From Candidatus Sericytochromatia bacterium (GTDB lineage: Bacteria > Cyanobacteriota > Sericytochromatia > S15B-MN24 > UBA4093): a DNA stretch of 39,628 bases. Under the pieces are notes generated by a model, which was not told the origin of the DNA, searched no databases, and worked only from the letters and a program-made list of their open reading frames with translations. Both the position numbers and the translations under genes were made by a program. This document shows positions 1 to 39,628 of this stretch, one piece after another. Location: the NCBI GenBank assembly GCA_036676985.1, contig JAKFBU010000055.1, positions 1 through 39,628 of the forward strand. Reading direction: 5' to 3'. The first letter of the stretch is position 1, and the number at the start of each line of letters is the position of its first letter.

Positions 1-48
1 GACTCCGAAGAGCCGGGTGGTCGCGACGGCGGTCTGAACGGCGGTCAT
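1..48 (-). CDS. 5' end of a gene running off the left edge (MTAVQTAVATTRLFGV...)
   Basis: Minus-strand ATG at 48 preceded by a GAGAGGA SD-like sequence; frame open to the window edge. Too short to assign a product. Confidence 0.4.
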   Translation of the reverse strand, partial: MTAVQTAVATTRLFGV

Positions 49-294
49 GGGTCCTCTCGTTTCGGGTCCCCGAGGGGGAGGCAGGCGGACGGTCGCCTCC
101 ATTATGCCCCCTCGCGCCATGCCCGGCCAGCGGCCGGCCGGATCGAGCCGAGCGCGCTCCACCGGGTTGACATAACGACCGAAACCCGCCTCTTCACTCG
201 ATCGATCGAGACATGTAACGTTCGCGCAACACGGCACGGGTACGGTGGGGTTGTAAGGCAGCCGAGACGCCACGAGCGAGGAAGGAGGATCCCC

Positions 295-726
295 TTGATC
301 GAGACCACCACCCACTTTGCAGCCCAACTACTCCTGGACAAAGGCCTCCTGAGCGCCGACCAGATCGCCTCCGCCCTGCGCCTCCACATGGAGCAGCCCA
401 CCCTGCGCCTGACCGACGCCCTCCTGATGTTCGGCTTCATCTCCTTCGCCAGCCTGCACACCGTGCTGCGCGAGGTTCACCACGACCAGCCGGTCGGGCG
501 CGTGCTCGTCGAGCTGGGCCACCTGACGCCCGAGCACTTCGAGGAGGCCCTCGCCATCCAGGAGAAGGAAGGCGGCGAGCTCGTCGACATCCTCGCCGAG
601 CGCCAGTGGTGCCCGCGCAACTTCTATACGGTCGCCATGGAGATCGCCGAGAAGCGCCACGCCAAGCGCGAGCGCTGGAACGCCTTCCTCCAGCGCGTGC
701 TTCCCGCCCCCCTGGCCGCGAACTAA
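295..726 (+). CDS. Small protein with tandem degenerate MshEN-like (GspE/PilB N-terminal type) repeats
   Basis: TTG start after AAGGAGG. Segments LLLDKGLLSADQIASALRLH/RLTDALLMFGFIS and PVGRVLVELGHLTPEHFEEALAIQ/ELVDILAE resemble the RLGxxLxxxGLxxxxxLxxxLxxQ motif. Confidence 0.65.
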   Translation: MIETTTHFAAQLLLDKGLLSADQIASALRLHMEQPTLRLTDALLMFGFISFASLHTVLREVHHDQPVGRVLVELGHLTPEHFEEALAIQEKEGGELVDILAERQWCPRNFYTVAMEIAEKRHAKRERWNAFLQRVLPAPLAAN

Positions 727-811
727 CCTATCAAGCCGACTGGATTGGGGTAAGTTGGCTAGGGCACTCGATAATCGTGCCCGTGGCCCTACGCTCCAAG
801 GAGGTCGTTCC

Positions 812-2452
812 GTGAAAGCCCGGCGTTGGGTGGCCGCTAGCCTGGCCGCCGCCTTGCTCACCTTCCAGGTCCCGGCGCTCGCCGCCGATGCTCCGCTCAA
901 GGCGATCGAGGTCCGCGTCGATCCCCGCATCGAGCTCGCCTCGACCCTGATCGCGCTCACGACCTGGGCCAAGGACAACGGGGAGCTTGCCGCCTCGGCC
1001 TATGCCGCCGAGGCCCAGACCACCTTCTCGAAGCATGCGCGCCATCCGGCCGTGGTGGGGATCAACGAGTGGCTCGGCAGCGAGCAGGGCGACATGGCCG
1101 CCCTCTTGCGCCTCTCGCTCTTGCTCACCCCCGACCTCACGGGCACGGGCGCCCTGACCATGGACCTCGCCAGCGACCTCGGCGGCACCGAGCAGTCCGA
1201 GCGCCTCTTGAGCCTCATGGGCCAGTTCGCGACCGACACCTCCTTCATGGCCTTCTTCCAGGCCCGTACCGCCTACTACGCCAAGCTCGAGGGCCAGGTC
1301 TCGGGTGCCCTCTCGCAGGCGAACCCCGCCGGACGCCTCGAGGGCTACTTCGGCACCGGCTTCGATCGCTACCAGGTCCTCCTGGCCCCCTTGGCGCCCA
1401 AGATCGGGTACTCGGCGGCGATCGCCTCCGAGCCCGGCAGCCCCACGGTGGTGGTGCGCGCCGAGGGCATGACCAAGGACAAGCTCCCCGATTTCAAGGA
1501 GTCCTCGCTGGACTTCTCCCGGGCGGTCCGCCTCGGCCTGGGTCGCGCCTTCGTCGCTCCGCTGGGCGCCAAGTTCGCGCTCGATCTCAGCCAGAGCGAG
1601 GGGCTCATGAATCCCATCCGCGAGGACATGAAGACCTACGGGGCGGGCAGCTGGCAGGAGGCCTTCGACGAGCACCTCACGCGGGCCGTGGACGCGCGCT
1701 TCTTGCAGGAGGACGGCCAGGGCAAGGAGGCGCAGATCGCCCTTCGCTCCAACGAGCGCGCGGGCTTCGCCTACATCCGCGGCATGTTCGACCAGCTGTC
1801 GGAGTACGAGTCCAACCGGACCGGTTACTCGTCCATGGAGACGTTCGTCCCGAACATCGTGGCGCGGCTCTCGTACCTCAAGGACACCGGCGCCGACCAG
1901 GACGTGGCCAAGCGCAACAGCTCCTTCCAGGGTCCCCTCAGCCGGGCCTACGACAAGCGCTACCTGGCAAGTACGGTCATCGTGCAGCCCACGCCCACCG
2001 ATCCCAAGCTCAAGGCGGCCATGGCGACCTACGTCAAGTCCGTCAAGGAGACCTTCAAGAAGCGCTATCGCAAGGACGCCGTGGTCGTGAGCCCCGAGGA
2101 GGCCGCCCGCCTCAACCCGGCCGAGACCGCGTACATCATCCTGGGCACGCCCTGGTCCAACCCGTTCCTGGCGGCTCTCATCAAGTACATCCCGTTAAAA
2201 GTCTCCAAGAACAACATCTCCCTGGGTGGCAAGCAGTTCCTCGGCAGCAACCTGCGCGTGGTGACGGCCTTCCCCAACCCCTACAACCCCAAGCTCCCCA
2301 TGCAGATCCTCACGAGCAGCGAGGACTCGGGCATCCAGGGCATCTTCACCCTGCCCGTGGGCCCCTACGACTACGCCGTGTTCCACGGAGACCAGGTCGT
2401 CTCGCGCGGCGACTACGTTTACGACCTCAAGGGAAAGTGGAGCCTTCCCTAG
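812..2452 (+). CDS. Secreted DUF4932-like protein
   Basis: GTG at 812 after AAGGAGG; Sec signal peptide ending ALA-A; the VRVDPRIEL N-terminal motif and EHLTRAV..R segment resemble DUF4932; strong GC3 codon bias. Confidence 0.7.
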   Translation: MKARRWVAASLAAALLTFQVPALAADAPLKAIEVRVDPRIELASTLIALTTWAKDNGELAASAYAAEAQTTFSKHARHPAVVGINEWLGSEQGDMAALLRLSLLLTPDLTGTGALTMDLASDLGGTEQSERLLSLMGQFATDTSFMAFFQARTAYYAKLEGQVSGALSQANPAGRLEGYFGTGFDRYQVLLAPLAPKIGYSAAIASEPGSPTVVVRAEGMTKDKLPDFKESSLDFSRAVRLGLGRAFVAPLGAKFALDLSQSEGLMNPIREDMKTYGAGSWQEAFDEHLTRAVDARFLQEDGQGKEAQIALRSNERAGFAYIRGMFDQLSEYESNRTGYSSMETFVPNIVARLSYLKDTGADQDVAKRNSSFQGPLSRAYDKRYLASTVIVQPTPTDPKLKAAMATYVKSVKETFKKRYRKDAVVVSPEEAARLNPAETAYIILGTPWSNPFLAALIKYIPLKVSKNNISLGGKQFLGSNLRVVTAFPNPYNPKLPMQILTSSEDSGIQGIFTLPVGPYDYAVFHGDQVVSRGDYVYDLKGKWSLP

Positions 2453-2483
2453 CAAGTTTTGCTTTAATCCCTCGATAATGTTC

Positions 2484-2519
2484 TTAAGCTACTTTTAAAA
2501 CTCGGCCCGAGTAGCTTAA
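2484..2519. promoter_or_regulatory. 10-bp inverted repeat TTAAGCTACT-N16-AGTAGCTTAA upstream of the GH13 gene (operator candidate)
   Basis: Perfect inverted repeat in an AT-rich intergenic segment. Confidence 0.4.
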
Positions 2520-2582
2520 AATCAATGCGGCCCCTCATTGCAGAGGGGCCTTGCCGCCCGTCTGCCTATCGAGGAAGCAAAG

Positions 2583-4136
2583 ATGCGCAAGTCGATCTGG
2601 GGTTCGGTTCTCGCCGGTGTGGTTCTGCTCTCCGGCTGCGGTCTCATGCCGCAGGGCCTCGCGGGTTCGGACCAGGGCGTAAACGCCAGCGGCAAGCGCG
2701 GCAAGGCCCAGACGCCCGATTGGGCGAAGAACGCCGTCTTCTACCAGATCTTCCCGGAGCGCTTCGCCAACGGCAACCGCGGCAACGACCCCAAGGGCGT
2801 CGAGGCATGGGGCTCCAAGCCGACCTATGACAACTTCATGGGCGGCGACCTCGAGGGCGCGACCCAGAAGCTGCCCTACCTCAAGGATCTGGGCATCACG
2901 GCCGTCTACTTCAACCCCATCTTCAAGGCCAGCAGCAACCACAAGTACAACACGGCCGACTACATGCACGTCGACCCGGCCTTCGGCGGGGACGCGGCCT
3001 TCAAGAAGTTCCTCGCCACCGCCCACAGCATGGGCATCAAGGTGATCCTCGACGGCGTGTTCAACCACACCGGCGACGACCACATCTTCTTCCAGGACTG
3101 CAAGGAGAAAGGCCAGAAGTCGCCGTACTGGAACTGGTACACCATCTACGGCTTCCCCATCGTCCACTCGCCCAAGCCCAACTACAACGCCTGGTGGGGT
3201 TTCGGCACGCTGCCCCAGTGGAAGGCCGCCACGAACCCCGAGGTCCAGAAGTACATCTACGACGTCGAGGAGTACTGGCTCAAGCAGGGCGTGGACGGCT
3301 GGCGCCTGGACGTGCCCAACGAGATCGACAACGACGACTTCTGGCGCGAGTTCCGCCGGCGCGCCAAGGCCATCAACCCGAACGCCTACATCACGGGCGA
3401 GATCTGGACCGAGGCCGATCGCTGGCTGCAGGGCGACCAGTTCGACTCGGTCATGAACTACCCCCTGCGCAACGCCATGATGGGCTTCTTCAACGGCGGT
3501 TACTCGGGTAGCCACGGCAACGTGCCGCATCTGAACGTGGACCAGTTCGAGAACTGGATCAATGGGCTGCGCAACAAGTACGACTCCGAGATCACCTACG
3601 CGCAGTTCAACATCATGAGCTCGCACGACGTGGAGCGCTTCAGCTCGATCGTCGGCGGCGACATGAACAAGCTCAAGCTGGCCGTCACCTTCCAGATGAC
3701 CTATCCCGGCGCGCCGGTGGTCTACTACGGCGACGAGATCGGCATGACCGGCGCCAAGGACCCCGACAACCGCCAGTGCTTCCCCACGGACACCTCGCGC
3801 CACAACATGGACCTGCACCGGCACTACAAGACGATGATCGGCCTGCGCAACTCGATCTCGGCCCTGCGCACGGGCACCTTCCGCGGCATCCGCAAGCACA
3901 ACGACCTGGAGCTCTTCGCCTACGTCCGCGAGGACAACAAGGGCAAGGTCGCGGTGATGCTGAACAACAGCAACGCGAACCGCGAGTGGAACCTGGACCT
4001 GGCCTCGGTCTATCCTGACGGCACGAGCCTCAAGGATCCCCTGACGGGTCAGGGCTACAAGGTCCAGGGCGGTCACGTGGCCCTCAAGATGAAGCCCAAG
4101 CAGGGCATCGTCCTGGTCCCGACCGGCTCCCGCTAG
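2583..4136 (+). CDS. GH13 alpha-glycosidase (neopullulanase/cyclomaltodextrinase-like), lipoprotein
   Basis: AVFYQIFPERFANG, GGDLEG, DGVFNH, GWRLDVPNE (nucleophile D), GEIW (acid/base E), SSHD and YYGDEIG motifs; LSGC lipobox. Confidence 0.93.
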   Translation: MRKSIWGSVLAGVVLLSGCGLMPQGLAGSDQGVNASGKRGKAQTPDWAKNAVFYQIFPERFANGNRGNDPKGVEAWGSKPTYDNFMGGDLEGATQKLPYLKDLGITAVYFNPIFKASSNHKYNTADYMHVDPAFGGDAAFKKFLATAHSMGIKVILDGVFNHTGDDHIFFQDCKEKGQKSPYWNWYTIYGFPIVHSPKPNYNAWWGFGTLPQWKAATNPEVQKYIYDVEEYWLKQGVDGWRLDVPNEIDNDDFWREFRRRAKAINPNAYITGEIWTEADRWLQGDQFDSVMNYPLRNAMMGFFNGGYSGSHGNVPHLNVDQFENWINGLRNKYDSEITYAQFNIMSSHDVERFSSIVGGDMNKLKLAVTFQMTYPGAPVVYYGDEIGMTGAKDPDNRQCFPTDTSRHNMDLHRHYKTMIGLRNSISALRTGTFRGIRKHNDLELFAYVREDNKGKVAVMLNNSNANREWNLDLASVYPDGTSLKDPLTGQGYKVQGGHVALKMKPKQGIVLVPTGSR

Positions 4137-4143
4137 ATACCGC

Positions 4144-4174
4144 AAGCCCCCTTCCCGGCGGGAAGGGGGCTTTT
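4144..4174 (+). terminator. Intrinsic terminator after the GH13 gene
   Basis: AAGCCCCCTTCCC-GGC-GGGAAGGGGGCTT stem followed by a T run. Confidence 0.8.
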
Positions 4175-4177
4175 GTC

Positions 4178-4738
4178 ATGTCCCCGAAAGGAAGCCCCTT
4201 GTCCGACACCTACATCGCTCTGCTCCGCGGCATCAACGTGGGCGGCAAGAACAAGCTGCCCATGGCCACGCTCTCCGGGATCGTTTCGGCTGCGGGGGGC
4301 ACGAACGTCCGGACCTACATCCAGAGCGGCAACGTGGTCTTCGAGTCGGGCGAGGCCGAGGGCTTCGGGGAGCGGCTGACGCGGGGCATCCTGGAGGAGA
4401 CGGGCCTGAAGGTCCCGGTCATCGTGCTCACCCGTGACGAGCTGGCGGCGGTCGTGGCGGGCAACCCGTTTCTGGCGGAGGGGGCCGAGCCGGAGGCGCT
4501 GCATGCGGTGTTCCTCGCGGAGGCGCCGGGTGACACGGGCATCCGGCAGGTGGCTCCGGAGCTGGCGCCCGACGAGCGGTTCACGGTGGTGGGGCGGACG
4601 GTCTACCTGTATTGCCCGAACGGGATCCGGGACTTCAAGGCGACGGATGCCGACCTGAAGCGGCTGATGAAGGCGTTGAACACCTGGCGCAACTGGCGCA
4701 CGACCATGAAGGTGCTGGAGCTCGCGGGCGGATGCTAA
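4178..4738 (+). CDS. DUF1697 family protein
   Basis: YIALLRGINVGGKNKLPM, TYIQSGNVVF and TxRNWRT motifs. The true start may be TTG at 4199. Confidence 0.9.
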   Translation: MSPKGSPLSDTYIALLRGINVGGKNKLPMATLSGIVSAAGGTNVRTYIQSGNVVFESGEAEGFGERLTRGILEETGLKVPVIVLTRDELAAVVAGNPFLAEGAEPEALHAVFLAEAPGDTGIRQVAPELAPDERFTVVGRTVYLYCPNGIRDFKATDADLKRLMKALNTWRNWRTTMKVLELAGGC

Positions 4739-4740
4739 CG

Positions 4741-4768
4741 GCCGGAGGGGCCTGACGGCCCCTCCGGC
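4741..4768. terminator. GC hairpin between convergent genes
   Basis: GCCGGAGGGGCC-TGAC-GGCCCCTCCGGC perfect stem. Confidence 0.6.
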
Positions 4769-4791
4769 GCTGTCTCCCTCGGCAGGGGATC

Positions 4792-4989
4792 TTACTCGTT
4801 GAGGTTGCGGTAGCCGCGATCGGCTGCCGGCGGTTCGGCGTGGGACTCGACCGCGTCCACCAGCTCCGCGCCCTCGCTATCGGGACGACTGATGATGCGC
4901 TCGGCGGTGCCCAGCTCGCCTTGCTCCTCGTCTACCTCGCGCTCGAGGTGTGCCGGATCGAATCCCTGGATCTTCCGAACGTCTGCCAT
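4792..4989 (-). CDS. Small acidic hypothetical protein (65 aa)
   Basis: ATG preceded by GAGGAGG; typical codon usage; fills the intergenic space. Confidence 0.6.
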   Translation of the reverse strand: MADVRKIQGFDPAHLEREVDEEQGELGTAERIISRPDSEGAELVDAVESHAEPPAADRGYRNLNE

Positions 4990-5120
4990 GGCGTCCCTCC
5001 TCGCATTTCACTGGGGAGGATAGCTCCGGGTGGCGGCCGGGACAACGCGAGGCGGGCTCCTATCCCTGGGGTGAAGGGCAGGCTGCACGATGCGTCATGC
5101 CCTGAAGGAACGTTCGCCCC

Positions 5121-5597
5121 CTAGAACGCGAGTTCCCAGATCTGCACCCACACCGGCCGGTCGTTGATCGTGAGCGCTTTGCGCTCCCCGGTGGGCCGAC
5201 AGCCGACCCGCTCCCAGAAGACGAAGGCCGACTCGTTGCCCTCCACGATCCCGAGCCGCACCCGCCGGAACGGCCCCGCCATGACCCACGCCAGCCACTG
5301 CTCGAAGGCCGCCCGGCCCAGGCCGCGGCCGTGGCGATCGCCCCGCACCAGCAACAGCCCCAGGTACGCCGTGGTGGACTCGGGGTAGCCGAGGACGAAG
5401 TCCAGGTGCCCGATGAGCTCGCCCCCTTCGAAGAGGCCCCACGCATGGTGCGAGTCGCCCACCCCCGGCGACTCCGTCAGAGCCTTATAGGCCTCGTCCG
5501 TGCGCAGGCCGCCGAACAAGGCATAGTAGGCCGGCACCGTCTCGTAGACCGCCTGCAAGGCAGGCGCCTCATGCGGCTTCAGCTCGCGAAACTCCAC
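5121..5597 (-). CDS. GNAT family N-acetyltransferase
   Basis: Acetyl-CoA motif HGRGLGR and NESAFVFWERVG; GTG at 5597 after GGAGGAG (the ORF extends to 5633). Confidence 0.88.
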   Translation of the reverse strand: MEFRELKPHEAPALQAVYETVPAYYALFGGLRTDEAYKALTESPGVGDSHHAWGLFEGGELIGHLDFVLGYPESTTAYLGLLLVRGDRHGRGLGRAAFEQWLAWVMAGPFRRVRLGIVEGNESAFVFWERVGCRPTGERKALTINDRPVWVQIWELAF

Positions 5598-5701
5598 CGA
5601 AATGGCCTCTCCTCCCAGAAGTTTGGACATCATGACCTATTCCCGTCCCGGGTCCCGTGCTAGACTTCCCCCGCCAACCCTATCGTCAGAAGGAGGCGCC
5701 C

Positions 5702-5842
5702 ATGAAATGCCGGAACTGCCAGGGTCGGATGCACGAGGACCGGGAGATCTGGCTCAGCGAGGCCAACGTCGTCCGCGAGGTCTGGGTCTGCCCCGCTTGC
5801 GGCGAGGTCGCGAGCTTCGAGCGCGAGATCGCGGGCTACTGA
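5702..5842 (+). CDS. 46-aa zinc-ribbon microprotein (CxxC...CxxC, YgiT-like)
   Basis: AAGGAGG SD then MKCRNCQGRM...VWVCPACGE; stop codon overlaps the convergent polX stop region. Confidence 0.7.
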   Translation: MKCRNCQGRMHEDREIWLSEANVVREVWVCPACGEVASFEREIAGY

Positions 5843-7575
5843 GCTCCCGTCAGCGCCCTCTCCCGTCGGGCTGCCAGCCGCTCCTTCAGCGCCTCGAGCT
5901 CGAGGCCGTTGAGCACGCGCTCTGCCGGCACGCCGCCCTTGCGCGCGATGCCCACGCCGTAGCGCACGTGCTGCAGGCCCGCGACCGAGTGGGCATCCGG
6001 GTTGATCGCGATCGTCACGCCGAGCTCCAGCGCCCGGCGCAGGTACCGCCAGTCGATGTCCAGGCGGTGCGGGTTCGCGTTCAGCTCGATGGCGACCCCA
6101 TGCTCGGCCGCTTCCCGGAAGATCGTCTCGAGATCAAGCTCGTACGGCTCGCGTGACAAGAGGAGCCGGCCGGTCATGTGCCCGAGGATCGTGACGTAGG
6201 GGTTCCGGATGGCCCGCACGATCCGCTCGGTCATGGCGTCCTTGTCCATGCCGAAGCGCGAGTGGATGCTCGCGATGACGAAGTCGAAGGTCTTGAGGAC
6301 CTCCGGGTCGTAGTCCACCGCCCCGTCCGACAGGATGTCCGCCTCGATGCCCTTGAGGATGCGAATCCCCGACAGCTCTTGGTTGAGCCGATCGATCTCG
6401 GCATGCTGCTCGGCGATCCGCTCGGGCGTGAGGCCCTGGGCGTAGGCCGCCGCCTGCGAGTGGTCCGAAATGCCGATGTACCGGTAACCCAGGGCCTGGG
6501 CGCCCTTGACCATCTGCTCCAGCGTGCCCGCCCCGTCCGAGAAGGTGGTGTGCACGTGGAAGATGCCCTGCAGGTCCGCCTGCGTGACGAGCTCGGGCAC
6601 CAGCCCGCTCGCGGCGAGCTCGAGCTCGCCCATGCCCTCGCGCAGCTCGGGCGGGACGTACGCCAGATCCAGGGCCTGGAAGATGGCCGCCTCGTCCGCG
6701 CACGCGAGTCGCTCCTCGCCCCGCCACAGGCCGTACTCGTTGAGCTTGAGGCCGCGGGCGAGCGCGCGTTGGCGCATGAGCGTGTTGTGCTCCTTGCTGC
6801 CCGTGAAGTGATGCAGGGTGAAGGGGTAGTCCGCGTCCGAGACCACCCGCAGGTCCACCGACAGGCCGTTCTCCAGCCGCACCGAGCTCTTGGTGGGGCC
6901 GTGCGAGACGATCTCCTGGACCTGGGGCAGGGAGACGAAGAAGGCCATGACGGCCTCGGGATCGTCGCTGGAGGCGATGAGGTCCGCGTCCTTGACCACC
7001 TCCTTGGCCCGGCGCAGGGAGCCTGCGATCGCCGAGCGCACCACCGCCGGGTGGCCCTGGAGGGCCGCCAGCAGATCCTCGGCCGCCCCGAGGGCCTCCG
7101 AGCAGAGGAACTTGCCGCGGCTCGCCTTCATGAGGGCGATGCCCGCGAGGATCTTCTCCTGGGTCTTGGCGCCGAAGCCCGCGAGGCCCGCGAGCCGGTT
7201 CTCGTTGCAGGCGTACTCGAGCTCGCCCACCGTCGTGATGCCCAGGCCCTCGTGGATGGCCTTGATCTTCTTGGGGCCGAGCCCCGGGATGCCCGTCATC
7301 TCGATGAGGCCGTCGGGGATCGCGGCCTTGAGCTCGTCGTAGGCGGTGGACTTGCCGGTGGTGACGAGCTCCGTGATGACGTCGGCGAGGCCCGGGCCGA
7401 TGCCCTTGATGGACCGCAGCGTGCCCTGGGCGACCAGATCCGCGAGGTCCGCGTCCAGGGTCTCGACGAGGCGGGCCCCGGAGGAGAAGGCCCGGATCTT
7501 GAAGGGGTTCTCGCCCTTCAGCTCCATGAGGGTGGCGATCGCTTCGAGGCGTTCGGCGATTTGCGCTTGGTTCAA
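5836..7575 (-). CDS. polX: DNA polymerase X / 3'-5' exonuclease (PolX-PHP fusion)
   Basis: GENPFKIRAF, HhH motifs, AGSLRR..KDADL and VDLRVV catalytic aspartates, HFTGSKEHN; PHP motifs HVHTTFSDG, SDHS and NPDAH. Confidence 0.95.
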   Translation of the reverse strand: MNQAQIAERLEAIATLMELKGENPFKIRAFSSGARLVETLDADLADLVAQGTLRSIKGIGPGLADVITELVTTGKSTAYDELKAAIPDGLIEMTGIPGLGPKKIKAIHEGLGITTVGELEYACNENRLAGLAGFGAKTQEKILAGIALMKASRGKFLCSEALGAAEDLLAALQGHPAVVRSAIAGSLRRAKEVVKDADLIASSDDPEAVMAFFVSLPQVQEIVSHGPTKSSVRLENGLSVDLRVVSDADYPFTLHHFTGSKEHNTLMRQRALARGLKLNEYGLWRGEERLACADEAAIFQALDLAYVPPELREGMGELELAASGLVPELVTQADLQGIFHVHTTFSDGAGTLEQMVKGAQALGYRYIGISDHSQAAAYAQGLTPERIAEQHAEIDRLNQELSGIRILKGIEADILSDGAVDYDPEVLKTFDFVIASIHSRFGMDKDAMTERIVRAIRNPYVTILGHMTGRLLLSREPYELDLETIFREAAEHGVAIELNANPHRLDIDWRYLRRALELGVTIAINPDAHSVAGLQHVRYGVGIARKGGVPAERVLNGLELEALKERLAARRERALTGAQ

Positions 7576-7638
7576 GATGGTGGCTCCAGACGGTCAGAGA
7601 GGGCAGGATCTCCAGTCTAGGCAAAGAGCCAACCCACG

Positions 7639-7680
7639 TAAAGGGCCGGGGGGAGCGGTCGTCCCGCTCCCCCCGGCCCT
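7639..7680 (-). terminator. Intrinsic terminator of the Met-rich secreted protein gene
   Basis: 17-bp stem AGGGCCGGGGGGAGCGG/CCGCTCCCCCCGGCCCT with a short T tract on the minus strand. Confidence 0.7.
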
Positions 7681-7698
7681 GTGGTGCTGGAGGCGGTC

Positions 7699-8571
7699 CT
7701 ACCGCTCCATCTGCTGCTGCGGCATGCCGGCGCCGCCGCCCTGCATGGCGTCCGCCACGTGCGCGACCTCGGTGCCGAGGCGGGTCACCAGGACGCCCGC
7801 CTGCTTGGCGGCGTCCTTGGACTTGGAGTCGATGCCGGCCATGAGCTTGCGGGCATCGTTCTTCATGCTCGTGAGGTGCTGCATCTCGGCGCTGTTGGCC
7901 TTGAGGCCGACCATGCGGGCGGACGTCTCGGCCTGCTCGAGGCTGGCCACCAGCTCGCGGGCATGCAGGTTGGCCGAGGTCCAGTCCTTGGCCGCGACGG
8001 AGGCCTGGGTCTCGGCCGCCGCCTTGGTCGCGTGACCCATGAGCTCCGTGGGGGACTTCATGGAGTGCATGGCCATGCCCCCGCCGCCGCCCGCGGGCAT
8101 GGCGGCCATGGTGTTGTAGAAGGTCACGAAGCGAGAGACCAGCTGGCCGGTGCCCTTGGTCGCGGTGGCGCGATCGCCCAGGTTGCCGCGCAGGTTGGCG
8201 GCGTCCTGGCGAATGGCCGAGAGCTGCTGGCGCATCTGGGCAGTGAGCATCTGGCCCTGGGCGGCGCCGCCCCCACCGGCCATCTGCTCCTCGATGTGGG
8301 CCACCACCAACTCGACGTTGGAGAGGTGGTTGGCGGCCATGTCGTTCATGCCGAGCGCCACCGACTCCTGGGCGTTGACGGCCTCGGCGTAGGCGTGGCC
8401 CATCTGGCCGCGGAGCGAGATCCCGCCGGGCATCATGTGGTGCATGCCGGACATCTGTTGCTTGGTTGCCGTGGTGCCGCCTCCGCCACCGCCTTGCTTG
8501 GCGAGAGCGGCCGGAGCGAGACTCACGGCCACGGCGAGGGCGATCGGCAGGATACGAGTGGCGCGCTGCAT
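7699..8571 (-). CDS. Secreted Met/His/Gly-rich helical protein with an internal duplication
   Basis: ATG at 8571 after GAAAGGA; signal peptide ending ALA-K; two repeats each beginning MGHA. Confidence 0.8.
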   Translation of the reverse strand: MQRATRILPIALAVAVSLAPAALAKQGGGGGGTTATKQQMSGMHHMMPGGISLRGQMGHAYAEAVNAQESVALGMNDMAANHLSNVELVVAHIEEQMAGGGGAAQGQMLTAQMRQQLSAIRQDAANLRGNLGDRATATKGTGQLVSRFVTFYNTMAAMPAGGGGGMAMHSMKSPTELMGHATKAAAETQASVAAKDWTSANLHARELVASLEQAETSARMVGLKANSAEMQHLTSMKNDARKLMAGIDSKSKDAAKQAGVLVTRLGTEVAHVADAMQGGGAGMPQQQMER

Positions 8572-8849
8572 CACGATCGGTTCCTTTCTCGAAACGGGAG
8601 GGAAAAAGTGTTTCAAAACTTTGCAAACGAATGATAAGGGCCACATAATTTAACAGTCAAGTTTCCGGGGCCTCCGCCCGCCATCCCCCGCGGACGGATC
8701 GGAGGGCCAGAGGGCGGCTTCCGGAGCGGGCTTGCGCGATCGCTCGCCCGGAGATCCGGTATAATGGACGGGCAATCGTCGCCATCCGCCGACGATCGGG
8801 CCGACCTCCGGATCCCCGACCCCAGATCCCCCGGAAGGATCTCCGCCGC

Positions 8850-11800
8850 TTGAACTGCCCATCCTGCCAAGCCCCCGTCTCCCCCGGCACGCGCTTCTGC
8901 GGCAACTGCGGCTCCAAGCTCGCCGCGAGCTGTCCCGGCTGCCGCCACGACAACCCGGCGGGCTCGCTCTACTGCGAGGCCTGCGGCGTGCCCATGGCCC
9001 AGGCGCAGGGCCCGGGCGATCGCCGGGTGGTCACCGTCCTGTTCACGGACGTCTCGGGCTTCACGGCCATGAGCGAGAAGCTCGACCCCGAGGCCGTCAC
9101 GGCCATCGTCAACCGCTTCTTCACCGTGCTCACCCGCCCCATCTACAAGTACGGGGGCGTGGTCGACAAGTACATCGGCGACGCCATCATGGCCCTGTTC
9201 GGAGCGCCCGTGGCCCACGAGGACGATCCCGAGCGCGCCCTCGCCGCGGCCTGGGAGATGCAGGAGGCCGCCCGGGAGTTCGCCAGCAACCTCGAGCAGA
9301 AGACGGGCATCCGCCTCAAGGTGCGGGTGGGCCTCAACACGGGCCTGGTGGTCGCAGGAGCCGTCGGCGGCGCCCAGAAGCGCGACTACACGGTGCTCGG
9401 AGACGCCGTCAACCTCGCCTCCAAGATGGAGGCCGCCGCCCGGCCGGGCGGCATCCTCGTCTCCGACGAGACCTACCGGCTCACCCGGCACTGCTGGGAC
9501 TTCGTCGAGCTCGACCCGGTCGTGGTGCCCGGCCGCTCGCGCGCCATCCGGGTCTTCGAGCCGCGGCAGCCCCGGGGCCCCGAGCAGCTCACCTTCCAGG
9601 AGCGCCCCGCCTTTGTCGGCCGCGAGGTCGAGCTCCTCAAGCTGGATCTGGCCCTGGACGCGGCGCTGGCGGGCACGCCGCAGCTCGCCGTGCTCGTCGG
9701 CGAAGCCGGCATCGGCAAGAGCCGCCTCGCCCGCGAGTTCGTCCACCGCCATGCCCTCGCCAAGGGAGTGCGCGTCCTGAGGGCCCGCTGCCTCTCCTAC
9801 CAGAAGGAGGTCAGCCACGCGCTCGTCTCCAGCCTGGTCTCCGACATGGTGGGGCCCACCGAGACGGCCCTCGACCACGCCCGCCTGACCACCTGGTGCG
9901 AGGCGCAGGGTAGCGCCATGCCCGCGCGCGACGCGGAGCTGCTCGGCTACTTCCTGGGGCTGCCCGTGCGCTCGGCCGAATTGAAGCTGCTCGCCCCCGA
10001 GACGCTGCAGAGCCTCGCGACCCTGACGCTCGCGGGCTTCCTGCTGCAGCCGGACGCTGAGCCGCTGCTCCTCTCCCTCAACGACCTGCAGTGGGCGGAC
10101 GACGCCTCGCGCGCCTGGCTCGCCTCCTTGATCCGGTCCATGGGGCTGCCGGGCGATCGCCCGCCGGTCATGATCCTCGCCCAGTACCGCCCGGAGGGCG
10201 AGGGCGTGCTGCCCGACGAGTCCGCGCTCGCCACCACGCGCCTGCGCATCCGTCCGCTCTCCAGCGAGGACGGGCAGGCGCTCATCCGCTCGTTCCTGGA
10301 GCTCAAGGGCCCCGTCTCCGAGGAGGGCTTCCGCCGCCTGTTGACCGAGGCCCTCCAGAAGGCCGAGGGCAACCCGTTTTACCTCTGCGAGCTCATCCGC
10401 TCCCTGACGGACTCGGGCTTCCTCCTCAAGGAAGGCTCGACCTGGCGTCTGGACCCCACGCGGACTGACCTCGCGCTGCCGGGCAGCATCCAGGGGGTGG
10501 TCGCCGCCCGCATCGACCGTCTCGGCCCGCAGGCCCGCCAGGCCATCCAGGTGGCCTCGGTGCTCGGCCGCGAGTTCTCGCGGAGCCTGCTCTCGGAGGT
10601 CTGCCAGGCCGAGGTGGGCACCGCCCTCGCGGAGCTGGTCGAGGCCGAGCTGGTGCATCACCGGCCGCGGCACCCGGGGCAATACACCTTCCACCAGGCC
10701 CTCATCCAGGAAGTCGCCTACCAGGGGCTCCTGGTCAAGCTGCGCCGCGAGCTGCACCGCCGCGCAGGCCTGCTGCTCGAGGAGAAGGCGGCCTATCAGC
10801 CGTTCGAGCAGGCCCAGGTCCTCGCCTACCACTTCCGGGAGGCCTCGGACCCCGCCCGCGCGCTCAAATACCTGCACCTGGCGGCGCTGCATGCCCAGCG
10901 CTCCTTCGACAACGCCCAGGCCAAGGCGAACCTGCTCGAAGCCCTCGCCCTGCGCGAGACCCTCAAGGAGCCCGCAGAACCCGGCCTCTCGCAGCTCATG
11001 CTGGTGCTCGGCGAGGTGGAGACCACCGTCGGCGAGTACGCCGAGGCCCTCGTCCACTTGAAGAAGGCCCTGGACAGCACCCTGGATCCCCTCGAAAGGG
11101 CCGCCGTCCGGCGCCGGATCGGCGCGGTGCACGAGCGCCTCGGGGCCTACGAGGAGGCCATCTCGGCCTACCGCACGAGCCTCTCCGAGCTGCCCCAGGG
11201 CTCCGAGAGCCTGCGCGCGGGACTCTTGGGCGCGATCGCCTACGCCGAGTACGGCCTCGGCCAGTTCGACAGCGCCATCGAGCGCTGCCGCGAGGCCATG
11301 CCCTGGCTCAAGGCGCCCGATGCCCGCAAGGACCTGGCCTTCTGCCACTCCGTGACGGGCCTGGCCCTGAGCCGGCTCGGCAAGTTCCAGGAGGCCCAGG
11401 GTCACCACCAGGCGGCCCTCGAGCTGCGCGAGGCCATCGAGGACACGCTCGGCGTCGGGTCGTCGTGCAACAACCTGAGCCACGTGCACTACGAGCTGGG
11501 CGACTTCGACGCCTCCAAGGCCTACCTGCAGCGGGCCATCGAGGCCTTCGCGCGGGTGGGCGACCAGAGCTGGATCGCCATGGGCCACAACAACCTGGGC
11601 GCCATCCTGCTCGAGAAGGACATGCTCGCCGAGGCCGAGACCCACTTCGAGGCCTCCGCGGCCATCAGCCGCCGGATCGGCTTCGCCTCGCGCATGGCGC
11701 TCGCCCTCTGCAACCGGGGCGAGGTCTGCACCAAGCTCGGCCGCCACTCCGAGGCCGTCACCTACCTCTCGGAGGGCATCCGGGCGCTCGAAGGCCTCCG

Positions 11801-12227
11801 CAACCTCGAGATCCTGCCCCAGGCCTACCAGCTCCTCGCCCAGGCGCACCTGGCCCAGGATCGGCCCCAGGAGGCGTGGCAGAGCGTGGTCAAGGGCCTC
11901 AAGCTCGTGAAGGTGACCAAGAGCGAGGTCCAGCGCGGGGCCCTCTACGCGCTCGCGGGCAGCGTCTACTCCCGGATGGGGCAGCCCAAGCAGGCGCTCG
12001 CCTGGATCAGCAAGGGGATCGCCGTGCTCAAGGACGCCGGCAACCAGCTGGAGCTGGGTCGCGCCTGGGTCCAGCTGGCGCATGCGCTCTACCGCGATCG
12101 CCAGCACACGCATGCCGCCGCTGCGGCGCTCAGGGCGCGCGCCCTGTTCAAAGCGCTCGATGCCCGATATGATCGACGTATCCTCGATTCTTGGCTCCAG
12201 TCTCTGTCCCTGACGACCACTCGATAG
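8850..12227 (+). CDS. Double zinc ribbon - class III adenylate cyclase - STAND/AAA ATPase - TPR protein
   Basis: Four CxxC pairs; VTVLFTDVSGFT, DKYIGDAIMALFG and YTVLGDAVNLAS cyclase motifs; Walker A GEAGIGKS, DLQWAD and GNPFYL; C-terminal TPR-like repeats (NNLS/NNLG). Confidence 0.93.
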   Translation: MNCPSCQAPVSPGTRFCGNCGSKLAASCPGCRHDNPAGSLYCEACGVPMAQAQGPGDRRVVTVLFTDVSGFTAMSEKLDPEAVTAIVNRFFTVLTRPIYKYGGVVDKYIGDAIMALFGAPVAHEDDPERALAAAWEMQEAAREFASNLEQKTGIRLKVRVGLNTGLVVAGAVGGAQKRDYTVLGDAVNLASKMEAAARPGGILVSDETYRLTRHCWDFVELDPVVVPGRSRAIRVFEPRQPRGPEQLTFQERPAFVGREVELLKLDLALDAALAGTPQLAVLVGEAGIGKSRLAREFVHRHALAKGVRVLRARCLSYQKEVSHALVSSLVSDMVGPTETALDHARLTTWCEAQGSAMPARDAELLGYFLGLPVRSAELKLLAPETLQSLATLTLAGFLLQPDAEPLLLSLNDLQWADDASRAWLASLIRSMGLPGDRPPVMILAQYRPEGEGVLPDESALATTRLRIRPLSSEDGQALIRSFLELKGPVSEEGFRRLLTEALQKAEGNPFYLCELIRSLTDSGFLLKEGSTWRLDPTRTDLALPGSIQGVVAARIDRLGPQARQAIQVASVLGREFSRSLLSEVCQAEVGTALAELVEAELVHHRPRHPGQYTFHQALIQEVAYQGLLVKLRRELHRRAGLLLEEKAAYQPFEQAQVLAYHFREASDPARALKYLHLAALHAQRSFDNAQAKANLLEALALRETLKEPAEPGLSQLMLVLGEVETTVGEYAEALVHLKKALDSTLDPLERAAVRRRIGAVHERLGAYEEAISAYRTSLSELPQGSESLRAGLLGAIAYAEYGLGQFDSAIERCREAMPWLKAPDARKDLAFCHSVTGLALSRLGKFQEAQGHHQAALELREAIEDTLGVGSSCNNLSHVHYELGDFDASKAYLQRAIEAFARVGDQSWIAMGHNNLGAILLEKDMLAEAETHFEASAAISRRIGFASRMALALCNRGEVCTKLGRHSEAVTYLSEGIRALEGLRNLEILPQAYQLLAQAHLAQDRPQEAWQSVVKGLKLVKVTKSEVQRGALYALAGSVYSRMGQPKQALAWISKGIAVLKDAGNQLELGRAWVQLAHALYRDRQHTHAAAAALRARALFKALDARYDRRILDSWLQSLSLTTTR

Positions 12228-12235
12228 GAGGTCCC

Positions 12236-12892
12236 ATGCGTTCCCAGCTCCTCGCCCTCACGGCCGTGGCCACCATGCTCGCCGGCTGCGACTCCCTCAT
12301 CGGCAGCCTGGGGGGGGGTGCCACCGTCACCGGAACGCTCAAGGCCCCCGAGACCCAGACGGCCGCGATCTTCGCGAACGGCGCCTACCGCACCTCCGGC
12401 ACGCTGGCCGGCGAGACGGCCGTGTCGGGCGCCGAGGTCAAGGCCTACACCAGCGCGGGATCGCCCGTCGTCGGGGCGGCCACGGTCAAGACGAGCACCA
12501 ACGGCAGCTTCGAGATCAAGGGTCTGCCCAGCGGCCGGACGGTCCTGTTGGTCGCGACCGCCAAGGCCAAGAACGGCGGCACCATGACGCTGTCGGCCCT
12601 CATCAAGCCCGGCGGCGTGAGCGCCATCCGCGACCTCAACACCGCCTCGACGGTGGTCGCCGAGAAGCTCAAGGCCTCGCTCACCGCCGAGAAGCTCGAC
12701 GCTCTGGTGCAGGCCGACGTGGACAGCCTGGAGGACACCGTCTCCGCCAACATGGACACCGCCGACATCCCCGACCTCACGGTCTCGGGCCAGGCGCTCG
12801 CGTCGTTCGACAAGGTGAAGAACAAGAGCACCCAGGTCTCGGCGGGCTTCCAGGCCATCACGGGCGGGACGGCCACGGCCGCCCTCCGCTAG
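12236..12892 (+). CDS. Lipoprotein with a carboxypeptidase-regulatory/transthyretin-like beta domain
   Basis: AGGAGG SD, LAGC lipobox, and VSGAEVKAY...TSTNGSFEIKGLP pattern; starts 8 bp after the cyclase stop. Confidence 0.8.
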   Translation: MRSQLLALTAVATMLAGCDSLIGSLGGGATVTGTLKAPETQTAAIFANGAYRTSGTLAGETAVSGAEVKAYTSAGSPVVGAATVKTSTNGSFEIKGLPSGRTVLLVATAKAKNGGTMTLSALIKPGGVSAIRDLNTASTVVAEKLKASLTAEKLDALVQADVDSLEDTVSANMDTADIPDLTVSGQALASFDKVKNKSTQVSAGFQAITGGTATAALR

Positions 12893-12907
12893 GCGCCCCT
12901 CACGCGC

Positions 12908-12938
12908 CGCAGCCCTTCCCCGGCGGGGAAGGGCTGCG
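12908..12938. terminator. Hairpin between convergent genes
   Basis: CGCAGCCCTTCCCC-GGC-GGGGAAGGGCTGCG perfect stem. Confidence 0.65.
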
Positions 12939-12955
12939 CGGTTTGGAGCCCCAGG

Positions 12956-13180
12956 CTAGCGGCGGACGCCCTGCTCGCGCAAGAACGCGTAGATCCGCGC
13001 CCGGCCCTCGACGGGCAGGCGCGCCGGTGCCCGGCGCTTGGCCAACCAGTACAGGGCGACGAGGCCCAGGCCCAGGTTGGTGCCGATGACCATGGGAGAG
13101 GCGATGCGCGACTTCTTGACGAATCGTCCGAGCACAAAGGCGAGGATCAGGTCGCGGGTGTTGACGCCGAGCACCTTCAT
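12956..13180 (-). CDS. Small basic membrane protein (74 aa)
   Basis: ATG at 13180 after AAGGAGG; two hydrophobic segments. Confidence 0.6.
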   Translation of the reverse strand: MKVLGVNTRDLILAFVLGRFVKKSRIASPMVIGTNLGLGLVALYWLAKRRAPARLPVEGRARIYAFLREQGVRR

Positions 13181-13281
13181 GGGCGGGCCTCCTTCCACTA
13201 AGAACCCCAATCCTAAGGGGCGCCTCCCTTCATGCCTCGTTCTCCGGTGACGAAGTTGCTTGTGCGAGGCATAATAACCCT

Positions 13282-14730
13282 ATGCGGGCCCGATCTGTTC
13301 TGCCGCTAGTCATCCTTGCTGTGGCCCTCGGCCATGGCTGCTCGTGGCTGCCGACGTCCGCCACGGGGGCCCCCAAGACCAGCACGGCCGCCGGTGGCGC
13401 CATCCGCCAATTCTTCCTGCCCCCGGGCAACCCGTCCATGCTCGACCTGGGCACGGCCCAGCACCTCCTGTTCGCGGTCTCGGCCTCCGCATCCAGTGCT
13501 CCGAGCTTCCAGTTCCGCATCCAGTCCCACCCCCATGCCCCGAGCGAGTCCCGCTTCCGGGCCTCGGACGCCCAGCTGTTGCGCGAGCCGGGGGCCCTCG
13601 ATCGTCCGCCCGCCACCCGCCGGGTGCAGGGCGGGGAGAGCTCGCTCAGCTTCTGGGTCAACACGGGCGACTCGACGCTGAACGGCGATCGCCTGCGCGC
13701 GACGACCCTGCGCCTGACCACGCCCCATGCCTACTTCTACGTGGACACCGAGGGCGGCTCCGACATCAGCGCCGACCAGCTCCAGCGCCTGGCGGACGCC
13801 TTCGAGCAGCGCATCTACCCGACGGTCACAAGCTCCATCGGCGCCGAGCCGCGCACGGACCTGACGGGCGAGTCCCGGGTCTACGTCGTGCTCTCGCCCG
13901 CGGTGGACAACTTCGGCCAGGACAAGGGCCTGATGGGCTACTTCTGGAGCCGCGACATGCTCGCGGCCACCACGGTGGCGTCGAGCCCCCGCTACCACTC
14001 CAACCAGAAGAAGGTCATCTTCCTCACGAGCCGCATCTTCCAGCAGCAGTCCTACACGACCTTCGGGACGCTCGCCCATGAATTCGCGCACCTGTGCGTC
14101 TTCAACCAGAAGGTGCTCTCGCGGAACCGCAACATCCCCGAGGACGCCTGGCTGGACGAGGGCTGGGCGATGCTCGCCATGGACCTCTGCGGCTACGGCC
14201 TGAGGGCGGGTAACGAGGAGATCGCCAAGGACATCCGGAGCTTCCAGGAGGATCCGGCGGCCTACTCGCTGACGGACTGGTTCAACAACCCGCATGGCTT
14301 CTCGTACGGGCTGAGCTACCTGTTCACGCGCTACCTGTACGATCGCTTCGGGCCGGGGATCATCGCGGACATCCAGGCCTACCCGGACGTGGGCATGGAC
14401 GCCGTGAACGGCGCCCTGATGAAGCGCGGGACCAACTTCCAGGACGTGTTCGCGGACTGGGCGATCACCAACGCCGCGAGCGGGGTGACGACGCTCAACG
14501 ACAAGCGTTTCAGCTACGGCGCGGACATCAACCTGCGCGGGACCTACGGGGCCGTCACCCTGAGCGGCATCCGTCCCACGCCGCTGGCCAGCTTCCCCAA
14601 GAGCCTGCCGGCGACGCTCCGGCCGTGGGGGACGGTCTACTACGATCTGCAGTCCGACGCGCCCCGGTCCTGGAACTTCGAGTTCAAGCACACGTTCGGG
14701 CTGTTCGGCAGCGCGATGATCGTGCCGTAA
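13282..14730 (+). CDS. Zinc metallopeptidase, M30 (hyicolysin)-like, probable lipoprotein
   Basis: GLMGYF, TLAHEFAH (HEXXH), WLDEGWA and SYLFTRYLYDRFG motifs; signal peptide with Cys. Confidence 0.85.
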   Translation: MRARSVLPLVILAVALGHGCSWLPTSATGAPKTSTAAGGAIRQFFLPPGNPSMLDLGTAQHLLFAVSASASSAPSFQFRIQSHPHAPSESRFRASDAQLLREPGALDRPPATRRVQGGESSLSFWVNTGDSTLNGDRLRATTLRLTTPHAYFYVDTEGGSDISADQLQRLADAFEQRIYPTVTSSIGAEPRTDLTGESRVYVVLSPAVDNFGQDKGLMGYFWSRDMLAATTVASSPRYHSNQKKVIFLTSRIFQQQSYTTFGTLAHEFAHLCVFNQKVLSRNRNIPEDAWLDEGWAMLAMDLCGYGLRAGNEEIAKDIRSFQEDPAAYSLTDWFNNPHGFSYGLSYLFTRYLYDRFGPGIIADIQAYPDVGMDAVNGALMKRGTNFQDVFADWAITNAASGVTTLNDKRFSYGADINLRGTYGAVTLSGIRPTPLASFPKSLPATLRPWGTVYYDLQSDAPRSWNFEFKHTFGLFGSAMIVP

Positions 14731-14765
14731 CGCCATCCGTACTCACGGAGGGATCATGCACGTGC

Positions 14766-15023
14766 GGAACCGTTCGCCTTTCGAGAGCCTCAAGGTGAAC
14801 GGGTTTGTTGTGGGTGACTCGAGTGGCGTCTCTAAGGCCTGAGTAGGCACCCCTTGAGGTCAACGACCATCCGTTCACACTGAGGCACTCGAAGTGCGAA
14901 CGGTTCCACCCGTGCATGCAGACGAAGAGAGCACGCCCCTCAGCGTGCCCCCTCAACAAATCCCGTTCGTCTTGAGCCTGGTCGAAAGCCTGTCCTGAGC
15001 CTGTCGAAGGGGCGAACGGTTCC
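14766..15023. repeat. Cluster of three REP-like palindromic units (CCGTTC..TGAGCC..TCGAA..GCGAACGGTTCC family)
   Basis: Unit 1 (14766-14810) is inverted relative to unit 2 (14871-14907) and unit 3 (14954-15023); unit 3 has an internal duplication of TGAGCCTG(G)TCGAA. Confidence 0.8.
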
Positions 15024-15028
15024 TTTAA

Positions 15029-15063
15029 GAAAAGCGCCCCGCGGGTTTTCCCGCGGGGCGCTT
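15029..15063. terminator. Bidirectional intrinsic terminator
   Basis: AAAAGCGCCCCGCGGG-TTTT-CCCGCGGGGCGCTT. Confidence 0.8.
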
Positions 15064-15071
15064 GAAGTCGA

Positions 15072-15878
15072 TTACCGCACCGGCTGCGTCTGGCTGAGGA
15101 ACGTCTCCGCGTTCACCTGCGCCGCGCTCAGCCGCTGCTCGGCGATCACCTGCTCGATCCGCTTCACCCGCTCCGAGATGATGGGGTGGTCGCTCAGCGG
15201 CTCGAACGCCTTGGGGGTATCGCCCAGGGTCGTCGCCAGCGTGTTGAGGAAGCTGGGCAGCCCCGACGGGTTGTAGCTCGCCGCGTTCGAGAAGATCGCC
15301 CCGTAGCGATCCGCATCGTCCTCCGCCGTGCGGCTGTACCCCTTGAGCACCAGGTCCAGGGCGATCTTGCCCGCCTGCTGCGCCAGGGCGGGCGTGCTGC
15401 CCAACGCGGCGATCGCGATCCCCTGCGCCAGCATCGCCCGCCGGAGCTGGTCGATGCCGTGGCGGTGCGCCACGTGCGTCACCTCGTGGGCCAGCACGCC
15501 GGCGAGCTCCGCCTCGTTCTGCATGGCCTTCAGGGCCGCCGTCGTCACGAAGATCTGCCCGCCCGGCAACGCGAACGCGTTCAGCTCGCTCGAGGCGATC
15601 ACATGGAACCGATAGGGAAGCCCGGGCCGATCCGAGCGCTGGGCGACCGTCGACCCCACCGACTGCACGTAGCTCGTGACCTGCGTGTTGGTATAGGCCG
15701 GAGTCTTGGGATCCGCCAGCACCTCCTGTGCGGCCGACTGCCCGATGGCGATCTCCTGCTCATCCGTGATCGGCGTCAGGGCCTGCCCTGCCACCAAACC
15801 GCCCAGCAGGATCTGGGCGCATCCGGGAGTCACCGCCACCATGCCGGCCAGGGCCAGCGACGTCCACCAGCGACGCAT
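15072..15878 (-). CDS. M48 family metallopeptidase (BepA/YfgC-like), lipoprotein
   Basis: NAFALPGG, ELAGVLAHEVTHV (HEXXH), YSRTAEDDAD and SDHP motifs; signal peptide with PGC. Confidence 0.92.
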   Translation of the reverse strand: MRRWWTSLALAGMVAVTPGCAQILLGGLVAGQALTPITDEQEIAIGQSAAQEVLADPKTPAYTNTQVTSYVQSVGSTVAQRSDRPGLPYRFHVIASSELNAFALPGGQIFVTTAALKAMQNEAELAGVLAHEVTHVAHRHGIDQLRRAMLAQGIAIAALGSTPALAQQAGKIALDLVLKGYSRTAEDDADRYGAIFSNAASYNPSGLPSFLNTLATTLGDTPKAFEPLSDHPIISERVKRIEQVIAEQRLSAAQVNAETFLSQTQPVR

Positions 15879-16144
15879 ACGTTCTCCTCTCTCAGCGTGG
15901 GTCTCCCTCATGACGAGGGAACCAACCCCTGAGTTCCACTGTCTACCATTTTAGCGGATCGCCGAAGGGTCCTGCGGACGGACCACTGCTCCATGACCTC
16001 TTGACGCCGAGTCATAATTAGACAGATTCTATCGTTTTTATGTTAAATTTTTGATATAAAGCCGGGAATGAAGCTTTCAGCGTGTTATAGTCAACTCGTC
16101 AAGCCCCTCAGCAAACCGCGAGGGCGCTATGCCTAAGAAAGCAG

Positions 16145-16993
16145 GTGATGACCATTACTTACCGTAGCCGTACGTTCAATCGCATGGCGACCCGCACGGA
16201 AGGGGCTACCAGCTCCCGTCCCCGCAGCGCGTCGATCGATATCCTCAAGCGTAGCCTCGAGGTGGCGGGGGTCAACCGCAAGACCTTCGTCAAGGAAACG
16301 GGCCTGAGCTACGAGTACGTGTCCCGGATCTTCAACAACAAGGTGAAGTTCCCGACCGTGCGCGAAACCCTCGAGCGGTTCGCCGAGGTCGCTCAGATTG
16401 ACCCGATGGTCTTCCCGGAGTACCAGCAGCTCGTCAGCGTGCTTCCGGAGTCCACCCGCAAGCTCTGGAACCGCTTGCAGGAGCTGGGTCTCAGCCGTCA
16501 GGAGTTCGCCAACCAGGTGGACATCAGCCGGACCTACATGTACGAGATCCTGCGGGGCGACGTGCCGTTCCCCCGCAACCCCGAGGTGATCGAGAAGATC
16601 GCCGCGGTGCTCGAGGTTCCGCCCGAGACCTTCGCCGAGTATCTGGCCCCTGTCCAGGACTGGGCGGAGCGCAACCCGCTCGCCATCGAGCACGTGTTCA
16701 TGAACCTCCTGGTCAGCAAGATGCTCATCGCGCGTGGCTACCTCACGGTCGGCAGCTCGGCGGAGAAGATCTCCGACGAGATGCTCTCCATCTTCCCGCC
16801 CGAGGAGCGCTACGAGCCCCTCGTTCGCAAGATGATGGCCGAGATGGGCAAGCGCGGCCTCGACGTGCGTCGGCTCTCCCTGGAGTCCGAGGTGCCCGAG
16901 CGCGACGTGCGTCTCCTCCTCATGGGCCAGATCCAGACCGAGGATCTCCCGGAGACCACCGCCAAGATCAAGACCACCCTCCAGATTGCTTAA
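16145..16993 (+). CDS. Transcriptional regulator with three tandem XRE/Cro HTH domains
   Basis: Repeats GVNRKTFVKETGLSYEYVSRIFNN, GLSRQEFANQVDISRTYMYEILRG and GLDVRRLSLESEVPERDVRLLLMG. Confidence 0.82.
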   Translation: MMTITYRSRTFNRMATRTEGATSSRPRSASIDILKRSLEVAGVNRKTFVKETGLSYEYVSRIFNNKVKFPTVRETLERFAEVAQIDPMVFPEYQQLVSVLPESTRKLWNRLQELGLSRQEFANQVDISRTYMYEILRGDVPFPRNPEVIEKIAAVLEVPPETFAEYLAPVQDWAERNPLAIEHVFMNLLVSKMLIARGYLTVGSSAEKISDEMLSIFPPEERYEPLVRKMMAEMGKRGLDVRRLSLESEVPERDVRLLLMGQIQTEDLPETTAKIKTTLQIA

Positions 16994-17065
16994 CCTTTCG
17001 CGAGGGACCTGATAAGATCACCGGAAGCAAGTTGACTTGCTTCCGGTGTTTTCGTTGGAGACTCT

Positions 17066-17467
17066 ATGCCGCCTGAAATCCTGCTGGTCGAGGACAATCC
17101 GGATACCGTCGAGTTCCTGATCCGACGTCTCAACGACGCCGGCTACGAGGTGCGCATCGCGCGTAACGGCCTCGAGGCCCTCAAGGCCGTCACGGCCGAG
17201 CCGCCCGACGCCATCGTGCTCGACATCAACCTGCCCCTCCTGAACGGCGACGACCTGTGCCGGCAGATCCGCCAGGATCCGCGCACGGCCGACATCCCCG
17301 TCATCTTCGTGACGGCGGAGTCCGAGGAGCGGGTCCGCGATCTCCTGCGCCCCGACCACACGCTCTGCCTCGAGAAGGCCATCAAGACCAAGACCCTCCT
17401 GGAGGCCCTGCGCCAGGTGTTGCCGCAAGCGAGCCAGGACGCCCAGCTTGACAGGAAAACGACCTGA
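17066..17467 (+). CDS. Single-domain response regulator (receiver only)
   Basis: ILLVEDN, phosphoacceptor in IVLDINLP, PVIFVTA and the conserved Lys in LEKAI. Confidence 0.92.
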   Translation: MPPEILLVEDNPDTVEFLIRRLNDAGYEVRIARNGLEALKAVTAEPPDAIVLDINLPLLNGDDLCRQIRQDPRTADIPVIFVTAESEERVRDLLRPDHTLCLEKAIKTKTLLEALRQVLPQASQDAQLDRKTT

Positions 17468-17519
17468 TAGCGCCATTAAAGGCACTAAACAGGTCATTCG
17501 CAAAGGTTATCATTTTCTG

Positions 17520-17602
17520 CCGTAGTTACTACGGAAGTTCCTGATTGCTTGCCCCTCTATCGTGAAACCACCGCCCCGACACGGTTTGGCGGTGGTTTCA
17601 CG
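17520..17602. promoter_or_regulatory. Palindrome CCGTAGT-T-ACTACGG plus a 15-bp inverted repeat upstream of the lipoprotein operon
   Basis: 7-1-7 palindrome at 17520-17534; CGTGAAACCACCGCC-N12-GGCGGTGGTTTCACG at 17561-17602. Confidence 0.55.
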
Positions 17603-17639
17603 GTTCCGATCGAGGCTACGTCCTCTCGGTGGGGGATCC

Positions 17640-20600
17640 ATGCGCCCGATTCTCGTGCTAGCGTTAGCCTTGGTCTGCCTCCTCTCGGGATGCCTGAGGC
17701 CTCCGGGGCTCGTCGGCCTCCGGAGCCCCGTCGCCGACCTCGCGGGCCAGGTCCGGTGGGGCGAGGGCTTCGGCATCCAGGCGACCACCACCGAGGTGGC
17801 CCAGGCGGCCACCGTCTCCCTCATCGATCCCGCCACCGGCAACACCGTCACCACCACCCTCACCCGGCCGGACGGCAGCTTCTCCCTGACGTTCGCGCGC
17901 TGGACCCCGACCGCCGATCGGCCCTACCTGCTCGAGGCCCTCAAGGGCCTCTCCGTGGGCGGCAGCCCCAACCGGGCCGGGGCCTCCGCGGCCCGCATCC
18001 GGACCCTCATCAGCAAGGTGAACGGCAGCTGGACGAGCCTCACGGGCCCGACCATCCAGATCACCCGCGGCACCACCGCCCTGTGCGTCGTCGCAAGCCT
18101 CAAGGGGCTGACGACCACCCAGCAGCAGGCCCTCATGGGCAAGCTCACGCCCAACTCCGGCCCTCCCGAGACCTACGCGGCCACCCCCGACCTTGCCGCC
18201 GGCGAGTACGCCTCCGTCTACGCCCTGGTCAACACGGCGCTCACCGCCAACCAGGACCCCCTGCGGGTCATCGCGCGCAACGCCGTGACGGGCGCCTACA
18301 CGCGCTTCGAGCGCGGCCCGGTCGTCACGGACCTCTCCAGCCCGAGCGGCCAGACGGGCGACACCCTCGTCCTCTCCGGCAACGGCTTCGACGCCGTGGC
18401 GGCCAACAACCAGGTCTTCTTCAACGGGGTCCCGGCCACCGGCGTGACGGTCAATGCCACCGGCACCCAGCTCACGGTGACCATCCCGGACGCCGCCACC
18501 ACGGGCCCTCTCACCCTGCGGGTGGGCAACCTGGTCATGCTGGCGGCCTCCACCTTCACCATCCGGGGCTCGACCGTGCTGACGATCGCGGGTCTCAACA
18601 CGCCCATCGCGGGACGCCCGGCCACCGAGTGGTACGTCAACACCCCGCATGACGTGGCGGCGGACGCCGCGGGCTATGCCTACGTCATCAGCCAGCACCA
18701 GATCCTGCGCATCGCCCCGGACGACACCTTCTCCGTCATCGCCGGGACCTCGACGGCCGGGTTCGCGGGCGACGGGGGCCCCGCTATCGGCGCTCGGCTC
18801 TACTTCCCGAGCGCGCTGGCGCTCGACGGGGCGGGTAACCTCTACGTAGCGGACAAGTACAACTACCGCATCCGCATGATCCCCAAGGTCTCGGGGACCT
18901 ACTTCGGCCAGGCCATGGTCGCGAACAACATCTACACCGTGGTCGGCAACGGCGGCTACGGGAACGCGGCCGACGGGACGCCCACCACCAGCGCACCGCT
19001 CGCCGGCCCCAACGCCGTCGCCGTGGATGCCGCGGGCAGCCTCTACATCGCCGACGGCAGCAACAACCGGGTCCGCATGGTGCCCGTGAGCGACGGCACG
19101 CAGTTCGGCAAGGCCATGACGGCCAACCGGATCTATGCCATCGCCGGCAACGGGGGCGACACCTTCAACGGCAACGGCCTCGCGGCGACCGCCTCCGCCT
19201 TCGGAGAGGTCCTGGACATCGCCGTCGACTCGGCGGGCAACGTCTTCTTCTACACCCCCTACGACCAGTTCGAGGGGTGGGACGACGAGTACGGCGAGTA
19301 CTACTGGTACACGGACTACAGCCCACGCGTGCGCATGCTGCCCAAGACGACGGGGACCTTCTTCGGGCAGGCCATGACGGCCAACACCCTCTACACCGTC
19401 GCGGGCAGCGGCGCCGTCGGCCTCGCGGCGGATGGCACCGCCGCCACCGCGGCGGCCTTCTCGGGACCGTGCTTCTTCACCCTCGATGCGGCGGGCCACC
19501 TCCTCGTCTCGGATGGGGGCAACCACCGGATCCGGATGGTGCCGCGCGCGGACGGCACCTACTACGGCCGGGCCATGGCGGCCAACAAGGTCTACACCGT
19601 GGCCGGCACCGGCGCGTCGGGCTTCGGCGGCGACGGGGGCCCCGCCACGAGCGCCAGCCTCCGGACGCCGCGCGGCCTCGGCGTCGATGCTACGGGCAAC
19701 CTCTTCATCGCGGATGCCTCCAACCACCGCGTGCGCTTGGTCGCCAAGAGCAGCACCGCCCTGTACGGCCAGCCCGTGGTCGCCAATGCCATCTACACGC
19801 TGGCGGGCAACGGCACGACCCCGAGCAGCTACACGGGAGACGGCGGGCCCGCCGCCAACTCCAAGCTCAACAGCCCCGCCCACGTGGCGCTCGACGCGGA
19901 CGGCAACGTCTTCTTCCTGGATCGCAGCTACTACCGGGTGCGCATGATCCCCAAGGTCTCGGGCACCTACTTCGGCCGGGCCATGACGGCCGACAACATC
20001 TACACGGTGGTCGGAAACGGCACCTCCGGGAACGCGGCGGACGGGACGCTCGCCACCAGCGCACCGCTCGGCTACATGTCGGGCCTCGCAGTGGACGGCG
20101 CGGGCAACCTCTACCTCTCCGACACGAGCTACAACCGCATCCGCATGGTCCCCCGCACCGCGGGGACCTACTTCGGAAAGGCCATGGCGGCCAACAGCCT
20201 CTACATCATCGCGGGCAGCGGCGGCTCCGGCTTCGCGGGCGACGGGGGCCCGGCCACGGGCGCGAGCTTCTACTCGCTGGGCGGCCTCGCCCTGGACGGG
20301 GCCGGCAACGTCTACGTCACCGACGCGGGCAACCACCGCGTGCGCCTGGTGCCCAGGGTCTCGGGCACCTACTTCGGCGTGGCCGCGACGGCCAACAACA
20401 TCTACACCATCGCGGGCACCGGGGGCGTGACCTGGCCCGGCGACGGGGCGGCCGCGCGCTCCGCCGCCTTCAGCTGGCCGTCGAGCCTCGCGCTGGACGC
20501 GGACGGCAACCTCTACTTCACCAGCAGCCTCAACGAATACTCGGACTACGACGAAGAGGGCTACTACTACACCATCACCTACGACACGCCCTCCGTCCGC

Positions 20601-20960
20601 ATGATCCCCAGGATCTCCGGGACCTACTTCGGCCGGGCCATGGCGGCGGACGCCGTCTACACCATCGCCGGCGCCGCGGCGGGGCCCCTCGGCGTCGCCC
20701 TGGACAGCACCGGCAACGTCTACTTCTCCGATGGCGGCAGCCACCGGGTCTACATGGTGCCCCGCACCAGCGGCCGCCGCTACGGCCGCACCATGACGGC
20801 CAACACGACCTACGCCATCGTCGGCACCGGGACGGGTGCCTACAACGGGGACGGCGACGCTTCCACGACGGCCCTGCACACGCCGACCGGCGTGGCCGTG
20901 GGCCCCGGGGAGCTCTTCATCGCCGACTCGATCAACAACCTGATCCGAAAGGTGTTCTAG
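17640..20960 (+). CDS. Large surface lipoprotein: conserved N-domain + IPT/TIG + 12 NHL repeats
   Basis: LSGC lipobox; IPT/TIG (GDTLVLSGNGF..NQVFFNG..LTVTIP); twelve PxxxAxDxxGNLYxxD..NxRIR blades with GFAGDGGPA linkers. Confidence 0.9.
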   Translation: MRPILVLALALVCLLSGCLRPPGLVGLRSPVADLAGQVRWGEGFGIQATTTEVAQAATVSLIDPATGNTVTTTLTRPDGSFSLTFARWTPTADRPYLLEALKGLSVGGSPNRAGASAARIRTLISKVNGSWTSLTGPTIQITRGTTALCVVASLKGLTTTQQQALMGKLTPNSGPPETYAATPDLAAGEYASVYALVNTALTANQDPLRVIARNAVTGAYTRFERGPVVTDLSSPSGQTGDTLVLSGNGFDAVAANNQVFFNGVPATGVTVNATGTQLTVTIPDAATTGPLTLRVGNLVMLAASTFTIRGSTVLTIAGLNTPIAGRPATEWYVNTPHDVAADAAGYAYVISQHQILRIAPDDTFSVIAGTSTAGFAGDGGPAIGARLYFPSALALDGAGNLYVADKYNYRIRMIPKVSGTYFGQAMVANNIYTVVGNGGYGNAADGTPTTSAPLAGPNAVAVDAAGSLYIADGSNNRVRMVPVSDGTQFGKAMTANRIYAIAGNGGDTFNGNGLAATASAFGEVLDIAVDSAGNVFFYTPYDQFEGWDDEYGEYYWYTDYSPRVRMLPKTTGTFFGQAMTANTLYTVAGSGAVGLAADGTAATAAAFSGPCFFTLDAAGHLLVSDGGNHRIRMVPRADGTYYGRAMAANKVYTVAGTGASGFGGDGGPATSASLRTPRGLGVDATGNLFIADASNHRVRLVAKSSTALYGQPVVANAIYTLAGNGTTPSSYTGDGGPAANSKLNSPAHVALDADGNVFFLDRSYYRVRMIPKVSGTYFGRAMTADNIYTVVGNGTSGNAADGTLATSAPLGYMSGLAVDGAGNLYLSDTSYNRIRMVPRTAGTYFGKAMAANSLYIIAGSGGSGFAGDGGPATGASFYSLGGLALDGAGNVYVTDAGNHRVRLVPRVSGTYFGVAATANNIYTIAGTGGVTWPGDGAAARSAAFSWPSSLALDADGNLYFTSSLNEYSDYDEEGYYYTITYDTPSVRMIPRISGTYFGRAMAADAVYTIAGAAAGPLGVALDSTGNVYFSDGGSHRVYMVPRTSGRRYGRTMTANTTYAIVGTGTGAYNGDGDASTTALHTPTGVAVGPGELFIADSINNLIRKVF

Positions 20961-20962
20961 CC

Positions 20963-21949
20963 ATGAAGCGCCTCGCCAGTCGGCTCCTGCTCCCGCTGCT
21001 CCTGACGAGCGGCTGCGCCGTCCTCTCTCCGGTGCCCGTGGTGCCGCCCCTGGTCGGATCGGTGGAGACCCATCCCGAGCGCCAGATCGCCGCGAGCCTC
21101 ACGGAGGTGGCCAACGGGGCCACGGTGTCCCTCATCGACCCCACGACGGGCAACACCCTCGTCACGACGCTGACGACCGCCGACGGGCGCTTCAACCTGG
21201 GCTTCACGGGCAGCGGGTTCGTGCCCGCGACGGGACCCTACTTCCTCGAGGCCGCCAAGGGGCTCGCCGGGGGCGGCAGCCCCAACCGGGCGGGTGCTAG
21301 CCTGGTCCGCGTGCGCACGCTCGTCTCCTTCACCGACGAGGGGTGGAAGACGCTCACGAGCGAGGGCATCCGGATCGGCCGCAGCACCACCGCCCTCTGC
21401 ATCCTCTCCAACCTCAAGGGGCTCACGGGTCCCCAGAACCTCGACCTGCTCGCCCGGCTCCAGATGGGCACGCCCTCCAGCCCCGACGGCATCGCCGTGC
21501 CGGACACCTTCGTGGAGAACGGCGCCCTCTCCGCCGCCGAGTTCGCCCGGGCCTACGAGCTGGTCGATCGGGCCCTCGTCCAGGACCTGGACCCCGTGGC
21601 CGCCGTCTTCAAGCGGCCGGACGGCGCGGCCTCGAGCCAGACCGGACCCGGCATGAGCCTGCGGCCGGGGCTGGGCCTGAGCCTGGACGGCTGGAACGTC
21701 ACCGCCGCCGTGCCCGCGACGGGCCCCGGCAACACCCTCGTCACCCTCTACGGCCAGGCCTTGCCCGCGAGTGTTGGGGAGGTCGGCGTGAGCCTCAACG
21801 GCCAGGCCTGCACCGTCGCCGAGGTCGCCGCGGACGGCAGCTACTTGCGCTTCCGCGTGCCGGCGGGCGTTCCGGCCGGCGGCTACCCGATCCGGGTGAC
21901 GATCGGCCCATGGACCCATAGCGCGATCGCCTTCACCGTCACGCCATGA
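20963..21949 (+). CDS. Lipoprotein sharing the N-domain of the upstream NHL protein, with a C-terminal IPT/TIG domain
   Basis: ATG 2 bp after the upstream stop; TSGC lipobox; ATVSLIDP..GGSPNRAGAS..TTALC..LKGLT shared with 17640. Confidence 0.85.
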   Translation: MKRLASRLLLPLLLTSGCAVLSPVPVVPPLVGSVETHPERQIAASLTEVANGATVSLIDPTTGNTLVTTLTTADGRFNLGFTGSGFVPATGPYFLEAAKGLAGGGSPNRAGASLVRVRTLVSFTDEGWKTLTSEGIRIGRSTTALCILSNLKGLTGPQNLDLLARLQMGTPSSPDGIAVPDTFVENGALSAAEFARAYELVDRALVQDLDPVAAVFKRPDGAASSQTGPGMSLRPGLGLSLDGWNVTAAVPATGPGNTLVTLYGQALPASVGEVGVSLNGQACTVAEVAADGSYLRFRVPAGVPAGGYPIRVTIGPWTHSAIAFTVTP

Positions 21950-21963
21950 GGCGGGAGATCCCC

Positions 21964-22713
21964 ATGAATAAGCCCCTACCCCTCTTCCTCTGCGCCTTGC
22001 TGACGGCCGTCGCCCTCGCCGGTTGCCCGACGGACGAGCTCGTCGACGGCGGCGACGTCCGCCGCCCCACACCCCGGCCCTCGGCAAGCGTCCCGCCCGC
22101 TCAGGGCGACGTGACGGGCGGACTGGAGACGGGCGGAGCCGACGCGCGGTCGGTGCGCTATGTCACCGTGACGCCCGAGAGCGTCACCCTCAACGCGCCG
22201 GCCGCCGACGGTCAGGCCCTCGCCGGGTTCGCGACGGCCGGGACCTTCACGGCCCGGGTGATCCTGAGCGACGGCTCGGTCGACGAGCGGGGAGTCACCT
22301 GGCGCGTCTCCCATCCGGGCGCCCTCGGCGTCTCCGGGGGCGTGGTCGCGGTTCAGCCGGGGGCTGAGGCGGGATCCTACGTCGTGACCGCCGAGTCCGT
22401 GGCGGATCCCGCCGTGGTGGCCACGGCCCTCCTGCAGGTGACGACGGACGGTCTCCTGCGCCTCTCTCTGTCGCCGGTGGCGCCAGCCGCCCAGCGCACC
22501 CTGAACATCGTGCAGGACGGCCGCTTCATCCTCAGCCAGCCCTTCTCGGCCACGGCCGACATCCGGCTGCCGGCCGGGTCGGGCTACGAGGCCCAGGTGC
22601 AGGAGCTGACCGACGCCGGGCCGCACTTGGCCATTTTCTCGGGGCTCACCGTCCGCCCCAACGCTTGCACGGTGGCGACCGCCTCGCTACAGGCGCCCAA
22701 CCCGAGTCGATAA
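21964..22713 (+). CDS. Lipoprotein with a bacterial Ig-like (Big_2-type) domain
   Basis: LAGC lipobox; VTVTPESVTL...VTWRVS...VTAES pattern. Alternative start at 21946 overlaps the upstream stop (ATGA). Confidence 0.75.
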   Translation: MNKPLPLFLCALLTAVALAGCPTDELVDGGDVRRPTPRPSASVPPAQGDVTGGLETGGADARSVRYVTVTPESVTLNAPAADGQALAGFATAGTFTARVILSDGSVDERGVTWRVSHPGALGVSGGVVAVQPGAEAGSYVVTAESVADPAVVATALLQVTTDGLLRLSLSPVAPAAQRTLNIVQDGRFILSQPFSATADIRLPAGSGYEAQVQELTDAGPHLAIFSGLTVRPNACTVATASLQAPNPSR

Positions 22714-22756
22714 CCTGGCTATAGGGTGTTTGGACAGCCCTCTGCGGCGGGTCCTG

Positions 22757-22815
22757 GTGGGTCAGGCGTCCCTGCCTGACTCTGGACGAGAGTCAGGCAG
22801 GGACGCCTGACCTAC
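22757..22815. repeat. Inverted pair of GT(A/G)G-type REP sequences (REPIN-like)
   Basis: GTGG-GTCAGGCGTCCCTGCCTGAC ... GTCAGGCAGGGACGCCTGAC-CTAC; 24-bp perfect inverted arms, each arm itself an imperfect palindrome. Confidence 0.75.
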
Positions 22816-22867
22816 TGTTTCATACCCCGCAACGTCCTCCCTCCCTGGTGTCAGGTCGAGGGTGCCC

Positions 22868-24022
22868 TCAGCCCATGGCGATGGGCAGCCGCACGCGGCA
22901 GGTCGTCCCGATCCCGAGCTCGCTCTCGAACGCGAGCGTTCCGCCCAAGGACTCGATGAGCTGCCGGATCTGGTACAGGCCGATGCCACTGCCCTCGACG
23001 TCCGTGTGCTCGCGCGCCCCGGGCTGGCAGAGGCGCTCCATGAAGGCCGGGTGCATCCCGCGGCCGGTGTCGCCAATCTCGAGGACCGCCGCGTCGCCCA
23101 GGTGCTGGAGGCGGACCTCGATGCGTCCGCCGCTCGACGTGTACTTCTGGGCATTGGACAAAAGGTTGCTCGCGATGGAGAAGAGATCCCGCTCGGCAGC
23201 GCGGACGATGACCGTCCGCTCCGGCAACAAGAGGCAGAGCGACTGCGCCTTGCGCTCGAAGGCCGAGCGCCACGATTGAGCCAGATCGGCCAGGACGACG
23301 CGCCAGTCGATCAGCTCCGTGATGGGCGCCAAGTGGGGAAAGGCCGGAGTGAGCCCGGCCCGCAGACGATGGCGCATGCGCACGCACTGCCGATCGATGA
23401 GCAGGATGAGCCGCATGGAGTCCGTGGCGTCCCCCAGGTCGGCCAGCTCCTCGGCCGCATAGGTCAGGGGCGTGAGGTCGTTGATGAGGTCGTGCGTCAG
23501 CTCGCGCAGCACGCGCTCGCGTGAGAAGAGCTCGGCCTGCATCCGACGAAGAGCTGCCTCGCGCCGCCGCAAGAGGCTCTCCTGGTAGCGCAGGGCCTGC
23601 TCGCACTGGAGGATGCTCGCCCGATCCAGGGCGCGCTGGGCGCGCTTGCGCAGGGCCTCGAAGCGCGAGCCCTCCGCCGGAGAGAAGGGGCGCCCGGGGC
23701 GTCCGAGGACGATGTCGAAGACCGCCGCCTGGAAGTTGACCGTCCCGTGGGCCACCACCTCTGCGGCCAGCTCCGCGTGGAAGCGCGGGCGATCGCCCTC
23801 CCACACGATGGGGCTGTCGGGGAAGTCCACCGGAAGACGGCCCGCGCTCGACAAGGGAACGCTCGCCTCACCCGGCATGCGCAGGCATGTCCAGACGAAC
23901 TCGGCCTCGAATTGCTCTCTCAGCGCGCTGGTCGTGGTCTCGAGTAACTGGGGGACAGGCTGATCCGAGGAGGAGGGTCGCCGGATCGCCTGGGGGGAAG
24001 GGTGAAGGTAACGGGAGAGCAT
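22868..24022 (-). CDS. Sensor histidine kinase (cytoplasmic, atypical H and F boxes)
   Basis: THDLIND H box, NLLSNAQKYT N box, DTGRGM G1 and GSGIGL G2; no obvious transmembrane segment. Confidence 0.88.
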   Translation of the reverse strand: MLSRYLHPSPQAIRRPSSSDQPVPQLLETTTSALREQFEAEFVWTCLRMPGEASVPLSSAGRLPVDFPDSPIVWEGDRPRFHAELAAEVVAHGTVNFQAAVFDIVLGRPGRPFSPAEGSRFEALRKRAQRALDRASILQCEQALRYQESLLRRREAALRRMQAELFSRERVLRELTHDLINDLTPLTYAAEELADLGDATDSMRLILLIDRQCVRMRHRLRAGLTPAFPHLAPITELIDWRVVLADLAQSWRSAFERKAQSLCLLLPERTVIVRAAERDLFSIASNLLSNAQKYTSSGGRIEVRLQHLGDAAVLEIGDTGRGMHPAFMERLCQPGAREHTDVEGSGIGLYQIRQLIESLGGTLAFESELGIGTTCRVRLPIAMG

Positions 24023-24227
24023 GGGACCTCGCAGTCGGCCGAGCTCCTGCGGCGGAGTCTGGTTATAAAACTTTACAAGGTTGCTTATACTTCCGTTACA
24101 TTACCGCATGCATGACACGAATTTCAACCCTTCGTTACGAAATAATGTCCTCATAGAAAGAGCTGGCCATTACAAGGTTTTCGGGCGCTCCCCTTCCGAA
24201 CGGGCAAGCAGGATGCCCGCATGGGCG

Positions 24228-24259
24228 AAAAAAAGAGCCGTGGCTCGCGGCCACGGCTC
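24228..24259 (-). terminator. Intrinsic terminator of ndk
   Basis: GAGCCGTGGC/GCCACGGCTC stem followed by T7 on the minus strand. Confidence 0.85.
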
Positions 24260-24273
24260 CTTTGCCCTGAGGC

Positions 24274-24723
24274 TTACTCGTAGATGTGCGCGTCGAGCGT
24301 GCGCTTCCAGTCCACCAGCTCCTCGGTCTTGAAGAAGATGCCGAGCTCGCGCTGGGCGCTCTCGGGACCGTCCGAGCCGTGGATGATGTTGCGGCCGATG
24401 TCCACCGCGAAGTCACCGCGGATGGTGGCCGGCGCCGACTGGGCGGGGTTGGTGGCGCCCATCATGGTGCGGGCCGTGGCGATGACGTTCTTGCCTTCCC
24501 AGGCCATGGCGACGATCGGGCCCGAGGTGATGAAGTCCACCAGGCCGTTGAAGAAGGGCTTGCCCTTGTGCTCGCCGTAGTGGGTCTCGGCCTGCTCGCG
24601 GCTCACCTGCATGAGCTTGAGTCCGACGAGCTTGAAGCCCTTCGACTCGAAGCGGCGAACAATCTCGCCAACCAGACCGCGCTGGACGCCGTCCGGCTTG
24701 ACGGCCAAAAAGGTGCGTTCCAT
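24274..24723 (-). CDS. ndk: Nucleoside-diphosphate kinase
   Basis: [21 protein letters not shown]...RNIIHGSD catalytic motif. Confidence 0.98.
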
Positions 24724-24803
24724 GTCTGTGCGTCGTTCCTTTCTTCGTTGAGAGTCCGCAAGACCAGGCACCCTTCGGTACCTGGCCTTGCGGGAGGCTA
24801 TGA

Positions 24804-25769
24804 CTAGCGCTTCTTGGCGATCGCCGCGCGCGCCGCGCGGGCGATGTCCGACCCCAAGAGGCCGTACTTCTTCATGAGGGCGTCGGCCGTGCCGGACTCC
24901 CCGTAGACGTCCTGGAGGCCCACCCGGACCATCGGCACCGGGTACTCCTCACCGAGCACCTCGGCACAAGCGCCGCCCAGGCCGCCGATGACGTTGTGCT
25001 CCTCGGCCGTGACGACCGCTCCGGTCTCCTTGGCGACGCGGACGAGCGTCTCCTTGTCGAGGGGCTTGATGGAGCTCATGTTCACGACCGCGGCCGAGAT
25101 GCCCTCGGCCTCGAGCTCCTGGGCCGCCAGGATGGCCTGGTAGACCATCACGCCGCAGGCGACGATGGCGACGTCCGTGCCCTCGGCGAGCACCTCGGCG
25201 CGGCCGATCTTGAACTCGACGCCGTTGGGACGGGGCAGGACGGGCACGGCGGGACGGCCGAGACGGATGTAGACCGGGCCCTCGTGCTCGGCGGCCGCCC
25301 GGATGATGGCCTCGGTCTCGGGGGCATCCGCGGGCACCAGCACCGTCATGTAGGGGATGACGCGGGTGATGGCGATGTCCTCGAGGATCTGGTGGGTCGC
25401 GCCGTCCTCGCCGAGCGTGATGCCCGCGTGGGTGGCCGCGATCTTCACGTTGAGGTTCATGTGGCCGACGGAGTTGCGGACCATCTCCCAGGCCTTGCCG
25501 GTGGCGAACATGGCGAAGCTGCTGGCGAAGGGCACCTTGCCCGCGAGCGCGAAGCCGCAGGCGGTGTCGATCAGGTTCTGCTCGGCGATGCCCATGTTGA
25601 AGAAGCGCTCGGGGTGCTGCTTCATGAAGAACTGGGTCATGGTCGAGCACGCGAGGTCCGCGTCCAGCACCACGATGTCCGAGCGCTCGGCGCCCAGCTT
25701 CGCGAGGGTCTCGCCGTAGGCGGTGCGCGTGGCGATCTTGTCCTTGGTATTGACGACGGGGGCGCCCAT
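24804..25769 (-). CDS. Transketolase, C-terminal (pyrimidine-binding) subunit
   Basis: [27 protein letters not shown] and [10 protein letters not shown]; start overlaps the upstream stop (TAATG). Confidence 0.95.
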
Positions 25770-26602
25770 TACATCAGCTCCTTGAGGGCGATCTCGGCCT
25801 CTTCCGGCGACGGCGCGGTGCCGTGCCACTTCACGACGTTCTCCATGAAGGAGACGCCCTTGCCCTTGACGGTGTTGGCGACGATGCAGGTCGGCTGGCC
25901 GATGAGCGGCGTCTGGGCCGCCGTCTTCAGGGCGCCGAGGATGGCCCCCATGTCGTGGCCGTCGATGACGATCACGTTCCAGCCGAAGGAGCGGAACTTG
26001 TCGCCGATGTCTCCGAGGGCCATGACGTCCTCGGTGCAGCCGTCGATCTGGAGCCGGTTGCGGTCGATGATGGCCGTCAGGTTGCCCGTCTTGTAGTGAG
26101 CGGCCGCCATGGCAGCCTCCCAGACTTCGCCTTCCTGGCACTCGCCGTCGCCCAAGAGCGCGTAGACCCGGCTCTCGCTGGCATCCAGGCGCAGGGCGAG
26201 GGCCATGCCGTGGGCGATGGCGAGGCCGTGGCCGAGAGAGCCCGTCGAGGCCTCGACGCCCGGCAGCTTGTGCATGTCGGGGTGGCCCTGCAGGCGGCTG
26301 TCGATGCGGCGCAGGCTCGAAAGCTCGCTCGGATCGAAGTAGCCCGCCTCGGCGAGCACGGCGTACAGGCCGGGAGCACCGTGGCCCTTGGAGAGCACGA
26401 AGCGATCGCGGCCCGCCCAGTTGGGCTGCTTGGGATCGTGGCGCATGTGGCCGAAGTAGAGGGCCGTGAGGAGGTCGGCGGCCGAGAGGCTGGTGCCGGG
26501 GTGGCCGCTCTTGCCGTCGCGGGTGCTCGTGATGATATGGCGGCGCACCGCTTTGGCGCGCTCAGCGAGATCGGCGTAAGACGCCGGAGATTGGGCGATC
26601 AT
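25769..26602 (-). CDS. Transketolase, N-terminal (TPP-binding) subunit
   Basis: GHPGTSLS, RDRFVLSKGH, LQGHP, STGSLGHG, GDGECQEG and KGKGVSFME. Confidence 0.95.
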   Translation of the reverse strand: MIAQSPASYADLAERAKAVRRHIITSTRDGKSGHPGTSLSAADLLTALYFGHMRHDPKQPNWAGRDRFVLSKGHGAPGLYAVLAEAGYFDPSELSSLRRIDSRLQGHPDMHKLPGVEASTGSLGHGLAIAHGMALALRLDASESRVYALLGDGECQEGEVWEAAMAAAHYKTGNLTAIIDRNRLQIDGCTEDVMALGDIGDKFRSFGWNVIVIDGHDMGAILGALKTAAQTPLIGQPTCIVANTVKGKGVSFMENVVKWHGTAPSPEEAEIALKELM

Positions 26603-26670
26603 TTGCTCCAATTTGCGCTCCTTGGGAATCGAGGGCAACCTATTAGCCGTCAACCTGCATCATATCACAA

Positions 26671-26754
26671 TCAAAGCGCCTCTTGAGACTGTTCCTTCCA
26701 ACCGCCGGATGGCGGTCGAAGGCTTCACATGCCTGGTCTCGAGAGGTGCTTTGA
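26671..26754. mobile_element. 84-nt palindromic element, copy A (MITE-like or structured RNA)
   Basis: 64/84 identical, ungapped, to 32979-33062; 19-bp terminal stem plus inner hairpin ACCGCC-GGAT-GGCGGT. Confidence 0.75.
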
Positions 26755-26833
26755 GCGCCTCTCGAGACTGTTTCCTCAAACCGCCGGATGGGGATCGGAG
26801 GCCTCGTCGGCCGGATCCAGAGCGGCCTCGTCG
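26750..26833. mobile_element. Degenerate tandem copy C of the 84-nt element, overlapping the DUF4127 3' end
   Basis: 26753-26805 matches copy A positions 4-56 at 44/53; similarity is weaker after that. Confidence 0.6.
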
Positions 26834-28305
26834 CCCGGCTGGCGCTCCACCACGCGGACGCCCACCTCGAAGAGGCGGTGCCACGGGAAGCGGGCCTCGA
26901 TGGTCGCGATCCGGATCCGGTGCACCAGCCGCGTCCACAGGGCCAGCATGCGCCCGGGCAGCTCCTGCTCCAGGGCGTCGATGGAGCGGCCCTTGGCCAA
27001 CTCCTCCTGCAGCTGCGGGCGCAGCTGGGACTGGTAGAGGATGTCGTCCGCGATCCGGTCGAGCATGTACTGGCGCTGGGCGGCCTCGTCGCGGGTCGCA
27101 GGATCGAGCCAGGCGCTCGCCTGGGCCACGACCGTGCCCAGGGTGTTGCCGGCCGTGTTCCACGCGGCGAACGCGCAGAGCCGCATGTGGTCCTTGAAGG
27201 CCCTAAAGAGCTCCGGGTCCCCGCCGTTGGCGTAGGCCACGTCCGCGAGCGCCGTGGGCATGAGCCCCTCGCTCAGGGTCCGCGCGAAGGGCCCGAGATC
27301 GCGGGGCGGGTGGTCCACCTTGTCGAGGTGGATCCGCAGGCACAGGTCGCCCTGGCCGGTGGAGGGCGTGTTCACCATGAGGAGCACGTCGGCCTCCTGC
27401 ATGCTGCCCACCACGCGGCCGCCCACGGCCTGGATCTGGCTTGCGACCGTGCGCTCGAGCGGCCGGTCCTCGTACATGGGCGTGATGGTCCCGCCGTAGG
27501 GCGTCGAGTAGCGCACGAAGAAGGCCGGGCTCTGGCGCTTCATCCGGTTCAGGTGTCGGCCGACGAGCACGCTCGCGACCTCGTCGGCGCCCGGGTAGAG
27601 GAGCACCCGGCTCGCGAGGTTGGCGGCGTTGACCTGCTCGACGAGCTTGCGCTGCTCCTTGACGTTGAGGCCGTAGCGGCTGGTGTCGTCCTGGGTCATG
27701 AGCAACAGGTCGAAGAGGTTGCGGCGCGTCCACTCCACCATCATCTGGTTGATCGCGAAGTTGCGCTCGCGCGTCTCCATGTAGTCCGAGAGGATCTCGA
27801 AGGGGATCTCCCCCTTGGCGTCGAGGGCCTTCTGGAGGTCGACGGCGTCCCCGTGCTGCTCGTACTTGTCCTGGTGGAACGAGTAGGTGTAGATGAGCTT
27901 GCCGTACTGGGCCCAGTACGGCTTCTCCTCCTCGACGGCGGCCTCCGCCGAGAGGCGCATGGTGACCGAGAAGCCGTAGATGGGCAGGCTCGGCCGGGCC
28001 TCCTTGATCTTCACCAGGCCCGCCAGGCGCTGCTGGATCGCCGCAAGGGGCGTGTCGCTCTGGCGGCTCGGGATGAGCCCGCCGTAGCCCAGGGTGTCCA
28101 CCGAGACGATGAGGGCCTCGGCCTCCGGGGCCCGCTCGGCGATCCACCGTAAAAGTCCCTCGCAGTCGGCGGGGCGCTCGAGGTTGCCCATCAGCTCCAC
28201 AGGGGGGCACTCGACCGGGACCGAGGCGATCGCCCCGATCTGGCGTGGCAGGTGGTACGTGACGGGACGATCGTCGAGGGGAACGAGCAACAGGCTTCCA
28301 GACAT
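26776..28305 (-). CDS. DUF4127 family protein
   Basis: LLVPLDDRP, SVDTLGYGGLIPSR, QDD, YPGADEV, ADVAYANGGD and AAWNTAGNTLG motifs. Confidence 0.9.
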   Translation of the reverse strand: MSGSLLLVPLDDRPVTYHLPRQIGAIASVPVECPPVELMGNLERPADCEGLLRWIAERAPEAEALIVSVDTLGYGGLIPSRQSDTPLAAIQQRLAGLVKIKEARPSLPIYGFSVTMRLSAEAAVEEEKPYWAQYGKLIYTYSFHQDKYEQHGDAVDLQKALDAKGEIPFEILSDYMETRERNFAINQMMVEWTRRNLFDLLLMTQDDTSRYGLNVKEQRKLVEQVNAANLASRVLLYPGADEVASVLVGRHLNRMKRQSPAFFVRYSTPYGGTITPMYEDRPLERTVASQIQAVGGRVVGSMQEADVLLMVNTPSTGQGDLCLRIHLDKVDHPPRDLGPFARTLSEGLMPTALADVAYANGGDPELFRAFKDHMRLCAFAAWNTAGNTLGTVVAQASAWLDPATRDEAAQRQYMLDRIADDILYQSQLRPQLQEELAKGRSIDALEQELPGRMLALWTRLVHRIRIATIEARFPWHRLFEVGVRVVERQPGDEAALDPADEASDPHPAV

Positions 28306-28380
28306 CAGCGGGCACTCCTCGGAAGGGGGATCCGATCCATTGTACGGGGATGACGGGGTTTTATTGGGCACAATCGACCG

Positions 28381-28409
28381 ATGACACCCGCTTCATAAAA
28401 CTTTATAAT
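28381..28409 (+). promoter_or_regulatory. Sigma70-type promoter of spoVS
   Basis: ATGACA-N17-TATAAT. Confidence 0.7.
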
Positions 28410-28539
28410 TCCCTCACAAGCGGCAGATCGCCGCAGTCGGCGGATCGCAGCCGGGTTCGGGCGGGATCGAACCCGCATGCGCCCGCCGGATGAACAGAGC
28501 CCGGACGGGTCCGGCTCTGCACATGAGGAGGGAACGTCG

Positions 28540-28830
28540 GTGATCACTAATGCAACCAAAACTGGTCCTACGCTACTCAAGGTGTCGTCCAAGTCCAACC
28601 CGGCGTCGGTCGCAGGGGCGATCGCTGGCATGATCCGCGAGACGGGTCGGTGCGAGGTCCAGGCCATCGGGGCCGGGGCCGTGAACCAGACCGTCAAGGC
28701 GATCGGCATCGCCCGCGGATACGTGGCGCCAGGCGGCATCGACCTGGTCGCGATCCCGGCCTTCCTCGACATCGAGGTGCAGGGCGAAGAACGCACGGCC
28801 ATCCGGTTCATCATCGAGCCTAGGACCTAG
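28540..28830 (+). CDS. spoVS: Stage V sporulation protein S family (Alba-like fold)
   Basis: LKVSSKSNPASVAGAIAGMIR..EVQAIGAGAVNQTVKAIGIARGY..EERTAIRFIIEPR; GTG after GAGGAGG. Confidence 0.95.
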   Translation: MITNATKTGPTLLKVSSKSNPASVAGAIAGMIRETGRCEVQAIGAGAVNQTVKAIGIARGYVAPGGIDLVAIPAFLDIEVQGEERTAIRFIIEPRT

Positions 28831-28831
28831 G

Positions 28832-29674
28832 CTAGTCCCAGTCTTGGCCGCACTCCGTCCGGACTCCCCACTGGAGCTTGCGCCGGAGGGCGGTGAAGAA
28901 GTCTTGCTCGGCGAGGCGAACGAGCTTCGCCGAGTAGGCGCTGCGCCGGAAGGTCATCTCGTCGCCCGTCCGTAACAGGCCCACCGTGTGGCCGTCGGCG
29001 GCGACGAGGGCCCCTTCCGCGCGGTCCATGACCACGATGCGCACCGTCTTCTGGTCCGAGACGACCAGGGGGCGGGCCGTCAGCATGTGGGGACAGATGG
29101 GCGTGAGCAGGAAGGCGGGCACGTCGGGGGCCATGATGGGGCCGCCCGCCGCCATGCTGTAGGCCGTCGAGCCCGTGGGCGTCGAGACGATGATGCCGTC
29201 CGCGCCGTAGGTCGCCACGTGGGAGTGGTCCGCGTAGAGGGCCATCTCCAGCATGCGGCCGGAGGCGCCCTTGAGGACCACGCCCTCGTTGAGCGCGAGG
29301 TCGGAGGCGACGAGCTCTCCGTCCCGGTAGAGCGCGACCTCGAGCAAGAGGCGGTCCTCGACCTGGTAGTCCCCGCCGAGCAGACGCTCGATGGCCACCG
29401 CCAGGTCCCCGTAGGAGACCTCCGCGAGGAAGCCCAGGGTCCCCAGGTCCACGCCCAGGATGGGCGTCTCGCGCTGAGCGACCATGCGCGCCGCCCGCAA
29501 GAAGGTGCCGTCCCCGCCGAGCACCACCACGGCGTCCACCGGCGGCAGGCTGGGATGGTCGCCGGAGACGACCACCGAGCGGCCGCCCAGGCTCTCGATC
29601 GTCTCCCGGACCTGGCCGACGAGCGCCTGGATCTGGGGCTTGGAGTCGTTGTAGACCACGCCGATCGGCTTCAT
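28832..29674 (-). CDS. nadK: NAD(+) kinase
   Basis: [17 protein letters not shown] and [21 protein letters not shown]; ATGA overlap with tlyA. Confidence 0.96.
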
Positions 29675-30471
29675 GCGGAGAGCTCCCGGTGCGCCCGCTC
29701 CACGGCCTCGGCGTAGCCCGGCGGCGCCGCCTCGGGCGGAACCCGGCGCCAGTAGGCAAGGAACTCGATGTTGCCCTCGGGCCCCTTGATGGGCGAGTGC
29801 GTGAGCCCCCACAGGTGATAGCCGAGCTCGCTGGCCGCCGCGTCCACCTCTTTGAGCACCCGCTCGTGGGTCTTGGCGTCGCGGACCACTCCGCCCTTGC
29901 CCACGTGCTCGCGCCCCGCCTCGAACTGCGGCTTGACGAGCGCCACCACGTCGCCCGTCGGCGCCAGCAATCGCGCGACGGCAGGCAGGACCTTGGCGAG
30001 CCCGATGAAGGAGACGTCGATGACGGCCAGATCCGGCGTCTCGCCCTCGAGCGACTCCAGGTGGCGGACGTTGGTGCGCTCCATGACCCGGACCCGGGGG
30101 TCCTGGCGCAGGGCCCAGGCGAGCTGGCCGTAGCCCACGTCCACCGCGTAGACGAAGCGGGCGCCGTTCCGCAAGAGCACGTCCGTGAAGCCCCCGGTGG
30201 AGGCGCCCACGTCCAAAGCGACCCGGCCCTCGACCGGGATGCCGAAGGCCTCGAGGGCCCGCTCGAGCTTGTGGCCGCCGCGGCTCACGTAGCTGGAGGC
30301 CGGCGCCTGGATGTCGATGGGCAGGGTGGGGTCGACGCCCATGCCGGCCTTGGTGGCGGGCTGCCCGCCCACCTTGACGAGCCCGGCCAGGATGGCGCGC
30401 TGGGCCTGCTCGCGCGAGCCGAAGTGGCCCAGGCTGACCAGCAAGGTATCCAGGCGCTCTTTCTTGGCCAT
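29671..30471 (-). CDS. tlyA: TlyA family rRNA 2'-O-methyltransferase
   Basis: S4 domain [39 protein letters not shown] and SPIKG..GNIEF. Confidence 0.96.
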
Positions 30472-30915
30472 CTAGATCACGGCGTTCAGGGCGTTGATCG
30501 CAAAGGCGACCGCCACGCCCAGGATGGCCCCACCGATGACCTCGCGCGGGGTGTGGCCCAACAGCTCCTTGAGGTGGCTCTCCTTGAAGGACAAGGAGTG
30601 TTGCAGGTCCTCGACGATCTTGTTGAGGACCCGCGCCTGGCGACCCGCGGCCTGGCGGACGCCCGCCGCGTCGTACATGACGATGAAGGCGAAGACCAGG
30701 CTCACGTCGAAGATCGGCGAGTGCACCCCCTCGAGGATGCCCACGGTGGTCGTCAGGCCCACGACGAGCGCCGTGTGCGAGCTCGGCATGCCGCCGGTGG
30801 TGACGAGCGTGCGGATATCGATCTTGCGGTTCTTGACCAGCACGGTGACGAACTTGATGAGCTGGGCGAGGGTCAGGCCGACCACACCCGCCACGAGGGC
30901 CTGGTTCTGGATCAA
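30472..30915 (-). CDS. Divergent PAP2 family protein (DUF212)
   Basis: AQLIK, TGGMPSSH, VMYDAAGVRQAAG and LKELLGHTPREV; TTG start overlapping the ispA stop. Confidence 0.92.
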   Translation of the reverse strand: MIQNQALVAGVVGLTLAQLIKFVTVLVKNRKIDIRTLVTTGGMPSSHTALVVGLTTTVGILEGVHSPIFDVSLVFAFIVMYDAAGVRQAAGRQARVLNKIVEDLQHSLSFKESHLKELLGHTPREVIGGAILGVAVAFAINALNAVI

Positions 30916-31808
30916 TGGGTACGCTCCGTGACGAACCGGGCGATCGCCCGGAGGGGGTCGGCGGCCGAGCCGAGCGGGACGAGGGCCTGCATGGCGATCG
31001 CCACCTGGCGATCGGCCTCGGCCCGCGCGGCCGCCATGCCGTAGAGGGCGGGGTAGGTCGCCTTGGAGACGGCCACGTCCTTGCCGGGGTTCTTGCCCAG
31101 GGCCTCGGCCGTGCCCGTCAGGTCCAAGAGGTCGTCGACGATCTGGAAGGCGAGGCCGAGGGCCTCGGCGTAGCGGGTCAGGGCGTCCATGGTGGCGGCG
31201 TCGGCCTCGGCCGCATGCGCCCCGAGGCGCGCGGCCACCCGCAGGAGCTGGCCCGTCTTGTGGCGGTGGATGAACTCGAGGGTGGCAGCGTCGATGGGCT
31301 TGCCCTCGCTCCGGATGTCCACCACCTGGCCCGCGACCATGCCGAGCGTCGCCTTCGCCAGATCGGCCAGGGCGAGCACCGTCCGCTCGTGGGAGGCATG
31401 CTTGGGCATGGCCTCGGCGAGCACCTCGAAGGCATAGGCCAAGAGGCCGTCTCCCGCCAAGAGGGCGAGGGCCTCGCCATAGACGACGTGGTTGGTCGGG
31501 CGGCCCCGGCGCAGGGTGTCGTCGTCCATGCAGGGCAGGTCGTCGTGGATCAGGCTCTGGGTGTGGATCAGCTCCAGGGCGCAGGCGGCGCCGACGGCCG
31601 CCTCGAGCGTGCCGCCCGCCGCCTCGCAGCTCGCGATGGTGAGGATCGGGCGCAGCCGCTTGCCGCCCGCGAGCACGCTGTAGGCCATGGACTCCCAGAG
31701 GGCGGCGGGCTCGCGCGTGGCGACGAGCTCCTCGAGCGTACGCTGGACGCGGGCGTTGCGCGCCTCCCAGTAGGCGTCGAGGGAAAAGGGTTTGAGGGCC
31801 GGGTCCAC
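30912..31808 (-). CDS. ispA: Polyprenyl (farnesyl/geranylgeranyl) diphosphate synthase
   Basis: GGKRLRP, SLIHDDLPCMDDDTLRRG (FARM), GQVVD, HKTG and FQIVDDLLD (SARM). Confidence 0.95.
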   Translation of the reverse strand: MDPALKPFSLDAYWEARNARVQRTLEELVATREPAALWESMAYSVLAGGKRLRPILTIASCEAAGGTLEAAVGAACALELIHTQSLIHDDLPCMDDDTLRRGRPTNHVVYGEALALLAGDGLLAYAFEVLAEAMPKHASHERTVLALADLAKATLGMVAGQVVDIRSEGKPIDAATLEFIHRHKTGQLLRVAARLGAHAAEADAATMDALTRYAEALGLAFQIVDDLLDLTGTAEALGKNPGKDVAVSKATYPALYGMAAARAEADRQVAIAMQALVPLGSAADPLRAIARFVTERTH

Positions 31809-31849
31809 CGTGGTTCGTCCTTTGCTTGCGGCGCGGGCAGGGCGGCCTC

Positions 31850-31900
31850 ATTATACCCCACGCCCCGGCGTCTCGGGGGCGGACGGCGGCATGGTAGAAT
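31850..31900. promoter_or_regulatory. Divergent -10 elements for ispA (minus) and the beta-barrel gene (plus)
   Basis: TATAAT on minus at 31850-31855; extended TGGTAGAAT on plus at 31892-31900. Confidence 0.5.
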
Positions 31901-31959
31901 CCCTTAACTCTTGGTTGCTAAGGGTTGTCGCTTCCCCCGTTCGATTAGAGGAAACAGCC

Positions 31960-32907
31960 GTGAAACAGCACCACCTCCTGTCCGCGAGCCTGGTGGCCCT
32001 GAGCGTCGTCATCGCCGGCCCGGCACTCGCCCAGATGAAGACCTCGAACCCCAAGCCCGCCGCCACGCCCACCCCCGCGCCCGGCACGGCCGCGGCCACG
32101 CCCAGCGTGACGCCCGCCCCCATGCGCACCACCGACCGGGTGGTCGAGCAGGAAGAGCGCGCGCCCATCGGCCTCAAGGTCTTCGGCGCCTACGACTTCA
32201 TGGGCAGCGTTTCCAACGGCGGCTTCGTGCCAGCGACCACCCAGGCCCCCGGCGTCACCGCCCCGGCCCTCGCCCAGGCCTCGCCCTCGGTGGGTGCTTC
32301 GGGCTACGCCTTCGGCGCCGAGTACGAGCTGCCGGTCATCGCCGTTGGCGCCAAGTACCAGGCCTTCGGCTTCGGCTCGCCCATCACGGCCGCCATCAAC
32401 AACCCGCCCACGGGCGTCACCCAGACCACCGCACCCAACTTCGACGTCTTCCTGCCCCAGAACTACTGGGAGCTCTACGGCAAGCTCGGTCCCCTCAAGG
32501 TCGGCTACCGCAACGAGAACTATGCCGGGACGGGCTTCGGCGGCAGCTACGGCAACCTGATGGGCGGCCTCCAGTTCGGCTTCGGCATCGACCCCATCAG
32601 CCTCAACTTCGGCGCCATGGGCGGCTACAACCTGTCCAAGCCCTCGACCCTGCCCGCCAACGTCACGCACATGCCCGTCGAGGGCGACGTGAACCTCGCG
32701 GTGGACTTCGGCCTCCTCAAGGCCAAGGTCGGCTACAAGGCCCTGGCCGTCGCCAACGCGGACGCGGCCACGCTCATGACCGCCCTCACCAACCCGGCGT
32801 CGTTGGCGGCACCCGGCGGCGCCACCCAGGCGCAGCTCGACGCCCTCTACGCGACCCGCTTCGGCCTCTACACCGGGCCGTACCTCGGCCTCGCGGTCGG
32901 CTTCTAG
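31960..32907 (+). CDS. Putative outer-membrane beta-barrel protein
   Basis: GTG after GAGG; signal peptide ALA-Q, Pro/Thr/Ala linker, alternating beta-strands, C-terminal GPYLGLAVGF beta-signal. Confidence 0.75.
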   Translation: MKQHHLLSASLVALSVVIAGPALAQMKTSNPKPAATPTPAPGTAAATPSVTPAPMRTTDRVVEQEERAPIGLKVFGAYDFMGSVSNGGFVPATTQAPGVTAPALAQASPSVGASGYAFGAEYELPVIAVGAKYQAFGFGSPITAAINNPPTGVTQTTAPNFDVFLPQNYWELYGKLGPLKVGYRNENYAGTGFGGSYGNLMGGLQFGFGIDPISLNFGAMGGYNLSKPSTLPANVTHMPVEGDVNLAVDFGLLKAKVGYKALAVANADAATLMTALTNPASLAAPGGATQAQLDALYATRFGLYTGPYLGLAVGF

Positions 32908-32918
32908 GCCCATTCCCG

Positions 32919-32954
32919 ACCGGGGGCTCCCCTGGGGGGCCCCCGGTTTCTTTC
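32919..32954 (+). terminator. Intrinsic terminator after the beta-barrel gene
   Basis: ACCGGGGGCTCCCC-TG-GGGGGCCCCCGGT stem then TTTCTTTC. Confidence 0.75.
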
Positions 32955-32974
32955 CTAACCATTAGGAGGCAACC

Positions 32975-34879
32975 ATGCTCAGAGCGCCTGACAAAACTGT
33001 TCCTTCGAGCCGCCGGAAGGCGGCCCATGACAACACATGCCTGGTTTTGTCAGGTGCTCTGATGCGCCTTGCGACCTGCGGCCTCGTCGCCATGACGGTC
33101 CTCGTCGCCGCGCCGTCCGCGCTGGCCTTCACGCCGGTCAGCGAGCTCAAGGACGTCAGCCCCGATCACTGGGCCTACAACGCCATCAAGGCCCTGGTCG
33201 AGAAGTACCAGGTCATGGAGGGGTTCCCGGACAACACCTTCCGCGGCGCGCGCACCATCTCCCGCTACGAGGCCGCCGCGGCCCTCGCCAAGGTCATGGC
33301 CCGGGTCGAGGAGATGGTGGCCGCCGCGACCGGCGAGACGCCGCAGCCGACCCGCATCCAGCCGAGCGTCAGCCCCGACGACCTGCGCACCATCGCACGC
33401 CTCCAGCAGGAGTTCAAGGACGAGCTGACGGGCCTCAAGGCCCGGGTCGACACCCAGGATGCCCGCCTCTCGGCCCTCGAGAAGCGCATCCGGCTCGGCG
33501 GCTCCCTGGACGCCCTCCTGCGCACCTACACGGCCCAGCCCGTCAACCAGGCCAACGAGCGCGAGGACCTGCGCATCGCGACCAACCTCACGCTCGACGC
33601 CAACGTGAGCCCCGAGCTGAGCTACCGCGGACAGCTCTCCGTCTTCAACAGCGGCGCGCACCGCTTCGCGAACGGGCACCTGTCGACCGAGGGCGGTCGA
33701 CCCGAGTTCGATGCCCCGGGCGACGTCGGCACGCCCCTCTACGTGCGGCGCTCCTACTTCTCGTGGACGCCCTCGGGCCTCGGCGTGCACGTGGGCATGA
33801 TGACCTTCTCGGACACCCTGCGCATCGGCTCGACCCTGCGCAACGAGTTCCGCACCGGCCCCGTCTGGCCCCATGCCGAGGGGGGCTACGGCTTCGTGGG
33901 CACCCCGCCGCTGCAGCCGCCCGCCCAGCCCAGCACCACCGAGACGGGCAACCTCGTGCTCGCTCCGGCCTCGCCGACCGCCCGCAGCCTGCCCACCATG
34001 CCGGGCCGGGTCCGCTGGAACCCGGGCGTCAACGTCGCCGAGGACCTCCTGGACCCCAACTCGGTCTGGGCCGTCAACACGGGCGCGGCTCCGAGTGCCG
34101 TGGTCAACGGCTTTTTGGGACCCGTGGAGCTCGGCGTCGGCCTCAACTACGGCACGCCGGGCGCTTCGAGCGAGCTGGCCCTCACCGACCAGCCGCGCAC
34201 CTTCCCCTTGATCAGCGAGTTCTACCGGGGCTACGCCCTCGGCAAGGTCGGCCTGGACCTGGGCATCGTGCGCTGGGGCGCCTACCTGCGCTCCGACTCC
34301 TCGGCCCTGCGCAGCGGGACGGGCCTCCTGAGCTCCGGGCGGGGCTACGGCACCACCCTGGACGTCGGTTCGGACGCCCTGGGCCTGAGCCTCGGCCATG
34401 CCGAGTTCATGCGCCGCGACTACGACCCCAACTACTACGCCGAGACCTCCGGCTTCGTGGTGAGCAACAGCCTGTTCGGCACGGGCATCGGGATCGGCAT
34501 CGGCGCCAAGGTCGGCAACTCGCCGGGGGCGGACTTCGCGGGCCTCATCCCGGTCTTGGCCTACGACTGGACGTCCACCGGCGCCTACGTGAAGCTGCCG
34601 GGCTTCTCGGTCATCCCCTCCTTGACGCTGGCCGCGCAGACCTCCGGGCGAGACTTGCTGACGGCGGACTACGGCTCGGGCCTCTCGGTGATCGCCGAGC
34701 TGCAGATCTCGCCGAGCCTGCCGTCGTTGCTCATCGAGTACGACATGGGCCGCTTCTACGGCAGCCCGAGCACGCCCGCGCCGAGCGGCCAGACGCCCGC
34801 CACGGCCAACCAGCTCATCGGCGGGGCCAACTACCCCACCCACGAGCAGCTCGTCATCGGGACGACCGTTCAGTTCTAG
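32975..34879 (+). CDS. SLH-domain outer-membrane porin (cyanobacterial SomA / SlpA-like architecture)
   Basis: AGGAGG SD; LKDVSPDHWAYNAIKALVEKY..GFPDNTFRG.RTISRYEAAA SLH domain; coiled coil LQQEFKDEL; beta-rich C-terminus ending in F. Confidence 0.88.
   Translation: MLRAPDKTVPSSRRKAAHDNTCLVLSGALMRLATCGLVAMTVLVAAPSALAFTPVSELKDVSPDHWAYNAIKALVEKYQVMEGFPDNTFRGARTISRYEAAAALAKVMARVEEMVAAATGETPQPTRIQPSVSPDDLRTIARLQQEFKDELTGLKARVDTQDARLSALEKRIRLGGSLDALLRTYTAQPVNQANEREDLRIATNLTLDANVSPELSYRGQLSVFNSGAHRFANGHLSTEGGRPEFDAPGDVGTPLYVRRSYFSWTPSGLGVHVGMMTFSDTLRIGSTLRNEFRTGPVWPHAEGGYGFVGTPPLQPPAQPSTTETGNLVLAPASPTARSLPTMPGRVRWNPGVNVAEDLLDPNSVWAVNTGAAPSAVVNGFLGPVELGVGLNYGTPGASSELALTDQPRTFPLISEFYRGYALGKVGLDLGIVRWGAYLRSDSSALRSGTGLLSSGRGYGTTLDVGSDALGLSLGHAEFMRRDYDPNYYAETSGFVVSNSLFGTGIGIGIGAKVGNSPGADFAGLIPVLAYDWTSTGAYVKLPGFSVIPSLTLAAQTSGRDLLTADYGSGLSVIAELQISPSLPSLLIEYDMGRFYGSPSTPAPSGQTPATANQLIGGANYPTHEQLVIGTTVQF
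32979..33062. mobile_element. 84-nt palindromic element, copy B, in frame within the porin signal peptide
   Basis: TCAGAGCGCCTGACAAAAC...GTTTTGTCAGGTGCTCTGA; same length and conserved loops as copy A. Confidence 0.75.
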
Positions 34880-34971
34880 CCCGGCAAGAACCCTCGGCTA
34901 CTTTGCCGAATCCCTGCCCCCCTTCCGCCCCCTAAGCTGTTGCTTGGGATGTCAGGGAGGGGGGCTCATTC

Positions 34972-36789
34972 ATGCTGAAGCGAATCGCCGTCGTCCTCGG
35001 GGCGTTGCTCCTGGTCGGAGCGCCCTTGCGATACCTGGCCTCGGAGGGCCCGGAGGCCTGGGCCGGCTCGGAGGCTAGCCGCCGCAAGCCAAGAGCCGTC
35101 CAGTATTTCGGCATGCAGGCCATCCCCAAGTTCGACGAAACGGCGGGCCACGGCTCCTGGAACGGCTCGCGCGCCCGCGGGCTCGCCATGCACCGGGACC
35201 TCGGCGTGCAGCTGAGCCGCGAGGGCTACATCTGGCTCCATGACGAGCCCGAGCCCAACCAGCACCCGAACGTGGGGGACTTCGACGACGCGATCGCCCG
35301 CTGCAACCAGGCGGGCATCGCCGTCCAGCTCATGATCACGGACACGCCCTACTGGGCCTCGACCTCTCCCTACAAGGTCAAGGACCAGCCGGATACCTAC
35401 CGGCATGCGCCGCCCCTCAACCTCTACGACCCCATCTTCTCGGACGGCACGGACGTGCCGGGCCCGGGCAAGCGGGTCAACCCCCGCAACTACTGGGCCC
35501 GCATGCTCGACCGGGTGGCCCGGCGCTACAAGGGCAAGGTCCAGTACTACCAGGTCTGGAACGAGCCCGACTACCCCAAGGGCGCCCAGGACGCCAACTA
35601 CAAGGATCATGAGCGCTCGTGGCACGGCAGCGTGGGCGACTACGTGCGCATGCTCCAAGTGGCCCACATGGTCGTCAAGGCCGCGGACCCCAAGGCCTCC
35701 ATCGTCACGGGCGGCATCGGCTACGTAGACTACCTGACGAGCATGATCGACCGGGGAGCGGGCGCCTACTTCGACGACGTGGACTTCCACGCCTACGGCG
35801 GCCCGGGCTCCGACTCGGCGCTCAGGTCCTTCCTGTCCCTGCACGGCAAGCTGCGCCAGGTCCTCAGGCAGGCGGGCCTCAAGAAGGGGCTCATCTGCTC
35901 GGAGACGGGCTACCCCTCGGGGGATGCCGCAGGGCAGGCGGCCTACATCCCCAAGCTCTACGCCACGGGCCTCGCCCTCGGGGTCGAGGGCATCATCTGG
36001 TACAGCAACACCAACCCGAGCTGGCAGCAGATGGGCCTGGTGGATTGGCGCACCATGCAGCGGCGCACGGCGGGCTATTGGGCCTACAAGACCACGAGCA
36101 CGGCACTTTCGGGCATGACCTACGCCGGCAAGCTCACCTTCGACCCGCGCATCGTGGCCTACCGCTTCAAGTCGGGCAGCCGCGAGGTGGTGGTGGCCTG
36201 GGCCCCCCATCGCGAGGCCACCAAGCCCGTCCGCTGGCAGGCTCCGGACAAGGGCAAGTGGCGCCTGGTGACCCCGGACGGCCGCGCCCGCCGGCTCATG
36301 CCTGGCGAGCAGCTCGCCCTGAGCTCGTCGCCGGTGATCCTCGACTCGGACGCCAGGGTTACTTACACGCCCGCCAAGCCCAACCCGCCCCGCTATGCCG
36401 GCGCCTACGAGGTGCTCGACGCCGCGGCCGCCGTCACCGGGTCGGGCGGCTTCCACGAGCCGGAGCTCGCCATCGACGGGGATCCCAACACCGAGTGGGT
36501 GGGGACCTCCGGCGACAACCAGCTCACCGTCCGACTCGCCAAGAAGAGCATGCTCAAGGGCCTCAGCCTCAAGACCGGCCCCATGGAGAACCAGATGCTC
36601 GAGGTGCAGGTCTCCGAGGACGGGGCGACCTTCCGGACTCTCCTGTCCGGGCTCAGCTTCGGGGACTGGGGGACGCACGACCTCTCCTTCCCGGCTCCCG
36701 CGGCGGCTCGTTACGTGCGGCTGGTCTACCGGCAGGCTCCGGACCGCCCGGGCGGAAGCGCGCGGCTCTTCGAGCTCATGCTGCGCTAG
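34972..36789 (+). CDS. Secreted clan GH-A glycoside hydrolase (GH39/GH5-like) with a C-terminal F5/8 (discoidin/CBM32-like) domain
   Basis: TPYWA, YYQVWNEPD (acid/base), FHAY and CSETGY (nucleophile); AIDGDPNTEW...VQVSEDG.TF...ARYVRL. Confidence 0.85.
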   Translation: MLKRIAVVLGALLLVGAPLRYLASEGPEAWAGSEASRRKPRAVQYFGMQAIPKFDETAGHGSWNGSRARGLAMHRDLGVQLSREGYIWLHDEPEPNQHPNVGDFDDAIARCNQAGIAVQLMITDTPYWASTSPYKVKDQPDTYRHAPPLNLYDPIFSDGTDVPGPGKRVNPRNYWARMLDRVARRYKGKVQYYQVWNEPDYPKGAQDANYKDHERSWHGSVGDYVRMLQVAHMVVKAADPKASIVTGGIGYVDYLTSMIDRGAGAYFDDVDFHAYGGPGSDSALRSFLSLHGKLRQVLRQAGLKKGLICSETGYPSGDAAGQAAYIPKLYATGLALGVEGIIWYSNTNPSWQQMGLVDWRTMQRRTAGYWAYKTTSTALSGMTYAGKLTFDPRIVAYRFKSGSREVVVAWAPHREATKPVRWQAPDKGKWRLVTPDGRARRLMPGEQLALSSSPVILDSDARVTYTPAKPNPPRYAGAYEVLDAAAAVTGSGGFHEPELAIDGDPNTEWVGTSGDNQLTVRLAKKSMLKGLSLKTGPMENQMLEVQVSEDGATFRTLLSGLSFGDWGTHDLSFPAPAAARYVRLVYRQAPDRPGGSARLFELMLR

Positions 36790-36805
36790 GAGCCAGCGTC
36801 GTTGC

Positions 36806-36835
36806 TTTACAAGGCCGGAGAGGCCCCGCTATAAT
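36806..36835 (+). promoter_or_regulatory. Sigma70-type promoter of the MqnA-like gene
   Basis: TTTACA-N18-TATAAT. Confidence 0.65.
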
Positions 36836-36873
36836 CACGGCATTTCCCCGCCCTGCCCTGTCGAGGTCCCTTC

Positions 36874-37656
36874 ATGCGCAAGATCGGCGAGACCTACTAC
36901 CTCTCGACGCAGTCCTTGACCTACCCGCTGAAGACGGGTGCCGTCCAGGGCGACGCCGAGCTGGTACCGGGCGGTCTCACCGAGCTCTCGGCGATGCTCG
37001 TCAGCGGGGAGCTGGACGCGGGGCCCATCTCCGTCATCGAGTACCTGCGCCACCGCGATCGCTTCGAGCGCATCCCCAACCTGAGCGTCTCCTCCTGGGG
37101 CCGCGCGGGCTGCGGCCTCCTGTTCAGCACCCAGCCCATCGGGCACCCGGCGGGCCACGAGATCGCCATCCCCACCCGCACGGCGGGGGCAGTCTACCTG
37201 CTGCGCAGCCTCATGACCGAGATGTACGGCGTCGAGCCGCGCTTCGTCGAGCACTCGGCACCTCTGGACGTGCTCCTCGCCGAGCACGGCGCGGCGCTCT
37301 TGTTCGAGGACGAGGCCCTCGTCGCGAGCCAGTCGGTGCCCTCGGACGTGGAGGTCTGGGACCTGGGCGACGCCTGGTGGCAACTGACCAACACCCCGCT
37401 CATCTACATGCTCTGGGTGACGCAGGCCACGCTCGGCGAGGCGGATCGTCAGGCGATCGCCGACGCCCTCGCCGCCTCCAAGGCGGCGGCCGTCTCCGTG
37501 CGTCCGCAGCTGGTCGCCGAGGCCGCGGCCCGGACGGGGCTCGCCGAGGGCGTCATCGAGGGCTTCCTCGGACGCTTCAACTACGACTTCACGCCGGCGC
37601 ACGAGCAGGGCCTCAAGCTCCTGGACCAGATCCTCATGCGGCCGGAGATGGCCTAG
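36874..37656 (+). CDS. MqnA/MqnD-family protein (chorismate dehydratase-like, divergent)
   Basis: KIG..YYL, GELDAGPISVIEY, DLGDAWWQLTNTP and YDFT...QGL match the MqnA architecture, but several motifs are altered. Confidence 0.8.
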   Translation: MRKIGETYYLSTQSLTYPLKTGAVQGDAELVPGGLTELSAMLVSGELDAGPISVIEYLRHRDRFERIPNLSVSSWGRAGCGLLFSTQPIGHPAGHEIAIPTRTAGAVYLLRSLMTEMYGVEPRFVEHSAPLDVLLAEHGAALLFEDEALVASQSVPSDVEVWDLGDAWWQLTNTPLIYMLWVTQATLGEADRQAIADALAASKAAAVSVRPQLVAEAAARTGLAEGVIEGFLGRFNYDFTPAHEQGLKLLDQILMRPEMA

Positions 37657-37670
37657 ATTTCACCCACTTG

Positions 37671-37707
37671 AAAGAAACGGGCCCCCGGAGTGCCGGGGGC
37701 CCGTTTC
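37671..37707. terminator. Bidirectional terminator between convergent genes
   Basis: GAAACGGGCCCCCGG-AGTG-CCGGGGGCCCGTTTC. Confidence 0.8.
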
Positions 37708-37722
37708 GTGGACGTCATGGGC

Positions 37723-38400
37723 TCAGCGCAAGATCTCGACCTGCCCGGTCTCCAGGTCGTAGCGCCCTCCGACGATGGTGAGGCGGCCGTGCTCCACCAG
37801 CTCCGCGAGGATGGGCCGCGAGCCCTTCAGCTGCTCGACGACTTGCAGGACGTTCGCGCGCACGGCGTTGTCGAGGGCATCGCCCGGACGCCCCTTGGTC
37901 GCGACGACCGCCGGGCGGATGGCCGCGACGAGGCTGCCGATGTGGCCCGGAGCCGTCCCCCCCTTGAGGGTGGCGTCCACCGCCCCGCACCGCTCGTGTC
38001 CCAGCACGACGACCAACGGAGCATGCAGGTGCTCGGCTCCGTACTCGATGCTGCCGAGGATGGCGTCGTCGACGATGTTGCCCGCCACGCGGTGGACGAA
38101 GAGATCCCCCATGCCCTGGTCGAACAGGATCTCGGGAGCCACGCGGGAGTCGGCGCACGTGAGGACGATGGCGAACGGATGCTGCCCCTTGGCCACCGCG
38201 AGCCGGCGGCCGGCCTGGTGATTCGGGTGCTCGCAACGCTCGGAGGCGTAACGCTTGTTGCCCTCCATCAGCAGACGGAGTGCCGCCTCACCGCTCATGG
38301 GGGCCGCGTCCTGCCCACCCGGCGTACTGGCGAAGGCGCTGCCCGCCGTCAACCCGACCAGCGCCCATGCCAACGCAAGACGGCGTATCACTGTGTTCAC
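37723..38400 (-). CDS. Beta-class carbonic anhydrase with signal peptide
   Basis: LMEGNKRY, GQHP, CADSRV, RVAGN, SIEY and LGHERCGAV zinc ligands; GTG start with AAGGAGG upstream. Confidence 0.95.
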   Translation of the reverse strand: MNTVIRRLALAWALVGLTAGSAFASTPGGQDAAPMSGEAALRLLMEGNKRYASERCEHPNHQAGRRLAVAKGQHPFAIVLTCADSRVAPEILFDQGMGDLFVHRVAGNIVDDAILGSIEYGAEHLHAPLVVVLGHERCGAVDATLKGGTAPGHIGSLVAAIRPAVVATKGRPGDALDNAVRANVLQVVEQLKGSRPILAELVEHGRLTIVGGRYDLETGQVEILR

Positions 38401-38583
38401 CTCATGTCCTCCTTGGATGCATCAACCGTATAGAGAGTCGCGGGGGCGATCAGGCCCTATGTACCGAAAAATCCGTAGAAACCACCCGTGCTCACCAAAT
38501 CCTCGCACCGTCCCCACGTCACCCCAACATTCCCCGCTTTCCGCTCACAACTCCCACGCAACGCTGGGAAAGGCCCGGACATG

Positions 38584-38611
38584 AAAGAAGGCCCCCGGCT
38601 TTCCGGGGGCC
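38584..38611 (-). terminator. Terminator of the cytochrome c gene
   Basis: GGCCCCCGG-CTTT-CCGGGGGCC followed by TTCTTT on the minus strand. Confidence 0.75.
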
Positions 38612-38638
38612 GCGGCGAGCAGCCCACAAGGGGCGCGC

Positions 38639-39580
38639 TTACCAGCGCTTCTCGACCGGGCTCTTGAGGGCCGGCACGGTGCGGAGGTAGGCCACCATGG
38701 CCTGGACGTCCTGATCGTTGATGCCGTTGTAGTTCTGCCAGAGCATGGGCGGGCGCAGGGTCTTGCCGTCCGGGCGCTGTCCGAAGCGGATGGCGGCGGC
38801 GATCTGCGCGTCGGTCCAGGAGCCGATGCCCGTCTCCGGGTCGGGCGTGATGTTGGGAATCATGATGCCCTTGCCCTCGGGGCCCAGGCCCTCGCCCTTG
38901 AAGAACGAGCCGCCCGCGAACGCCTTGCTCTTGTCGGGTCCCGCGGGGCCCATGGGGGAGTGGCAGTCCGCGCAGCCGGCCATGGTGACCAGGTACTTGC
39001 CGCGGCTGACGGGATCGTTGGCCGGGGGCGGCACCGGTCCGTCGAGGCGCTTGGGGAAGGTGTTGGCCAAGAGGTTCAGCGGAAAACCGATCTCGTTGGC
39101 GGGCACCCGGTGCTCCACGGGCTTCAGCGTCCGAAGGTAGGCCACGAGGGCATGGGCGTCGTCGTCGCTCATCTCGTGGTAGTTGGAGTAGGGCATCATG
39201 GGCATGAGGGGACGCCCGTCCCGGCTCACGCCTTCCCGGAAGGCCCGCAGGATCTCGCCGTCGGTCCACGAGCCGAGGCCCGTCCTGGGGTCCGATGTGA
39301 GGTTGGAGGTGTAGACCTTGGCCGGGGCGCCGAACTCGGGGCCCATGAGGTTGCCGCCCGCGCCGAAGCGGCTGAAGTCGAAGGCGAAGGTCTTGGGGTT
39401 GTAGGGCGTGTGGCAGCCGATGCAGTCGCCCACGTGCTTGAAGAGGTACTCGCCGCGGGCGACCATCTCGGGCGTCTTGGAGACGTTCACCTCGGGGGCA
39501 GGACGCTGGTCGGCGCGCATGACCGCGCAGCCGGAGAGCAGGGTGGCGGCCATCACGGCCCCGGCCAGGAAGACGTTCAT
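38639..39580 (-). CDS. Diheme cytochrome c lipoprotein
   Basis: LSGC lipobox; RGEYL..CIGCHTP and RGKYL..CADCHSP; repeated NLT.D..TG.GSWTD and MP/PPM axial-ligand motifs. Confidence 0.93.
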   Translation of the reverse strand: MNVFLAGAVMAATLLSGCAVMRADQRPAPEVNVSKTPEMVARGEYLFKHVGDCIGCHTPYNPKTFAFDFSRFGAGGNLMGPEFGAPAKVYTSNLTSDPRTGLGSWTDGEILRAFREGVSRDGRPLMPMMPYSNYHEMSDDDAHALVAYLRTLKPVEHRVPANEIGFPLNLLANTFPKRLDGPVPPPANDPVSRGKYLVTMAGCADCHSPMGPAGPDKSKAFAGGSFFKGEGLGPEGKGIMIPNITPDPETGIGSWTDAQIAAAIRFGQRPDGKTLRPPMLWQNYNGINDQDVQAMVAYLRTVPALKSPVEKRW

Positions 39581-39628
39581 GAGTCAGCAGCCTTTCTGAG
39601 ATCGTTCCAATGAAGCAAGTGACCTCAC

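Follow-up and report, generated by a model that had tools for sequence, protein, structure and literature searches.

The 84-nt palindromic element found twice in the window (the whole 39,628-nt stretch of Candidatus Sericytochromatia DNA analysed here) is a newly found example of the already known 'junk'-type mobile repeats of bacteria, rather than a dedicated regulatory RNA. It is interspersed in the genome, its sites turn over, and its covarying stem encloses fixed loops and an inner hairpin. On balance it is probably a lineage-restricted, orphan, non-autonomous mobile palindromic repeat, REPIN- or MITE-like, selected for the folding of one strand.

The two copies, A (26671-26754) and B (32979-33062), align without gaps over 84 nt with 64/84 identity, confirming what the first-pass annotation had observed. 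All of the covarying pairs it listed are present in the alignment, namely 4-81 (A-T/G-C), 12-73 (C-G/G-C), 13-72 (T-A/A-T), 15-70 (G-C/A-T), 17-68 (G-C/A-T) and 31-46 (A-T/G-C). The G-T at 8-77 is found in both copies, and the loop sequences ACTGTTCCTTC and CACATGCCTGGT are invariant between them, both as claimed. Each copy is predicted to form a 20-bp terminal stem and an inner GCCGCC/GGCGGC hairpin, with a fold energy of -49 kcal/mol (z -7.4) for copy A and -48 kcal/mol (z -7.3) for copy B. This stability is far above chance expectation (0 of 200 shuffled sequences were as stable). Covariance model R1 scores copy A at 93.3 bits (E 5e-23) and copy B at 98.2 bits (E 2e-24). In addition, a partial third copy, not part of the first-pass annotation, stands in tandem directly after copy A; it comprises the left arm, the junction loop and a degenerate inner hairpin, without a right arm (Table 1).

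Table 1. Positions of the element copies, their parts and the adjoining genes in the window
Feature	Position	Strand	Basis
Transketolase N-terminal subunit gene	25769..26653	-	Pfam PF00456, E 1.1e-54
Copy A, full element	26670..26754	+	covariance model R1, fold
Copy A, 5' stem arm	26672-26689		
Copy A, 5' junction loop	26690-26700		
Copy A, inner GC hairpin	26701-26716		
Copy A, 3' junction	26717-26735		
Copy A, 3' stem arm	26736-26753		
5'-partial tandem copy (model positions about 2-55)	26752..26806	+	nhmmer 26.9 bits, E 1.4e-5
DUF4127 gene	26776..28371	-	Pfam PF13552, E 3e-135; ORF list
SLH-domain protein gene, copy B at 5' end	32975..34879	+	Pfam SLH PF00395, E 1.3e-9; ORF list; GC3 0.95
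Copy B, full element	32978..33062	+	covariance model R1, fold
Copy B, 5' stem arm	32980-32997		
81 nt present here, missing from the orthologous site of congener G001	32981..33061	+	G000/G001 comparison
Copy B, 5' junction loop	32998-33008		
Copy B, inner GC hairpin	33009-33024		
Copy B, 3' junction	33025-33043		
Copy B, 3' stem arm	33044-33061		

Scanning the element's own and related genomes with a covariance model, a step proposed in the first-pass annotation, revealed further copies, and thus a large interspersed family where two copies had been described. The genome of the window (G000) carries the element at 41 distinct loci (nhmmer plus covariance model), dispersed singly over more than 20 contigs and in both orientations. 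Matches at E ≤ 1e-6 number 23 in the congeneric genome G001, 61 in G004 and 39 in G007 (both of genus g4), eight in G005 and four in G008, with none in the other 41 of the 47 genomes of the class; G004 holds the most copies (61-64) of the genomes examined. With the covariance model, the element was detected in five of nine other genomes of the same family (4-61 matches each) and gave no match in 37 genomes from other families of the class. In a pattern scan of 185,579 species, the hits that are true copies all come from MAGs with the label Candidatus Sericytochromatia or 'Stenomitos sp.'. The element is about 77-85 nt long, too short to encode a transposase, and carries no transposase gene; genus g4 also has a composite version of 135 nt, which has multiplied in its own right. 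Comparison with Rfam, which had also been suggested, gave no match at or above the gathering threshold for the whole window (Rfam 15), the best sub-threshold scores near copy A being 21.5 bits for Scr4115 (cut-off 58) and 17.2 for Rothia-sucC (cut-off 64.5).

Insertion sites differ strongly between the two congeners. Both flanks of 20 G001 copies were found in G000, where the element is missing at 19 of these sites; likewise, nine of the ten G000 copies with contiguous G001 sequence correspond to sites that are empty in G001. In total 28 of 29 sites differ, and no locus-specific function is therefore conserved between the congeners. The sole common copy is at the copy A locus, which has an orthologous copy in G001, and both copy A and the partial copy of G000 align to this single G001 copy. 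Empty orthologous sites, one of the checks put forward with the first description, thus exist, and the copy B site in G001 is one of them. Turnover is not high everywhere: in genus g4, two of three examined sites are common to G007 and G004 and one differs. In the eight best-resolved filled/empty pairs, the length difference ranges from 73 to 83 nt. Presence or absence at orthologous sites is polymorphic, and the differences may reflect loss as well as gain.

Copy B lies within the 5' end of a coding frame, a location that the first-pass annotation had not described. At this site G001 has AACCATGTTCATGCGCC, whereas the window has AACCATGCTC followed by the 81 nt and ATGCGCC. The insertion is in frame and lengthens the SLH-domain gene by 27 codons, placed after codon 2, giving a protein that begins MLRAPDKTVPSSRRKAAHDNTCLVLSGALMRLATCGLV... 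in the window versus MFMRLATLGLV... in G001. A strong AGGAGG is located 6 nt upstream of the ATG at 32975, and the second in-frame ATG (33062) begins the signal peptide. On one side of copy A is the stop of the DUF4127 gene, and on the other is where the transketolase N-terminal subunit gene starts, which is downstream of copy A in the sense of the - strand; as both genes are on the - strand, copy A is antisense to both. The last codons and the stop codon of the DUF4127 gene (26776-26778, - strand) are within the partial copy, and the PF13552 domain ends at residue 505 of the 531 of this protein.

The main alignment comprises 103 copies from six genomes (one locus was entered twice, L038 = L061). 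In these, 91.5% of stem cells are paired and double changes occur at 20 of 27 stem pairs, values reached by 0 of 500 shuffles; slid controls gave 33-47% pairing, all far below the observed value. The covariation is also upheld on a 39-copy alignment and is seen in three genera, with the two genus-level groups showing identical alternative pairs, such as 10-81 CG/UA, 13-78 AU/GC/CG and 16-75 AU/GU/GC. The consensus + strand forms a Y-shaped hairpin with a 17-20-bp terminal stem, a fixed G.U (G.T) wobble, the 5' junction loop CUGUUCC, a 6-bp GC hairpin and the 3' junction ACAUGCCUGG. Conservation is highest in the junction loops and the inner GC hairpin (column identity 0.97 for CUGUUCC, 0.97 for the inner stem and 0.92 for the 3' junction, against 0.85-0.87 for the stem arms). 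One strand of the element matters, as seen from the excess of G.U-type over A.C-type mismatches (86 vs 29) and from retention of the wobble (9-82 in alignment numbering) in 90 of 102 copies. The earlier interpretation as a whole is partly supported: selection on structure plus loop sequence is real, as seen from the covariation in three genera, the retained wobble and the conserved interior. The idea that these two loci hold a structured RNA or ligand sensor of their own is not supported, the element being a multi-copy interspersed repeat with 1 of 29 sites common, unrelated genes and both orientations.

A host-used RNA module (a hairpin for mRNA stabilisation or processing, a terminator-like structure or a protein-binding site) that has spread like a repeat, its structure being kept by selection on transcripts, was the main reading of the first-pass annotation and appears quite improbable. 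Covariation via G.U intermediates, a three-fold excess of G.U over A.C mismatches and the fixed wobble are what it would lead one to expect, and at the copy A locus, the only one common to the congeners, pairing is kept although the stem sequence is unlike the consensus. Many repeats of this kind are transcribed, and their fold may affect gene expression, according to the relevant passages of a review (PMC3184786). Of the 69 copies in tandem gene contexts, 44 are sense and 25 antisense, with a further 19 sites in divergent and 12 in convergent contexts (all from gene calls by a crude GC3 heuristic), and the G.U:A.C mismatch ratio is 41:10 in sense versus 20:12 in antisense copies. From the sense preference and the higher G.U ratio in sense copies, some RNA-level selection is possible. 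However, over a third of the tandem-context copies are antisense, copy A among them, and the G.U excess continues there without reversal. Furthermore, the genes neighbouring the copies are unrelated (Pfam), no T-run follows the stem, the window has no Rfam match and nearly all sites differ between congeners.

Integron attC sites, folded single-strand substrates of a tyrosine recombinase, have the core sites RYYYAAC and GTTRRRY. The consensus arms GCCTAAC ... GTTAGGT fit this pattern, the stem is conserved in structure rather than in sequence and one strand is favoured, as would be expected of attC-like sites or of another recombinase's structured site. Such an origin is already disfavoured and must be considered highly implausible, since A-U at pair 13-78 (where the opening A of AAC meets the closing T of GTT) is present in only 64 of 102 copies and in neither copy A nor copy B. 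In addition, the stem is continuous over 17-20 bp, without an unpaired central spacer or conserved extrahelical bases, and runs 5 bp past the would-be core sites; nor does the single dispersal of copies in both orientations form cassette arrays.

MITEs derived from IS5 or PIF-Harbinger elements ('Tourist'-like) have GAG ends and a TWA or TNA target duplication. An ordinary MITE of this type would have the arms as 18-20-bp terminal inverted repeats starting with GAG, and a DDE transposase acting in trans would move it by cut-and-paste into T-N-A or T-W-A-G, with 3-4 duplicated bp mostly eroded and the parent IS lost or unassembled. This explanation is possible but not likely. In its favour, each end has 17-20 complementary bases, and GAG...CTC ends are found in 83-92 of 102 copies, the count varying with the position. 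Left-flanking triplets are mainly TTA/TAA/CTA/TCA and right-flanking ones TTA/TAA, and some copies lie between perfect TTAG, TAAG or TAA repeats. Direct flanking 3-mers occur in 17 of 104 copies (7.1 expected) and 4-mers (TTAG/TAAG) in 14 (4.3 expected), a weak but real excess that fits eroded target duplications. The element's ends abut stop codons, which is expected of a TA-seeking element in a G+C-rich genome. Relatives also have IS5-type elements with GAG ends, such as that of G007, whose ends read CTA|GAGGCTGTACGG. In G000 alone, however, direct 3-mers match the chance expectation (2 of 39, 2.0 expected), with an excess of inverted ones (8 vs 1.7). Among the eight best-resolved filled/empty pairs there is one 3-nt direct repeat and one possible TAAG, the others having no or imperfect duplications, and the inserted length varies. 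The arms show covariation and lower conservation than the interior, the reverse of what is expected for transposase-bound ends.

A parental IS with matching ends was not found: the DDE loci of G000, G001, G004, G005 and G007, and the loci with PF01609 or PF01797 matches, share at most 10 nt with the arms, and G000 has neither solo arms nor half elements. All of the genomes are draft MAG-like assemblies, from which repeated IS copies may be missing, and this leaves room for an unassembled parent. In G004, which has the most copies, there is only one PF01609 match (24 bits) and no match to PF13586 or PF13358. The statement that the window contains no transposase holds for PF01609, PF01797, PF13586 and PF13358, the genome-wide matches being on other contigs. 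The distribution of Y1/RAYT, IS5-type and IS630-type transposases shows no correlation with the element. PF01797 (Y1/RAYT) has no match in G000, G004 or G007, with 39-61 element matches each, and the single G001 match (41.7 bits) has no element copy in its 3.2-kb locus (within about 1.5 kb). The suggestion of IS5-family (IS1031-type) ends thus has the T-W-A-rich flanks and the excess of direct 3-mers on its side, and the missing IS and the mostly duplication-free filled/empty pairs against it; it is weakly supported overall. The other alternative raised at that time, a domesticated MITE, is nearer the truth as regards a MITE-like element, with 'domesticated' unsupported.

For the mobile palindromic repeat preferred here, selection would act on element lineages through many rounds of copying, and not on host function at each locus. 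Only copies with a foldable + strand presenting the conserved loops would have propagated, presumably by means of a putative enzyme supplied in trans that reads structure and loop sequence, not terminal sequence. New copies would prefer sites containing T-W-A, and because such sites in a 67% G+C genome are mostly stop codons or spacers, the ends would often abut or supply a stop codon. The 27-residue N-terminal extension of the SLH protein, the new C-terminus and stop of the DUF4127 protein and long double-stranded stems in transcripts would all be incidental effects. More specifically, the single strand might be read in its folded form, through the three-way junction, the conserved loops and the inner GC hairpin, and cut at the stem base whatever the sequence of the stem, without Y1/RAYT or a recognisable IS5-, IS4- or IS630-type transposase. 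Such structure-guided cutting is unlikely, but it would explain the covarying ends, the variable inserted length, the irregular target duplication and the multiplication of the 135-nt version; if true, it would represent a new class of structure-guided or RNA-mediated mobile DNA in a sister lineage of Cyanobacteria.

REP sequences carry a 5' GTAG motif, whereas the arms of the present element are not REP palindromes and lack this motif. REPINs, in the passages drawn on here, are REP doublets that form hairpins, are mobilised by RAYT transposases and have compensatory changes on both sides of the hairpin (Bertels & Rainey 2011, PMC3116915). On that description the present element resembles them in being a short, non-autonomous, interspersed and extragenic inverted repeat able to adopt a hairpin fold, whether as ssDNA or in mRNA, with compensatory changes, strong differences between related strains and occasional tandem clusters. 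As argued there for REPINs, selection may act on the repeat as a replicating unit. In contrast to REP-RAYT systems, no PF01797 gene accompanies the element in three copy-rich genomes, and conservation centres on a 45-nt asymmetric core that includes a GC hairpin of its own, rather than on two ends as in REPINs.

ERIC of enterobacteria is a transcribed MITE-like palindromic repeat. The part of Delihas's review that deals with bcr1 of the Bacillus cereus group (PMC3184786) describes a transcribed, MITE-like mobile repeat of about 155 bp whose fold is kept by compensatory changes and which forms a cruciform with two stem-loops, with 5-bp direct repeats at each copy. The present element shares with bcr1 and ERIC, as described, small size, a palindromic interspersed nature, compensated pairs and positions not conserved among close relatives, but it differs from bcr1 in having one long stem with a three-way junction and no consistent duplication. 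Likeness to IS5-type MITEs extends to the arms, the T-W-A-rich flanks, the modest excess of direct 3-4-nt repeats and the insertion polymorphism; the unfound parent, the covarying ends, the clean filled/empty pairs mostly without duplication and the variable inserted length set it apart.

In Correia elements the 26-bp ends are fixed and TA is duplicated, unlike in the present element, which has neither fixed ends nor a consistent target duplication. Rickettsia palindromic elements (RPEs) are mostly intragenic, whereas here, of 39 full nhmmer copies in G000, only copy B is clearly located in a coding frame. Correia/NEMIS of Neisseria and RPEs are both named in the cited section of the repeat review (PMC3184786). 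Like these, the present element lies beside or inside genes and would form long stems when transcribed, and copy B, in frame within a coding region to which it adds 27 residues, is RPE-like.

Copies A and B of the palindromic element are identical at 64 of 84 positions in a gap-free alignment, as the first-pass annotation had reported, and all six of its covarying pairs were recovered, together with the G-T at 8-77 (numbering of the 84-nt copies) and both invariant loop strings. Folded as RNA, each copy forms a 20-bp terminal stem around a GCCGCC-GNNA-GGCGGC hairpin with two unpaired junction strands. Folding energies were -49 and -48 kcal/mol, compared with approximately -25 for dinucleotide shuffles (z = -7.4 and -7.3; 0 of 200 shuffles equally stable), and the reverse strands of both copies folded slightly more weakly (z = -6.3 and -6.2). 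The observation is real, and the evidence for it now extends beyond two copies, to 41 loci and to covariation across 103 copies. Features discussed here are listed in the table.

Features of the element and its surroundings (window coordinates unless a genome or locus is named)
Feature	Location	Strand	Remark
Copy A	26671-26754	+	
Copy B	32979-33062	+	
Third copy	26752-26806		5'-partial; tandem, directly past copy A
DUF4127 gene	26776-28371	-	
Stretch with the in-frame insertion, SLH-domain protein gene	32975-33064		insertion of 81 nt, copy B
Second ATG, SLH-domain protein gene	33062		AGGTG of copy B 3' arm 5 nt upstream
Rothia-sucC likeness (Rfam)	26693-26749	-	sub-threshold
Copies of G000 and G001 (L199) at different positions of one intergenic region	G000:C25:29735 and 29926-30004		congeners' copies ~190 nt apart
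Two-copy cluster L192	G004:C53:17550-17751		same orientation, 33 nt apart; one copy in G007 (L156)
Two-copy cluster L180	G004:C40		~55 nt apart
IS5-type insertion sequence	L149 636-2009 (G007:C11)		1.37 kb; perfect ends CTA|GAGGCTGTACGGAAAG
135-nt composites	L177, L184, L186, L191, L194 (G004), L167 (G007), ~575-715		

Searches of Rfam gave no usable match, either with the whole window at the gathering threshold or around copy A at E ≤ 10. A weak resemblance to the Rothia-sucC motif (17.2 bits against a cut-off of 64.5), which rests on the strings ACCUC..AGACCAG and GAAGGA, is probably due to chance. An integron attC site was rejected as a reading of the element, since the stem is continuous and the copies are dispersed singly, with no cassette arrays.

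Within the draft genome G000 (4.68 Mb in 79 contigs, 67% G+C), the window corresponds to contig C55. Iterated nhmmer searches of this genome revealed 39 full copies and the partial one, on both strands and on many contigs. A covariance model built from these 39 copies, the check that the first-pass annotation had proposed, gave 43 matches in a scan of G000, two of which were reverse-strand echoes, leaving 41 loci. Among 47 genomes of the class, matches at E ≤ 1e-6 occurred in six, all from the window's own family: 40 in G000, 23 in its congener G001, 61 in G004, 39 in G007, 8 in G005 and 4 in G008 (these are matches and not exact copy numbers, several assemblies being incomplete and every genome a draft). 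There was no match at this threshold in the remaining four genomes of the family or in 37 genomes from six other families of the class.

When 185,579 species were scanned with an exact pattern, 82 stretches were retrieved, of which nhmmer supported only those in metagenome-assembled genomes recorded as 'Candidatus Sericytochromatia bacterium' or 'Stenomitos sp.'; single hits, numerous in Alphaproteobacteria and also seen elsewhere, proved not to be copies. The three-motif pattern, with a spacing of ~52 nt, occurs as single sites in many Mesorhizobium, Bradyrhizobium, Methylobacterium and other alphaproteobacterial genomes (loci L051, L055, L065, L082, L099, L111, L127 and others), where it may be a conserved gene segment. 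No match to the element was found by blastn in plasmid and phage collections, and a full-text literature search found no paper on Sericytochromatia repeats. The element is a family not known before within an already known kind of repeat, namely small mobile palindromes.

Standard pairs occupied 90.3% of stem cells in the 39 G000 copies, with both-side changes at 15 of 27 pairs. None of 500 shuffles reached any of five measures, and sliding the partner by one to three columns reduced pairing to 34-44%. In a larger alignment of 103 copies from six genomes and three genera (one locus entered twice), 91.5% of cells were paired and double changes were seen at 20 of 27 pairs; the outer stem showed them at 16 of its 18 pairs, the inner hairpin at 4 of its 6. 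The observed values were again reached by 0 of 500 shuffles, although such tests overstate significance because the copies are related to one another. RNAalifold independently arrived at this outer stem and at the inner hairpin. Identical alternative pairs were present in both genus-level groups, g1 and g4: pair 10-81 was CG in 40 copies and UA in 5 in g1, and UA in 26 and CG in 11 in g4; pair 13-78 was AU, GC and CG in 31, 10 and 7 copies of g1 and in 30, 4 and 2 of g4; and pair 16-75 was AU, GU and GC in 28, 13 and 7 copies of g1 and in 30, 6 and 5 of g4.

The G.U at 9-82 (alignment columns) was retained in 90 of 102 copies, and mismatches of G.U type outnumbered those of A.C type (86 versus 29), so it is the fold of the + strand that is preserved. 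Conservation, measured as column identity, peaks in the interior of the element: it was 0.97 in both the CUGUUCC junction loop and the inner stem, 0.92 in the 3' junction adjoining the stem, 0.85 to 0.87 in the stem arms and 0.42 in the inner loop. Complementarity extends to columns 4/83, and to 3/84 in G000 only; the palindrome ends at 3/84, as complementarity farther out is at chance. The inner hairpin and 3' junction come in genus-specific versions (alignment A3), with a GNNA tetraloop and GACACAT in g1, and mostly GCCGCC-CAC-GGCGGC (a three-base loop) and CGTAACAT in g4 and a third genus, g2.

Genes around the copies were called with a GC3-based ORF heuristic, which yields sensible genes in the window. 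By these calls, 44 of the 103 aligned copies were in sense and 25 in antisense orientation within tandem gene contexts, while 19 lay between divergent genes, 12 between convergent genes and 3 were undetermined; the G000 copies were divided into 13 sense, 13 antisense, 11 divergent and 2 convergent. The G.U:A.C ratio was 41:10 in sense and 20:12 in antisense copies, which is a trend without reversal. Orientation carried no replication-strand signal, agreeing with local GC skew in 21 of 39 copies and with the majority gene strand in 23 of 39.

Copies A and B have as neighbours a DUF4127 protein, a transketolase subunit, an unassigned ORF and an SLH protein. Copy B is inserted within the SLH-domain protein gene, where it adds 27 residues, RAPDKTVPSSRRKAAHDNTCLVLSGAL, after codon 2 (following Met-Leu) and before the signal peptide. 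The AGGTG upstream of the second ATG is buried within the stem. The partial copy provides the DUF4127 gene with its final ~10 codons and its stop, and many element ends in G000 adjoin or provide a stop codon.

Comparison with G001 revealed rapid turnover of sites. The orthologous site of copy B lacks the element, G001 having AACCATGTTCATGCGCC where the window has AACCATGCTC[81 nt]ATGCGCC. At the copy A locus there is one copy in G001, and it is complete, versus one and a half in G000. For 20 G001 copies both flanks were located in G000, and 19 of these G000 sites lack the element. Conversely, of 14 G000 copies checked in G001, four coincided with contig ends or gaps and were uninformative, and nine of the ten readable sites were empty. 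With the common locus counted a single time, the two genomes have 1 of 29 sites in common, with flank identities of roughly 77-96%. Within g4, two of three sites were common to G007 and G004, one of them tandem-duplicated in G004, and one site was empty. Genome pairs cannot separate gain from loss; for G000 and G001, gain explains the contrast more simply. The differing positions of the copies at C25 and L199 suggest independent insertions.

Both site turnover and the antisense copies speak against a primary host RNA function, which is unlikely. We do not regard the element as a new class of regulatory RNA. Some selection may act on transcripts.

None of the four transposase families searched tracks the distribution of the element. 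PF01609 (IS4/IS5 DDE) had two matches in G000, eleven in G001, one in G004 (24 bits), three in G007 and one in G005. Among ten genomes, PF13586 (IS5 type) was present only in G001 and G007, and PF13358 (IS630 type) only in G000, G001 and G002; among five, PF01797 (Y1/RAYT) was present only in G001. All these matches lie outside the window, in keeping with the earlier remark that it holds no transposase. The ends of the PF01609 and PF01797 loci showed no match longer than 10 nt to the element arms, and solo arms or half elements able to bracket a transposase gene occurred in G000 only at chance level (best E 0.008). Three IS630-type copies in G000 are only ~70% alike, and their ends are therefore not definable. 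The IS5-type insertion sequence of L149 has only its GAG start in common with the element.

A blind scan for target duplications in G000 (all offsets, lengths 2-8) found none that was consistent. Over 104 copies, with the flanks of other copies as control, direct 3-mers flanked 17 where 7.1 were expected, and 14 were flanked by direct 4-mers, in most cases TTAG or TAAG, where 4.3 were expected. This excess stems from the relatives, since G000 has direct 3-mers at 2 of 39 copies (2.0 expected). Inverted triplets were found at eight G000 copies (1.7 expected); the idea that the left target triplet recurs in inverted form as the right flank agrees with this excess and with two clean G000 cases, but fails in other genomes (2 of 65) and was not adopted. 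In the eight best-resolved filled and empty pairs the extra DNA was 73, 77, 77, 80, 81, 81, 82 and 83 nt, with junction repeats of 0-3 nt or imperfect ones of 3-4 nt (the remaining pairs are too diverged for reading).

Flanks are T-W-A-rich on both left and right. Together with ends that begin GAG and a modest surplus of direct repeats, this would fit an eroded IS5-type MITE, to which we give a rather low probability. As the interior is conserved, the ends covary and are variable, and a regular duplication is lacking, the sequences suggest that a putative enzyme recognises the folded strand and not the terminal sequence. Deep divergence between copies within one genome, purifying selection on pairing and loops, and fast turnover of sites jointly fit a selfish-element population, selected in each round for competence in propagation. 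Earlier reports make the same argument for bcr1 (PMC3184786) and for REPINs, whose hairpins likewise often carry compensatory changes on their two sides (PMC3116915). The element resembles REPINs in these hairpin changes but differs in that RAYT is absent (PF01797 being confined to G001 among five genomes).

Small palindromic repeats are widespread among bacteria, and for most families, to our knowledge, neither the mobilising enzyme nor the level of selection is established. The signal in this family is unusually clean, with deep stem covariation, fixed loops and rapid site turnover, in an uncultured and scarcely studied lineage. Should the enzyme prove new, the family would offer a way into transposition chemistry of a new type; an ordinary MITE would make this a matter of routine annotation. 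The covariance model marks ~40 positions in each genome at which gene callers will err, as in the N-terminal extension of the SLH protein, the stop supplied to the DUF4127 gene and ORFs that are falsely extended, and insertion sites are possible strain-level markers.

Copy clusters in G004 (L192 and L180) resemble tandem REPIN/BIME arrangements. In g4, a composite of ~135 nt, in which the element is flanked by a C-run and a G-run, occurs at least six times, with 77-95% identity over 117-143 aligned nt; CCCCCGCCCCCCGGTGGGGCGGGG lies on one side of the element and GGGGTGGGGGGAT on the other.

Follow-up and report, generated by a model that had tools for sequence, protein, structure and literature searches.

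A palindromic repeat recently inserted in frame into the predicted signal peptide of an SLH-domain porin gene of a Sericytochromatia bacterium, and further copies of its family in signal peptides

The window, that is, the whole stretch of DNA that was analysed, comprises 39,628 nt of a Candidatus Sericytochromatia bacterium, a soil relative of the cyanobacteria (positions 1 to 39,628 of contig JAKFBU010000055.1, assembly GCA_036676985.1); the features described below lie on its plus strand. An open reading frame at 32975..34879 encodes a protein of 634 aa, insert included, of which residues 59-101 match the Pfam SLH domain (E = 1.3e-9). The predicted product has an N-terminal signal peptide followed by the SLH domain, and its C-terminal part ends in ...TTVQF, with the final F found in SLH-domain outer-membrane porins; on these features the gene is assigned to this group. 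Each of the 41 related genomes has an orthologue. In genome G000, the porin query gave six matches, and those other than the porin itself are mostly confined to the SLH part. Between the porin gene and an upstream gene for an outer-membrane protein there is a GC-rich, terminator-like hairpin (an inverted repeat at 32919..32947) followed by TTTCTTTCC; this context lies outside the element described here, and the same arrangement is present upstream of the porin in the orthologues. The Shine-Dalgarno sequence AGGAGG (32964..32969) is located 5 nt upstream of the ATG at 32975..32977 (ATG1) and is retained in the six closest orthologues.

Comparison with the empty alleles of relatives delimits an 81-nt insertion at 32981..33061, which consists of an 80-nt palindromic core AGAGC...GCTCT (32981-33060) and G33061; placement at 32982-33062 is equally valid. 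A covariance model of the repeat matches this copy at 32979-33065 with 99.6 bits. The outer stem is formed by two 19-nt arms of 95% complementarity, at 32979..32997 and 33044..33062, which were recognized as an inverted repeat and have covariation support across 39 copies; the last base of the 3' arm is the A of a second ATG (ATG2). An inner hairpin, GCCGCC-GGAA-GGCGGC, occupies 33009..33024, and 97.8% of the cells in the inner helix are paired. Judging by the orthologue N-termini, 33062..33127 begins with ATG2 and codes for the ancestral signal peptide MRLATCGLVAMTVLVAAPSALA. The fold of the element-bearing stretch has an energy of -56.2 kcal/mol (z = -6.1), which none of 200 shuffled sequences equalled, and the window contains two occurrences of the arm motif where 0.06 would be expected. 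The frame from ATG 32975 contains no stops and reads MLRAPDKTVPSSRRKAAHDNTCLVLSGAL-MRLATCGLVAMTVLVAAPSALA-FTPVSE, with cleavage likely after ALA as read off the sequence by eye. The inner loop of the porin copy is GGAA, and the commoner GGTA variant of the family would put TAG in the porin register.

The orthologue of the same genus lacks the element and reads AGGAGGAAACC ATG TTC ATG CGC CTT (MFMRLATLGLV...), an exact difference of 81 nt. Two further porin orthologues without the element read ATG CGC ATG CGC CTT. In closely related strains represented in runs X5, X8, and X9, from three metagenome studies, 32981 is joined straight to the sequence behind the element, whereas run X7, from a fourth study, contains the filled form, identical across 200 nt; the filled allele is thus present in at least two studies. 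The conspecific empty allele is ATG CTC ATG CGC, so that the direct target duplication does not exceed 1 nt (A). The element is therefore a recent in-frame insertion between codons 2 and 3 of the porin gene that adds 81 nt and is still polymorphic, its site being empty in the strains of three studies and filled in the fourth. According to the orthologues and the related-strain contigs, it is not conserved outside one species-level population. The third codon of the porin in the orthologues of genomes G001, G007, G004, G008, G005, and G002 is ATG, ATG, ATG, ATG, TTG, and AAA, respectively, and AAG in one related strain. Since codon 3 varies in this manner and ATG1 is retained in all six orthologues, ATG1 is the conserved ancestral start codon.

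These results bear on a first-pass annotation of the window, which had described a palindromic element inserted in frame into the signal peptide of the porin. Coordinates and translation agree with its statement that AGGAGG serves ATG 32975 and that the element starts just behind this codon in a stop-free frame, and the family copies and empty alleles bear out a dispersed palindromic repeat within the signal peptide. The precise 81-nt absence it predicted in relatives was seen in the same-genus orthologue and in the related-strain contigs, and hairpin-free orthologues carry no homologous 27-aa segment, the finding it had named as contrary to insertion. Its division of the insert into a 78-nt core plus one 3-nt flank holds for the total of 81 nt, although it is only one option and an 80-nt core plus one base fits equally. 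A second copy that it had called Copy A proved to be a real member of the same family (26671..26757, 91 bits with the covariance model). This copy is intergenic, flanked by two minus-strand genes, and is open in the same register as the porin copy (KAPLETVPSNRRMAVEGFTCLVSRGAL); its site is also filled in the same-genus genome G001 (locus L119). Directly behind it lies a truncated second copy, with the left arm and the inner part only, at 26753..26825 (nhmmer match 26750-26801; weak model match 26758-26825, E = 0.08).

Genome G000 contains 39 copies of the repeat by nhmmer and 41 by the covariance model. Among the relatives, G001 has 25 copies, G004 64, G007 46, G005 8, and G008 5, and the other 35 relatives searched have none. 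All genomes in which the repeat was found belong to one bacterial family, represented by metagenome-assembled genomes titled Sericytochromatia and one titled Stenomitos sp. Seven pattern matches in Muribaculaceae, Acidimicrobiaceae, Paracoccus, Massilia, Paenibacillus, Verrucomicrobia, and Rufibacter fail the covariance model and are attributed to chance. The core is 80 nt long in 85 of 145 copies, with arms of 17-19 bp. Relative to neighbouring genes, 120 placements are sense and 80 antisense, and most copies lie between genes.

The structure of the repeat raises the question of a function of its own. The share of paired cells is 88.9%, compared with 82.0% for shuffled sequences and 34-45% after sliding of the partners, and 16 pairs show changes on both sides, a number that none of 500 shuffles reaches. 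One G-U pair position is retained in 33 of 39 copies, the loop motifs CTGTTCC and CATGCCTGG are nearly invariant, and the covariance-model score depends on the strand, being about 100 bits for one and about 25 for the opposite one. All of these features would suit a family that is chiefly a structured RNA or single-strand DNA signal, its coding copies being accidents of spread. Nevertheless, such a reading appears improbable. The repeat occurs in both orientations relative to genes, its presence/absence polymorphism and species-specific sites indicate mobility, and template switching in quasi-palindromes can likewise change both arms in concert. A search of 32800-33300 against Rfam, with E values up to 10 allowed, gave no family that matched the element, and no match of gathering score was found anywhere in the window.

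Mobility was assessed in G001 copies with both flanks on one G000 contig. Of 20 such copies, 17 have an empty site in G000, one is shared, and two are unclear. The net insert sizes in the four clearest filled/empty pairs are 81, 82, 80, and 75 nt. Target sites were compared by eye in the 17 pairs, whose intergenic flanks have diverged, and no single duplication rule (TA, TNA, or 1 nt) fits all pairs; a TA duplication fits some G001 copies (L091, L118) but not others. The position adjoining the core is complementary rather than repeated in 22 of 39 copies. The family displays the traits of miniature elements of the MITE type: terminal inverted repeats, small size, 5-64 copies per genome, and insertion polymorphism. 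No solitary left or right ends of a parent IS were detected in G000, a 79-contig draft from which a collapsed or unassembled IS could escape. The Y1 transposase (PF01797) has no match in G000, G004, and G007, the genomes richest in copies, and is present in G002, a genome without the repeat. An origin by RAYT transposases, as in REP sequences, was rejected because this transposase is missing from the copy-richest genomes.

A genome-wide count of in-frame copies, which the first-pass annotation had proposed, gave 8 among the 145 copies examined in six genomes; each has a Shine-Dalgarno sequence and a start codon upstream, and the frame stays open across the copy and on into a gene. All eight are located in N-terminal signal peptides, namely, those of the porin, a TolC-like protein, a binding protein, and five lipoproteins. 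Two are in sense and six in antisense orientation; in each orientation, the single frame used is the one most frequently open across the family (sense 88/145, antisense 95/145). The open-frame peptides have a mean net charge of +3.1 (sense) and +3.9 (antisense), and the frame used encodes a basic-then-hydrophobic segment of 26-27 aa. For seven of the eight copies, an empty site was found in a sister genome. In six of these seven cases, the site follows the same N-terminal residues in both proteins, which differ by 27 aa (n = 5) or 26 aa (n = 1). In the seventh, a G007 lipoprotein (L137), the G004 orthologue lacks the element and its leader cannot be aligned, hence no insert length is given; for the remaining copy, LIPO1 (contig C27 of G000), the orthologue N-termini are too diverged to reveal an empty site. 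Because the screen detected open-through copies only, the in-frame state of the eight is partly a product of detection; a complementary search of 42 closed frames turned up no broken N-termini. None of the seven testable signal-peptide insertions is common to sister species, which is compatible with both mild harm and a recent burst. One further G000 copy (C76:84011-84090) interrupts, out of phase, a stop codon and a start codon that overlap as TGATG in relatives. The gene behind it must start inside or just after the element, and downstream re-initiation therefore seems possible in this lineage.

The site of initiation in the porin requires separate consideration. The hairpin begins at +5 of ATG1, within the ribosome footprint, and opening the region -12..+13 at ATG1 has a computed cost of 26.2 kcal/mol for the filled allele and 13.2 kcal/mol for the empty one, a difference of about 13 kcal/mol. 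Given this higher cost, initiation at ATG1 may be strongly impaired. The element could then act as a 5' leader, in which the folded hairpin blocks ATG 32975 and brings the Shine-Dalgarno sequence near ATG 33062, the start of an ordinary 22-aa signal peptide. Such an arrangement has precedent, since a hairpin bridges the Shine-Dalgarno sequence and the start codon in phage T4 gene 38; with the porin hairpin folded, 9-10 unpaired nucleotides would separate the Shine-Dalgarno sequence from ATG2, against a spacing of 11 nt to that ATG in the empty allele, and the C76 gene has survived by starting inside or behind its element. However, ATG2 is not conserved as a start codon, being replaced by TTG, AAA, or AAG in some relatives; its A is paired in the stem, and a linear ATG2 footprint costs 31.9 kcal/mol to open. 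In addition, five of the seven other in-frame copies have no ATG or GTG between the element and the cleavage site. The LIPO2 copy ends in an in-frame ATG; in the L113 lipoprotein, with a GTC-GGC-TGC lipobox, the in-frame GTC is no start codon. As most of the other in-frame copies have no start codon in this interval, the family is most simply read through there. Initiation at ATG 33062 is regarded as possible, though less probable. Translational bypass in the manner of T4 gene 60 was also considered and discarded: a lone CTC landing codon in the 3' arm (33057-33059) precedes TGA, and the frame is open anyway.

The reading that we consider probable as a whole is that of a selfish repeat, comparable in behaviour to Rickettsia palindromic elements (RPEs), which is tolerated in a cleaved leader. 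The repeat is a lineage-specific, small, mobile palindromic element that combines MITE-like behaviour with RPE-like compatibility with coding. Its insertion into the porin gene left the ancestral Shine-Dalgarno sequence and ATG 32975 in place and preserved the frame. The preserved frame, together with the ancestral starts upstream of such copies, lends indirect support to translation of the inserted segment. The phase in which it landed is predicted to encode a basic and then a hydrophobic stretch, RAPDKTVPSSRRKAAHDNT-CLVLSGAL, so that the element would extend the positively charged n-region and run into the hydrophobic core. Signal peptidase would presumably remove the whole leader, and the mature porin would therefore be unchanged. 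A back-up start might be provided by the in-frame ATG 33062, located at the base of the hairpin's 3' arm. The insertion would thus be selfish and neutral to mildly harmful, with no built-in regulator, and within genes the insertions of this family would survive in signal peptides only. The pattern suggests that cleaved export signals tolerate selfish DNA of this kind.

A regulatory role was weighed against this interpretation. The hairpin could have been co-opted as a regulator of a major envelope gene, acting on translation rate or mRNA stability, e.g., through RNase III cleavage or by switching kinetically between the two starts, and the two alleles would then be selected expression variants. 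The position of the porin copy, at +5 from the start codon, is extreme among the eight, the predicted effect on accessibility is large, and the polymorphism is natural. We nevertheless judge this role unlikely: the insertion is confined to one species-level population, the same family occurs at unrelated genes and mainly between genes, and the porin copy is unlike the others only in its rarer GGAA loop without the in-frame TAG. The sequence and comparative results give no sign of adaptive tuning. A broader proposal appears rather unlikely, namely, that the family is pre-adapted to signal peptides and inserts there preferentially, and that the porin hairpin (about -50 kcal/mol), lying in the ribosome footprint between two in-frame starts, is a switch between long and short signal peptides that sets the level of a major envelope tether, with alleles segregating in soil and groundwater populations as expression variants. 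This proposal cites the basic-then-hydrophobic module encoded in the mostly open frame of each orientation and a resemblance of the element's ends, GGC GCT CTN (Gly-Ala-Leu), to the runs of Ala/Leu codons in leaders. Finally, the filled allele might mark a porin gene heading for loss, its expression crippled by the hairpin at the start codon and compensated by paralogues. The large predicted initiation penalty would be in line with such a course, and the six matches to the porin query indicate that G000 has other SLH-domain proteins. The outcome is very unlikely, however, given an intact frame of 634 aa, a filled form found in more than one study, and the fact that the remaining G000 matches span mostly the SLH part alone.

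On the preferred reading of a tolerated selfish repeat, signal peptides look like the sole intragenic refuge for selfish hairpin DNA, since all eight intragenic copies are found there, in either orientation and always in a readable phase. For annotation, this means that the starts of envelope proteins and signal-peptide calls go wrong if the repeat is taken as an untranslated leader or as a real domain. For secretion biology, the insertions are natural tests of the length and charge that an n-region can tolerate. The porin, in which a conserved start codon is followed after 4 nt by a very stable hairpin and for which nature provides both alleles, offers a comparison of how the ribosome deals with structure in the initiation footprint.

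Several known classes of repeats resemble the present family. REP sequences and BIMEs are hairpin repeats moved by RAYT (Y1) transposases, largely extragenic, and more conserved in structure than in sequence. The present family is likewise a largely extragenic hairpin repeat in which structure is kept above sequence, but the element is longer, has a two-tier structure, and occurs in genomes (G000, G004, and G007) in which no Y1_Tnp gene was found. Bacterial MITEs such as Correia/NEMIS, ERIC/RU-1, and RUP are, as tabulated in PMC2229807 (Table 1), shorter than 200 bp, with terminal inverted repeats and transcripts that form long stem-loops. Compared with the account in that review, the family shares TA termini in many copies, high copy number, and differences in presence or absence between strains. 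It differs in that a parent IS sharing its ends was not detected, in that its arms are not constant in sequence but covary, and in that the direct duplication at the porin is at most 1 nt.

Within the literature drawn on here, there is one published precedent for a repeat in a signal peptide: in Yersinia pestis, a YPAL/RU-2 repeat makes up part of the signal peptide predicted for YPO1552 (Delihas 2007, PMC2759123). As presented in that source, it is a single 168-bp case that provides the N-terminus of a small exported protein, which may be new, whereas the present repeat lies inside signal peptides that conserved genes already had, in eight instances and with empty sites in sister genomes.

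The family also resembles the RPEs. From the work of Ogata et al. 2000 and Abergel et al. 2006, as reviewed in Delihas 2008 (PMC2229807), these are dispersed palindromic repeats with an open frame that lie between genes or form in-frame fusions with protein genes. According to the same review, their inserts seem neutral or slightly harmful, and a transposase is not known. The present family is also a small palindromic repeat found both between genes and in frame within them, with no known transposase. On the figures of that review, however, RPEs measure 105-146 bp against 80 nt here and sit in conserved protein bodies, whereas the eight intragenic copies of the present family are in predicted cleaved signal peptides; further differences are the use of both orientations and the hosts, which are cyanobacterial relatives. 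The analogy with RPEs drawn in the first-pass annotation is thus apt for the way the element seems to work and does not extend to family membership: by its behaviour the present family may be likened to the RPEs, while its host lineage sets it apart from them.

The first-pass annotation had described a Shine-Dalgarno (SD) sequence, a start codon, a palindrome, and an open frame at the 5' end of the SLH-porin gene, and the sequence agrees with it on each. The SD sequence AGGAGG (32964-32969) is located 5 nt upstream of ATG 32975. The outer arms of the element (19 nt from 32979, and 33044-33062) show 95% pairing, and its computed fold (-56.2 kcal/mol, z = -6.1) was equalled by none of 200 shuffles. 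The frame open from ATG 32975 through the element gives a 634-aa porin ORF with an SLH domain at residues 59-101 and the C-terminal end ...TTVQF. The second full copy in the window (copy A, 26671-26757) is open in the register of the porin copy, as had also been claimed. No family matching the element was found in Rfam.

Copy A is directly followed by a truncated copy (left arm and inner part, 26753-26825) that shares its unusual arm variant, CTCTCGAGAC, and extends into the 3' end of the minus-strand gene 26776-28251. In addition, a strong, GC-rich hairpin followed by a T-rich tail (32919-32947), kept in relatives, is located only 16 nt ahead of the porin SD. As a promoter would not fit after this hairpin, porin transcription probably depends on read-through from the outer-membrane-protein gene upstream (31792-32907), which has no Pfam match and whose product ends in GF.

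Porin orthologues were present in all 41 related genomes searched. The 5' end reads AGGAGGAAACC ATG TTC ATG CGC CTT GCG (MFMRLATLGLV...) in G001, a genome of the same genus with 84% identity, ATG CGC ATG CGC CTT in the related genomes G007 and G004, ATG GTC ATG AAG in G008, ATG GTC TTG AAG in G005, and ATG GVC AAA CAG, read as ATG GTC AAA CAG, in G002. Neither the element nor a homologous 27-aa segment is present in any of these six 5' ends; the 81-nt absence that had been predicted for relatives was thereby found.

For an allele comparison, contigs from four metagenome runs of four studies (X5, X7, X8, and X9) were placed on window positions 32600-33600. In X5, X8, and X9, one contig each links 32981 to 33083 with 17 letters between, reading ATG CTC ATG CGC CTT GCG AGC GCA, then CTC GTC..., which is an empty site with an unrelated one-codon difference. 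In its flanks, the X5 contig has 3 differences from the window over 382 positions and 0 over 98. Another X9 contig leads from 32981 to 33064 through a single A (ATG CTC AAG CGC...) and gives the exact 81-nt difference; codon 3 of this strain is Lys, not Met. In X7, the filled form was found as a 200-nt contig (32940-33139) identical to the window. With three runs yielding empty contigs and one a filled contig, the porin site is polymorphic for the insertion between very close strains. The insert is bounded by 32981-33061 or 32982-33062, with a direct duplication of at most one base (A).

The repeat family was searched with a profile from the first 15 copies (E < 1e-5) and then with a covariance model built on the resulting copies. 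In the genome of the window, G000, the profile found 39 copies and the covariance model 41. The model also detected 25 copies in G001, 64 in G004, 46 in G007, 8 in G005, and 5 in G008, all of one taxonomic family, and none in the other 35 relatives searched (4 of the same family, 31 of other families of the order or class). When one genome per species of the whole collection was scanned for the exact pattern, 30 loci were obtained. Matches to the covariance model account for 23 of them, 6 in MAGs titled 'Candidatus Sericytochromatia bacterium' and 17 in MAGs titled 'Stenomitos sp.'; the remaining 7, from unrelated taxa, are not recognised by the model.

The alignment of 39 copies comprises 87 columns. 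Besides an outer stem of 17-19 bp and an inner hairpin, GCCGCC-GNNA-GGCGGC, it shows two unpaired motifs that hardly vary, CTGTTCC and CATGCCTGG. In 85 of 145 copies, the core AGAGC...GCTCT measures 80 nt. Paired cells made up 88.9% in the 39 copies, versus 82.0% in shuffles and 34-45% with slid partners. Changes on both sides were found in 16 stem pairs, and none of 500 shuffles reached any of the five measures used. One G-U pair is retained in 33 of 39 copies, and G-U pairs far exceed A-C pairs, so the structure has a preferred strand; the covariance-model score is about 100 bits on this strand and about 25 on the other. At three loci of G004 and G007 (L087, L143, and L182), a second conserved unit, GGTGGGGGGAT.C.ATCAAGTTCCT, directly follows several copies, and C-rich/G-rich hairpins precede them, which suggests a composite repeat in this sister genus.

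Further analysis covered 145 copies with flanks, 39 from G000 and 106 in 105 loci of five relatives (31 of the 46 copies of G007 and about 40 of the 64 of G004). In-frame copies were sought as frames open through the element into coding sequence, with an SD and start codon upstream. This screen gave eight cases, all located inside a signal peptide, after its charged start and ahead of its hydrophobic core, and none in a gene body. In G000, these are the porin, ML[RAPDK...SGAL]MRLATC... (insert bracketed), in sense orientation, and three antisense copies: a binding protein on contig C38 (MKKFVRALF, insert ALRAPNKTRHGSPVAAYRRLGGTVLLGAL, then TLVATALPAQA), a lipoprotein on C27 (MARRLGLL[...]ISLYALTGC), and a lipoprotein on C73 (MTPRA[...], then TILLSLTLCLAAC). 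Lipoproteins of G001 (L113), G007 (L137), and G004 (L175) carry antisense copies and a TolC-like protein of G008 (L084) a sense copy. A sister genome has the empty site for seven of the eight, with the same preceding residues in six of these seven. The length difference from the empty sister is 27 aa in the porin, the binding protein, L113, L175, and L084, and 26 aa in C73.

Both sense copies use one frame and all six antisense copies another, these being the frames most often stop-free in the family (88/145 and 95/145, respectively). Net charge averages +3.1 in the open sense peptides and +3.9 in the open antisense peptides, and these peptides end in (C)LVLLGA or TVLLGA. A complementary screen for genes whose frame closes inside the element and that have no start behind it covered 42 closed frames and detected no broken leader: a start follows the element within 45 nt in 40, and in the other 2 the sequence behind it is non-coding in composition. 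Orthologues of the subtilisin-like lipoprotein at L137, namely L198 (G000, contig C40) and L197 (G001), carry a different in-frame insert with hairpin-forming C and G runs, MRQFVGLSVSHLTPPPPPASKGG...RSRGGRGGKK-LALLMLVGLLAGC, between the conserved start region and the lipobox, and the leader of the G004 orthologue is a plain one of 19 aa. From species to species, this lipoprotein leader seems to take up different repeats.

Most of the 145 copies are intergenic, near gene ends and in both orientations (120 sense and 80 antisense gene-relative placements by a simple rule). In about 39 of them, the preceding gene has a stop codon that overlaps with, or is formed by, the terminal T-N-A of the element (TAG, TAA, or TGA); the repeat thus often supplies this codon, which, in a genome of 67% G+C, suggests a preference for TA-containing sites. 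For 20 of 23 G001 copies, both flanks were found on one G000 contig. As 17 of these sites are empty in G000 and only one, that of copy A, is occupied in both, copy turnover since the split of the two species is almost complete. The other two (C56:39641-39810 and C1:55677-55782) hold about 100-115 nt of other sequence, which the family profile does not recognise and which may be a different repeat with the same landing site.

As to the means of spread, the three genomes richest in copies have no Y1/RAYT transposase gene, and a search of G000 for solitary ends of a larger element found none. In 22 of 39 copies, the bases that flank the core to its left and right are complementary to each other. 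The porin copy has a left base derived from the target and a new right base; on contig C76, the arms read ATGC...GCAT beside a target ATG. Template switching in quasi-palindromes, with arms correcting each other and growing into the flank, would fit, and is offered as a lead only.

The C76 copy (84011-84090, L024) separates a periplasmic-looking gene from a membrane-protein gene (PYWAAISLGFFFSFAHCLGMCGG). In three relatives (L233-L235), these genes overlap in TGATG, which the element splits out of phase in G000; the old ATG now begins a 24-codon frame that stops within the element. The membrane-protein gene can only start within the element, where a GTG and a TTG follow the element's own GGAGGA, or at the TTG that replaces the old ATG. 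The repeat seems to donate a ribosome-binding site and start codon here, and the copy shows that the lineage can restart at or within the element.

In the porin, ATG 32975 and its SD at 5-6 nt are kept in all six closest orthologues, while the codon at the position of ATG 33062 varies (ATG in four, TTG, AAA, and AAG in one strain). On this comparison, ATG 32975 is the conserved start, and the insertion hit coding sequence rather than a leader. In the filled form, the hairpin stem starts at +5 from ATG 32975, within the stretch that the 30S subunit must hold single-stranded for initiation, and the computed cost of opening -12 to +13 is 26.2 kcal/mol, versus 13.2 in the empty form. The folded hairpin leaves 9-10 unpaired nt between the SD and ATG 33062, so a start bridged to the latter is conceivable, and C76 offers an example of a start in or at the element in the same lineage. 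The SD and ATG alone (-12 to +3) are equally free in both forms (7.5 filled, 8.0 empty). Initiation at ATG 33062 is regarded as rather unlikely, and read-through from ATG 32975 as somewhat probable; both starts may be used.

A mobile repeat has recently inserted at the second codon boundary of the porin, leaving the frame and ancestral start signals intact, and the same kind of insertion occurred at seven other leaders. Ribosomes from ATG 32975 would read through the element, and the 27 extra residues would lengthen the n-region. Because the resulting 51-aa leader would be cleaved after ALA, the mature porin would be unchanged. The leader-only pattern is best explained by tolerance, not function, as intragenic insertions survive only in this disposable part of the protein. 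The evidence is unusually clean: an exact empty allele exists in nature, the leaders were hit in eight independent events, and the element is readable in either orientation. The observation is confirmed, and the first-pass annotation proved largely right: the element, its frame in the porin signal peptide, and the 81-nt absence all stand, and the genome-wide count it had proposed places all 8 in-frame copies of 145 in signal peptides.

The element is a new lineage-specific family among known coding-compatible palindromic repeats. Among the papers listed by a full-text literature search, none describes repeated in-frame palindromic insertion into existing signal peptides; PMC2653234 only has a Rickettsia palindromic element (RPE) as a table entry. 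RPEs are described in frame in 19 protein genes, with a translated and active gmk product (PMC2229807), and the Yersinia YPAL/RU-2 repeat forms part of the predicted signal peptide of YPO1552 (PMC2759123). From these accounts, RPEs are the nearest described counterpart of the Sericytochromatia repeat, and YPAL/RU-2 at YPO1552 is also close.
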